Part shown: one piece after another, positions 1 to 44,277 of the stretch
How the letters are laid out: each line of letters begins with the position of its first letter
Numbering within the stretch: the first letter of the stretch is position 1
Source of the DNA: a virus
Taxonomy: Duplodnaviria; Caudoviricetes
Virus record (IMG/VR): IMGVR_UViG_3300033076_000517
Coordinates: 1-44,277 of that record
DNA: 44,277 nt
Direction: 5' to 3' (one strand)
Program-made: the position numbers and the translations under genes
Notes under the pieces: model-generated
Databases searched by the model: none
What the model saw: the letters and a program-made list of their open reading frames with translations, nothing else
Told to the model about the DNA's origin: nothing

Positions 1-705
1 GCCATCGACGCCCCGCGCAAGTTCGCGGCTGGCGGGGGTGGCGGGCCGACCGATCCGTTCTGGTCGAACGTGACGCTGCTGCTGCACGCCGATGGCACCA
101 ACGGCAGCACCACCATCACCGACAGCAGCTCGCTTGCCAACACGGTCACCTCGCAGGGGGCGACCATTAGCACTGCACAGTCTAAATTCAACGGCACGTC
201 GCTGTATGTGAATGGCAGAGCAGCCACCCCGCTGTACGCCACCGTTCAGCCCTCGCTCTTCAACTTCGGCACAGCCACCGACTTCACGGTGGAGTTCTGG
301 ATTTACCCACTGTCGTGGAACTTCTTTGACCAGATCATCGGTCAATGGGGCGGCCCTGACACTTTCCAGATTTCCAACCTGAACAACGCTATCGGCATCC
401 AAGACAACACCGGCACGGCCACCAGCGGCAGAGCAGTGGCTAACATCGCGCTGAACACTTGGCACCACTTCGCCTTTTCTCGCGTTGGCAGCTCGCTCAA
501 ATTCTTCCAGAACGGTGTGGGGTATGCCTTCGACCGAAACGTAAACATTGCGCCCAGCCTCGGCACGCTGGTCGGCATCGGCAAATGCTTTTCACAGGAC
601 GGGTTTGGCTCGAACTGCTACCTCGATGAACTGCGGGTCACCAATGGTGTTGGCCGCTACACCGCCGACTTCACCACACCTACAGCTGCGTTCCCTAACG
701 CATAA
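1..705 (+). CDS. LamG/concanavalin A-like lectin-domain protein, probable head fibre (5' truncated)
   Basis: Frame 1 is open from base 1: AIDAPRKFAAGGGGGPTDPFWSNVTLLLHADG...DFTVEFWIYP...NTWHHFAFSR...YLDELRVTNGVGRY, typical phage LamG-like motifs. Lies between spike-base genes. Confidence 0.75.
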   Translation, partial: AIDAPRKFAAGGGGGPTDPFWSNVTLLLHADGTNGSTTITDSSSLANTVTSQGATISTAQSKFNGTSLYVNGRAATPLYATVQPSLFNFGTATDFTVEFWIYPLSWNFFDQIIGQWGGPDTFQISNLNNAIGIQDNTGTATSGRAVANIALNTWHHFAFSRVGSSLKFFQNGVGYAFDRNVNIAPSLGTLVGIGKCFSQDGFGSNCYLDELRVTNGVGRYTADFTTPTAAFPNA

Positions 706-714
706 GGAAACACC

Positions 715-993
715 ATGCCAATGTCCAGCGACATCTACGTCACGTCAAACGACTTCTCGCCGATCCAGTCGATCAAGAACGTCACGCCCAACGACTCGGC
801 AGACCTGCCCAACGGGCCATGCCGAGCGCTACTCATTACGGGCGCTGGCAACCTGCGCATCACCACCGCCGGTGGCGACACACTCACGTTGCCGATCTCG
901 GCCAACTGGTTCGGTGTCACCTACATCCGTGCCTCGCGCATCTGGGCCACCGGCACCACGGTGACCGCGTCCAACATCTTCGCCTGCTATTGA
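715..993 (+). CDS. Head spike base protein (RcGTA Rcc01079-like), paralog A2
   Basis: VTPNDSADLP..CRALLITGAGNL...IRASRIWATGTT motif; RBS AAGGA; near-identical to 43834-44112. Confidence 0.7.
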   Translation: MPMSSDIYVTSNDFSPIQSIKNVTPNDSADLPNGPCRALLITGAGNLRITTAGGDTLTLPISANWFGVTYIRASRIWATGTTVTASNIFACY

Positions 994-1014
994 TTTTCAC
1001 CAAAGGAGCACACC

Positions 1015-1311
1015 ATGCCCAACCAACTCTTCGACTCGAAGTTCTACTCCAAAGACGGCAACCAGCAGCACTCCGAGCTGTCCGGCGTGGCGGTCACCCC
1101 CGCCGATGGCACTGACCTGCCCAACGGCGTGTGCGAGGCCATCTACGTCACCGGCGCTGGCAACGTGAGCGTCAACCTCGCAGGCGGCGGCACGGCTGTG
1201 CTGACGACCCTGAGCGCAGGCCAAGTCGTGTATTGCCGCGCCTCGCGCATCTTGAGCACGAGCACCACCGCCACAGGCATCTTTGCGCTGTACAAGGCCT
1301 CGAACCTGTAA
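1015..1311 (+). CDS. Head spike base protein (Rcc01079-like), paralog B2
   Basis: AVTPADGTDLP..CEAIYVTGAGNV...RASRILSTSTTATGIFAL; RBS AAGGAG. Confidence 0.7.
   Translation: MPNQLFDSKFYSKDGNQQHSELSGVAVTPADGTDLPNGVCEAIYVTGAGNVSVNLAGGGTAVLTTLSAGQVVYCRASRILSTSTTATGIFALYKASNL
1084..1160 (+). repeat. 77-nt exact repeat of the window's last 77 nt (44201-44277), within a longer imperfect repeat 715-1160 / 43834-44277
   Basis: Direct comparison: GGCGTGGCGGTCACCCCC...TACGTCACCGGCGCTGG is identical in both places. Confidence 0.95.
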
Positions 1312-1314
1312 GCC

Positions 1315-1346
1315 GTGCGGATAACGCACTGACCATCGCATACGAT
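1315..1346 (+). promoter_or_regulatory. Putative late promoter (GTGCGGATAA-N16-TACGAT)
   Basis: Same box, 16-nt spacer and -10-like hexamer recur at 19796, 39051 and 41500. Confidence 0.7.
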
Positions 1347-1356
1347 GCGCCCCAAC

Positions 1357-1662
1357 ATGGCAACACAGTACCTTGACGACATCGAAGACGAACAGGCCCA
1401 AGCGCAGCGCGATGCTGCGGAGAACGCCAAGCGAACCTTTGAGGCCGACATCAAGTGGCTGATGAGCAGCCCTCGTGGCCGTCGCATCGCGTGGTGGCTG
1501 TTGGAGAAGGCGGGCGTGAACCGCACCAGCTTCAACAACTCCGGCTCTGTGATGGCGTTCAACGAGGGCCAGCGCAACATGGGTCTGATCGTTCAGGCCC
1601 AGGTCATTGAACTGGCGCCAGAGGCTTACATGACGATGCTCGAAGAGCAGAGGAAAAAATGA
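1357..1662 (+). CDS. Bbp19-like conserved phage protein
   Basis: ADIKWLMSSPRGRRIAWWLL..AGV..SF....MAFNEGQRNMG; position before scaffold. ATG 1357 preferred because ATG 1345 overlaps the -10 box. Confidence 0.7.
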   Translation: MATQYLDDIEDEQAQAQRDAAENAKRTFEADIKWLMSSPRGRRIAWWLLEKAGVNRTSFNNSGSVMAFNEGQRNMGLIVQAQVIELAPEAYMTMLEEQRKK

Positions 1663-2327
1663 CAACTGAAACAGCGAACGCAGGCGACACCGGTACAACC
1701 AACCCCGGTTCCGCAGCACCCGCAAGCGCAGGCGCCCCCGAAGGTGGCACCGCGCTGACCCAAGATCAAGGCACCGGCGCTGCCGCTGCGACGACCGAGC
1801 CCACACCGGGCGCGGACGACAAGGCCAACGCGCAGAACCCGGACGACAAGGGCACCAAGGGCGACGAGCCTGTTGTGCCTGAGAAGTACGAATTCACGAT
1901 GCCTGATGGCGTTGAGCTCGATGCGGCGGCAGCCGACGAGTTCAGCGCGATTGCCAAGGAACTGAAGCTGTCACAAGCAGACGCTCAACGCATCGCCGAC
2001 GTTGCAACCAAGATGCAACAGAAGCAAGCCGAGACGCATGTGGCGACGGTGAAAGGTTGGGCTGACAGCTGCAAGACTGACAAGGAGTTCGGAGGCGATA
2101 ACCTCGACCAAAACTTGTCGGTTGCGCGCAAGGCCATTGACACCTTTGGCTCACCCGAGCTGAAGGCGTTGCTGAACACCAGCGGGCTGGGCAACCATCC
2201 CGAGGTGGTTCGATTCGCTTTCAAGGCCGGGAAGGCTATTTCAGAGGACGGCTTCATCAAGGCCGGTGCGCGAGTGCCGACCCCGGAGAGTTCGCTGGAA
2301 CGGCGCTTGTACCCCGACATGAACTGA
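1659..2327 (+). CDS. Capsid scaffolding/assembly protein (Bbp18-like)
   Basis: Acidic low-complexity N-terminus, PEKYEF, GLGNHPEVVR..KAGKAISED; directly upstream of MCP. Confidence 0.75.
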   Translation: MTTETANAGDTGTTNPGSAAPASAGAPEGGTALTQDQGTGAAAATTEPTPGADDKANAQNPDDKGTKGDEPVVPEKYEFTMPDGVELDAAAADEFSAIAKELKLSQADAQRIADVATKMQQKQAETHVATVKGWADSCKTDKEFGGDNLDQNLSVARKAIDTFGSPELKALLNTSGLGNHPEVVRFAFKAGKAISEDGFIKAGARVPTPESSLERRLYPDMN

Positions 2328-2340
2328 AAGGAACCTAACT

Positions 2341-3345
2341 ATGGCTCTGCTTACCTCTGGTCAACTGACCCTCGCCGACTGGGCGAAACGCCTTGACCCT
2401 AACGGTCAAATCCCCGCCGTTGCTGAACTGCTCTCGCAGACCAACGAAATCCTCGAAGACGCCGTCTTCCAAGAAGGCAACCTGCCGACCGGTCACCGCG
2501 TTGTGATCCGCACCGGCTTGCCTACCGTCTACTGGCGCTCGCTGAACATGGGTGTGCCCGTGTCCAAGTCGACCACTGCTCAAGTGGACGAAGCCTGCGG
2601 CATCATGGAAGCGCGCAGCCACATCGACGTGGAACTGGCAAAGCTGAACGGCAACACCGCCGCCTTCCGTCTGAGCGAAGACAGCGCCTTCATCGAAGCG
2701 ATGAACCAGCTGCAAGCCAGCACCATGTTCTATGGCAACCCCGCCACTGACCCACGCCAGTATCTGGGTCTGGCCCCACGTTACGGCACGATCTCTGGTG
2801 CAGGCAACGCCCAGAACATCATCGACGCCGGTGGTCAGTCCTCCAACAACACCTCCATCTGGTTGGTGGTCTGGGGCCCCAACACCGTGTTCTGCCCCTT
2901 CCCCAAGGGCTCGCAGGCCGGTCTGCAGCACAAAGACCTGGGCGAAGAGTCGGTGCCTGACGCATCGGGCAACTTCTACCAAGCTCTGCGTACCCTGTAC
3001 CAGTGGAAGAACGGCTTGGTCGTGAAGGACTGGCGCTACGTTGTGCGCATCGCCAACATCAACACCGCCAACTTGGTCGCTGAAACTGCAGCCGCCGACT
3101 TGGTCAAGCTGATGAGCCGCGCACTGGATCGCATCCCGAACCTGAGCATGGGCCGCCCTGTGTTCTACATGAACCGTACCGTGTTCTCCATGCTGCGCGT
3201 GCAAGCTCTGAACAAGAGCCAGAACGCCATCAGCATCGACGACTCGATGACGCAGTTCGGCACTGCCGCCAAGTGGACATCCTTCTTGGGTGTTCCGCTG
3301 CGCAAGGTGGATCAGATTCTGAACACCGAGGCCCGCGTGGTCTAA
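2341..3345 (+). CDS. Major capsid protein (BPP-1 Bbp17-like)
   Basis: LTLADWAKRLDPNG..ELLSQTNEILED..EGNLPTGHR..RTGLP; C-terminal FLGVPLRKVDQILNTEARV; strong RBS. Confidence 0.92.
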   Translation: MALLTSGQLTLADWAKRLDPNGQIPAVAELLSQTNEILEDAVFQEGNLPTGHRVVIRTGLPTVYWRSLNMGVPVSKSTTAQVDEACGIMEARSHIDVELAKLNGNTAAFRLSEDSAFIEAMNQLQASTMFYGNPATDPRQYLGLAPRYGTISGAGNAQNIIDAGGQSSNNTSIWLVVWGPNTVFCPFPKGSQAGLQHKDLGEESVPDASGNFYQALRTLYQWKNGLVVKDWRYVVRIANINTANLVAETAAADLVKLMSRALDRIPNLSMGRPVFYMNRTVFSMLRVQALNKSQNAISIDDSMTQFGTAAKWTSFLGVPLRKVDQILNTEARVV

Positions 3346-3354
3346 GACGGGGTC

Positions 3355-3368
3355 GGGGCTTCGGCCCC
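3355..3368 (+). other. GC hairpin with UUCG loop after MCP (weak terminator or mRNA-stabilising hairpin)
   Basis: GGGGC-TTCG-GCCCC without a clear U-tract. Confidence 0.5.
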
Positions 3369-3408
3369 TTCCTCGCTTGCTGCGATTCTCATTTGAAAGG
3401 AACACACC

Positions 3409-3876
3409 ATGTACGTTGACAACAACACCCTCGTGTCGGGCTCGATCTCCGGCAACACCGTCACGCCTCAGTCCATCGCCTCCAGCGGCAACGTCCTGTC
3501 GACCAACACCGTCGATCTGGGCGCCAACCGCGACATCGGCTCTGGCCTGGAGTACCCCGTGATGTTCGCCAGCATCGGCACCGCCGTTGCAGGCGGCACG
3601 TCCACTGAAATCCAAGCCATCATGGCCGATGACGCTGGCCTGTCCAGCAACGTCGTTGTGATCGGCTCCTCCGGCGCTATCCCAACCGCCCAGCTCACCG
3701 CTGGCAAGCGCGTGGCCGTGACACTGAACCCACAAGTGGGCTCGGTGGGCAAGCGCTATCTGGGTGCCCGCTACGTCATCACCGGCGTCAACAGCGCCGG
3801 TACGGTGACGACCTTCTTCGGTGCCGACTTGCAAGACGGCCAGAAGTTCTACCCCGGCGGCTTCACCGTCGCTTAA
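3409..3876 (+). CDS. Capsid cement/decoration protein (Bbp16-like)
   Basis: STNTVDLG..RDIGSG...GAIPTAQLTAGK...KRYLGARY; directly after MCP. Confidence 0.8.
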   Translation: MYVDNNTLVSGSISGNTVTPQSIASSGNVLSTNTVDLGANRDIGSGLEYPVMFASIGTAVAGGTSTEIQAIMADDAGLSSNVVVIGSSGAIPTAQLTAGKRVAVTLNPQVGSVGKRYLGARYVITGVNSAGTVTTFFGADLQDGQKFYPGGFTVA

Positions 3877-3891
3877 TCCGAAAGGAAAATC

Positions 3892-4143
3892 ATGGCGTTC
3901 TACAAAGTGCTCGAAGACTCGTTCATCGGCCATTCCCTCGTGCAAGCTGGCGCTGTCGTTGACTTCAACGACGACCCGGCCAGCGGGGGCATGAGCCCCG
4001 GCAAAAACCTCGCTGCGTGCGATGCCGACGGCAGCCTGCTGGCTGCCGAAGGCGCCAAGGCTCCCAAGCCCCGCGCTGCGAAGGCCAAGCCGGTCGAGCA
4101 GTCTGCCGCTGACACCACGGGTGAAGGCGAAGCGCTGGCCTGA
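3892..4143 (+). CDS. Hypothetical virion-associated protein
   Basis: RBS GAAAGGA, consistent codon usage, late operon. Confidence 0.65.
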   Translation: MAFYKVLEDSFIGHSLVQAGAVVDFNDDPASGGMSPGKNLAACDADGSLLAAEGAKAPKPRAAKAKPVEQSAADTTGEGEALA

Positions 4144-4161
4144 TCGTAGGCCGACGACCAT

Positions 4162-4194
4162 TGAAAAGGCCGGGGGAGACTCCGGCCTTTTTCA
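4162..4194 (+). terminator. Rho-independent terminator (possibly bidirectional)
   Basis: TGAAAAGGCCGG...CCGGCCTTTTTCA stem-loop with T-tract. Confidence 0.8.
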
Positions 4195-4210
4195 CATCAA
4201 GGAGTGAACC

Positions 4211-4879
4211 GTGGCTTCAATCATCGACATCTGCAACATCGCCCTGAGCGAGCTTGGCAACAAGGCCCAAGTCGTCGCCATCTCCCCGCCCGACGGCACC
4301 GTGGAGGCCGATCTGTGCGCCCGGTTCTTCACCATCGCACGCGACGAGATTCTCGAAGCGGGCGACTGGACGTTTGCGCGCAAGCGCGTGGCGCTGGCCC
4401 AGCTCGCCACCAACCCGAGCACGCTGTGGGCATACGCCTACGCCAAGCCCTCGGACTGCCTCGTCACGCGCCGCATCCTGACGGGCGTCGACGAGTTCAA
4501 GGAAAACGACTCTGCCGACTTCGATGTCGAGGGCGACAGCCTCTACACCGACAAGGCCGATGCCGTGCTGCTCTACACCGCCGTGGTGGAAGACCCGACC
4601 AAGTGGAGCCCCGGCTTCATCGGCGCGCTCTCGGTACAGCTGGCCTCGTATCTGGCCGGGCCGATCCTGCGCGGTGAGGCAGGCACCAACGCCGCCATGC
4701 AGCTGCGCAAGCTCGCCAAGGTGCGCGTGGAGGAGGCCATGAGCTTCGATGCCAACCGCATGTGGCGTCCGGGCTGGTACACCCCAGGCTTCGTAGGCGC
4801 GCGCGGCGGCAACCTGCCGGGCACCTCGCCCAACTTCAACGACCCCATCTACCCGCAGTCCGGCTATGCCATCAGTTAA
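4211..4879 (+). CDS. Tail tubular protein A / adaptor (T7 gp11-like)
   Basis: SIIDICNIALSELG...WTFARKRVAL...YAYAKPSDCL; synteny. Confidence 0.8.
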   Translation: MASIIDICNIALSELGNKAQVVAISPPDGTVEADLCARFFTIARDEILEAGDWTFARKRVALAQLATNPSTLWAYAYAKPSDCLVTRRILTGVDEFKENDSADFDVEGDSLYTDKADAVLLYTAVVEDPTKWSPGFIGALSVQLASYLAGPILRGEAGTNAAMQLRKLAKVRVEEAMSFDANRMWRPGWYTPGFVGARGGNLPGTSPNFNDPIYPQSGYAIS

Positions 4880-7187
4880 AGAGCTCACCCGCAGCTTCGC
4901 GGGCGGGGAGATCACCCCCGAGATGTACGGTCGTCTGGACAACGTGAAGTTCCAGACGGGTCTGGCCCTGTGCCGCAACGCGCTGGTGTTGCCTCACGGC
5001 CCGGTGACAAAGCGCTCGGGCTTTGGCTTCACCAACGTGGCAGGCAGCGCCACCTACACCCCGCGCATCATCCCGTTCGCGTTCAACGCGACCCAGACGA
5101 TGGTGCTGGAGTTCGGCCACCTCTACATCCGATTCCACACCCAAGGCGGCACGCTGCTCGAAGCGAGCAAGTCGATCACGGGCGCAACGCAGGCCAACCC
5201 CGGCGTGGTGACCTCGGCAGCCCACGGCTACGCCAACGGCGACTGGGTCTACATCGCCAACGTGGGCGGCATGACGCGCCTGAACTTCCGCTACTTCAAG
5301 GTGGCGAACGTGACGGCCAACACCTTCACGCTGCAGGACACGATCACCGGCGCGAACATCAACACCGCCACCTTCAGCGCCTACACCTCGGGCGGCACGG
5401 TGGCGCGCGTCTACCAGATCGCCAGCCCCTACGACTTCACCACCGCAGGCTTCAGCATCTTCGACCTGGAGTACACGCAGAGCAACGACGTGGTGACGCT
5501 GACCCACCCGCTGTTCGCCACGCGCGAGCTGCGCCGACTGGGCGCCACCAACTGGACGCTCACCCAGCCAACGCTGGGCAACGCGCTCACGCAGCCCGGC
5601 ACCCCCACCGTGGTCGCCACGGCAGGCACGGGCACGGCCTCCAACAAGGGCTTCTACTACAAGGTCACCACGGTCTCGGCAGACGGCACCGAGGAGTCGC
5701 TGCCCACCGCCAACTCGACCGTGGCAAACAACGACCTCACGCTGCCCGGGGCGAAGAACACGATCAGCTGGACGACCGCAGGCAGCGGCGTGACTTATCG
5801 CATCTACAAGGCCGTCAACGGCGCGGGGCGGCTGTACGGCTACATCGCCGAGACCAGCGACCTGTCCTTCGTCGATGACAACATCACGCCCGACTACAGC
5901 AAGAACCCACCGGCGGCCACCATCCGGCTGGACACCTCGGGCAACTACCCGGCGTGCGTGACCTACTTCGAGCAGCGGCGCATGTTCGCTGGCACGAGCA
6001 CCAACCCGCAGACGGTCTACGGCACGCGCTCGGCCACCGAGTCCAACCTCAACACCTCGCTGCCCAGCAACGCTGCCGACGCGCTGGCCTTCACCATCAA
6101 GGCGCAGCAGCAGAACGCCATCAAGCACCTCGTGCCGATGAACGACCTGCTGGCCCTCACCGTGGGCGGGGTGTGGAAGATCGGCACCAACAACAACCAA
6201 GCACTGGCCCCCACCACGCTGTCGATTCGCCCGCAGAACTACTACGGGGCCAACAGCGTGCATCCGCTGGTCACCGGCAACAGCGTGCTCTACGTCGAGG
6301 CCAATGGCCGCCGTGTGCGCGACATTGCTTTCCAGTGGCAGGCCCAGGTCTACGCCGCCGATGACCGCTCGATCATGGCCCCGCACCTGTTCCAAGGCTA
6401 CACGCTGGGCGATGCCGCCTACTCGCGCTCGCCCGATCAGGTCGCGTGGTTCGTGCGCTCCGACGGCGTTCTGCTGGGCATGAGCTATGTGCCCGAGCAT
6501 CAGGTCTTCGGCTGGCACCAGCACATCACCGACGGCAAGTTCAAGAGCGTGTGCGTGGTCACCGAAAACAACGAGGACGTGCTCTACGCCGTGGTCGAGC
6601 GCACGCTGCGCAGCACCACCGTGCGCACCATCGAGCGCATGTCTACGCGACTGTTCGACGCCCAGGCCGACGCCTTCTTCATCGACTGCGGCAGCACCGT
6701 CGTCTTCGGCAGCCCGAACACGACGGTGCCCTACCTCGACCACCTTGAAGGCAAGAACGTGGTGGCACTGGCCGACGGCGCTGTGGTGCAGGGCCTCACG
6801 GTCACCAACGGCGCGGTCACGCTGCCCACGGCGGCCAGCAAGGTGCAGATCGGCCTGCCCTTCACCGCCGACATCCAGACCTTGCCGATGGCAATCGAGT
6901 CTATGATGGCAGGCGGCCAGGGCACCACCAAGAGCGTGGACTACGCCTACCTGCGGGTCAACCGCACCGGCATCGTGAAGGTGGGCCCAAGCTCGGATCG
7001 CCTGACCACCATCCCGCCGCGCACCAACGAGAACTGGGACACGCCTCCGCGCCTGCGCTCGGAAATCCTCGACCTGCTGGTCAACCCGGACATCTCCCAG
7101 GATGCGCAGCTGTGGGTGCGCTCGGACGATCCCACGCCGCTGACTGTGTCGGCCATCACGATGAAAGTGATGGTGGGCGGTGGCTAA
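4866..7187 (+). CDS. Tail tubular protein B / nozzle (T7 gp12-like)
   Basis: SFAGGEITP..GRLD...GPVTKRSG, YPACVTYFEQRRMFAG, FGWHQHITDGKF, LDHLEGK..ALADG; 773 aa. Confidence 0.85.
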   Translation: MPSVKELTRSFAGGEITPEMYGRLDNVKFQTGLALCRNALVLPHGPVTKRSGFGFTNVAGSATYTPRIIPFAFNATQTMVLEFGHLYIRFHTQGGTLLEASKSITGATQANPGVVTSAAHGYANGDWVYIANVGGMTRLNFRYFKVANVTANTFTLQDTITGANINTATFSAYTSGGTVARVYQIASPYDFTTAGFSIFDLEYTQSNDVVTLTHPLFATRELRRLGATNWTLTQPTLGNALTQPGTPTVVATAGTGTASNKGFYYKVTTVSADGTEESLPTANSTVANNDLTLPGAKNTISWTTAGSGVTYRIYKAVNGAGRLYGYIAETSDLSFVDDNITPDYSKNPPAATIRLDTSGNYPACVTYFEQRRMFAGTSTNPQTVYGTRSATESNLNTSLPSNAADALAFTIKAQQQNAIKHLVPMNDLLALTVGGVWKIGTNNNQALAPTTLSIRPQNYYGANSVHPLVTGNSVLYVEANGRRVRDIAFQWQAQVYAADDRSIMAPHLFQGYTLGDAAYSRSPDQVAWFVRSDGVLLGMSYVPEHQVFGWHQHITDGKFKSVCVVTENNEDVLYAVVERTLRSTTVRTIERMSTRLFDAQADAFFIDCGSTVVFGSPNTTVPYLDHLEGKNVVALADGAVVQGLTVTNGAVTLPTAASKVQIGLPFTADIQTLPMAIESMMAGGQGTTKSVDYAYLRVNRTGIVKVGPSSDRLTTIPPRTNENWDTPPRLRSEILDLLVNPDISQDAQLWVRSDDPTPLTVSAITMKVMVGGG

Positions 7188-7677
7188 GTGGCAACTCCCC
7201 CTGTACGTCGACGACAGCTACGAGTTCGTGCCCCCGGATGACGAGGGCATCGAGCACATCGCAGCCAACCTGCGCCCGGTGGATCGTGAGGAGATGTTCG
7301 CCACCTTCGGCCACCGGCGATACCTCGACGGCATCCGACTGAGCATGGCCGGGGCCGATTCCGTCGTCATGGCGATCTCGGCCTACAGCGAGCCAGTGGC
7401 GGTGCTGGGCGTCAACACAGTGTCGCTTTTATACAACACTGGATGCCCTTGGATGCTCGCCACACCCCATGTTGACCGCTACCGCCGGGCGTTTATCGAG
7501 TGCGGTCGCTTCTACACTCAGGCCATGCTGAGTGAGTACGAGTCGCTGGAGAACCATGTGGACGTGCGCAACCTGAAAAGCGTTGCGTGGCTGCAACGCA
7601 TCGGCTTCCAGATCGACCCGCCCGAACCATATGGGGAACTGGGCCTGCCCTTTCACCCATTCCGAATGACGAGGTAA
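7180..7677 (+). CDS. T7 gp13-like GNAT-fold internal virion protein
   Basis: IAANLRPVDREE...PWMLAT...LENHVDVRN..SVAWLQRIGF; synteny after tail tube B. Confidence 0.7.
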   Translation: MAKWQLPLYVDDSYEFVPPDDEGIEHIAANLRPVDREEMFATFGHRRYLDGIRLSMAGADSVVMAISAYSEPVAVLGVNTVSLLYNTGCPWMLATPHVDRYRRAFIECGRFYTQAMLSEYESLENHVDVRNLKSVAWLQRIGFQIDPPEPYGELGLPFHPFRMTR

Positions 7678-7680
7678 ACA

Positions 7681-8367
7681 ATGTGTAACGCAAAAGCCGT
7701 GGGGATGGCGATCATCGGCGTCGCCGCCGTTTATACCGGCGGCGCCGCGCTGGGCTTGCTCGGCACTGGCGCAGCCACTGCTGCGGGCACTGCGGGCACC
7801 ACCGCCGCGATGGCCGGGGGGTTTGGCGCAACCAGCGCCATCACGGCAGGCGAGGTTGCTGCTGGCCTTAGCGCAACCAGCGGTGCTGCCGCTGGCAGCA
7901 TGACCGCGATGCAAACCGCCGCGCTCTACTCCTCGGTGGCGGGCGCGGGCATGTCGGCCTACGGCCAGTATCAGCAAGCCGAGGCCATGAAGGATGCGGC
8001 CAACTACAACCGCAAGGTGGCCGAAATGCAGGCCGCCGACGCGCGGGATCGTGGCGCGGTGGAGCAAGAGCAGCTGGGCCGCAAGATCGGCCAGCTGCGC
8101 GGCCAGCAGCGCGCCAACATGGCCGCCAACGGCCTCGACCTGTCCGACGGCACACCCGCTGCGCTGCTTGACCAGACCGACTACTACGGCCTGGAAGACC
8201 AGCGCACGCTTGCCACCAACATCGAGCGCGAAGCATCGGGCTTCAGCAACCGCGCGCGGCTGGCTGGCATGCAAGCCGATGGCATCGACCCGATGCTCAG
8301 TGCAGGCGGCAGCCTGCTCACCAGTGCAGGCAACGTGGCCGACCGCTGGTACAAGTACAAGGGCTAA
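7681..8367 (+). CDS. Internal virion/ejection protein (gp14-like)
   Basis: MC.. start, Gly/Ala-rich hydrophobic N-terminus, GQQRANMAANGLDL..GT motif. Confidence 0.7.
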   Translation: MCNAKAVGMAIIGVAAVYTGGAALGLLGTGAATAAGTAGTTAAMAGGFGATSAITAGEVAAGLSATSGAAAGSMTAMQTAALYSSVAGAGMSAYGQYQQAEAMKDAANYNRKVAEMQAADARDRGAVEQEQLGRKIGQLRGQQRANMAANGLDLSDGTPAALLDQTDYYGLEDQRTLATNIEREASGFSNRARLAGMQADGIDPMLSAGGSLLTSAGNVADRWYKYKG

Positions 8368-8370
8368 ACC

Positions 8371-10137
8371 ATGCCGCAAATCCCAGCCTATGACGGGCCG
8401 CAGGTCGGCCTGCGCCAACTGAACCTCGACCAAGCCAGCGCCGATTCCTTCGGTGGTGTGCAGGGCCGCCAGCTCGCCCAGATCGGGCAGGGCGCCCAGC
8501 AGCTGGGCAACGCGCTGGACGCGGTCAACGAGCGCGAAATCCAGACGCAGGTGTTCAACGCCGAGGCGCTGGCAAAGAAGGACTACGTCGCGTGGTCGCA
8601 GGAGGCCGTCAAGAACCGCCAGGGCGAGGCAGCCAAGGGGCTGACCAAGGACGCAGGCGACTGGTGGGGTAAGGCCGCCGAGGCTTACGGCAAAGACCTC
8701 TCGCCGATGGCGCAGCGCATGCTGCTCAAGTCGGTTGCCCAGCAGTCGGTGGCCGCCGCCCAGTCGATGGGCGCGTTTGAAAACCAGCAGCTGGAGGTCG
8801 CGCAGCAGACCTCGCTCAAAGCCACCACGCAAGCCTCGCGCGACTCGGCGGTGTCGGACTCCTCCGACCAGAACATCGCCCTGCAGCGCCAGAACATCCT
8901 GGGCGCATGGAGCACCCAGCGCAACAAGTACGACGCCGCCACCTTCGACCAGCTCGTGAAGAACGAGCTCACGCAGATGCACACGGCGGTGTTCAACAAG
9001 CTGTTCATCGAGAACCCATCGCAGGCCAAGCTCTACTACGAGGTCAACCAGAAAGAGATCACCGGCCAAGTCAAAGACGACATCCTCGCGCGGCTCAAGG
9101 CAGGGGTGGCGGTGGAAGAGGGCGGCGCCGGTGCGCGCGAAGTCTTCGCCACCACGATGGCAGGCAAGGGCTACAACGACGCGATCCCTGTCGACGAGAT
9201 GGACGCCGCGCTGGTCAAGCGCTTCGAGAACGAGCCCGAGAAGCTCAAGGCCGCGCGCGGCGAGCTCGACCGGCAGGTGGCCTTGCGCAACAAGGCGCAG
9301 AGCGAGCGCAACGCCGGTGCCATCGAAGGCGTCTACGGCCTGCTCAACAAGAACACGCCGCTGGCGACCGTCATGCGTACGCCCGAGTGGTCAACGCTGT
9401 CGGAGCAGAACCGATTGCAAATCCAGCAGCAGATCAACGACCGCAACCACATGCTGTGGGCGCGCTCCATCGAGGACAAGAACCGCATCCAGCACCAGCA
9501 GGAACTGAACACGGCCCCGGCGCTGCTGCTGCTCTCGCAGCCCGAGAACCTCTCGAAGATGACGCGCGACCAGATCATCGGCTACATGCCCGAGATCGGC
9601 TTCAACAACACGCAGCGGCTGCTGCAAAGCTGGCAGACCTACACCACCAACCAAGCCAAGCTCTCGCAGGCCACGGTGGACAACGACGCCTTCAAGTCGG
9701 TGCTGCTGGCCGCCGGGATTGAAGCGAACCCCAAGCCCACCCAGAAGGAAGCGGCCAAGCGCGTGATCGACCTGCGCACGCAGTTCGAGATGACCATCGG
9801 CGACATGCAGCAAAACCGCAAGGGCGAGCTGTCGGCCACCGAGAAGCTCAAGGTCATGCAGGACATCGTCAACGCCGAAGTGCTGCGCCCCGGCTTCTGG
9901 TCGAACAACTACAGCAAGAGCGAGCGCGTGATCGACTTGAAACCCGATCAGCTGCTCACCGCTGGCGTGAAGGTCACCGACACGCAGGGCAAGCCCCTGA
10001 CATTTTCACTGGCACAAATTCCCGCCTCCGAATACGGCGCATGGCAAAAGCAGCTGCGCCGCGAAGGCAAAGTCGGCACGCCCGCCGAGATCGCACAGGC
10101 GTGGTACGACTTCACTCAACAGAAAGGCAAGAAGTAA
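8371..10137 (+). CDS. Internal virion/ejection protein (gp15-like)
   Basis: MPQIPAYD start, helical Gln/Ala-rich sequence; sits between the gp14-like gene and the giant gp16-like gene. Confidence 0.65.
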   Translation: MPQIPAYDGPQVGLRQLNLDQASADSFGGVQGRQLAQIGQGAQQLGNALDAVNEREIQTQVFNAEALAKKDYVAWSQEAVKNRQGEAAKGLTKDAGDWWGKAAEAYGKDLSPMAQRMLLKSVAQQSVAAAQSMGAFENQQLEVAQQTSLKATTQASRDSAVSDSSDQNIALQRQNILGAWSTQRNKYDAATFDQLVKNELTQMHTAVFNKLFIENPSQAKLYYEVNQKEITGQVKDDILARLKAGVAVEEGGAGAREVFATTMAGKGYNDAIPVDEMDAALVKRFENEPEKLKAARGELDRQVALRNKAQSERNAGAIEGVYGLLNKNTPLATVMRTPEWSTLSEQNRLQIQQQINDRNHMLWARSIEDKNRIQHQQELNTAPALLLLSQPENLSKMTRDQIIGYMPEIGFNNTQRLLQSWQTYTTNQAKLSQATVDNDAFKSVLLAAGIEANPKPTQKEAAKRVIDLRTQFEMTIGDMQQNRKGELSATEKLKVMQDIVNAEVLRPGFWSNNYSKSERVIDLKPDQLLTAGVKVTDTQGKPLTFSLAQIPASEYGAWQKQLRREGKVGTPAEIAQAWYDFTQQKGKK

Positions 10138-13100
10138 ATGGCCGACTACGAAGACCAGATCGCGGCGTTCCGCACACAGAGCGCTGCTCCCGAGGGCGAC
10201 ACCTACGAGGATCAGATCGGGTCATTCCGTCGCCAGCAATCCGAGGAGATGGGCCGCCTGCGCGCGAGCGCATCACTGGCCGCTGAGACCACGCCCGAGC
10301 GCGTGGCGCAGCAGCGCCGCCTGTCGTTGAGCACGGGCCTGCCGATGGAGGTGGTCAAGACCGCCGAGGGCGAGGCCAAGGCCATTGCCAAGTACAACGA
10401 GCTGGCAAAGCTGTCGCAGACCTCGCCGGTGCTGCGCGCCAAGCTGCAGAACCCCGAGTTCACGGCGCTGGCCCAAAACGATGGCGAGGCGCTGTCGGGC
10501 ATCGAGAAGACGATGAAGGTCATCGGCGGCACCGCAGGGCGCGTGCTGGCCGGTGGCACGGTCGAAGTGGGCGCAACGCTCATGGACTTCTCGGGCTTCG
10601 TCAACGACATGATCTCGCAGGCGGCCAAGGCCGGTGCGCCGGTGGTTGAAGGCATCCTGCCGATTAACCCCCTGGGCCAGATCGCGGAGGCAGCCGCCGG
10701 TGGCGCGGCCAAGAACCGTCAGCAGGCCAAAGACGCGCGTGCGTCCATCGACTACTTCCTGCCCGAAGCCACCAACAGCACCGAGGCGGGCCTGTACTCC
10801 GGCGCGCAGTCGGCGGGCTTTAACCTCGCCACGCTGCCCGCTGCCATCGAGGCGGCCATCGTCAAAGGCCCGCAGGCTGCGGGCCAAGTGATGGGCGCCA
10901 TCGCCGCGCTTGCCACCGGCTCGCGCTCGTACAACGAGGCGCGCGACAAGGGGCTCGACCCGATGGGCTCGATCACCTACGCCGCACCGGCAGCTGCTGC
11001 CGAGTACCTGTTCGAGAAGTGGGCGGGCGGCAAGTTCTTTGACGACGTGGCCGCGCGCTCGCCGGTCATGAAGATGCTGCTCAACAACGCCACGCGCGAA
11101 GTGTTTGGCGAATGGGGCACCACGCTCACGCAGAACTTCAACGAGTGGGTGCGCCTGAACCCTGAGAAGACCGTGCGCGAGTTCATCAGTGAGCAGCCCG
11201 AAGCGCTGTATCAGACGATGATCGCAGCGCTGGTGGGCTCCGGCATCCAGACCGGCGCGATGAAGGGCATCCAGAAGCTCGCCGACCGGCAGAACCAGAG
11301 CCTCGTCAACATCGACGAGATCACCAAGCTGCAGGACATGATGCGCATCGCCGCAGGCTCCGACCTGTTGGCGAAAGACCCGCAGACGTTCAAAGACTAT
11401 GTGCAGGCCGTGGCCGATGGCACCGAGGGTGCGCCCAAGTCGGTGTGGGTCGATGGCCGCGTGCTGCAAGAGTCGCTCGCCCAGTCGGGCGTGACACCTG
11501 AGCAACTCGCCACGATCCTGCCCAGCGTGCAGAGCCAGCTCGCCGAAGGGGTGAGCATGAACACCCCGGTGGAAATCCCCGTGGGCGAGCTCGCCACGGC
11601 AGCAGGCACCGAGATCGAGAAGGCGCTGATGCCGCACCTGCGCACGAGCGCCGATGGCCTGAGCCTGACCGAAGCACAGCAAGAGCAAGAGCAGGCGCAG
11701 CAGTACCTGCAGCAAGAGGCCCAGCGCATCATCGGCCAAGCCGCCGATCAGGTGCAGGCCAACGCGCAAGCGGAGAACGTGCGCCAGATCATCGCCGAGC
11801 AGCTCTTCGCCACGGGCCGCTATTCCAAAGACGTGGCCGACAAGGGTGCCAAGCTCGTGGGCGACTTCTACACGGTGATGGCCCAGCGCACGGGCATGAC
11901 GCCTGACGCCCTGTACCGCGAGGTGATCGACTACAAGGTGCGAGCACAGGGGCAGGGCGCGTTGACGCAGATCACGCCCGAGCAGGCAATGGCAACCAAC
12001 GTCAAGATGGAGATGCCTACCGACCCGACGTTTGCCGAGGCGGTTGGTAACACGCCCGGCGCGCAGATCACCGAGCGAGGCTTACTTATTGACTTGGTGC
12101 GCTACCAAAAACCCGAGCAGGAGGGCGCGCAAGCCATCCGTACCGGAGTGTTCTACTTGCCCAACGGCGCGGCAACTGCCAAACACTACAAGGGCGGCAA
12201 GGGTGGCTATGGTGGCGCGCAAGCCTTCACTGGCGAAACCCTGATCCGGCGTCCGTTGTTCGTAAAAGGCGCAACCGGCGGCAAGGCCCCCGAGGTTGCC
12301 TACGACCAGCTCAAGGGTAAGAAAGCCTACAACAACATGCGCGAGGACGTGCTGAAGGTTGCCGTAGGGTGGGGTAAAACAGAGCAGCAAAAGGTTGACG
12401 GGGTGCGCGAAGTGCTGACCAAGTACAACGCTGACCCTAGCCTTGCTGCCGAGATCGTGCGCAACAGCCGCGAAGGCAACCAACTGCCATACGCAGTGCA
12501 GGAGAACATTGTTGCTCACGCTGTGCGCGAGGCTGGGTATGACGCTGTAGTCGGCTACAGCAAGGGTAAATCCGGCGCGAACATCTCCGAGGTGTTTGAC
12601 GTGCGCGAGCAGTCCTTCCCTGCGCGCGGCATGGAGTCAGAGGTGCACAGCGTCTTCGACCAAGCCGCCAACGGCACCACGGCCTACGCTGCCGACACGA
12701 TCACCATCGACGGCAAAGAGCGCCCAGCGCTCAACAGCAACGGCCAGCGCATCGCCGCCACCGAAGAGGGGTTGCGCAACTTCTGGGCGTGGTTCGGCGA
12801 CAGCAAGGTGGTCGATGCCGATGGCAAGCCGCTGGTGGTTTATCACGGCACTGACACGGGCGGGTTCACCTCGTTCTACGAGACGGGCGGCGAAGTGCGT
12901 GGCGACCTCGGCATCTTTGCCACGTCCAACCGCGAGATGGCAAAGACCTACGTCAAGCGCGGTCGCGCCCAAGACCTGACAGCAGAGCAGCTGGGCGAGG
13001 ACATGCCGCAAGTCAGTGGCCTGTACCCGGTCTACATGAAGATCGAGAACCCGCACGAAGCCTTCTTTGAGGGTGCGCACTGGCAGGGCGAGCGCCCCGG

Positions 13101-16100
13101 CAAGTACCAAGTCGAGAACGCTGACGGCGAAGTGATCTACACGGAGGAAGGCAAAGCCTACTTCGACAGTCTCGTCGAGGCCGCCGACTTTGCGCTGGAG
13201 AACGGCGGCAAAATCGAACCCGCCGCAGACCACTTTGAAACCACCGACGGCGTGGTGCGCGAGGCCCGCCGGTACGGCAACGACGGCGCGATCATTCACG
13301 ACGTGGTGGACGACGGAGGCGGGGCCAGTGCCTACATCGCCGAGCCCTCGATGGTGTACGTCACTTTTGACCCCACGCACGTCAAAAGCGCCACCGGCAA
13401 CAACGGCCAGTTCAACCCGCGAGACGCCAACGTCCTGCACCAGACCCCGGCCTCGATCCCTGCGTGGGCGCGCGAGAAGTCGGGCACCCGGATCACCGAC
13501 AAGGTGAAGGGGATGTCTATCGCGTTGGCCCCAAAGGCTGCGCTGGCCGAGCGCAACTACGCCAAGCTCGACGAGATTTTCAAGGCCGTGCCCGATCCGC
13601 TGGCGAGCGAGAAGGACTGGCGCAAGTTCATGTCGCTGCTCACCGGCGATTCGAGCGTCGTGGGCGTGCCCTACCGTGCCTTCGAGTACGCGCGCAACCC
13701 GCAGGTGCTTGCCGACTACCTGAAGCGCATGCGCCCCGACCAGCTCGAGTCGCGTCGTCGTGGCTTCGCGCTGGGCGCTGCCATCCGCGAGCAGTACACC
13801 AACGGCACGGCCACGCCGCAGACCACTGGGCGCTTGCTGCTGTGGGCGATGCTCTCGCGCAAGGCCGGTGCTTACCCGCACGAGTCGGCCTATATGGACT
13901 TGGTCAACGGTGGCGTCGACCAGTGGATCGACAAGGCCGTGCGCGGAGACTGGACAGAGCAGGACGGCGAAGCCTACGCGCGCTGGTCTGCCGACTACAT
14001 GGCAACCAAGAAGGGCGGCGTCAGCCCTGGTGCTGGTGTGACCTCGAACGCCAACGACTTTGGCCGCATCCTGCTCGCCAAGATGTCGGCCAAGGGCGAG
14101 GACGGGCGCACGCTGCTCACGCAGCTGCACGACATGATGGCCGACCCCAACGTGTCCACCGACCAAATCCGTCGCGCCTTCTTTGGACTGGGCGATGGCC
14201 TTGGCATCCAGAACAAGGTGCTCTCGTTTGCCATGCTGGTGACGGGGCGCTGGGACACCCTGGTGCTCGACCGTGTGCAGTTCACGCACCTGTGGGGCGA
14301 TGAGTACAAAAAGCGCGCCGGTCAGAACAACATCTACGACGGCAACGGCGGGGGCCTGCAGCCCATCGGCGACGGCCACTTCGGCATCGCCGTCTACGAG
14401 GCGCTGGATCGCGGTTTGCGCGAATCGGTGGCGCAAGCCTACAAGCTCGCCGGGCTGGAAGGCCAAGGCGATGGCACACTGGGTGCGTTCCACTGGGATT
14501 CGTGGCTGGTAGAATCCAGTCAGGCCATCGCACACCCCACGGTCGAGGCGATCCCTGAAGGTGGCACACCGCGCCCTGACTTGGCCGTCAAGCAGGGCAA
14601 GTTCGACACCTACTCGCACGGCTTTGAGTACCGTGCCGATGGTCAGTACCAGATTCCGCTGCTCTCTGGCGCGGGCTACCGCATCCTGTCTCCGGCAGAG
14701 GCAGCAGAATTTGCAAACCGGCTGAAAGAGCCGAAAGAAGGGGTTGTCCCAAATGGATTCAAGGTCTCCGAACACAAAGAACACCCGTGGACAGAAGCCG
14801 ACGGCGTCGACCGAGAGCGCTACGACGCAGTCCTCGCCGAGTACGGTCGACCAGCTGATGCAGCAGATGTCGCTGCAGCCGGGCTTGCCGATGCAAGCGG
14901 ATCAGTTCAAGGCAGTACCGCCAGCGGCCTCAACAGAGACCGAGCAGGACGGTATGCGCGCGGAGGCCTTGCGCCGCTTGCAGGTGCGCCGTCTGTTGCC
15001 GGAGCAGCCGGGCCTGACCCTCGCCTCGTTGCCGTCGCCGAGCGCTACGCCCGTGAAAACGGTATCGACCTCAAGCGCCAAGCCGAATACGTCCAAGTAG
15101 ACCCCGCGCGTGCTGAACGTATCGCGGCGGCCTACGCCGCGATGGAGCACGCCCCGCAGAACCCCCAGGTTCGTGCCGCCTACCAGAACCTGATCGAGCA
15201 GACGCTGGCGCAGTACCGTGCGCTGGAGGCTGCCGGTTATCGCTTCTATCTGGTCGACGAGACCAACGACCCCTACGGCGGCAACCCGTGGAACGCCATG
15301 CGCGATCTGCGGGCCAATCAGGTCATGGGCGTCTTCGCCACCGAGGCGGGCTTCGGTAGCGGGGCCACCGACCTGAACGTCGAGGACAACCCGCTGCTGG
15401 CCGACACCGGCCTGCGCTGGCCTTACGGTTCGCTCGATGGGCAGCCCAAGCGTGTGCTCGCCAACGACCTCTTCCGTGCCGTGCATGACGCCTTCGGCCA
15501 CGGGCTGGAGGGCGCAGGCTTCCGCGCAGAGGGCGAAGAGAACGCATGGCAGGCCCATGTGCGCCTGTTCACCGGCTCGGCTGTGGCGGCTATCACCAGC
15601 GAGACGCGCGGCCAGAACAGCTGGCTGAACTACGGCCCTTACGGCGAGAGCAACCGCGCAGCCAAGGTCGAGGACACGGTCTTCGCTGACCAGAAGACGG
15701 GCCTGATGCCTGAGTGGACGTGGACAGAGGGCCGGGTGGCCGACATGCCCGAGCAGCCGGTGCAGCAGCCCGACACCCTCGCCCAGAGCGAGGTGCCCAA
15801 CAAGTACCAAACGGCCTACCTCGCAGGGCGCGACATCTCGCAGCTCACCGACGAAGAGCTCGGCCAGTACCAAGCGCTCTCCGACAACGCGCAGCCGCTT
15901 GAGCAGCCCGCAGGCAAGGGCCCGCGCGGCACCTACGACATCGCCAGCATGACCACCGTGTTGAACGGCACGGCTGACCTGTCGACCTTCCTGCACGAGA
16001 CCGGCCACTTCTTCCTCGACGCCATCCGGCGCATGGTGCTCTCGGGCAACGCCACGCCCGAGGTGCAGGCCATGTACGAGCAGGCGCTCAAGGGCTTGAA

Positions 16101-19100
16101 CGTCACGCCGCAGCAGTGGGAGCAGTGGCACGAGGAATACGCGACCACCGGCAAGATCAGCGACGGCATGCGCGCAGCCCACGAGCGCTGGGCCGAGAGC
16201 TTTGAGCTCTACCTCTTCAGCGGCCAGTCGCCCAACCCCGGCACGCAGTCACTGTTCCGCACCTTCGCCGAATGGCTCAAGCGCGTCTACACCTCGATGC
16301 AGCAGTTCGCCACGTCCAAGGGCTTGACGATGGACGCCGATCTGAAGGCGGTCATGGACAAGATGCTGGCGACCGACGAGCAGATCGCCGAGGCTGAAGC
16401 CATCGCTGGCCTGCTGCCCGATCTGGACGCCACGGGCGAGGCGCGCGAGAAGTTGAACGCCCGCAGCATGCGCGACCTGCAATGGGCGCGCAATGCGGTG
16501 AACAAGTACATCGCCAAGCTGCAGAAGGAGGCGCGCGGCCTGCGCGCTGAGATCGAAGAAGAGGTGCGCGCCGAGCTCGCCAAGCAGCCGGTGTTCGCCG
16601 CGCTGCGCTTCATCAAGAAGGGCGAAGCCACGGTGGACGGTGAGGAGATCAAGGCCACCACCGGCCACAAGATCAACACCGACGCGCTCAAGGAGATGTA
16701 CCCCGAGACCATGCTGGCTCGCCCTGACCTCACCAAGCTCAAGGGCCTGACCAACAAGGAGGGGCTGCACCCCGACGTGCTGGCCGACAGCTTCGGCTTC
16801 CCCTCCGGCGATGCGCTCATCCGCGCGCTGATCGAGGCCAACCTTGAAGCCGAGGTCGAGGGCATGACCGACCAGCGCATGCTGGAGCGCCACGGCGATC
16901 TGGCAACGCCCGAGGCCATCGCCGCTGCGGCGGTGGAGGCCGTCCACAACGAGGCCCGCGCCAAGTCGCTGGCAACGGAGCTGGCCGCCCAGCGCGAGAT
17001 GCTGGGCACACGGCGCGACACCGGCGAGCAAACCGCCAACGGTGCCAAGCGCACGGTCAACGTGCTGGTGGAGGCTGCCAAGGCCTTCGCGCAGAACGTC
17101 ATCGGCCGACGCGCCGTGAAGGGCTTGAAGAAGGCTGCATGGGCGCACCTGCAGGCCGAGCGCCGTGCGGGCAAGGCGTGGGAGGCGGCCACGGCTGCCG
17201 GTGACACGCAGGCTGCCGTGCAGGCCAAGCAAGACCAGATGCTCAACAACGCCGCCGTGCGTGCAGCTCAAGAGGCGCAGGCCGACGTGCGCGCCGCGCT
17301 CGACCTGTTCAAGAAGATCACCAAGGGCAACAACGAGGCGCTGGTCAAGCGCGGCTTCGACCCCGATGTGGTCAACGCTGCGCGCGCGATCCTGGCCGCC
17401 TACGGCGTGACCGGCCCGCAGAGCAAGAGCGCGCTGGAATACCTGGAGCTGGTGCAAAAGAACGACCCGGCCATGTACGCCGCGATCCAGCCCTCGGTGG
17501 TGGCTGCGCTCACCAACGCCAAGCCCTTCGACGAACTGACGGTGGCCGAGGTCGGGGCGCTCAAGGACGAGATCGAGAGCCTGTGGCACCTTGCCAAGCG
17601 CTCGCGCCAGATGGAAGTCGACGGCAACCTGCTCGACCGCGAGGAGGTGCAGGACGACCTGCGCGCCGATCTGGAGGCCCGAGGCATCCCAGATGCCATG
17701 CCGGGTGACACCAGCGCCATCACGCCCCAGGAGCAGGCGCTGCGCAAGCTCATGGTCTTCCGCGCTGCGGCCACGCGCGTGGAGAACTGGGCGCAAAACA
17801 TGGGGGCGAACTTCACCAAGTTCGTCTTCCAGCCCATCAAGGAAGCCGCCGACCACTGCCGCGCGGCCAAGGCCGAGAAGGTCAAGGCCCTGCACGCTCT
17901 GCTCAAGCCCATCGAAGGCTCGCTCAAGAAGGGCGAGATCAAGGCCGACGAGTTGAACGGCTACGTCTTCGGCAAGGACACCAGCGGCGTGGGCATGGCC
18001 GAGGTGCTGCACGCGCTCATCCACACCGGCAACGACAGCAACAAGCGCAAGCTGCTGCTGGGCCGTGGCTGGGCCAGCGAGAACGAAGACGGGACGCTCA
18101 ACACCTCCAAGTGGGACGCCTTCATCGAGCGCATGGTGCAAGAGGGCAAGCTCACGCAGGCCCACTACGACTTCGCCCAGGGCGTGTGGGACTTGTTCGA
18201 GTCCACCAAGCCGCTGGCGCAGAAGACCCACCGCGATGTCTTCGGGCGCTACTTCGCCGAGGTCACAGCCAACAGCTTCGTTGACCCCTTCGGCATCACG
18301 CGCCGTGGCGGCTACGCACCTGCCATCACCGACACGCGCATCGTCTCGGATGCGGCCACGCGCTCGCTGATGGAAACCGAGAACCAGTCGATGGCCTACG
18401 CCTTCCCCTCGACCTCCAAGGGCTTCACCGTGGGCCGGGTCGAGTACAACAAGCCGCTGCTGCTTGACCTGCGCGTGCTCGCCCAGCATCTGGACAAGGT
18501 GCTGCTCTTCTCCTACATGGAGTCCCCGGTGCGCGATGTGCGCCGTGTGCTCTCGGCCAAGAACGTGAGCTACGGGTTGAACCGCATCGACCCGGTGGCC
18601 TTCGACAACGTCATCACGCCCTGGTTGAACCGCGCCGCGCGCCAGCAGGTCGAGGCACCCATCGCAGGCGATGCCGGTCTCATGCGCATCTTCAGCGCAG
18701 CGCGCAACCGCGCCGGTATGGCTGCGATGTTCGCCAACGTCGCCAACGCCGCGCAGCAGCTCACCGGCTTCGCCATCGCTGCGGTGAAGGTCAAGCCGAC
18801 CTACCTGATGAGCGCAGCCGCGCAGATGATCGCCGCGCCGAAGCAGATGATCGCCGACGTGAGCGCCGCCTCGGTCTACATGCGCGAGCGCATGGAGAAC
18901 GACGTCGCCAACGCCGAGAGCGCGATCCGCGACATCCTGCTGGATGCCAGCGTCTACGAGAAGGCGCAGCAGTGGAGCGCCAAGCACGCCTACTTCCTGC
19001 AGTCGGCAGTGGACAACGCGATGGGGCCAGTGATCTGGACGGGCGCCTTCAACCAAGCCACCGAGCAGGGGCTCTCGCAGAAGGACGCTGTGCGCTTTGC

Positions 19101-19794
19101 CGACAGCGTGATCCGCACCACGCAAGGCAGCACGTTGCCCGAGGATGTCAGCCGCATCGAGACGGGCAACGCCTTCGTGCGCATGTTCACCCAGTTCGGC
19201 GGCTACTTCAACATGCAGGCCAACCTGCTGGGCACCGAGTTCGCCAAGGTCGCGCGCGAGCTGGGCGTTAAGCAAGGCGCTGGCAAGATGCTCTACATCA
19301 CGTTGCTGGGCTTCTTGGCTCCGGCGTGGGTGGGCGAGGCCATCATGCAGGTGTTCCGTGGCGGGCCGGACGACGAGGACAAGGACGGCGAGTACCTCGA
19401 CGACTGGCTGGCCGCGATCTTCGGCTGGTCGACCCTGCGAGGCGTGACGGCCATGATCCCAGGCGTGGGCCAGACGATCAACGCAGGGGTGAACGCCTGG
19501 AACTCCAAGCCCTACGACGACCGCATGGGCAGCGCCCCTGCGATCTCGACGGTGGAGGCAGCCGTGCGCTCGCCCGCTTCGGTCTACAAGGCCGTTGTGG
19601 AGGATGGCAGCAGGCAAAAGGCCGTGCGCGATGTGGCAAGCCTCATCAGCGTGAGCACCGGCCTGCCTGCCACCGCTGTCGCCCGCCCGCTGGGTTATCT
19701 GGCTGGCATGTCCGACTCCAGCATCAACCCCACCAGCGGGGGCGACATGGCGCGCGGGCTTGCCACGGGCTACGCGAGCCCTGAAAGCAAGTGA
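10138..19794 (+). CDS. Giant ejection (gp16-position) large polyvalent protein with ART-like, HhH-GPD glycosylase-like and zincin metallopeptidase modules
   Basis: 3218 aa. WFGDSKVVDADGKPLVVYHGT (ART-PolyVal-like); GIQNKVLS..G..D..LDR; NDLFRAVHDAFGH; ADLSTFLHETGHFFL (HExxH). Confidence 0.85.
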   Translation: MADYEDQIAAFRTQSAAPEGDTYEDQIGSFRRQQSEEMGRLRASASLAAETTPERVAQQRRLSLSTGLPMEVVKTAEGEAKAIAKYNELAKLSQTSPVLRAKLQNPEFTALAQNDGEALSGIEKTMKVIGGTAGRVLAGGTVEVGATLMDFSGFVNDMISQAAKAGAPVVEGILPINPLGQIAEAAAGGAAKNRQQAKDARASIDYFLPEATNSTEAGLYSGAQSAGFNLATLPAAIEAAIVKGPQAAGQVMGAIAALATGSRSYNEARDKGLDPMGSITYAAPAAAAEYLFEKWAGGKFFDDVAARSPVMKMLLNNATREVFGEWGTTLTQNFNEWVRLNPEKTVREFISEQPEALYQTMIAALVGSGIQTGAMKGIQKLADRQNQSLVNIDEITKLQDMMRIAAGSDLLAKDPQTFKDYVQAVADGTEGAPKSVWVDGRVLQESLAQSGVTPEQLATILPSVQSQLAEGVSMNTPVEIPVGELATAAGTEIEKALMPHLRTSADGLSLTEAQQEQEQAQQYLQQEAQRIIGQAADQVQANAQAENVRQIIAEQLFATGRYSKDVADKGAKLVGDFYTVMAQRTGMTPDALYREVIDYKVRAQGQGALTQITPEQAMATNVKMEMPTDPTFAEAVGNTPGAQITERGLLIDLVRYQKPEQEGAQAIRTGVFYLPNGAATAKHYKGGKGGYGGAQAFTGETLIRRPLFVKGATGGKAPEVAYDQLKGKKAYNNMREDVLKVAVGWGKTEQQKVDGVREVLTKYNADPSLAAEIVRNSREGNQLPYAVQENIVAHAVREAGYDAVVGYSKGKSGANISEVFDVREQSFPARGMESEVHSVFDQAANGTTAYAADTITIDGKERPALNSNGQRIAATEEGLRNFWAWFGDSKVVDADGKPLVVYHGTDTGGFTSFYETGGEVRGDLGIFATSNREMAKTYVKRGRAQDLTAEQLGEDMPQVSGLYPVYMKIENPHEAFFEGAHWQGERPGKYQVENADGEVIYTEEGKAYFDSLVEAADFALENGGKIEPAADHFETTDGVVREARRYGNDGAIIHDVVDDGGGASAYIAEPSMVYVTFDPTHVKSATGNNGQFNPRDANVLHQTPASIPAWAREKSGTRITDKVKGMSIALAPKAALAERNYAKLDEIFKAVPDPLASEKDWRKFMSLLTGDSSVVGVPYRAFEYARNPQVLADYLKRMRPDQLESRRRGFALGAAIREQYTNGTATPQTTGRLLLWAMLSRKAGAYPHESAYMDLVNGGVDQWIDKAVRGDWTEQDGEAYARWSADYMATKKGGVSPGAGVTSNANDFGRILLAKMSAKGEDGRTLLTQLHDMMADPNVSTDQIRRAFFGLGDGLGIQNKVLSFAMLVTGRWDTLVLDRVQFTHLWGDEYKKRAGQNNIYDGNGGGLQPIGDGHFGIAVYEALDRGLRESVAQAYKLAGLEGQGDGTLGAFHWDSWLVESSQAIAHPTVEAIPEGGTPRPDLAVKQGKFDTYSHGFEYRADGQYQIPLLSGAGYRILSPAEAAEFANRLKEPKEGVVPNGFKVSEHKEHPWTEADGVDRERYDAVLAEYGRPADAADVAAAGLADASGSVQGSTASGLNRDRAGRYARGGLAPLAGAPSVAGAAGPDPRLVAVAERYARENGIDLKRQAEYVQVDPARAERIAAAYAAMEHAPQNPQVRAAYQNLIEQTLAQYRALEAAGYRFYLVDETNDPYGGNPWNAMRDLRANQVMGVFATEAGFGSGATDLNVEDNPLLADTGLRWPYGSLDGQPKRVLANDLFRAVHDAFGHGLEGAGFRAEGEENAWQAHVRLFTGSAVAAITSETRGQNSWLNYGPYGESNRAAKVEDTVFADQKTGLMPEWTWTEGRVADMPEQPVQQPDTLAQSEVPNKYQTAYLAGRDISQLTDEELGQYQALSDNAQPLEQPAGKGPRGTYDIASMTTVLNGTADLSTFLHETGHFFLDAIRRMVLSGNATPEVQAMYEQALKGLNVTPQQWEQWHEEYATTGKISDGMRAAHERWAESFELYLFSGQSPNPGTQSLFRTFAEWLKRVYTSMQQFATSKGLTMDADLKAVMDKMLATDEQIAEAEAIAGLLPDLDATGEAREKLNARSMRDLQWARNAVNKYIAKLQKEARGLRAEIEEEVRAELAKQPVFAALRFIKKGEATVDGEEIKATTGHKINTDALKEMYPETMLARPDLTKLKGLTNKEGLHPDVLADSFGFPSGDALIRALIEANLEAEVEGMTDQRMLERHGDLATPEAIAAAAVEAVHNEARAKSLATELAAQREMLGTRRDTGEQTANGAKRTVNVLVEAAKAFAQNVIGRRAVKGLKKAAWAHLQAERRAGKAWEAATAAGDTQAAVQAKQDQMLNNAAVRAAQEAQADVRAALDLFKKITKGNNEALVKRGFDPDVVNAARAILAAYGVTGPQSKSALEYLELVQKNDPAMYAAIQPSVVAALTNAKPFDELTVAEVGALKDEIESLWHLAKRSRQMEVDGNLLDREEVQDDLRADLEARGIPDAMPGDTSAITPQEQALRKLMVFRAAATRVENWAQNMGANFTKFVFQPIKEAADHCRAAKAEKVKALHALLKPIEGSLKKGEIKADELNGYVFGKDTSGVGMAEVLHALIHTGNDSNKRKLLLGRGWASENEDGTLNTSKWDAFIERMVQEGKLTQAHYDFAQGVWDLFESTKPLAQKTHRDVFGRYFAEVTANSFVDPFGITRRGGYAPAITDTRIVSDAATRSLMETENQSMAYAFPSTSKGFTVGRVEYNKPLLLDLRVLAQHLDKVLLFSYMESPVRDVRRVLSAKNVSYGLNRIDPVAFDNVITPWLNRAARQQVEAPIAGDAGLMRIFSAARNRAGMAAMFANVANAAQQLTGFAIAAVKVKPTYLMSAAAQMIAAPKQMIADVSAASVYMRERMENDVANAESAIRDILLDASVYEKAQQWSAKHAYFLQSAVDNAMGPVIWTGAFNQATEQGLSQKDAVRFADSVIRTTQGSTLPEDVSRIETGNAFVRMFTQFGGYFNMQANLLGTEFAKVARELGVKQGAGKMLYITLLGFLAPAWVGEAIMQVFRGGPDDEDKDGEYLDDWLAAIFGWSTLRGVTAMIPGVGQTINAGVNAWNSKPYDDRMGSAPAISTVEAAVRSPASVYKAVVEDGSRQKAVRDVASLISVSTGLPATAVARPLGYLAGMSDSSINPTSGGDMARGLATGYASPESK

Positions 19795-19795
19795 G

Positions 19796-19827
19796 GTGCG
19801 GATAAGCGCACCTTGCCCCCAGATAAT
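19796..19827 (+). promoter_or_regulatory. Putative late promoter (GTGCGGATAA-N16-GATAAT) for tail fibre and lysis genes
   Basis: Conserved motif and spacing shared with three other sites. Confidence 0.7.
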
Positions 19828-19850
19828 CCACGCAATTCACGGAGCCACCC

Positions 19851-22025
19851 ATGACCGTTTCCTCTACCACCCGAAAGGCTGGGCCGTTCACTGGCAACGG
19901 CTCCCAGACGGCCTTCCCGTTCAGCTTCAAGGTCTTCACCAAGAACGACATCGCGGTCACGCGCGCCAACACCTCCGGCGTCGAGACCGTGCTGGTGCTC
20001 GATTCTGACTACACCGTCACGCTCAACGCCAACCAAGACAGCTCCCCCGGGGGCACGGTCACGCTGGCCTCTGGCCTGACGCTTAACTTCAAGCTCTCGA
20101 TCACCGGGGCGATGGGCTACAGCCAGAACACCGACCTGCCCACGGGCGGTGCGTACAACGCGCAGAACGTGGAAGACGCGCTGGATCGCGTGGTGATCCT
20201 GACCCAGCAGCTCGAAGAGCAGTCCGCGCGCGCGCTGCAGGTTCCGGTGACCTCTTCGCTCACCTCCGATGAGTTGATCGCCGAGCTTGCCAGCGGCGCG
20301 GCCTCGGCCACCGCAGCCGCCTCTGCGGCCAGCGCGAGCGCCTCCAGCGCAAGCACCAGCGCAACCGCTGCGGCGGCAAGCGCAAGCACAGCGCAGAGCT
20401 ACGTCGGCAACATCATCCAGAACCCGATCCTGGGCGACGATGTGTTCAGCGGCAACGGCGCGACCACTGCCTTCACGCTCTCGCGCAACATGAGCACGGG
20501 CAACGAGACGGCCTTGCTGGTCACCAGCTCGGGCGTGACGCAAGCGCCCACGGCTGCCTACTCGGTCAGCGGCACCACGCTCACCTTCACCAGCGCGCCG
20601 CCTTCGGGCACGAGCAACATCCGGGTGCGCTACATCGGCGCGATGGCGGTCAATGCCGCATCGGCACAGACCTCGGCCACCAACGCCGCGAGCAGCGCCA
20701 GCGCTGCTGCGACATCGGCCAGTTCCGCATCGACCAGTGCGAGCAACGCCTCGACCAGCGCAACCAACGCCGCCAGCTCGGCCACGGCTGCCGCAGGCAG
20801 TGCGTCGAGCGCCAGCACCAGCGCCACCAACGCATCGAACAGCGCCAGCAGCGCGGCTACGCAAGCCACCAACGCGAGCAACTCGGCCACGGCTGCCGCA
20901 GGCAGCGCCACCAGCGCATCAAACAGCGCCACCAGCGCGGCCAGCAGCGCCACGGCTGCGTCGGGCTATCTGGCCCCTGTGGTGTCCACATCGAGCACCT
21001 CGTTGACAGTGGGCACGGGCTCGAAGTCTTTGACCGTTGAGACGGGCAAGCAGTGGGTGCCCGGCATGCCGATCAAGATTGCGGTCACCGCATCGCCCTC
21101 GACCAACTACATGACAGGCACGGTGACCAGCTACAACAGCGGCACCGGCGCGCTGGTGGTTGACGTCTCGGCTGTGGGTGGCAGTGGCACCTACAGCGCG
21201 TGGTCGCTGTCCATCGCAGGCGGCAGCGGAGGCGCAGCGCTGACCACCAAGATGCTGCGCGCCCGCTACCTGACCAGCGGCACGAGCTACACGCCCGCCT
21301 CCGATGTCAGCGCCTTCTACGCGCAGATTTACGGTGCCACGGGCGGGGCGAACGCAGGTAGCTTGGGTGGCATCGGCGGCCCGGGTTACTCAGAGAAGTA
21401 TTACCCCGCGCCCTCTGGCTCCTACACCTACAGCATCGGTGCGGGGGGCGCCCCCGGTACGGCAGGCGGCACCACGACCTTTGATGTGATGACCGTCACC
21501 GGCTCTGCGGGCGTGACCACTACGACCGGCGGTGCAGGTGGTGTGGGCTCGGGTGGTGACTTCAACGCCAGCGGCGGGGCGGGCGGCAACCGCGTGTCCA
21601 CCTCCTACGGGGGTAACGGCGGCGCGGGTTCCCGGGCAGGCAACGGCGGCACCGGCGGGGTTGACGGAGGGTCTGGCGGCCAAGGCGGCACCGGGGGCAA
21701 CAACGCCAGCGGAACCACGCCGGGTGGCTACGCAACAGCACCGAGTGGCAGCGCCATCGTCATGCCGTGGGGTGGCGCTTCCGAAGCGTTTTACGGCCTC
21801 GCCAACGGCGGTTTGGGGTATGGCGCAGTCGGCGTCCCGATCCTGAACAACAGCTACAGCTATCTGTACGGGCCGGGAATGTACTACTACACCGGGGTCA
21901 ACTACCCAGCGGTCGTTCCCGGCGGTATGGGCGGCTACACGCAGCCGTTTCCCCATGCAAGATACGGCAACGCTTCCACAAGCGGCTTGCCCGCCGTCAT
22001 CGTCATCATCGAGGTGCTCAAATGA
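19851..22025 (+). CDS. Tail fibre protein
   Basis: T7 gp17-like N-terminal anchor (GPFTGNGSQTAFPFSFKVF...EDALDR), Ala/Ser/Thr coiled-coil repeats, Gly-rich C-terminus. Confidence 0.85.
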   Translation: MTVSSTTRKAGPFTGNGSQTAFPFSFKVFTKNDIAVTRANTSGVETVLVLDSDYTVTLNANQDSSPGGTVTLASGLTLNFKLSITGAMGYSQNTDLPTGGAYNAQNVEDALDRVVILTQQLEEQSARALQVPVTSSLTSDELIAELASGAASATAAASAASASASSASTSATAAAASASTAQSYVGNIIQNPILGDDVFSGNGATTAFTLSRNMSTGNETALLVTSSGVTQAPTAAYSVSGTTLTFTSAPPSGTSNIRVRYIGAMAVNAASAQTSATNAASSASAAATSASSASTSASNASTSATNAASSATAAAGSASSASTSATNASNSASSAATQATNASNSATAAAGSATSASNSATSAASSATAASGYLAPVVSTSSTSLTVGTGSKSLTVETGKQWVPGMPIKIAVTASPSTNYMTGTVTSYNSGTGALVVDVSAVGGSGTYSAWSLSIAGGSGGAALTTKMLRARYLTSGTSYTPASDVSAFYAQIYGATGGANAGSLGGIGGPGYSEKYYPAPSGSYTYSIGAGGAPGTAGGTTTFDVMTVTGSAGVTTTTGGAGGVGSGGDFNASGGAGGNRVSTSYGGNGGAGSRAGNGGTGGVDGGSGGQGGTGGNNASGTTPGGYATAPSGSAIVMPWGGASEAFYGLANGGLGYGAVGVPILNNSYSYLYGPGMYYYTGVNYPAVVPGGMGGYTQPFPHARYGNASTSGLPAVIVIIEVLK
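20645..20960 (+). repeat. Ala/Ser/Thr/Asn heptad-like repeats in the tail fibre stalk
   Basis: Repeats such as SATNAASSATAAAGS; 24-nt exact repeat CTCGGCCACGGCTGCCGCAGGCAG at 20777 and 20882 (105 nt apart). Confidence 0.8.
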
Positions 22026-22240
22026 TCGCAGCAAAACTGGATGCCGATGGCATCGTCCTGAACACCATCGTCGTGGACGAAGTGCCAGACGGCTACGTTG
22101 CCTGCCCCGAGTGGGTGGGCATCGGCATGGACATCAACACGCCAGAGCCTGAACCCTTGCCCGAGGCGCCCGCCGACCCGGTCGCCAAGCTCAAAGACTT
22201 CCTCACAGCCAACCCCGACGTGGCGGCCATCCTCGTTTAA
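22022..22240 (+). CDS. Probable tail fibre assembly chaperone
   Basis: ATGA overlap with the fibre stop; MIAAKLDADGIVLNTIVVD...VGIG..PEP pattern; RBS GAGG. Confidence 0.6.
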   Translation: MIAAKLDADGIVLNTIVVDEVPDGYVACPEWVGIGMDINTPEPEPLPEAPADPVAKLKDFLTANPDVAAILV

Positions 22241-22262
22241 CACAGAAAGGTAGGGCCGATGC

Positions 22263-22637
22263 GTGCCGATCACCAAAGTTCCATACGTCATGAGCGACAG
22301 CGCCAGCGGCATCGGTTATCAGACCGGTGACGGGGGTACTGTCACCCAGCTCACCAGCAAGAGCACGGGCGTAACGCTCAACAAAGCCAGCGGGCAGATC
22401 ACGATGAACAGCGCCGCGCTTGCGGCCAACACCGAGGTGGGTTTCACCCTGAGCAACTCGCTGCTCAATGCCACAGACATCGTGCTGGTGCAGATCAACA
22501 ACGCGGGCAACTACGACGTGCGTGCAACCGATCAGGCGGTCGGCTCGGCGATCATTCGGGTGAAGAACTTGACGGCAGGCTCGCTCACCGATGCGTGCCT
22601 CATCAACTTCGCCATCATCAAGGGAGCGAACGCCTGA
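22263..22637 (+). CDS. Conserved small virion/structural protein
   Basis: GIGYQTGDGGTVTQLTSKSTGVTLNK..GQITM beta-rich motif common in phage late regions. Confidence 0.6.
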   Translation: MPITKVPYVMSDSASGIGYQTGDGGTVTQLTSKSTGVTLNKASGQITMNSAALAANTEVGFTLSNSLLNATDIVLVQINNAGNYDVRATDQAVGSAIIRVKNLTAGSLTDACLINFAIIKGANA

Positions 22638-22807
22638 TGACCGAAACCGAAGCAAGACTGAACAGCCACGAGGCTGTGTGCGCCGAGCGCTACGACCAGA
22701 TCAACGCGCGCTTGAAGCGCTTGGAAGGCATTTTGATGAAGGCCAGCGGCGTGATGCTGGTGTCAATGGCGGGGGTGATCTACGCCTCCTTGGTTCACGC
22801 AAAGTAA
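22637..22807 (+). CDS. Small membrane protein (XhlA-like/holin-associated)
   Basis: MTETEARLNSHEAVCAERY..I..RL.RLE plus a C-terminal TM segment; TGATG coupling. Confidence 0.6.
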   Translation: MTETEARLNSHEAVCAERYDQINARLKRLEGILMKASGVMLVSMAGVIYASLVHAK

Positions 22808-22821
22808 GAAGGAAAACCACC

Positions 22822-22989
22822 ATGAAAAACTACCTCCTCCAGCGCGCCCAAGAGCCCTCCACATGGCGCGGCGTGACGCTGCTGCTCACCGCCCTGGGCG
22901 TGCCGCTGGCCCCGGCGCTGGCCGAGCAGATCGTCACCGTGGGCTTAGGCGTTGCGGGCCTGATCGGCGTGCTCTCCGCTGACCAGTGA
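22822..22989 (+). CDS. Holin
   Basis: MKNYLLQRAQEPSTWRG plus two hydrophobic segments; RBS AAGGA; precedes endolysin. Confidence 0.7.
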   Translation: MKNYLLQRAQEPSTWRGVTLLLTALGVPLAPALAEQIVTVGLGVAGLIGVLSADQ

Positions 22990-23417
22990 TGCACCTGACC
23001 CCGCACTTCACGCTCGATGAGCTCACCATCACCGAGCACCGCAAGCTCGACAACACGCCCGATGCGCTCTCCCTTGAGAACTTGAAGCGGCTGGCCGACT
23101 TCTTGGAGCAGGTCAAGGCGGTGCTGGGCGGCAAGCCTGTGCTGGTCAATTCGGCCTACCGCAGCCCGGCGGTGAACGCAGCCGTGGGCAGCAAGCCCAC
23201 CAGCCAGCACACCATCGGCTGCGCGGCAGACATCCGGGTGCCGGGCATGAGCCCTGATGAGGTCGTGCGCAAGGTGATCGCCAGTGGCATCGGCTACGAC
23301 CAAGTGATCCGCGAGTTCGACCGCTGGACGCACCTGAGCATCCCCAACACGGTGGCCGACTACCCGCGCCGTCAGGCGCTCATCATCGACCGAAACGGGA
23401 CGCGAGCCTTCGCCTGA
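22986..23417 (+). CDS. Endolysin, peptidase M15A family
   Basis: LTPHFTLDEL...SAYRSPAVNAAVG...SQHTIGCAADI...WTHLS zinc-peptidase motifs. Confidence 0.88.
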   Translation: MMHLTPHFTLDELTITEHRKLDNTPDALSLENLKRLADFLEQVKAVLGGKPVLVNSAYRSPAVNAAVGSKPTSQHTIGCAADIRVPGMSPDEVVRKVIASGIGYDQVIREFDRWTHLSIPNTVADYPRRQALIIDRNGTRAFA

Positions 23418-23976
23418 AGGCCCACAGCGGCTTCGTGTGGGCGGGGGCAGGGGTGGCCCTTGGTGGCTCCTCCCCGAGCGCATAGGCGCGCTCGTTGGCC
23501 GCTGCGCCCCCGGCGGCGAGCTCCTCGTAGGCGGCAGCGAGCTGCGCCTTGAGCAGTTTGATCTGGCGCTGGTAGTTGGGGATCATCTGGCGCAAGTACC
23601 AGAACCCCAGCAGGTCGCCCCCGTTCAACCCGTACTTGTAGCCGGGGCCGTGCAGCCGCCCGGTCTCGCCCACCTTCCAGTCGCGCCACATCCCGCACTC
23701 GATCATGTGGTAGGTCTGACCGGCCAAGGATTCCAGCGCCACCATCATGGCTTGGCTGGGGATGACCTCCTGCTTTTTCCAGCGGTGGATGGTGACCCGC
23801 GAGACCCCGAGCGCGCGCTCGATCTGGGCCTCGCCCAGCTGCTCAATCAATTCGAGCACGCGCCACTTGGCGTGGATGTCCCGGCGCTTTTTGACGTTGT
23901 TGTCGGGGGTGGTTTTGACGTGGCTCTTTAGCATTTGCGCAGTCTGACTTAAGCAGATGGTAAACGCAACCCTCAC
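23383..23976 (-). CDS. HTH + DUF3653-like protein, putative Xer activation factor (XafT-like); start uncertain (23976 GTG or 23934 ATG)
   Basis: HTH: AQIERALGVSRVTIHRWKK. DUF3653-like: WRDWKVGETGRLHGPGYKYGLNGGDLLGFWYLRQ, then a coiled coil. Adjacent to the dif-like site. Confidence 0.65.
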   Translation of the reverse strand: MRVAFTICLSQTAQMLKSHVKTTPDNNVKKRRDIHAKWRVLELIEQLGEAQIERALGVSRVTIHRWKKQEVIPSQAMMVALESLAGQTYHMIECGMWRDWKVGETGRLHGPGYKYGLNGGDLLGFWYLRQMIPNYQRQIKLLKAQLAAAYEELAAGGAAANERAYALGEEPPRATPAPAHTKPLWAFRRRLASRFGR

Positions 23977-24100
23977 CTAACCTACTGCGCATAATGTATA
24001 TTCGGGTTTCGATTTTGCTAAAGCGCGCCCGAGGCTTGGTGGTTGCACGTTGCCTCGGGTTTCGCTCATGCTCAACTCAAGGCTTTAGCAGATTGCTACA
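23927..24100. promoter_or_regulatory. Cluster of operator-like boxes (TTTAGC-N4-GCTAAA family) flanking attP
   Basis: 23927 TTTAGCATTTGCGCAG; 23949 TTAAGCAGATGGTAAA; 24007 half site ending GCTAAA; 24084 TTTAGCAGATTGCTACA. Confidence 0.55.
23984..24011 (+). other. dif-like attP site (XerC arm and central hexamer intact, XerD arm degenerate)
   Basis: ACTGCGCATAA-TGTATA-TTCGGGTTTCG vs E. coli dif GGTGCGCATAA-TGTATA-TTATGTTAAAT: 17 contiguous identical nt; arms 9/11 and 4/11. Confidence 0.75.
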
Positions 24101-24296
24101 GCCCGCGCATGTTGTCAAGCAGCCTGCGCATGTGGTCAAGCAGCTTCCCGGTGATGGGCCTGCTCTCGGGCGGCAATGCTTCAAGCCGCTCGAGCAGCTC
24201 GTCCCACGCGCGGGCCTTGGCTTCCATCAGGATGTAGTCGTCGACCGCCTTCTGGATCGGGTCGGCGTAGCACACGGTGAAGGCGGGCGGGTTCAT
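24096..24296 (-). CDS. Hypothetical protein
   Basis: ATGA-coupled to the upstream gene; last gene of the - strand operon before attP. Confidence 0.6.
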   Translation of the reverse strand: MNPPAFTVCYADPIQKAVDDYILMEAKARAWDELLERLEALPPESRPITGKLLDHMRRLLDNMRGL

Positions 24297-24568
24297 CGCT
24301 CGACCCCTTCAAGCCGGTCGGCCACGAGCTTCGCGTAGCCCGCAATGTCCACCCAGCTGTCGGCGTAGTTCGGGTCGCCGTTGATGATGCGTCCCAGCTT
24401 GTGGGCGATCATCTCCAAGCACTCCTTCTGGTCATCCGCAAGGCGATCCCACTTCTCCCCCATCTTTGCGCGAAATACCGCCTTCAGGGTCTGGGTCACC
24501 TCTGCGTGCCCGGTGAACTTCCCGTATCGGCTGCCGCGCTCGGTGAGGGTCTCGATGATGTCGGTCAT
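24293..24568 (-). CDS. DUF6378-like conserved phage protein
   Basis: TLTERGSRYGKF...KLGRIINGDPNYADSWVDIAGYAKLV. Confidence 0.7.
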   Translation of the reverse strand: MTDIIETLTERGSRYGKFTGHAEVTQTLKAVFRAKMGEKWDRLADDQKECLEMIAHKLGRIINGDPNYADSWVDIAGYAKLVADRLEGVER

Positions 24569-25953
24569 GTCTTTCCTTTCATAGCTTCCAACAAAATGTC
24601 TTGCACGCTGCGCTTGGTCTCATGCCGCAGGATGACCTGCTCGTCCACGGTGCCCTTGGCAACGATGTAGTGGATGAACACCGGGCGATTATTACCGGCC
24701 TGCATCTGGCGCACGGGCCCGATGCGCTCGACCATCTGGTCGTGATATTCCAGCGCCCACCAGTGCGAGAAGAACGCGATCACGTTGGTCACATTCTGCA
24801 GGCCATCAACGCCGTGGCCGAGGCTTTGCGGGTGCGCGATCCCCAGCGGTGACTTGCCCGCCCGGAACTTTGCCATGCCCTCCACGGTGGCGAGGTCGAC
24901 CGCCTTGGGGAACGCCTTGAGGATGCGCTCGCGGTCACTGATGAAGTGATACGCGCACAGCACCGGCACGTCGGACTCCTCGACGATCTCTTCGAGCGCC
25001 TGCAGCTTCTCGTCGTGAACCTTCGCCCAGCTGTCGTCCTTGGGGTCAGGGCTGGTGTAGACCGCACCGCTCGCCAGCTGCAGCAGCTTCTGGCTCTTCG
25101 AGGCCGCGCTCACGGCTTCGATCTGGTGGTCGCCGATCTCGGTGTAGAAGTCTTTTTGCATCTCCTTGTACTTCGCCATCACCGCCTTGGGCAGCGTCAC
25201 CTGCACCTTGTTGATGACGGGCTTCTCAAGGTCGAACCAGTCGGCGGGGTCGAGCGTCAGGCAGATGTCGGCGAGGCGCTCCTGTATCTGGGCCTGCGCG
25301 AAGGGCAGGGCCACCGTCTGGGTGTAGTTGCCATCGCCCGGCATGGCTTGAAACCAGCGATCCATGAAGGCGGTGTAAGTGCGCCCGAGGCGCTTGCCCT
25401 CATCCAAGAACCACGTCTGCCCCCAGAGGTCTTGCAGGCCATTGGAGGCCGGTGTGCCGGTGAGGTTGACCCAGCGGCGCACCTTCGTGTGCGCAACACG
25501 GGCCAGCGCCTGCGCGCGGATGCCGCCTTGCCGGAGCCTAAAGCTCTTGAGCTTGGTGGACTCGTCGGCGATCACGTTGCGAAAGGGCCAGCGCTCGCCC
25601 AGCTCCTCCACCAGCCACGGCACCTGCTCGTAGTTGATCGAGTAGACATGCGACTTGCGCCGCAGCGCGGCCTTGCGCTGGGCCAGATCGCCGACGATGG
25701 GCACCACGTCGAAGCCTTCGAGGTGCGTCCACTTGGTGGGCTCCTCCGGCCATGTGTCGCGGGCCACGCGCAGGGGTGCGAGCACCAGCGTGGGGTCGGA
25801 CTCGCCGACCACGTTGTAGAGGATGTCCAGCACGTTCAGGCTGGTCACCGTCTTGCCCATCCCCATGCCCGCCCACAACGCGCAGCGCGGGTTGTTGGCG
25901 AGGTGCTGTGCCCCGATGATCTGGTAGGGGCGAGGGGTGAACGGCTTACGCAC
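24565..25953 (-). CDS. SNF2-family (SF2) helicase
   Basis: PRPYQ, GMGMGKT (Walker A), IADES, NLTGTP, HPQSLGHGVDGLQ, ERIGP.RQ; start GTG 25953. Confidence 0.9.
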   Translation of the reverse strand: MRKPFTPRPYQIIGAQHLANNPRCALWAGMGMGKTVTSLNVLDILYNVVGESDPTLVLAPLRVARDTWPEEPTKWTHLEGFDVVPIVGDLAQRKAALRRKSHVYSINYEQVPWLVEELGERWPFRNVIADESTKLKSFRLRQGGIRAQALARVAHTKVRRWVNLTGTPASNGLQDLWGQTWFLDEGKRLGRTYTAFMDRWFQAMPGDGNYTQTVALPFAQAQIQERLADICLTLDPADWFDLEKPVINKVQVTLPKAVMAKYKEMQKDFYTEIGDHQIEAVSAASKSQKLLQLASGAVYTSPDPKDDSWAKVHDEKLQALEEIVEESDVPVLCAYHFISDRERILKAFPKAVDLATVEGMAKFRAGKSPLGIAHPQSLGHGVDGLQNVTNVIAFFSHWWALEYHDQMVERIGPVRQMQAGNNRPVFIHYIVAKGTVDEQVILRHETKRSVQDILLEAMKGKT

Positions 25954-26188
25954 GGCGCTCTTTCGATGGCCTGGGGCAGTTGGGCGGCGGTACGACAACG
26001 CACCACACGGCAGAGTGCTGGCCGCGCGTGGCCTCTGTCCAGCGGTCAACGTAGGCGTCCGGCATGTCGTTGAGCGCCTTGCGGATGGTCGTGTCGCTGG
26101 CGCCCAGCACGGCGCATATCTCCATCGAGGTCATGCCGTCGTCGTTGGCGCGCAGCATGGCGCGAATTTGAGGGTGCCAGGATTTCAT
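25946..26188 (-). CDS. Small winged-HTH-like protein
   Basis: DGMTSMEICAVLGASDTTIRKAL..MPDAYVDRW; ATGA-coupled start at 26188. Confidence 0.6.
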   Translation of the reverse strand: MKSWHPQIRAMLRANDDGMTSMEICAVLGASDTTIRKALNDMPDAYVDRWTEATRGQHSAVWCVVVPPPNCPRPSKERRA

Positions 26189-26694
26189 GGCCGTGCCCCC
26201 AGTCCCGAGAACGGGGTGGCACCGTAGGTGCGCCACGTCCTGCCGGTCTTGATGGCGCTCACCGTGGCTTGGCTGATGCCAAAACGCACGGCGATCTCGT
26301 GCTGGACTCCCTCGGCTTCGCGCACGGCGGCGGCCAGCTCTGGCGTGAGCTTGGCCCGCGTCCTGGCTTTGTCCGCGAGCTTCTTGCAGCGGACGATGTC
26401 GCTTTGGTGCCGCTGCTCGCGGGTCGTTCGGCGCTGCACCGTGCGGCGCAGGGCCCACGTTGCGTGCTCAGGGTGTACGCACATCGGGTTGCCGCAGCTG
26501 TAGGTGGCAAGATGCGGTTGGGCGTTCGGCGTCTTGCCGTCGCGTTCAAGCAAGATGAACCGGCGCACAGAGCCGACTTTGCCGTTCCAGCGCATGGTCG
26601 GGGTGACCCCTGGGGATTGCAGCGCGCCTGTCCAGTTCCAGCAGTCGCCTTCTTCGACGACGTGCTTCTTGATGGTGTCGATCAGCTTGCTCAT
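26185..26694 (-). CDS. Degenerate HNH-endonuclease-like protein with C-terminal HTH
   Basis: DCWNWTGA...SCGNPMCVHPEH; C-terminal KLT..EIAVRFGISQATVSAIKTGRTW. Confidence 0.7.
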   Translation of the reverse strand: MSKLIDTIKKHVVEEGDCWNWTGALQSPGVTPTMRWNGKVGSVRRFILLERDGKTPNAQPHLATYSCGNPMCVHPEHATWALRRTVQRRTTREQRHQSDIVRCKKLADKARTRAKLTPELAAAVREAEGVQHEIAVRFGISQATVSAIKTGRTWRTYGATPFSGLGARP

Positions 26695-26924
26695 ACGCCC
26701 ACCTGCTTGAGTGCGGCTTGCAGGCCAGCCAGACCGCCGACACGCTGGTTTTCGATGAATATCTGGGGCATTTGTCGGGCTTCGGGGTAGAGCATGTTCA
26801 ACGTCTCAAACCACAGCGGCACTTCGATGTCGCGCTCTTGGTACTCCAAGCCCTTGGACTGCAGCAGGCGCTTGGCGCTCACGCAGTTAGGGCAGTTGCT
26901 CTTGGTGTACATGATGATGTTCAT
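26691..26924 (-). CDS. Glutaredoxin
   Basis: YTKSNCPNCVSAKRLL...RQMPQIFI....VGG. Confidence 0.9.
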   Translation of the reverse strand: MNIIMYTKSNCPNCVSAKRLLQSKGLEYQERDIEVPLWFETLNMLYPEARQMPQIFIENQRVGGLAGLQAALKQVGV

Positions 26925-27133
26925 TGGGTACTCCTTGCCAGCTGACGGTAGCGGGCGATGTTGTTCTTGATGGCGTGCGGGCAGCTGGCGTTCTTGGTGA
27001 TGATCTGCGGCTGCTCGAACTCAGCGAAGGTCACCTTGAAGTGCGCGCCCGCCCGGGGCTCTACTGCCACGGGGTGGAACCCCGCAGCCTCGTAGGCTTT
27101 GATCTGCTTGCGCAGGGCTGTGGGGGTGTTCAT
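26921..27133 (-). CDS. Hypothetical protein
   Basis: Coupled ORF in the early operon. Confidence 0.6.
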   Translation of the reverse strand: MNTPTALRKQIKAYEAAGFHPVAVEPRAGAHFKVTFAEFEQPQIITKNASCPHAIKNNIARYRQLARSTQ

Positions 27134-27354
27134 GCCTGCCCCCTTGCTCGGATGGCGTTTGCTGCCATTGAAGCGTGCATGTCTGCATCAGCGCACTGGT
27201 CTGCAATTTGCAGGCACGCCTCACGCTCCTCGGCACGGACAAGCTCGGCAAAGCGTTCAGCGAACATTACAAGCCGCATGTCCCGCGCTTCGGCTAAGTC
27301 ATAGTCAATCCACCCAACCCCCCGCGCCGTGCGGATGATGTCTTCGCGCGTCAT
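27130..27354 (-). CDS. Hypothetical protein
   Basis: MTREDII..AR...ERFAELVRAEEREAC...AIRARG, a common phage small-protein pattern. Confidence 0.65.
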   Translation of the reverse strand: MTREDIIRTARGVGWIDYDLAEARDMRLVMFAERFAELVRAEEREACLQIADQCADADMHASMAANAIRARGQA

Positions 27355-27644
27355 GCGAACACCTCGTCGATCTGTTCGATGGTGCCCAGCACCAGCACGA
27401 TCTCACCGAGGGTGCGCATGCGTGAGTGCTCGCGCGCTTGGGCTCGCTCGTGGCCGTTGGCCGGGAACGTCTTGATGGTCTCGGGGTTCTTGAGCTCCAC
27501 CCAGAAGCTGCGACCCCATGCCGGGGGCATCATCGCCCGGCGATCCGGCGCACCACGGCGGCCCACCCACTTGACCTTGCGTATCTCGCCGCCGAGCTCG
27601 CGCACGCGCTCGACGAGGTGGGCTTCGATGTCGCGCTCTTTCAT
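27351..27644 (-). CDS. VRR-NUC domain nuclease (Holliday junction resolvase-like)
   Basis: MKERDIEAHL...GGEIRK...GAPDR...FWVELK...Q..EH..MR.LG. Confidence 0.8.
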   Translation of the reverse strand: MKERDIEAHLVERVRELGGEIRKVKWVGRRGAPDRRAMMPPAWGRSFWVELKNPETIKTFPANGHERAQAREHSRMRTLGEIVLVLGTIEQIDEVFA

Positions 27645-27814
27645 TTGGACAGCCCGATCACCAAGACGGCGGCCAGAGCGCAACCGATGGCGAGCGCCAG
27701 CAAGATGCCAGCGACCTTTTCCCACAGCGGCTCGCGCAGGGAGCCCGACTGGTAGCCGGGTGTGAACTGGCACTCGTTCAGGGTGCGGGGGGTTTGAGTG
27801 TGCGATGGCTTCAT
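27641..27814 (-). CDS. Small membrane protein
   Basis: TPRTLNECQF plus a C-terminal TM helix; RBS GGAG. Confidence 0.6.
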   Translation of the reverse strand: MKPSHTQTPRTLNECQFTPGYQSGSLREPLWEKVAGILLALAIGCALAAVLVIGLSK

Positions 27815-27845
27815 GTCGATCTCCAAAAAAGTTATTGAGGCCTCG

Positions 27846-27863
27846 ACTATAGCAGATGCTAAA
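27846..27863 (-). promoter_or_regulatory. Leftward extended -10 promoter (TGCTATAGT) overlapped by operator TATAGCAGATGCTAAA
   Basis: AT-rich gap; motif shared with 33052 and 34392. Confidence 0.6.
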
Positions 27864-27889
27864 ACTATGCGTGTTGCATAAACACAACG

Positions 27890-29974
27890 TCAATCCTTGC
27901 GGTAGCGGGTTGTCTCGAAGCCAGCAGCTGCCAGCGGCAGGCCGGTGGCCCACGGCGGCACTATGGACATCAGCTCGGCCAAGTCCTCGTGGCTGTAGCC
28001 GGTGGTGTCTGCGGTCTCGGTGAGCAGTTCGTCATGCACCGAGAGCACGATCTCGTAGCCGGTGTCCTCGATCAGCGGCATGTTGGCGGCCAGCACGTCG
28101 CGGGCGAACGCCTGCGTGATGTTCTCCACCAGCTTTCCGCCGTAGGTCTTGATGCGGCACCAGCGCCGGGTGTACTGGTTCACGCCCATGTAGGTGATCT
28201 GCTCGCCCTCTTCGATCTTGGGCTGCAGGTAGCACAGCACACGGCCCGAGGGCAGTCGGATGCGAAGCCATGCACCGTCGCGCTGGATGACCAGGGAGCG
28301 CACGGTGAAGCGCACGCCGGGGTTGCGGATGGCTTGGCGCACGGTGTCGCCCACGTCACGCCACAGGCTCACGGTGGCAGGGTGTGCCTCGCGCCATGCG
28401 TGCTTGAGCACCTCACAGGCAACGTACACGTTGGCAGGCAGGCCCAGCGTGCGGCGCTTCTTCTGCGCCCACTCCCACATGCCGTAGGCGCGGGCCAGGG
28501 CGTCCTTGCTGGCAGTGCTGTGGACAGCGTCGGCCAGCTCGTCCAAGTCCATGTTGTAGACCGCAGCGAAGGTCAAGAAAGCGGCCACGCCACCTTCGTA
28601 ACCCAAGCCCAGTTCCATGACCTTACCGATCTGGCGCTTCTGGCCCACGGCATCCTTCGGGTCGATGTTGAACGAGCGACCGTAGGCCACCTTGTACAAG
28701 TCCTCGCCGATGCCTGCGTCGAAGTCCGCGAAGGCCTTGAGCTTCCACTCCTCACCGGCCAGCCACGCGAGCGAGCGGCCCTCGATGTTGGACAAGTCGG
28801 CGATGCACAGCTTCTTGCCGGGTGGGGCCACGATGCACCCGCGCACGGCGTTGGCGGTCAGGCGCATGACGTTGTCGAACACCAGATCGGCGCAGCCCGC
28901 CTTGAGCGCAGCGATGCCTGCGTCGATGTCCTTTTGCTTCATGTCAGGGCGCGGCATGTTCTGCGGCTGGAACACGCGGCCAGCCCAGCGGCTGGTGCGC
29001 ACGGCCCCGGCGAACTGCAGCGTGTTGCGCAGCCGCCCGTCCTTGCTGGTGGCACGCAGCAGGGCGGTGTACTTGGCCGTGCTGGTCTTGGTGGCCTCCA
29101 AGCGGATGGACAGCAGCAGCTTCACAGCCTCGGGCAGCTCGGGGTCTTCGATCCGGCGGCGCAGCGTGTCGGCCTTCATGTCGGGCAGATCAACCCCGTA
29201 GTATTCGACGATGTGCTTGAGCAGCTGGTCGCGCTTGGACACGCTCGTGACGGCCCCATCGGTGAGCTCGTAGACCTCGTCCTTCAGCCGAGACTTCTCC
29301 CGGTCAGCAGCCTCTGTAGCAGCTCGGGCGAGGGCAAGATCGACGGCGAAGCCGCGGTCGTTGATGCGCTGGTCGAGGTGCCACAGCGCCAGTTCCGCAT
29401 GCCCATCTCGATAGTTCCACTTGGGTAGCTTCTTGTCGATGGCGCGCATGGCGACAATGTCCTGGCGCGAGTATTCGAGGAACTCGGCCCACTCTTTGGG
29501 GTGTGTCTCACGGGTGCGTCTCCTGATCTTCTGGCCCTTGGGCGCGGGCTTGCAGAACATCTGGATGAGCTGCTTGCCGCGCTTGTCTTTGGCTTGGTCT
29601 TCGTCGAGGCCCAGTGCCGCGCCGACCTTGTCCAGCCCACCGGGCAGGCCGTGCAGCATGGCCTTGACCATCGTGTCCTGCCAGCGCTCCACCGGCACGT
29701 CGATGCCCCAGACATGGCGCAGCAGGGTGCGGTCGAAGTGGGAGTTGTGGGCGATGACGGTGACGGTGGGGTCGTCGAGGTAGCGGGCAAGACCGTGGGG
29801 TATGCCTGCTCCCTTCGGCGCAGTGGTGGCATCCCACACCACCGGCTCGCCGTCGTCGATAGCCCACTGGGCCACGGTGATCTCGGTGGAGGGGTGCTCG
29901 GCGTATGCGTGCGTGCTGTGGGTCTTGAGATCGCACTCGCTGTACGTCTCGCAATCAAACCAGAGGATGGTCAT
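27890..29974 (-). CDS. DNA polymerase, family A, with 3'-5' exonuclease
   Basis: Exo WFDCETY, AHNSHFD; motif A ADLSNIEGR; motif B RQIGKVMELGLGY; motif C VHDEL. Confidence 0.93.
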   Translation of the reverse strand: MTILWFDCETYSECDLKTHSTHAYAEHPSTEITVAQWAIDDGEPVVWDATTAPKGAGIPHGLARYLDDPTVTVIAHNSHFDRTLLRHVWGIDVPVERWQDTMVKAMLHGLPGGLDKVGAALGLDEDQAKDKRGKQLIQMFCKPAPKGQKIRRRTRETHPKEWAEFLEYSRQDIVAMRAIDKKLPKWNYRDGHAELALWHLDQRINDRGFAVDLALARAATEAADREKSRLKDEVYELTDGAVTSVSKRDQLLKHIVEYYGVDLPDMKADTLRRRIEDPELPEAVKLLLSIRLEATKTSTAKYTALLRATSKDGRLRNTLQFAGAVRTSRWAGRVFQPQNMPRPDMKQKDIDAGIAALKAGCADLVFDNVMRLTANAVRGCIVAPPGKKLCIADLSNIEGRSLAWLAGEEWKLKAFADFDAGIGEDLYKVAYGRSFNIDPKDAVGQKRQIGKVMELGLGYEGGVAAFLTFAAVYNMDLDELADAVHSTASKDALARAYGMWEWAQKKRRTLGLPANVYVACEVLKHAWREAHPATVSLWRDVGDTVRQAIRNPGVRFTVRSLVIQRDGAWLRIRLPSGRVLCYLQPKIEEGEQITYMGVNQYTRRWCRIKTYGGKLVENITQAFARDVLAANMPLIEDTGYEIVLSVHDELLTETADTTGYSHEDLAELMSIVPPWATGLPLAAAGFETTRYRKD

Positions 29975-29988
29975 GTGTTGCCTTTCTT

Positions 29989-30071
29989 TGGTGAGGGGCG
30001 CGCAGGTGTTGCAACCTGCATGTGCTTCGGGCTAGGCCTATAGCCCCGGGTGAGCCATGCTCTCGCCCCTC
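29989..30071 (-). ncRNA. tRNA-like cloverleaf ending in ACCA (non-canonical)
   Basis: GAGGGGCG/CGCCCCTC acceptor-like stem + ACCA; GCAGG-TTGCAACA-CCTGC T-arm-like; GGGCTA/TAGCCC and GAGC/GCTC arms. Confidence 0.45.
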
Positions 30072-30234
30072 AACAAAAAACACCCGTTGCCCTGAATCCC
30101 GCCTATTCACTTTCGACTGACCAGCGGTGTGAGCACCCCGCAGCGTGCAAGCGACGGGGCGCTGCGGTTAGCCTTCAGGGCCTGTTTGCCGGGTGGGTGA
30201 GTCCCGGCTAGGAGGTAGGTCAGTCCCGTGCCCT

Positions 30235-30783
30235 TTACGCGAGGTCGTCGGCGTCGGCCCCTTCGGTGACCTCGTCGAACTCGTCAGCGCTGGCTGGTGT
30301 GCCACCGCCGAAGCTGTCGCCGTCTTTGTAGAACTGCACGCCACGCAGCTGGGCGCTCAGACCCTTGCCGGTGTTGTCGTAGCCGAAGAACTCGATGCTC
30401 GCGTTGACGTAGCAGCCCGAGTAGATGCGGCCATCGGCTTCGGTCAGGGGCGACTTGTTGCGGTCGATCACCAGCGGGCGCTTGTTGGCTGGAGCCTTGG
30501 CGCGCACGGCGATGTTGCCTGCATAACCGTCGTAGCTCTGCTTGTCACCGTCTTGGATGCAGCACTTGTTGTTGTTGCCGTCGATCTGCTTGCGGATGGC
30601 TTCGCCCTTGCCAGGGAACTTGGTGTTCAGCGCGGCGATAGCAGCGGCCTCGACCTTCTTGTGCAGCTCGGTGCCCTTCTCGATCAGGAAGGTGGCGTTG
30701 AAGGTTGGATCGCCGTCCTTGAAGGGCACAGCTTTGAACAAGTCGTTGAAGGACAAGCGGACGTTGGTGAGTTGGATTTTCAT
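30235..30783 (-). CDS. ssDNA-binding protein (DUF2815 / T7 gp2.5-like)
   Basis: NVRLSF..LF...IYSGCYVNASIEFFGYDN.GKG....LRGVQFYKDGD.FGG; acidic tail; RBS GAAAGGA. Confidence 0.85.
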   Translation of the reverse strand: MKIQLTNVRLSFNDLFKAVPFKDGDPTFNATFLIEKGTELHKKVEAAAIAALNTKFPGKGEAIRKQIDGNNNKCCIQDGDKQSYDGYAGNIAVRAKAPANKRPLVIDRNKSPLTEADGRIYSGCYVNASIEFFGYDNTGKGLSAQLRGVQFYKDGDSFGGGTPASADEFDEVTEGADADDLA

Positions 30784-30803
30784 GATGGTTTCCTTTCGGG
30801 GGT

Positions 30804-32084
30804 TTAAGCTAAGTCGTCGAAGGTTTCGGCCACGACATCGAAGTCGTCGGCCACGGGTTTGATTTCCAGCGCTGGGCGCTTGTCGCTCAGAGGCGCAACG
30901 TGGGGCTGGCCCTCGGCGCGTGTGATGTATGCCTGCAGCTTGGCCCAGCGGCGTGGGCTGTCCTTGGCGAGCAGCTTCTCGGCGGCAGTCGGCGAGATGA
31001 GGGACTGCTTGTACATCTCGTCTTGCTTGAGGCGCATGCCCTTGAGCACTTCCTCGGCTTCGGTCTTCGATCTCCAAGCACGGTCACCCTGTTTGCCCTG
31101 CACGACCTTGTAGCCGGGCACAGTCCCCCCGGCCAGCAGGCGGCGCTCGACTTCAGCGCGCACGGCGGTGATCCATTCCTCGATCAGCTTGGCCTTGGAC
31201 ATGGCAACAGCAAGCCACTCGGCATCGGCCCCTTGCGCCTCGTTGTCGGGCGACACCGGGGTCATGTCGGCGAACTCGTCAGGCGAGGCCGGGACGGAAT
31301 CGAAAACGACTCCCGCGACCTCTTCGCGCAGCTTTGGGCAGGTTGCCTTGCCCTTGCAGAAGCGGCACTGCTCTTCACCGGGGCGCAGGAAAACGTCTTC
31401 CCACTGCTCACTTGCGATGCCTGCGGCCACCTGCAGCTCGGCGTTCCGTGCTGAGAGCATGGCGCTGCGTGCAGTGCTGCGGCCCCACGCTTCGAGCGAC
31501 TCGACGGTGGTGTCCCACTCGCTGGGTGAGCGCGAGATGCGTGGCTGCAGGATCACCAAGCGCACGGTCTCCAGATCGACCGCGATGCCGTTGTGCTCGG
31601 CCACCGCGCCCAAGCCGTAGAGCATGAGCTGGGGGTTTTGCTCAACGTCCACGGCAACGCCGCGCCCGTACTTCAGGTCGATGACCGTGACCTCGTTGCC
31701 TCGGATGATGACAACGTCACCCGTGCCCCAGCCGGTCTCACGCGGCACGCCCAGGTACTCGGCGTAGAACAGCTGCTGCTCCACGAGCATGACGCCGTCC
31801 TCGCCCTTGTACTCCATGACGCGATCCACGCACCACTGGATGTGGTCGGCCATGTCGTCGGTGACCTCGATCTGGAAGCCATCGGCCTCGATGATCCGGC
31901 CAACGTAGCCTGCGGCGGGCGTACCGCCGAGCAGGCACATCTCCAGCAGCTCGTGGGCAGCGGTGCCCTCGGCGGCGTAGACGGTGGTGGCGTCAGCCTT
32001 GCCGACTTCCAAGACCTTGCTGCCGGGGCAGAGCATGATCTTCTTGAAGCCGGAGGCCGACCACTCGCTGTGGGCTTCAGGCAT
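30804..32084 (-). CDS. DUF2800 Cas4-like PD-(D/E)XK exonuclease
   Basis: HS..SAS....CPGS, AAEGTAAHE, GTGDVV...VIDLKYGRG...NPQLMLY, CRFCKGKATC. Confidence 0.85.
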   Translation of the reverse strand: MPEAHSEWSASGFKKIMLCPGSKVLEVGKADATTVYAAEGTAAHELLEMCLLGGTPAAGYVGRIIEADGFQIEVTDDMADHIQWCVDRVMEYKGEDGVMLVEQQLFYAEYLGVPRETGWGTGDVVIIRGNEVTVIDLKYGRGVAVDVEQNPQLMLYGLGAVAEHNGIAVDLETVRLVILQPRISRSPSEWDTTVESLEAWGRSTARSAMLSARNAELQVAAGIASEQWEDVFLRPGEEQCRFCKGKATCPKLREEVAGVVFDSVPASPDEFADMTPVSPDNEAQGADAEWLAVAMSKAKLIEEWITAVRAEVERRLLAGGTVPGYKVVQGKQGDRAWRSKTEAEEVLKGMRLKQDEMYKQSLISPTAAEKLLAKDSPRRWAKLQAYITRAEGQPHVAPLSDKRPALEIKPVADDFDVVAETFDDLA

Positions 32085-32319
32085 CTGGGTTCTCCCGGCG
32101 GGCGGTGTTGTACAAAGCCAGCACGCCCTTGCGTTTGAACTGACGGAAGCCGTGTTCACGGATCGCCATGCGCTTCAGGCGGCGGTTGTTGCTCGGCTGC
32201 TTGTAGGTGCCTTGAGTGGACGAATCCCACACCAGCGTGCCGACCTGCTTGGGGGCGGGCAGCGGGCGGTTGCCCAGGCCAATCCCCAAGAAGTCGTGGA
32301 TTTGCTGGGCGGCGTTCAC
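32077..32319 (-). CDS. Hypothetical basic protein
   Basis: Coupled between neighbouring ORFs. Confidence 0.5.
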   Translation of the reverse strand: MNAAQQIHDFLGIGLGNRPLPAPKQVGTLVWDSSTQGTYKQPSNNRRLKRMAIREHGFRQFKRKGVLALYNTARRENPDA

Positions 32320-32576
32320 TGCACGTTCCCCAAGTCGATGGGCATCTGGGCATGGCCCTGGCGCTTGGCGATCAGCTCATCCTTGCGGCGCAGGTGGTAC
32401 TCCTCCAGCGCGGTGATGGTGGAGTCGGCCATGTTGACGGCGGCCTCTGCCAGCTGGCTGTCGGTCAGGCCGTTGTTGGGCCCGGCCAGCATGCCTTGCA
32501 GTGCCATGCCGGTGTACATGGACATCAGCTCGGTGCGGACTTCTTCCACGAAGACGGTGTTGTCGTGCTCGCCCAT
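32316..32576 (-). CDS. Hypothetical protein
   Basis: GMALQGMLA...A..AV.MAD pattern common in phage early genes. Confidence 0.65.
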   Translation of the reverse strand: MGEHDNTVFVEEVRTELMSMYTGMALQGMLAGPNNGLTDSQLAEAAVNMADSTITALEEYHLRRKDELIAKRQGHAQMPIDLGNVQ

Positions 32577-33010
32577 TACGCCACCTCTTCTTCAGCAGTG
32601 AAGGCGGCCAGCACGTCGGCGTACTGCTCGGGCTTGAGCCCCTTGCCGGACTTCACGCCGAACTCGGCGAGCTTGGCGAGGGTCACGTCGCGGCCATTGG
32701 CGGCAGCGAAGGCGGTGATGGCTGCACCGACCTTGGCGTAGTCCAGTGCCGGGGCGGCTTCGGCCTTGGGCTCTTCCTTCTTCACCTCGGCGGCTGCGGG
32801 CTTAGGGTCGGCCTTGGGCGTGGCCTTTGGCTTCTCGGCGGCTGCGGGCTTGGCCTCGGCCACGGGGGCACCGCCAGCGGCGATGACCGAGGTCTCGCCG
32901 GAGTCGACCTTGGCCTTGACGGCGGCGGCCTGCGCTGTGAGCTTGCCCCACACGGCGATCAGCTCTTTGAGTGCGGCTGTGTTGTCAGCCAGTGCTTGTT
33001 CGATGGACAT
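32576..33010 (-). CDS. Ala/Lys/Pro-rich conserved phage protein
   Basis: MSIEQALADNTAAL...LAEFGVK....LKPEQYA; RBS GAAAGGA; typical position upstream of DUF2800. Confidence 0.7.
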   Translation of the reverse strand: MSIEQALADNTAALKELIAVWGKLTAQAAAVKAKVDSGETSVIAAGGAPVAEAKPAAAEKPKATPKADPKPAAAEVKKEEPKAEAAPALDYAKVGAAITAFAAANGRDVTLAKLAEFGVKSGKGLKPEQYADVLAAFTAEEEVA

Positions 33011-33049
33011 CAGATTTTCCTTTCAAGGGTTTACAAAATGGGAAGCGAT

Positions 33050-33101
33050 AGTGTAGCGGCTGCTAAAGCCCACCACAAAAAAATTTTAAGCTGTTGCTAA
33101 A
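33050..33101 (-). promoter_or_regulatory. Leftward promoter (TTGTGG-N17-TACACT) with two operators (33052-33067, 33086-33101)
   Basis: TGTAGCGGCTGCTAAA and TTAAGCTGTTGCTAAA. Confidence 0.6.
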
Positions 33102-33359
33102 TTACGACACCTCGCTTTCTGGCTCGACCTCGGGCTCGGGCCATGTGGTCGGGGCCGTGTTGAGTGGCTCGAAGAGGTCACGCACCCCGGAGACGCCGCT
33201 GTGCGGAAGCAGGTTGTTCACGAAGTAGTACGCCTGCACATAGGCCATCGTGCAGGACAGGTGCATAGGTGCCTTGGGGAAGCTGCGCTTGACCGTGTTG
33301 ATCTCGCGCTTGCGCGCGGCCATGAGCTTCTTGATTGCGGTCTTGGTCTCGGGTGTCAT
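33102..33359 (-). CDS. Hypothetical early protein
   Basis: RBS GAGGAG. Confidence 0.6.
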   Translation of the reverse strand: MTPETKTAIKKLMAARKREINTVKRSFPKAPMHLSCTMAYVQAYYFVNNLLPHSGVSGVRDLFEPLNTAPTTWPEPEVEPESEVS

Positions 33360-33369
33360 GGCGTGCTCC

Positions 33370-33603
33370 TCACAGGTCGCGGTGTTGGGCTTTGCGGGCG
33401 TTGCGCGAGAGCGAGCCCATGTAAGCCTGCCGGTTGCGTTGCTGCTCGCTGGCCTCGGTCAGCGCGTCCTCGATGACTTTGCGCAGCTGGGGCTTGGCCG
33501 CCTCGATCTGGAAGCTGGCCGTGCCCCACTGCACGAAGGTGTCCTTGACGCTGCGGGTGACGAAGCCCTTGATGCCGATGAAGGTGAAGGTCGCTGTCTG
33601 CAT
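33370..33603 (-). CDS. Hypothetical early protein
   Basis: RBS GAGGAG. Confidence 0.6.
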   Translation of the reverse strand: MQTATFTFIGIKGFVTRSVKDTFVQWGTASFQIEAAKPQLRKVIEDALTEASEQQRNRQAYMGSLSRNARKAQHRDL

Positions 33604-33613
33604 GGTGGTCTCC

Positions 33614-33865
33614 TCACAGGCCCGACCACAGGCCGAACAAAACTTTCTGGGCTTGGATCAGCGTGCGCTCTGGCAGGCCGGTCTCCTCGACATAGTCGGC
33701 GAGGTTGCACTCGATGTCGAAGGCCAAATCTTTGGCCTGCTCGGGCATGTCGTTGCGGATGGTGCGCAGGAAGCAGCCGCCGTTTTCTCGACGGTCGCCA
33801 GACCAAGCCGGATGCTCGCCTCGCACGATGCTGGCGAATTCTTTGATGGTGCTCAAGTTATCCAC
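33614..33865 (-). CDS. Hypothetical early protein
   Basis: RBS GAGGAG, GTG start. Confidence 0.55.
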   Translation of the reverse strand: MDNLSTIKEFASIVRGEHPAWSGDRRENGGCFLRTIRNDMPEQAKDLAFDIECNLADYVEETGLPERTLIQAQKVLFGLWSGL

Positions 33866-33880
33866 AGTAGTGCTCCTCGA

Positions 33881-34261
33881 TCAGCTGCGGTCAGACAGGA
33901 AGCGGCGGGCCTCTGCGTCAGAGCGCAGGGTCACGGCCTTGAACTCGACGAAGCGGCCAGCAGCGGTGCCGCCGGTGACGTAGACGGGGTCTTGCGCGAT
34001 GACAATGGCGCCGTCGACCACGCAGTGGTAGCCCTTGGCACGGAGGAAGTCGGCGACGACGACGGGGTTGAAGGCATCGGCAGCCAAGATTTCCTCAAGG
34101 CGGGCGATTGTGCCGGGGCGGCCTAGCCACACGGAAAGCTGGCCGATGCGGTTCTTGCTGGCGCGCACGACGTGGACAGAGCCGCCATTTGCGCACATGA
34201 GGACTTGGTGGCCCGGCTTAGCCTTGATGGCCTCGATCAGTTGCTGCTCTTGGTTGGTCAT
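33881..34261 (-). CDS. Hypothetical early protein (first gene of the leftward operon)
   Basis: RBS GAGGAG. Confidence 0.65.
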   Translation of the reverse strand: MTNQEQQLIEAIKAKPGHQVLMCANGGSVHVVRASKNRIGQLSVWLGRPGTIARLEEILAADAFNPVVVADFLRAKGYHCVVDGAIVIAQDPVYVTGGTAAGRFVEFKAVTLRSDAEARRFLSDRS

Positions 34262-34389
34262 GTTTAACTCCTCGGTTGGTTAGGTGCCGGTGGCAGTGAG
34301 TCCGAACCATCTTGCTGGTGCCCCTGTGTGTCGTGAGACCAGAGGACTTACCCAACTCACTCGTGCTATTCACTGCAACCGACGACTGA

Positions 34390-34418
34390 ATTATAGCAAC
34401 TGCTAAAGTCCGAGTAAA
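34390..34418 (-). promoter_or_regulatory. Strong leftward sigma70 promoter (PL-like) TTTACT-N17-TATAAT with operator at 34392-34407
   Basis: Perfect TGnTATAAT; operator TATAGCAACTGCTAAA overlaps the spacer and -10. Confidence 0.75.
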
Positions 34419-34439
34419 GCGTGGGGTTATTCAGACAAT

Positions 34440-34468
34440 AAAAAAAAAAAAGCCCGCCGAGGCGGGCT
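34440..34468 (-). terminator. Rho-independent terminator of the repressor transcript
   Basis: AGCCCGCC/GGCGGGCT stem followed by 12 T on the - strand. Confidence 0.85.
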
Positions 34469-34489
34469 ATCAGGAGGAGACCTGTCGTT

Positions 34490-34639
34490 TTAATGCAGCA
34501 GTTGCAATGCTTCCAGCACGACGCTGATGGCAAGCAAGGCGAGGATGGCCCAACCCTTCCAGTCGGGGCGCTCCTCCGGGTAGGTGCCGCCGTGCTCGAT
34601 GAGGTAGGAGATGCGCTGCTTGAGTCCATCACGGTTCAT
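34490..34639 (-). CDS. 49-aa membrane protein downstream of the repressor
   Basis: MNRDGLKQRISYLIEHGGTYPEERPDWKGWAILALLAISVVLEALQLLH; RBS AAGGA; absent from the ORF track (<60 aa). Confidence 0.6.
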   Translation of the reverse strand: MNRDGLKQRISYLIEHGGTYPEERPDWKGWAILALLAISVVLEALQLLH

Positions 34640-34653
34640 TGGGTGAGTCCTTA

Positions 34654-35067
34654 TCACTTGAGGAGTAAGACAAGCCTGCGGGCATACGTCTGTTCGGCGG
34701 CGTTGGTTTCCTGCTGGCGCTCGTACACCAAGGCGACCAGCTCCGCGAGCTTGGCTTTGCTTACCTTGACGCCCTCGGATTCCAGCAAATCCTGCACCAA
34801 AGCCATTACTTCGATCAGGGCGTTCGTATCTGGTTGACCCGGCAAGCCTTTGTGGGGCTTGTCCATCCAGCCTGACGACAAGCCCAGCTTACGCTCCACG
34901 TCACGCGCCGTCTTCTCGCTGACCTCGCGCGTCGGCTTGGGGCCAGCGAGCTGGGCCATGTAGCTGGCGTTGGAGTGCCCGAGCTTCAGGGAAAGACTGG
35001 TAGGCCCGCCCCACTGCTCCATGAGCTTGCGCAGGTTGTCCCTGCGGATGTCGAAGACTGACTTCAT
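34654..35067 (-). CDS. CI-like repressor (HTH, no S24 peptidase domain)
   Basis: IRRDNLRKLM...SLSLKLG..ASYMAQL....REVSEKTARDVERKLGLSSGWMD; divergent from the cro-like gene. Confidence 0.8.
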   Translation of the reverse strand: MKSVFDIRRDNLRKLMEQWGGPTSLSLKLGHSNASYMAQLAGPKPTREVSEKTARDVERKLGLSSGWMDKPHKGLPGQPDTNALIEVMALVQDLLESEGVKVSKAKLAELVALVYERQQETNAAEQTYARRLVLLLK

Positions 35068-35068
35068 C

Positions 35069-35136
35069 CTTAGCACATTGCCACAGCCAAGTGTTGTTTT
35101 CAAGCAATAGCTAATGCCTTTACAAAATGCTAAAGT
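35069..35136. promoter_or_regulatory. Immunity switch region with three operator-like boxes and a rightward extended -10 (TGCTAAAGT)
   Basis: 35069 CTTAGCACATTGCCACA; 35100 TCAAGCAATAGCTAAT; 35119 TTTACAAAATGCTAAA. Confidence 0.6.
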
Positions 35137-35168
35137 CGGCGCTCCCCGTATTTTTAGGAGCATTACCT

Positions 35169-35501
35169 GTGACCATGTCCACCATGAAGGCTTGGATGCA
35201 AGCCGCCGATCCACTGCAGCAGTTCGAGCTTGCCAAGCGCGCGGAGACCTCGCGCCAGTACCTGTACCACCTGTCCGGGGGCTTTCGCGATGCCTCCCCG
35301 GCACTGGCCCAGCGCATCGAGCGCGCCTCGCTTGCCATGCACAAGGAGACCAAGGGCAAGCTGCCCAAGGTGTACCGCACCGATCTGAACAAGGACTGCC
35401 GCGAGTGCGAGTTCGCAGCCAAGTGCCTGGGCGCTGCAGCCGTGGCCTCGGACTTCGCCTTCCTGCCCGCTGACGACAGCGAGGGAGGTCTCAATGATTG
35501 A
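35169..35501 (+). CDS. Cro-like HTH regulator with C-terminal CxxC..C
   Basis: ELAKRAETSRQYLYHLSGGFRDASPALAQRIE; RBS AGGAG; start 35169 GTG or 35175 ATG. Confidence 0.7.
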   Translation: MTMSTMKAWMQAADPLQQFELAKRAETSRQYLYHLSGGFRDASPALAQRIERASLAMHKETKGKLPKVYRTDLNKDCRECEFAAKCLGAAAVASDFAFLPADDSEGGLND

Positions 35502-35631
35502 GCTGCTCATCGGGCTGTTCGTTGGGACGGCCCTTGGCGTGTTTGTCGTGTGCCTGATGCACATGGCCCGCGACCCTCTGGATGTTGACCCCGGCATGCA
35601 AGACGGCGACAAGAACGAGGTGCGCCCATGA
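35494..35631 (+). CDS. Small membrane protein
   Basis: MIELLIGLFVGTALGVFVVCLMHMAR...; RBS GGAGG. Confidence 0.55.
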   Translation: MIELLIGLFVGTALGVFVVCLMHMARDPLDVDPGMQDGDKNEVRP

Positions 35632-36098
35632 CCCTTGAAGAACTTGAAGCACTGGCAGAGCAGCCAGCACAGCAGTGCCGCACAGATGGGCGCTGTCAAT
35701 ACGCCATAGACAGTGGCGCTGAGGGTATGGGCCACTGCCCCAAAGGCAAGTGCGTCATGCCAGCACAGCAGGAGCCTGTGGCTTGGCTGACTGGCTGCCC
35801 CTCATGCGGCATGGACTCTTGCGACTGCGACGATGGCACATGGAACCCACCAGCACAGCGCAAGCCGCCGTCTGGATGGGTCGCAGTATCTGACCGAATC
35901 CCGCTTGAGTCCGATGGTGAGGTGTTGGTGCGGATGCGTGATGGTCGATGTGAAATCGCGTGGGCCACTTACTGGCACGGGGCCAGCAACGCCTTTGCAC
36001 AGTGGACATTCCGCGACCCAGACGAGGATGAAGCGCCGACACACTGGATGCTTATTCCAGCCATCGAAGCCGCCCACGGCGTTAAGAGGGACGCATGA
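35628..36098 (+). CDS. DUF551-like protein
   Basis: QEPVAW...GWVAVSDRIP...VLV...PTHWMLIP. Confidence 0.6.
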   Translation: MTLEELEALAEQPAQQCRTDGRCQYAIDSGAEGMGHCPKGKCVMPAQQEPVAWLTGCPSCGMDSCDCDDGTWNPPAQRKPPSGWVAVSDRIPLESDGEVLVRMRDGRCEIAWATYWHGASNAFAQWTFRDPDEDEAPTHWMLIPAIEAAHGVKRDA

Positions 36099-36298
36099 CG
36101 AGTCCCTTCGACTGGAAGAACCAGCCCAGCACCATCGCCCAAGAGCTTGAGCGCAACGCCGAGAAGTCGCGCGCCTCCTCGCGCGGGGCTGTGGCTGGGC
36201 TCTCGCCCAAGCTGCACCTGAGCGACAAGCCTGACGTGCGCAACATCGACCCAAGACGCTTTCACGTCTACAGCAAAGCAACCCCCAAGGGGAAATGA
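36095..36298 (+). CDS. Hypothetical protein
   Basis: ATGA-coupled ORF. Confidence 0.5.
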   Translation: MTSPFDWKNQPSTIAQELERNAEKSRASSRGAVAGLSPKLHLSDKPDVRNIDPRRFHVYSKATPKGK

Positions 36299-36312
36299 AA
36301 GTGATGGATTAA

Positions 36313-38538
36313 ATGAGCAGTTCCATCTGGGGTGCATCCCCTGACGATTGGGCGAAGATCAGCGGCTGGGGCATCACTGCCGACCTGCTGCCGGTGGTGA
36401 GCAACTCCACCGCCCTGATCTCGCCAAGGAGCAAGATGCGCGACGTGGGCAAGACCCCTTCGCGTTACGACCGCGAGCGCCGCGTGATCGGTATCCCTGA
36501 GTGGACATCGCACGAGGCAAGCGAAGCTGACGTGGTGCGCTGGCAGCGCGACAGCGACTATGGCATTTGCATCCAGACCCGGCTGGTGCGTGCCATCGAC
36601 ATCGACATCGAGGACATCACTGTCTCGCGCATGGTGCGCGACTGCGTGGAGATGCTCACAGGCCAGCTGCCCATGCGCTGGCGCGCCGACTCAGGCAAGT
36701 GCCTGCTTGCCTTCAAGCTGCAAGGCCAATTCACCAAGCGCATCTTGCGCACTGCGCATGGCCCCATCGAGTTCCTCGCCAACGGCCAGCAGTTCATCGC
36801 AATGGGCACCCACCCCAAGGGCGAGCGCTACCAGTGGGAGGGCGGCATCCCTGACGATGTGCCCTACCTGACAGCGGACGAGTTCGAGGGCATGTGGTCT
36901 GCGCTTGAGGCGCAGTTCGCCATCGCGGCCACCGTCTCGCGCGGCCCTGGGGGTAAGCCCGTGAGCCAGCGCATCGCCGAGGACATCGACGACGACGTGC
37001 TCACCTTCTTGGAGCGCACGGGCTGGATCAAGAGCATCGACTCGCACGGCAGGGCGCACATGACCTGCCCGTGGGCGCACGAGCACACCGGTGGGGGAGG
37101 GGAAGACGACAGCTCCACCACCTACTTCCCGCGCGGCGTGGGTGGCTTCGAGCAGGGCCACTTCCGCTGCCTGCACGCGCACTGTGAGGGGCGCACCGAC
37201 GGCGACTTCCTCGAAGCCGTGGGCTATGTGATGGAGGACTTCGCGGTCATCGAGCCCCAGCCCGGCGAGAGCGAGTTGCCACTGGTGCTGCCGCCCTTCG
37301 AGCGCAACCGGCAAGGCGACATCGTCGCCACGGTGAGCAACGTGGAGATGGCCCTGCGCCGTGCGGATGTTAGCGGGGTGCATGTGGGCTACGACGGCTT
37401 CAACGACGAGATCATGCTGGCCCCCTTCGGCACCAAGGACTGGCGCAACTTCACCGATGCCGACTACACGCGGCTTCGCATCAAGCTCGAAGGCGGTGGC
37501 TTCAAGCCCATCGGGCGCGAGCTCATCCGCGACGTGGTCTCGCTGGTGGCCGATGACAACAAGTTCGACAGCGCCCAGCTGTGGCTGGGCGGCCTCAAGT
37601 GGGACGGCGTGCCGCGTGTGGAGCGCTTCTGGTCGACCTACTTCTCAGCCGAGGACACCGACTACACGCGCAGCTGCGGCATCTACATCTGGACAGCGAT
37701 GGCCGGGCGCGTGATGCAGCCCGGGGTCAAGGCCGACATGGTGCCCATCCTGGTGGGCGAGCAGGGCGTGGGCAAGACCACGGGCGTGGCCGCGATGGTG
37801 CCTGCCGAGGAGCACTTCATGGAGGTCAAGCTCGACGACCAGGAGACCGAGATGGCCCGGCGCATGCGCGGCAAGCTGGTGGGCGAGATCGGTGAGCTGC
37901 GTGGCCTGCACTCGCGCGAGATCGAGCACGTCAAGGCCTTCGTCACCCGCACGCATGAGGAGTGGGTGCCCAAGTACAAGGAGTTCTCGATCAAGTTCCC
38001 CCGTCGGCTGGTGTTCATCGGCACGACCAACAACGACGAGTTCCTGGCCGACGAGACGGGCAACCGCCGGTGGCTGCCGATCCGGGTGGGCCAGACCAAC
38101 TTGGAGAAGCTCAAGGCCGAGCGCGACCAGATGTGGGCCGAGGCAGCCGTGCTCTTCGCCGAGGGTGGCGTGCAGTTCAGGCAGGCGCAGACGTTGGCCG
38201 GGGAGGTGCATGCAGAGCACACGATCACCGACCCGTGGGAGGAACCCGTGCAGGCGTGGCTCGTTGAGGCCTCGTTCGGTGCCGGTGAGCTCGATGGTGC
38301 CCCGGCCAATGGTGCACGGCCATTTCGCATTGGCGATGTGCTGCAGGGGGCGCTGGGTTTTGACCCCAAGCACATCTCAAGGCGCGAGGAGTTGCGCGTT
38401 GGTCGCGTGTTGCGAAAGCTCGGTTATGACAAGCGCACGGTGAGGGATGGCACCCATCGTTCAAAGTTGTGGGCACTTGCAGAAAAGTGCAAGGAGACTG
38501 AACTTGCAAAAAATTACGCGTTCGATGACCTCGCGTGA
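36313..38538 (+). CDS. Primase-helicase (Prim-Pol N-terminus, Zn motif, VapE-type helicase)
   Basis: RAIDIDIE, GQQFIAMGTHPKG.RY, CPW..EH...FRCLHAHC, Walker A GEQGVGKTT, FIGTTN..EFL.DETGNRRW. Confidence 0.88.
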   Translation: MSSSIWGASPDDWAKISGWGITADLLPVVSNSTALISPRSKMRDVGKTPSRYDRERRVIGIPEWTSHEASEADVVRWQRDSDYGICIQTRLVRAIDIDIEDITVSRMVRDCVEMLTGQLPMRWRADSGKCLLAFKLQGQFTKRILRTAHGPIEFLANGQQFIAMGTHPKGERYQWEGGIPDDVPYLTADEFEGMWSALEAQFAIAATVSRGPGGKPVSQRIAEDIDDDVLTFLERTGWIKSIDSHGRAHMTCPWAHEHTGGGGEDDSSTTYFPRGVGGFEQGHFRCLHAHCEGRTDGDFLEAVGYVMEDFAVIEPQPGESELPLVLPPFERNRQGDIVATVSNVEMALRRADVSGVHVGYDGFNDEIMLAPFGTKDWRNFTDADYTRLRIKLEGGGFKPIGRELIRDVVSLVADDNKFDSAQLWLGGLKWDGVPRVERFWSTYFSAEDTDYTRSCGIYIWTAMAGRVMQPGVKADMVPILVGEQGVGKTTGVAAMVPAEEHFMEVKLDDQETEMARRMRGKLVGEIGELRGLHSREIEHVKAFVTRTHEEWVPKYKEFSIKFPRRLVFIGTTNNDEFLADETGNRRWLPIRVGQTNLEKLKAERDQMWAEAAVLFAEGGVQFRQAQTLAGEVHAEHTITDPWEEPVQAWLVEASFGAGELDGAPANGARPFRIGDVLQGALGFDPKHISRREELRVGRVLRKLGYDKRTVRDGTHRSKLWALAEKCKETELAKNYAFDDLA

Positions 38539-38542
38539 GGCC

Positions 38543-38746
38543 TGTCACCCATCTGAGATGGGTGTCGCACCCATCTTTTTGCGGGGGATGGGTGACACGT
38601 TTTCAGAGGGAAAACAGCCTCTGTCACCCATGTCACCCTTCTTTACCCTAGGAAAGGGTTGTGAAAATAAAAAGGGGTTAGTGAACACTAACGTAAAGCG
38701 CGAGGCAAACAATAGGAAAACAAGGGTGCGGTGGGTGACATGGGTG
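38543..38746. repeat. Probable replication origin: TGTCACCC(AT) iterons in both orientations around an AT-rich tract
   Basis: Copies at 38543, 38588 (inverted), 38622, 38631, 38732 (inverted), plus partial copies; AT-rich 38640-38720; directly after primase-helicase. Confidence 0.65.
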
Positions 38747-38820
38747 CCGCACTGGTGGACGGCTAAGAACCGCGAACGCGCAGAAAATTGCAAGTTGCAG
38801 CACAAGATCGGGGGCGCGGC

Positions 38821-39060
38821 ATGAAGAAGCGATTGGCGGTGAACGCAGCGGGCAAGCGCATCGGTGAATCGCACCACCGCGCCAAGCTCTCCGACGAGGA
38901 GGTCGACACCATCCTCTACCTGCGCGATGAGGGGCTCTCGTATGCCCAGATCGCGGCCAAATGGGACGACGATGTGCGCATCAGCAAGAGCACGGTGCGC
39001 GACATCTGCCTGGGCAGGATCAGGGCCCAGGTGCCCGATAGGTTCAAGCCGGGCGCATAA
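38821..39060 (+). CDS. HTH protein, candidate late-gene activator
   Basis: GESHHRAKLSDEEV..I....GLSYAQIAAKW....SKSTVRDI; immediately before the first late promoter. Confidence 0.65.
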   Translation: MKKRLAVNAAGKRIGESHHRAKLSDEEVDTILYLRDEGLSYAQIAAKWDDDVRISKSTVRDICLGRIRAQVPDRFKPGA

Positions 39061-39082
39061 GCCCTTAGCTGGGCGCTACAGT
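39051..39082 (+). promoter_or_regulatory. Putative late promoter (GGGCGCATAA-N16-TACAGT); terS possibly leaderless
   Basis: ATG lies 7 nt after the -10 hexamer with no RBS. Confidence 0.6.
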
Positions 39083-39089
39083 GCGCCCC

Positions 39090-39662
39090 ATGAGCTACAA
39101 GTACCCCGCATGGGTTAGCCCCTTCCTGCAGCACCTGAAGACCTCCTGCAACATGGCAGAGAGCTGCCGCGCGGTGGGCGTGTCCTACAGCACCATGCAG
39201 GCCTTCAAGGCCAAGGACGGCGACTTTCAAGCAGCTGTCGACGAGGCGCTCGAAGAGTCCTACGACTACCTCGAAGCAGAAGCCCGCCGCCGCGCCTTCC
39301 ACGGCGTTGAGGAGCCGGTGGTCTACCAGGGGCAGCTGACCCCCATCTTCGAGCGCAACCCCGATGGCAGCGTGCGCGTGGACGAGGACACCGGCCACCC
39401 GGTGCAGGCCCGCGACCAGTACGGCAACGTGCGCTACCTCACGGTGCGCAAGTACAGCGACGGCTTGGCCCAGTTCCTCCTCAAGGGCTACCGGCGCAGC
39501 AAGTTCGGCGACAAGCAGGAGATCACCGGGGCCAACGGTGGCGCGCTTGCAATGATCGACGAGACCAAGAAGGCCGCGCGCCTGTCGGCGCTGATCGCGC
39601 TGGCCCAGCAGCGCAAGGACGGCCAGCTGCCAGCTGATGACGACCTGAGCGACCTCGCATGA
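39090..39662 (+). CDS. terS: Terminase small subunit
   Basis: FLQHLK...N....CRAVGVS...LEAEARRRAFHGVEEPV.YQG...RKYSD.L..FLLKG. Confidence 0.8.
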   Translation: MSYKYPAWVSPFLQHLKTSCNMAESCRAVGVSYSTMQAFKAKDGDFQAAVDEALEESYDYLEAEARRRAFHGVEEPVVYQGQLTPIFERNPDGSVRVDEDTGHPVQARDQYGNVRYLTVRKYSDGLAQFLLKGYRRSKFGDKQEITGANGGALAMIDETKKAARLSALIALAQQRKDGQLPADDDLSDLA

Positions 39663-39751
39663 TGCTGTACGCCCTCTGCTTCGTCGCCGGGATGGCCTTC
39701 GCCTTCGTCGTGCTGCACCTGATCGAGCGCTTCCTCGACATCGTCACATGA
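39659..39751 (+). CDS. 30-aa hydrophobic peptide
   Basis: MMLYALCFVAGMAFAFVVLHLIERFLDIVT; ATGA overlaps at both ends. Confidence 0.45.
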   Translation: MMLYALCFVAGMAFAFVVLHLIERFLDIVT

Positions 39752-39903
39752 GCGCGGCGCTAGACACGACCTGTCGGGTCTACTGGTGCTTGGTCTGCGG
39801 GCCGCTGTTCCGCTTCCCAGCTGGCGACGGGGACATCACGCTTCACCGCGACATCGAGCACCCGTTCGACTGGACTTACGACGAAGACGACAACCCGCAA
39901 TGA
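39748..39903 (+). CDS. 51-aa hypothetical protein with CxxC
   Basis: MSAALDTTCRVYWCLVCGP...; ATGA-coupled to terL. Confidence 0.45.
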   Translation: MSAALDTTCRVYWCLVCGPLFRFPAGDGDITLHRDIEHPFDWTYDEDDNPQ

Positions 39904-41495
39904 ACCCCAAAGACATCGAGGCGCTGCTGCCTTACCTGACCAAAGCAGAACGCGACGAGCTGGACAACCTGCTGGCCGATGATCTCGCCACCGTGGCGTG
40001 GCGACCTCTGCCCGGCCCCCAGTCGATGGCCTACTACAGCGAGGCCGATGTGATCGGCTTCGGTGGCGCAGCCGGTGGCGGCAAGACCGATCTGGCCTGC
40101 GGCAAGGCGCTCACACACCACGAGAAGATCATGATCCTGCGCCGCGAGGGCACCGAGCTCACGGCTGTGGTCGACCGGCTGCAGGAGCTCATCGGCCACC
40201 GCGACGGCTACAACGGGCAGGAGCGCATCTGGCGCTTGCCGCGCCAGCAGATCGAGTTCGGCTCGACCCCGAACATGGGCGATGAAAAGAAGTACCAAGG
40301 CCGACCGCACGACCTGCTGGTGTTCGACGAGGCGGCCAACTTCTTGGAGTCGCAGGTGCGCTTCCTCATGGGCTGGAACCGCTCGACCACGCCGGGCCAG
40401 AAGTGCCAGACGCTGATGACCTTCAACCCACCGACCAGTGCCGAGGGCCGCTGGATCGTGGACTTCTTCGCGCCGTGGATCGACCGACGCTTCCCCGGCA
40501 AGCGTGCAGAACCCGGCGAGATTCGCTTCGTGGGTGTGGTGCCCGGCGAGAACGGCGTCTCGCGCGACATCTGGGTCGACGATGGCCGCCCGTTCGTGAT
40601 CGTGGGCGGCGCGCCGTGCTACGACTTCGACCCTGCGGCCTACGACCCCCAGGACATCGTCAAGCCCCAGAAGCGCACCTTCATCCCCTCGCGCATCTCC
40701 GACAACCCCTTCCTGATGAACACGGGCTACCTCGCCGTGCTGCAGGCGCTGCCCGAGCCCCTGCGCTCGCAGATGCTCAAGGGCGACTTCCAAGCGGGCA
40801 TGACCGATGACCCGTGGCAGGTGATCCCGACCCTGTGGGTGGAGATGGCCCAAGCACGGTGGAAGGCGCGCAGCCCCAAGGGCGAGATGCTCTCCATCGG
40901 CGTGGACGTGGCCCGTGGTGGCCGCGACTCCTCGGTGATCGCCACCCGCCACGAGGGCAACTGGTACGACGAGCTCAAGAAGCTGCCCGGCACGCAGACG
41001 CCAGACGGCGAGACGCTGGCCGGTCAGGTGATGGCGAAGAAGCGCGACAGCGCACCGATCCACATCGACGTGATCGGCGTGGGCTCCTCGCCCTACGACC
41101 TGCTGCGCTCGGCCAAGCACCAAGTGATCGGGGTCAACGTGGCCGAGGCCGCCACGGGCACCGACCGCTCAGGGCGGCTTCGCTTTGCCAACCTGCGCAG
41201 CCAGCTGTGGTGGCAGATGCGCGAGCAGCTCGACCCGGTCAACGACACCGGCATCGCGCTGCCGCCTGACCCCGAACTGCTGGCCGACCTGTGCGCACCC
41301 AAGTGGTCGATGCAGGGCATGCGCGTGCAGGTGGAGAGCCGCGAGGACATCGTCAAGCGCATCGGGCGCTCGCCCGACAGCGCCAGTGCGCTGATCCTGG
41401 CGCAGATCGACACGCCCAAAGCCGACGTCATCAAGCGCGCCCAGCGCCAGTTCGCCCAGCCTGCAATCGACTACGACCCGATGGCCGGGTTCTGA
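39900..41495 (+). CDS. terL: Terminase large subunit
   Basis: FGGAAGGGKT, LVFDEA, TFNPP, IGVDVARGGRD, GRSPD; start ATG 39900. Confidence 0.92.
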   Translation: MNPKDIEALLPYLTKAERDELDNLLADDLATVAWRPLPGPQSMAYYSEADVIGFGGAAGGGKTDLACGKALTHHEKIMILRREGTELTAVVDRLQELIGHRDGYNGQERIWRLPRQQIEFGSTPNMGDEKKYQGRPHDLLVFDEAANFLESQVRFLMGWNRSTTPGQKCQTLMTFNPPTSAEGRWIVDFFAPWIDRRFPGKRAEPGEIRFVGVVPGENGVSRDIWVDDGRPFVIVGGAPCYDFDPAAYDPQDIVKPQKRTFIPSRISDNPFLMNTGYLAVLQALPEPLRSQMLKGDFQAGMTDDPWQVIPTLWVEMAQARWKARSPKGEMLSIGVDVARGGRDSSVIATRHEGNWYDELKKLPGTQTPDGETLAGQVMAKKRDSAPIHIDVIGVGSSPYDLLRSAKHQVIGVNVAEAATGTDRSGRLRFANLRSQLWWQMREQLDPVNDTGIALPPDPELLADLCAPKWSMQGMRVQVESREDIVKRIGRSPDSASALILAQIDTPKADVIKRAQRQFAQPAIDYDPMAGF

Positions 41496-41499
41496 TCCC

Positions 41500-41531
41500 G
41501 TGCGGATAACGGGCGCAACTGGCCTGACAAT
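41500..41531 (+). promoter_or_regulatory. Putative late promoter (GTGCGGATAA-N16-GACAAT)
   Basis: Conserved motif and spacing. Confidence 0.7.
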
Positions 41532-41561
41532 CCGGCCAGTTTTTGCAACAAGGAGCAGCCC

Positions 41562-41783
41562 ATGTGCAGTGGCGGTGGTGGCGGCGGTAGTTCCGAGCCC
41601 ATTCGATACCAAGACCCCAAGATGCCCGAGCAGTCTGCTCAGGGCACGAGCTCATCCATGACCGACGCACGCAGAAAGGCGCTGCAAACTGGCGGCCCTG
41701 CCGCCAGCACGCTGCTGACTGGCCCGTCTGGCGTGGAGAACTCCGCGCTCAACATCGGTCGAACCACGCTGCTGGGGGCCTGA
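41562..41783 (+). CDS. Small virion protein upstream of portal
   Basis: MCSGGG...STLLTGPSGV....GRTTLLG; RBS AAGGAG. Confidence 0.7.
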   Translation: MCSGGGGGGSSEPIRYQDPKMPEQSAQGTSSSMTDARRKALQTGGPAASTLLTGPSGVENSALNIGRTTLLGA

Positions 41784-41787
41784 CCGC

Positions 41788-43512
41788 ATGCCAGACCAGA
41801 TCGACGCCAACGGGCTGACGCCCAAGCAGCGCTACATGAAGCGCTGGTCGATGCTGCGCGCCGAGCGCGCAACATGGCTGCCCGACTACCGCGATCTGGT
41901 GGACTACGTCGCGCCCCTGTCCGGGCGCTTCTTCTACACCGACGCCAACAAGGGCAACAAGGTACAGCGCCAGAAGAAGGTCTACGACACCACGGCCAAG
42001 CGCTCGCTGACCGTGCTGTCTGCTGGCCTGATGGCGGGCATGACCAGCCCGGCTCGCCCGTGGTTCCGTCTGGCCCTGTCCGACCGCGTGCTGATGGAGC
42101 GCCACGACGTGAAGACGTGGCTGCAGGATGTCACCGACCAGATGCGCGAGGTCTTCTCGCGCTCGAACACCTACCGCGCGCTGCACCAGATGTACTACGA
42201 GCTGGGCGCCTTCGGCACCGCAGCCTCGGTGGTCATGCCCGACTTCGACAACGTCATCCACCTGTACCCGCTGACCATCGGCGAGTATTGCTTGGCGACC
42301 AACGAGAAGGGCATCGTCAACACGCTCTACCGCGAGTTCAACATGACGGTGGGCCAGATGGTGAGCCAGTTCGGCAAAGACAACTGCAGCATGCAGGTGC
42401 AGCAGCAGTACGACCGGGGCAACCTCGACCAGTGGGTGCCGGTGCATCACGTCATCGAGCCTCGGCTGGGCCGCGACATCACCAAGCTCGACAACCGCAA
42501 CATGAAGTTCAAGTCGGTGTACTACGAGCTCGGCGGTCAGGTCGACCCCAACAAGCTGCTCTCCGAGTCGGGCTACAAGCGCTTTCGCGCACTGGCCGCC
42601 CGCTGGAACGTGACCGGCAACGATGTCTACGGCACGGGCCCAGGCCACGATGCGCTGCCCGACATTCGCCAGCTGCAGTTCGAGCAGCTGCGCAAGGGCC
42701 AAGCGATTGACTACCAAGTGCAGCCGCCGCTGGCCGTGCCCGCATCGCTGCGCGAGGCTGGCATCAACCGCCTGCCCGGCGGTGTGCAGTTCGTCGACAG
42801 CGTGGGCCCAGAGAACACCATCCGCAGCATGTTCGAGGTCAACCTCAACCTGCAGCACCTGATGGAGTCGATCTACGACGTGCGCAGCCGCATCAAGAGC
42901 AACTTCTACGAAGACCTGTTCCTGATGCTGGCGAACGACACCCGCAGCGGGATCACTGCCACCGAGGTGGCCGAGCGCCACGAAGAGAAGCTGCTGATGC
43001 TCGGCCCCGTGCTGGAGCGCCTGCACAACGAGCTGCTCGACCCCCTGATCGACTCGACCTTCGAGGCGCTCTCGGAGGCTGGCGCACTGCCCCCCATCCC
43101 TGACGCCCTGCGCGGCATGGACATCAATGTCGAGTACGTCTCGGTGCTGGCCCAAGCCCAGCGCGCCGTGGGTCTTGCCTCCTACGACCGGGCCATCGCC
43201 ACGGTGGGCGCCATCGCTGGCGCCACGCAAGACCCCACGGTGTGGGACAAGCTCGACACCGACCAGATCATCGACGAGTACACCGACGCGCTGGGCCTGC
43301 CCCCGCGCACGGTGCGCAGCGACGAGCAAGTGGCCGCCATGCGTGCCGAGCGCGCCAAGAAGCAGCAGGCCGCCGAGTCGTTGGCCGCCGCCCAGTCGAT
43401 GGCCGACACGGCAGCCACCGCAAGCCAAGTCGATCCCGCCCGCATCCAAGATGTCATGGGCATGTTCTCGGGCTACGGCAGCCCGACCCCCGTTGAAGCA
43501 GGAGCCCTGTAA
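41788..43512 (+). CDS. Portal / head-to-tail connector (T7 gp8-like)
   Basis: GMTSPARPWFRL, YGTGPG..ALPD, TATEVAERHEEKLLMLGPVLERL. Confidence 0.92.
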   Translation: MPDQIDANGLTPKQRYMKRWSMLRAERATWLPDYRDLVDYVAPLSGRFFYTDANKGNKVQRQKKVYDTTAKRSLTVLSAGLMAGMTSPARPWFRLALSDRVLMERHDVKTWLQDVTDQMREVFSRSNTYRALHQMYYELGAFGTAASVVMPDFDNVIHLYPLTIGEYCLATNEKGIVNTLYREFNMTVGQMVSQFGKDNCSMQVQQQYDRGNLDQWVPVHHVIEPRLGRDITKLDNRNMKFKSVYYELGGQVDPNKLLSESGYKRFRALAARWNVTGNDVYGTGPGHDALPDIRQLQFEQLRKGQAIDYQVQPPLAVPASLREAGINRLPGGVQFVDSVGPENTIRSMFEVNLNLQHLMESIYDVRSRIKSNFYEDLFLMLANDTRSGITATEVAERHEEKLLMLGPVLERLHNELLDPLIDSTFEALSEAGALPPIPDALRGMDINVEYVSVLAQAQRAVGLASYDRAIATVGAIAGATQDPTVWDKLDTDQIIDEYTDALGLPPRTVRSDEQVAAMRAERAKKQQAAESLAAAQSMADTAATASQVDPARIQDVMGMFSGYGSPTPVEAGAL

Positions 43513-43823
43513 TGGTCAGTCTGAAACTTTCCCCCGTCGAAGCCGCAGAAGCCACCGCGCTCACCGCCGAGCCCGACAAGCCCAACTACGGCTACGGCAC
43601 TTGCGTGCAGCTCAACGACGAGCAGGTCGAGGCGCTGGGCATCGCCAAGCTGCCCGTGGGCACCAAGGTCAAGATCGTCGCCTTCGGCGTGATCGACTCG
43701 ACCCGCATTGAAGTGGGCGAGGAGGGCGAAGCGCCCTACATGAGCATCCAGCTCACCGACATGGAAGTTGGTGGCGCCTCCAGCGTCAACGCCTCGGCCA
43801 TGTACCCCAGTTCCAACGGCTAA
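43512..43823 (+). CDS. Capsid staple-like protein
   Basis: YGYGTCVQLNDEQVEALGI.KLPVG...SIQLTDM; follows portal. Confidence 0.6.
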   Translation: MVSLKLSPVEAAEATALTAEPDKPNYGYGTCVQLNDEQVEALGIAKLPVGTKVKIVAFGVIDSTRIEVGEEGEAPYMSIQLTDMEVGGASSVNASAMYPSSNG

Positions 43824-43833
43824 GGAGTAGACC

Positions 43834-44112
43834 ATGCCATTGTCCAAAGACGTTTACGTCACATCCAACGACTTCTCGCCCATCGTCTCGATCAAGGCCG
43901 TGACGCCCAACGACGCCTCCGATCTGCCCGATGGTGCTTGCCGCGCCTTGCTCATCACAGGCGCTGGCAATTTGCGCATCACCACCGCAGGCGGCGACAC
44001 CGTCACGCTGCCAATCTCGGCCAACTGGTTCGGTGTGACCTACATCCGTGCGGCCCGCATCCACGCCACCGGCACCACGGTGAGCGCGGCCAACATCTTC
44101 GCCTGCTACTGA
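43834..44112 (+). CDS. Head spike base protein (Rcc01079-like), paralog A1
   Basis: Same length as, and highly similar to, 715-993. Confidence 0.7.
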   Translation: MPLSKDVYVTSNDFSPIVSIKAVTPNDASDLPDGACRALLITGAGNLRITTAGGDTVTLPISANWFGVTYIRAARIHATGTTVSAANIFACY

Positions 44113-44134
44113 TTCAAACCCCAAGGAGCACACC

Positions 44135-44277
44135 ATGCCCAACCAACTCTTCGACCAGAAGTTCTATTCCAAGGACAACCAGCAGCACTCCGAGCTGCAA
44201 GGCGTGGCGGTCACCCCCGCCGATGGCACTGACCTGCCCAACGGCGTGTGCGAGGCCATCTACGTCACCGGCGCTGG
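44135..44277 (+). CDS. Head spike base protein paralog B1 (3' truncated)
   Basis: MPNQLFDQKFYSKDNQQHSELQGVAVTPADGTDLP..., paralog of 1015-1311. Confidence 0.7.
   Translation, partial: MPNQLFDQKFYSKDNQQHSELQGVAVTPADGTDLPNGVCEAIYVTGA

Follow-up and report, generated by a model that had tools for sequence, protein, structure and literature searches.

The closest described counterpart of the locus analysed here is the TLC-phi satellite of Vibrio, a small rolling-circle element. Its double-stranded DNA attP has an intact XerC arm and centre and a degenerate XerD arm in which T1 and G5 are kept; it has no integrase, and carries the gene for XafT (VC1465), a protein with a helix-turn-helix (HTH) and a DUF3653 domain (PMC6744903, PMC9226527). 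XafT is active on XerCD, and the direction of the reversible Xaf reaction is described as unsettled (PMC6744903). According to PMC9226527, XafT accepts nearly every arm in which position 1 or position 5 is retained, G5 being critical, and FtsK needs the inner five bases of the XerD arm. Xaf-like genes also lie beside the attP of double-jelly-roll phages, CTX-I inoviruses and VGJ-phi (PMC12715192, 10.64898/2026.06.12.731946). For the dif-type double-jelly-roll phages (P15/P16) and the CTX-I inoviruses, Int-type and dif-type variants are reported to differ only in the lysogeny module, i.e., swaps between the two types, with XafT/P15, are known for tailless phages (PMC12715192). XafV of VGJ-phi is reported to aid only XerC-initiated reactions, not XerD-initiated ones (10.64898/2026.06.12.731946), and PSB15, a DUF3653 protein of Xanthomonas inoviruses, is reported to be a packaging factor dispensable for integration (10.1101/2024.03.19.585677). 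Gokushoviruses at dif have been reported as well. In the published texts consulted, Xaf-type activation of XerCD is shown solely for a Vibrio satellite and filamentous phage, and is proposed for tailless phages. Among tailed phages, Legionella LME-1, which is short-tailed, integrates at dif through a recombinase of its host, after which one of the two sites is intact and the other altered (PMC9765430, PMC12407071).

The locus lies in a stretch of 44,277 nucleotides of tailed-phage DNA (IMG/VR record IMGVR_UViG_3300033076_000517), hereafter the window. It shares with TLC-phi the type of attP, the kept T1 and G5, the neighbouring HTH and DUF3653-type gene and the lack of an integrase. It differs from TLC-phi in being part of a 44-kb tailed phage with a polymerase, a CI/Cro-like switch and operator-like motifs at the site, and from XafT in that its protein falls below the cut-off of the XafT family, an XafT-like activity being predicted. 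In LME-1, XerL is the single recombinase and the att, of 22 bp, is identical to dif, with no activator named in the description of PMC9765430, whereas the window phage has an XerC/XerD-type site and a Xaf-like gene. The double-jelly-roll phages, CTX-I inoviruses and VGJ-phi, in contrast, are non-tailed Vibrio phages, and the XerC-first reactions aided by XafV take place on a single-stranded DNA attP (PMC12715192, 10.64898/2026.06.12.731946). A first-pass annotation had implied that a dif-integrating tailed phage would be novel. This was overstated, because LME-1 is a published podophage at dif that uses the host XerL (PMC9765430, PMC12407071). The literature searched, mainly open-access main texts, contained no report of a tailed phage with an XerCD-type attP together with a Xaf-like gene; what is new here, as far as sequence can tell, is a TLC-type XerCD module under a putative phage switch. 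Our main reading, to which we assign a probability of about 0.7, is that this BPP-1-like podovirus lysogenises via the host XerCD at the chromosomal dif, the site and the XafT-related gene replacing an integrase.

The integrase slot, the dif-like site and the Xaf-like gene

The virion and replication genes of the window are BPP-1-like. That is, the portal, terminase, capsid, tail-tube and replication genes follow the order of Bordetella phage BPP-1 (Rauchvirus), with identities of 53% for the portal, 59% for the terminase, 56% for the polymerase and 55% for the helicase, and the phage encodes its own DNA polymerase, primase and helicase. The gene for a virion (ejection-type) protein of 3218 aa (10138-19794) is longer than its BPP-1 counterpart. 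The two phages differ in one slot, where BPP-1 has an excisionase, a tyrosine integrase and a tRNA-His attP (helicase-xis-int-attP-lysin) and the window has the order helicase-site-xaf-lysin. The module therefore sits, by synteny, where an integrase and attP had been expected. On one side the slot is bordered by the endolysin gene (peptidase M15; 22986..23417, plus strand), which ends the late operon and is convergent with the Xaf-like gene, and on the other by the end of the early leftward block, with the helicase, a DUF6378 gene and a 66-aa ORF (24096..26049, minus strand).

Domain searches of the window turned up neither a recombinase (tyrosine integrase, resolvase or large serine recombinase) nor ParA or ParB, in keeping with the absence of integrase and partition genes noted at first pass. 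The lack of an own integrase or recombinase, with about 2% of the genome unassembled, is as in integrative elements of the TLC type; by CheckV, the window is 98% complete, as a linear contig. The gap lies in the head operon. A pair of small virion genes (PHROG 12296) is present there twice, at 43809-44277 and 690-1160, with 85% identity, and the two copies flank a LamG-domain gene and the gap; a relative, G001, has a single copy of the pair. G001 covers the interval of the gap and has no integrase there. Another relative (G003:C267) is closed, with 44,140 nt and a 141-nt terminal repeat; it is syntenic, with CI/Cro and xaf, and it too has no integrase. This closed relative carries the weakest site, and the metagenome-assembled genome that holds it contains neither a second copy of the site nor a match to a XerD arm.

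The dif-like site, the predicted attP, spans 23984..24011 (plus strand), is present in a single copy in the window, and is conserved in relatives. It reads ACTGCGCATAA TGTATA TTCGGGTTTCG, with the XerC arm at 23984-23994, the centre at 23995-24000 and the degenerate XerD arm at 24001-24011. Compared with the dif of E. coli K12 (sequence from Table 1 of PMC2731167), 9/11 positions of the XerC arm, 6/6 of the centre and 4/11 of the XerD arm agree, and the XerD arm keeps T1 and G5. The longest exact run common to both is 17 nt, as first noted, against a maximum of 12 nt in 200 order-2 Markov simulations of the window. The site thus has the TLC-type form of a dif-like dsDNA attP, with an intact XerC arm and centre and a non-canonical XerD arm. 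It lies upstream of the Xaf-like gene, 49 nt from the ATG, with the XerC arm toward the gene. A blastn search of the site as a 46-nt query, too short for the purpose, gave no match in E. coli genomes. Contigs of four sequencing runs over 22800-24800 are uninterrupted across the site wherever coverage exists, and no host junction was seen among the loose contig ends listed, the contigs telling of presence only. In run X1, a relative's contig of low depth has two different letters at window positions 23999-24000, within the central hexamer; this would fit a host whose dif centre is another one, or an error.

The Xaf-like gene (23383..23934, minus strand) encodes 183 aa. The ORF itself extends over 23383-23976; the ATG at 23934 is preferred as the start, because five homologues have it in common and the spacing is the same in relatives. 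The 3' end overlaps the endolysin gene. Neither a sigma-70 promoter nor a terminator was found for the gene, and an antisense ORF at 23437-23931, without a Pfam match, was rejected. The predicted layout comprises an XRE-type HTH at about residues 14-70, a divergent DUF3653 domain at 72-133, a long helix at 105-141 and a poorly conserved tail.

The assignment of the protein is transitive. In Pfam, all HTH matches of the window protein were sub-threshold, and PF12375 (DUF3653; cut-off 22.4 bits) gave no direct match at E<=0.5. A profile built from six close sequences recovered 115 proteins among 1.84 billion. The PF12375 cut-off is passed by the proteins of loci L088, L243 and L237, and by 33 of the 94 proteins scanned, these being the 6 close and 88 of 114 distant sequences (the other 26, mostly HTH-repeat proteins, were left out). 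A profile of these 33 DUF3653 domains matches residues 72-133 of the window protein with 40 bits, compared with 4.5 for the best of 200 shuffles, a match that is partly circular because the 33 proteins were recovered with this same family. The kinship of the window protein with DUF3653, as judged from these profiles, thus runs through its relatives only. The XafT family itself (NCBIfam NF040522, VC1465_fam; curated cut-off 70 bits) was not matched by the window protein; nine of ten other tailed-phage homologues match it weakly, with 22.6-48.2 bits, 7/10 chromosomal homologues tested pass the cut-off, and the protein P0006 matches the family with E 7.6e-4. The window protein is therefore best described as a divergent XafT-like protein outside the curated family. 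As for the first-pass annotation of an HTH plus DUF3653-like ORF beside the site, the gene and its adjacency stand, and kinship with DUF3653 can be traced by way of relatives, the direct DUF3653 or XafT match having failed.

The predicted structure (pLDDT 88.7) shows, besides the HTH, a small hairpin and a helix of 37 residues. Together with the transitive profile, this gives the XafT-like architecture, i.e., an N-terminal XRE-type HTH, a W-x-x-W hairpin domain and a long helix. Foldseek against the PDB matched the HTH region alone, with nothing at E<=0.001; in the ESM Atlas, DUF3653 clusters appeared at 0.91 and an XafT-named cluster at 0.81, which we take as a lead only. When the XerD of a betaproteobacterium, as a stand-in, was co-folded with two copies of Xaf (residues 10-150), the best score was 0.20, the mark being 0.32, and we count this neither for nor against an interaction. 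Searches of cultured phages and plasmids gave no homologue beyond weak HTH-level matches, and locus searches of viral contigs by protein, by close alignment, by the L088 protein or by the CI protein gave nothing. At one xaf locus (L013:3689-4602) an HNH endonuclease gene immediately precedes xaf, and a database protein (P0016) fuses HNH and DUF3653.

Distribution of the module in phages and at chromosomal dif

Helicase-anchored loci were collected from viral contigs and species genomes. The census of 164 rows, which include the window, BPP-1, duplicates and two loci from a site scan, comprises 122 loci with an integrase, 8 with xaf, 34 with neither and 0 with both; 19 of the 34 extend less than 3 kb downstream. 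Among loci with at least 3 kb downstream, the numbers are 85, 6 and 15, respectively. Thus, xaf and integrase are mutually exclusive in helicase-anchored loci. A clear dif-like site is present in 6 of the 8 xaf loci (the window, L003, L005, L006, L014 and L243), and a weak site alone in the other two (L088 and L013), so the proposed co-occurrence of a dif-like site with a DUF3653-type gene in integrase-less relatives is seen. The 17-mer of the window, with up to 3 mismatches, was found among 82 loci in the window and 3 further xaf loci and in no others. A search for the operator-plus-start pattern returned known loci only, 4 of them viral and 2 from metagenomes.

In the helicase tree (FastTree, viewed without a formal test), most xaf phages adjoin integrase-bearing sisters and do not form one clade, a scatter that is as expected from module exchange. 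The protein tree places the sequences of the BPP-like phages in one group (support 86/83, unstarred), apart from most cassette proteins (99/89). An independent viral scan for a XerC arm and centre followed by a non-canonical XerD arm returned 32 viral loci, seven of them with a xaf-like gene, of which 3 are P22-like podoviruses; one P22-like genome (G799) is complete, has no integrase, and carries the same pair of site and xaf. G at position 5 of the XerD arm occurs in 5/6 distinct arms of xaf-type phages versus 4/18 other matches (p=0.015), a comparison of small numbers and related phages. In a fragment without xaf, L225, two dif-like sites (545-572 and 1186-1213) share about 45 nt of XerC-side identity, diverge right after the centre and have cargo ORFs between them; in L243 (5235-6277), cargo lies between site and xaf. 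Both arrangements look like cassette capture at attP.

In chromosomes, homologues were matched in 24/401, 18/401 and 10/400 sampled genomes. From the first two of these searches, after exclusion of HTH-only and duplicate matches, 35 chromosomal loci were assembled. An intact dif lies within 1.5 kb of the homologue gene in 26 of the 35, the XerC arm points toward the gene in 22, and in 15 there is a second copy of the XerC arm and centre with a degenerate XerD arm. An intact dif with a degenerate partner matches the product predicted from the phage site. The chromosomal homologues belong to 1-2 kb elements or inoviruses, not to tailed prophages. In Burkholderiales and other Gammaproteobacteria, elements of about 0.8-2 kb at the chromosomal dif hold a xaf-like gene and one to three unknown ORFs, are bounded by an intact dif and a copy with a degenerate XerD arm, and have no recognised replication gene (L177, L178, L182, L183, L185, L187, L189, L191-L193, L257, L259, L260, L265, L267, L300, L302, L304); tandem arrays of them are seen in G177, G966 and L312. 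At four other loci (L254, L256, L258 and L268), xaf-like genes that form a well-supported clade on the protein tree lie between a rolling-circle-type rep gene and the element's own tyrosine integrase, with no dif nearby; DUF3653 may thus also serve non-Xer recombinases.

An integrated copy of the phage was looked for in three ways. Among 185,579 species genomes scanned by helicase, a single contig carries xaf, with attP in its free form, and no integrated copy was seen; the profile searches, on three genome samples of 400-401 each, gave small elements, inoviruses and rep-integrase elements, and no prophage of this lineage; and of the 16 places where an intact dif precedes the operator, none is of this lineage. 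The claim that the podovirus lysogenises at dif is supported in part. Synteny with BPP-1, the mutual exclusion with integrases, the conserved site in relatives, the homologues at chromosomal dif and the integrase-less closed relative speak for a predicted attP and an XafT-like gene in the integrase slot; against the claim is that no integrated prophage was found in these searches. The host, we guess from composition and relatives, is a high-GC betaproteobacterium. Two runs that contain relatives are freshwater metagenomes, and a dif of the CG(C/T)ATAAT type was found in 1/301 sampled genomes of a Comamonadaceae-type family.

These scans also turned up other tailed phages with a dif. Long-tailed proviruses without xaf (L311, L313, L317, L318, L320 and L323; G1202-G1206) lie at an intact dif, with a lysis cassette that ends about 200 nt from the XerD side and host genes or a transposase beyond; in 3/4 searched, a weak tyrosine-recombinase match lies near the far end. 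They are an unrelated tailed prophage lineage at dif. A tailed phage contig of 33.7 kb with terminase and portal (L322:4996-5023, L324) has a fully intact dif among phage genes, and neither integrase nor xaf was found in this fragment.

Operators and a proposed course of lysogeny

The CI-like repressor (137 aa; 34657..35067, minus strand; PHROG 12107, E 4.9e-15) is a candidate binder of the motif TAGCA-nn-TGCTA and is 61-72% identical in two xaf-bearing relatives. The switch region (35068..35498, plus strand) has operator-like sites at 35071, 35102 and 35121 and a divergent Cro-like gene (35175-35498). That is, the CI part of the CI/Cro-like switch noted earlier is confirmed by a family match, and the Cro part, which has none, is putative, from position and conservation.

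The motif occurs in the CI/Cro-like interval and in three early intergenic gaps. An operator matrix was trained on six TAGCA-nn-TGCTA sites away from the dif-like site, and its four best untrained matches, at 23948, 24006, 23926 and 24084, fall around that site and over the start codon of the Xaf-like gene. Two of these operator-like sites are on the gene side, one over the start codon (23926-23943) and one between site and ATG (23948-23965); the interval 23926-23965 is on the side that would remain with the gene. The other two are on the XerD side, at 24006-24023, overlapping the outer XerD arm, and at about 24083-24101. A half-site 13 nt before the ATG is kept in relatives, and in an integrase-bearing sister (L015) the motif lies upstream of the integrase. 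The CI-like protein is the putative binder of the TAGCA-nn-TGCTA operators. Binding by the HTH of Xaf itself is disfavoured, because the motif is found at the switch, at early promoters and upstream of the sister's integrase, and is nearly absent from cassette loci.

Building on what is observed, namely the dif-like site and its slot, the family of the gene, the mutual exclusion with integrases and the operator-like motifs, we infer integration, XerD activation and repression as follows. After infection, the Xaf-like protein would be expressed from the circular genome; independently of FtsK, it would activate XerD and cope with the poor XerD arm. The crossover, within the 6-bp centre, would leave one intact dif, made of the phage XerC arm and the host XerD arm, beside xaf; the other end of the prophage would have a crippled site that FtsK could not excise. 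In the lysogen, Xaf would be silenced by the phage repressor, bound to the operators that cover the xaf start and lie on either side of the site; upon induction, Xaf would return and the prophage would be excised. Control by the repressor would thus give the reaction its direction.

Alternative explanations and significance

It is unlikely, in our estimate, that the phage does without stable integration, with XerCD acting on the site of the extrachromosomal genome, where it would resolve multimers of a carrier or plasmid-like form, or with Xaf deregulating the host dif in lytic growth. All lineage genomes observed have the site in free form, the prophage searches were negative, and the phage has its own polymerase, primase and helicase. 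However, it has no ParA or ParB domains, its slot and geometry match those of integrating elements, and two sites that both lack a XerD arm would be poor partners, as the model in PMC9226527 needs one good dif; besides, the phages come from metagenomes whose hosts are presumably poorly assembled. A shade less likely again is that integration at dif occurs but the gene product is no activator of XerD and acts instead as a regulator, as a directionality factor or, like XafV, as a helper of an XerC-first reaction. A divergent, distinct subfamily below the family cut-offs would suit such a role, as would the precedent of PSB15, the restriction of XafV to XerC-initiated reactions and the presence of homologues beside rep-integrase pairs. 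Yet FtsK integrated near-dif arms only, as described in PMC9226527, and the arm in the window lacks the inner TTATG, so that a helper should be needed; the site is a dsDNA attP of the TLC type, and the protein has the full-length HTH and DUF3653 architecture of XafT.

We regard it as very improbable that site and gene are passengers, i.e., that a lytic or decaying phage has picked up a small cassette which targets dif. In favour of this are the xaf cassettes of 1-2 kb at dif that are common in Burkholderiales, a close relative (L012) with neither module, and the two att-like sites on either side of cargo in L225. Against it, the BPP-like phage proteins group apart from cassette proteins, phage operators are built around the site, with the same motif upstream of the L015 integrase, and CI/Cro is retained. 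An integrase in the unassembled gap, which would make the site irrelevant, is scarcely credible: the contig is linear and lacks about 2% by CheckV, but the gap falls within the head operon, between the duplicated virion-gene pair, and relatives that cover the interval have no integrase.

If, as we favour, the phage lysogenises through the host XerCD at dif, a tailed phage that carries both the module and its operators would answer how the reversible Xaf reaction, left unsettled in PMC6744903, gets its direction, and the divergent Xaf would be usable for mapping the XerD contact. A 44-kb payload at dif would also suggest the use of the module as a compact integration tool. We consider it more probable than not that at least two unrelated tailed lineages, BPP-1-like and P22-like, have swapped the integrase for a dif mimic and a Xer activator of their own, and that in the BPP-1-like lineage the repressor of the lysis-lysogeny switch controls both activator and attP. 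The latter would then form XerCD prophages in a regulated and reversible way, with a new subfamily of Xaf, and predictions of lifestyle that look for an integrase would miss them. Integrase-less tailed phages that lifestyle predictors label as lytic could then be temperate.
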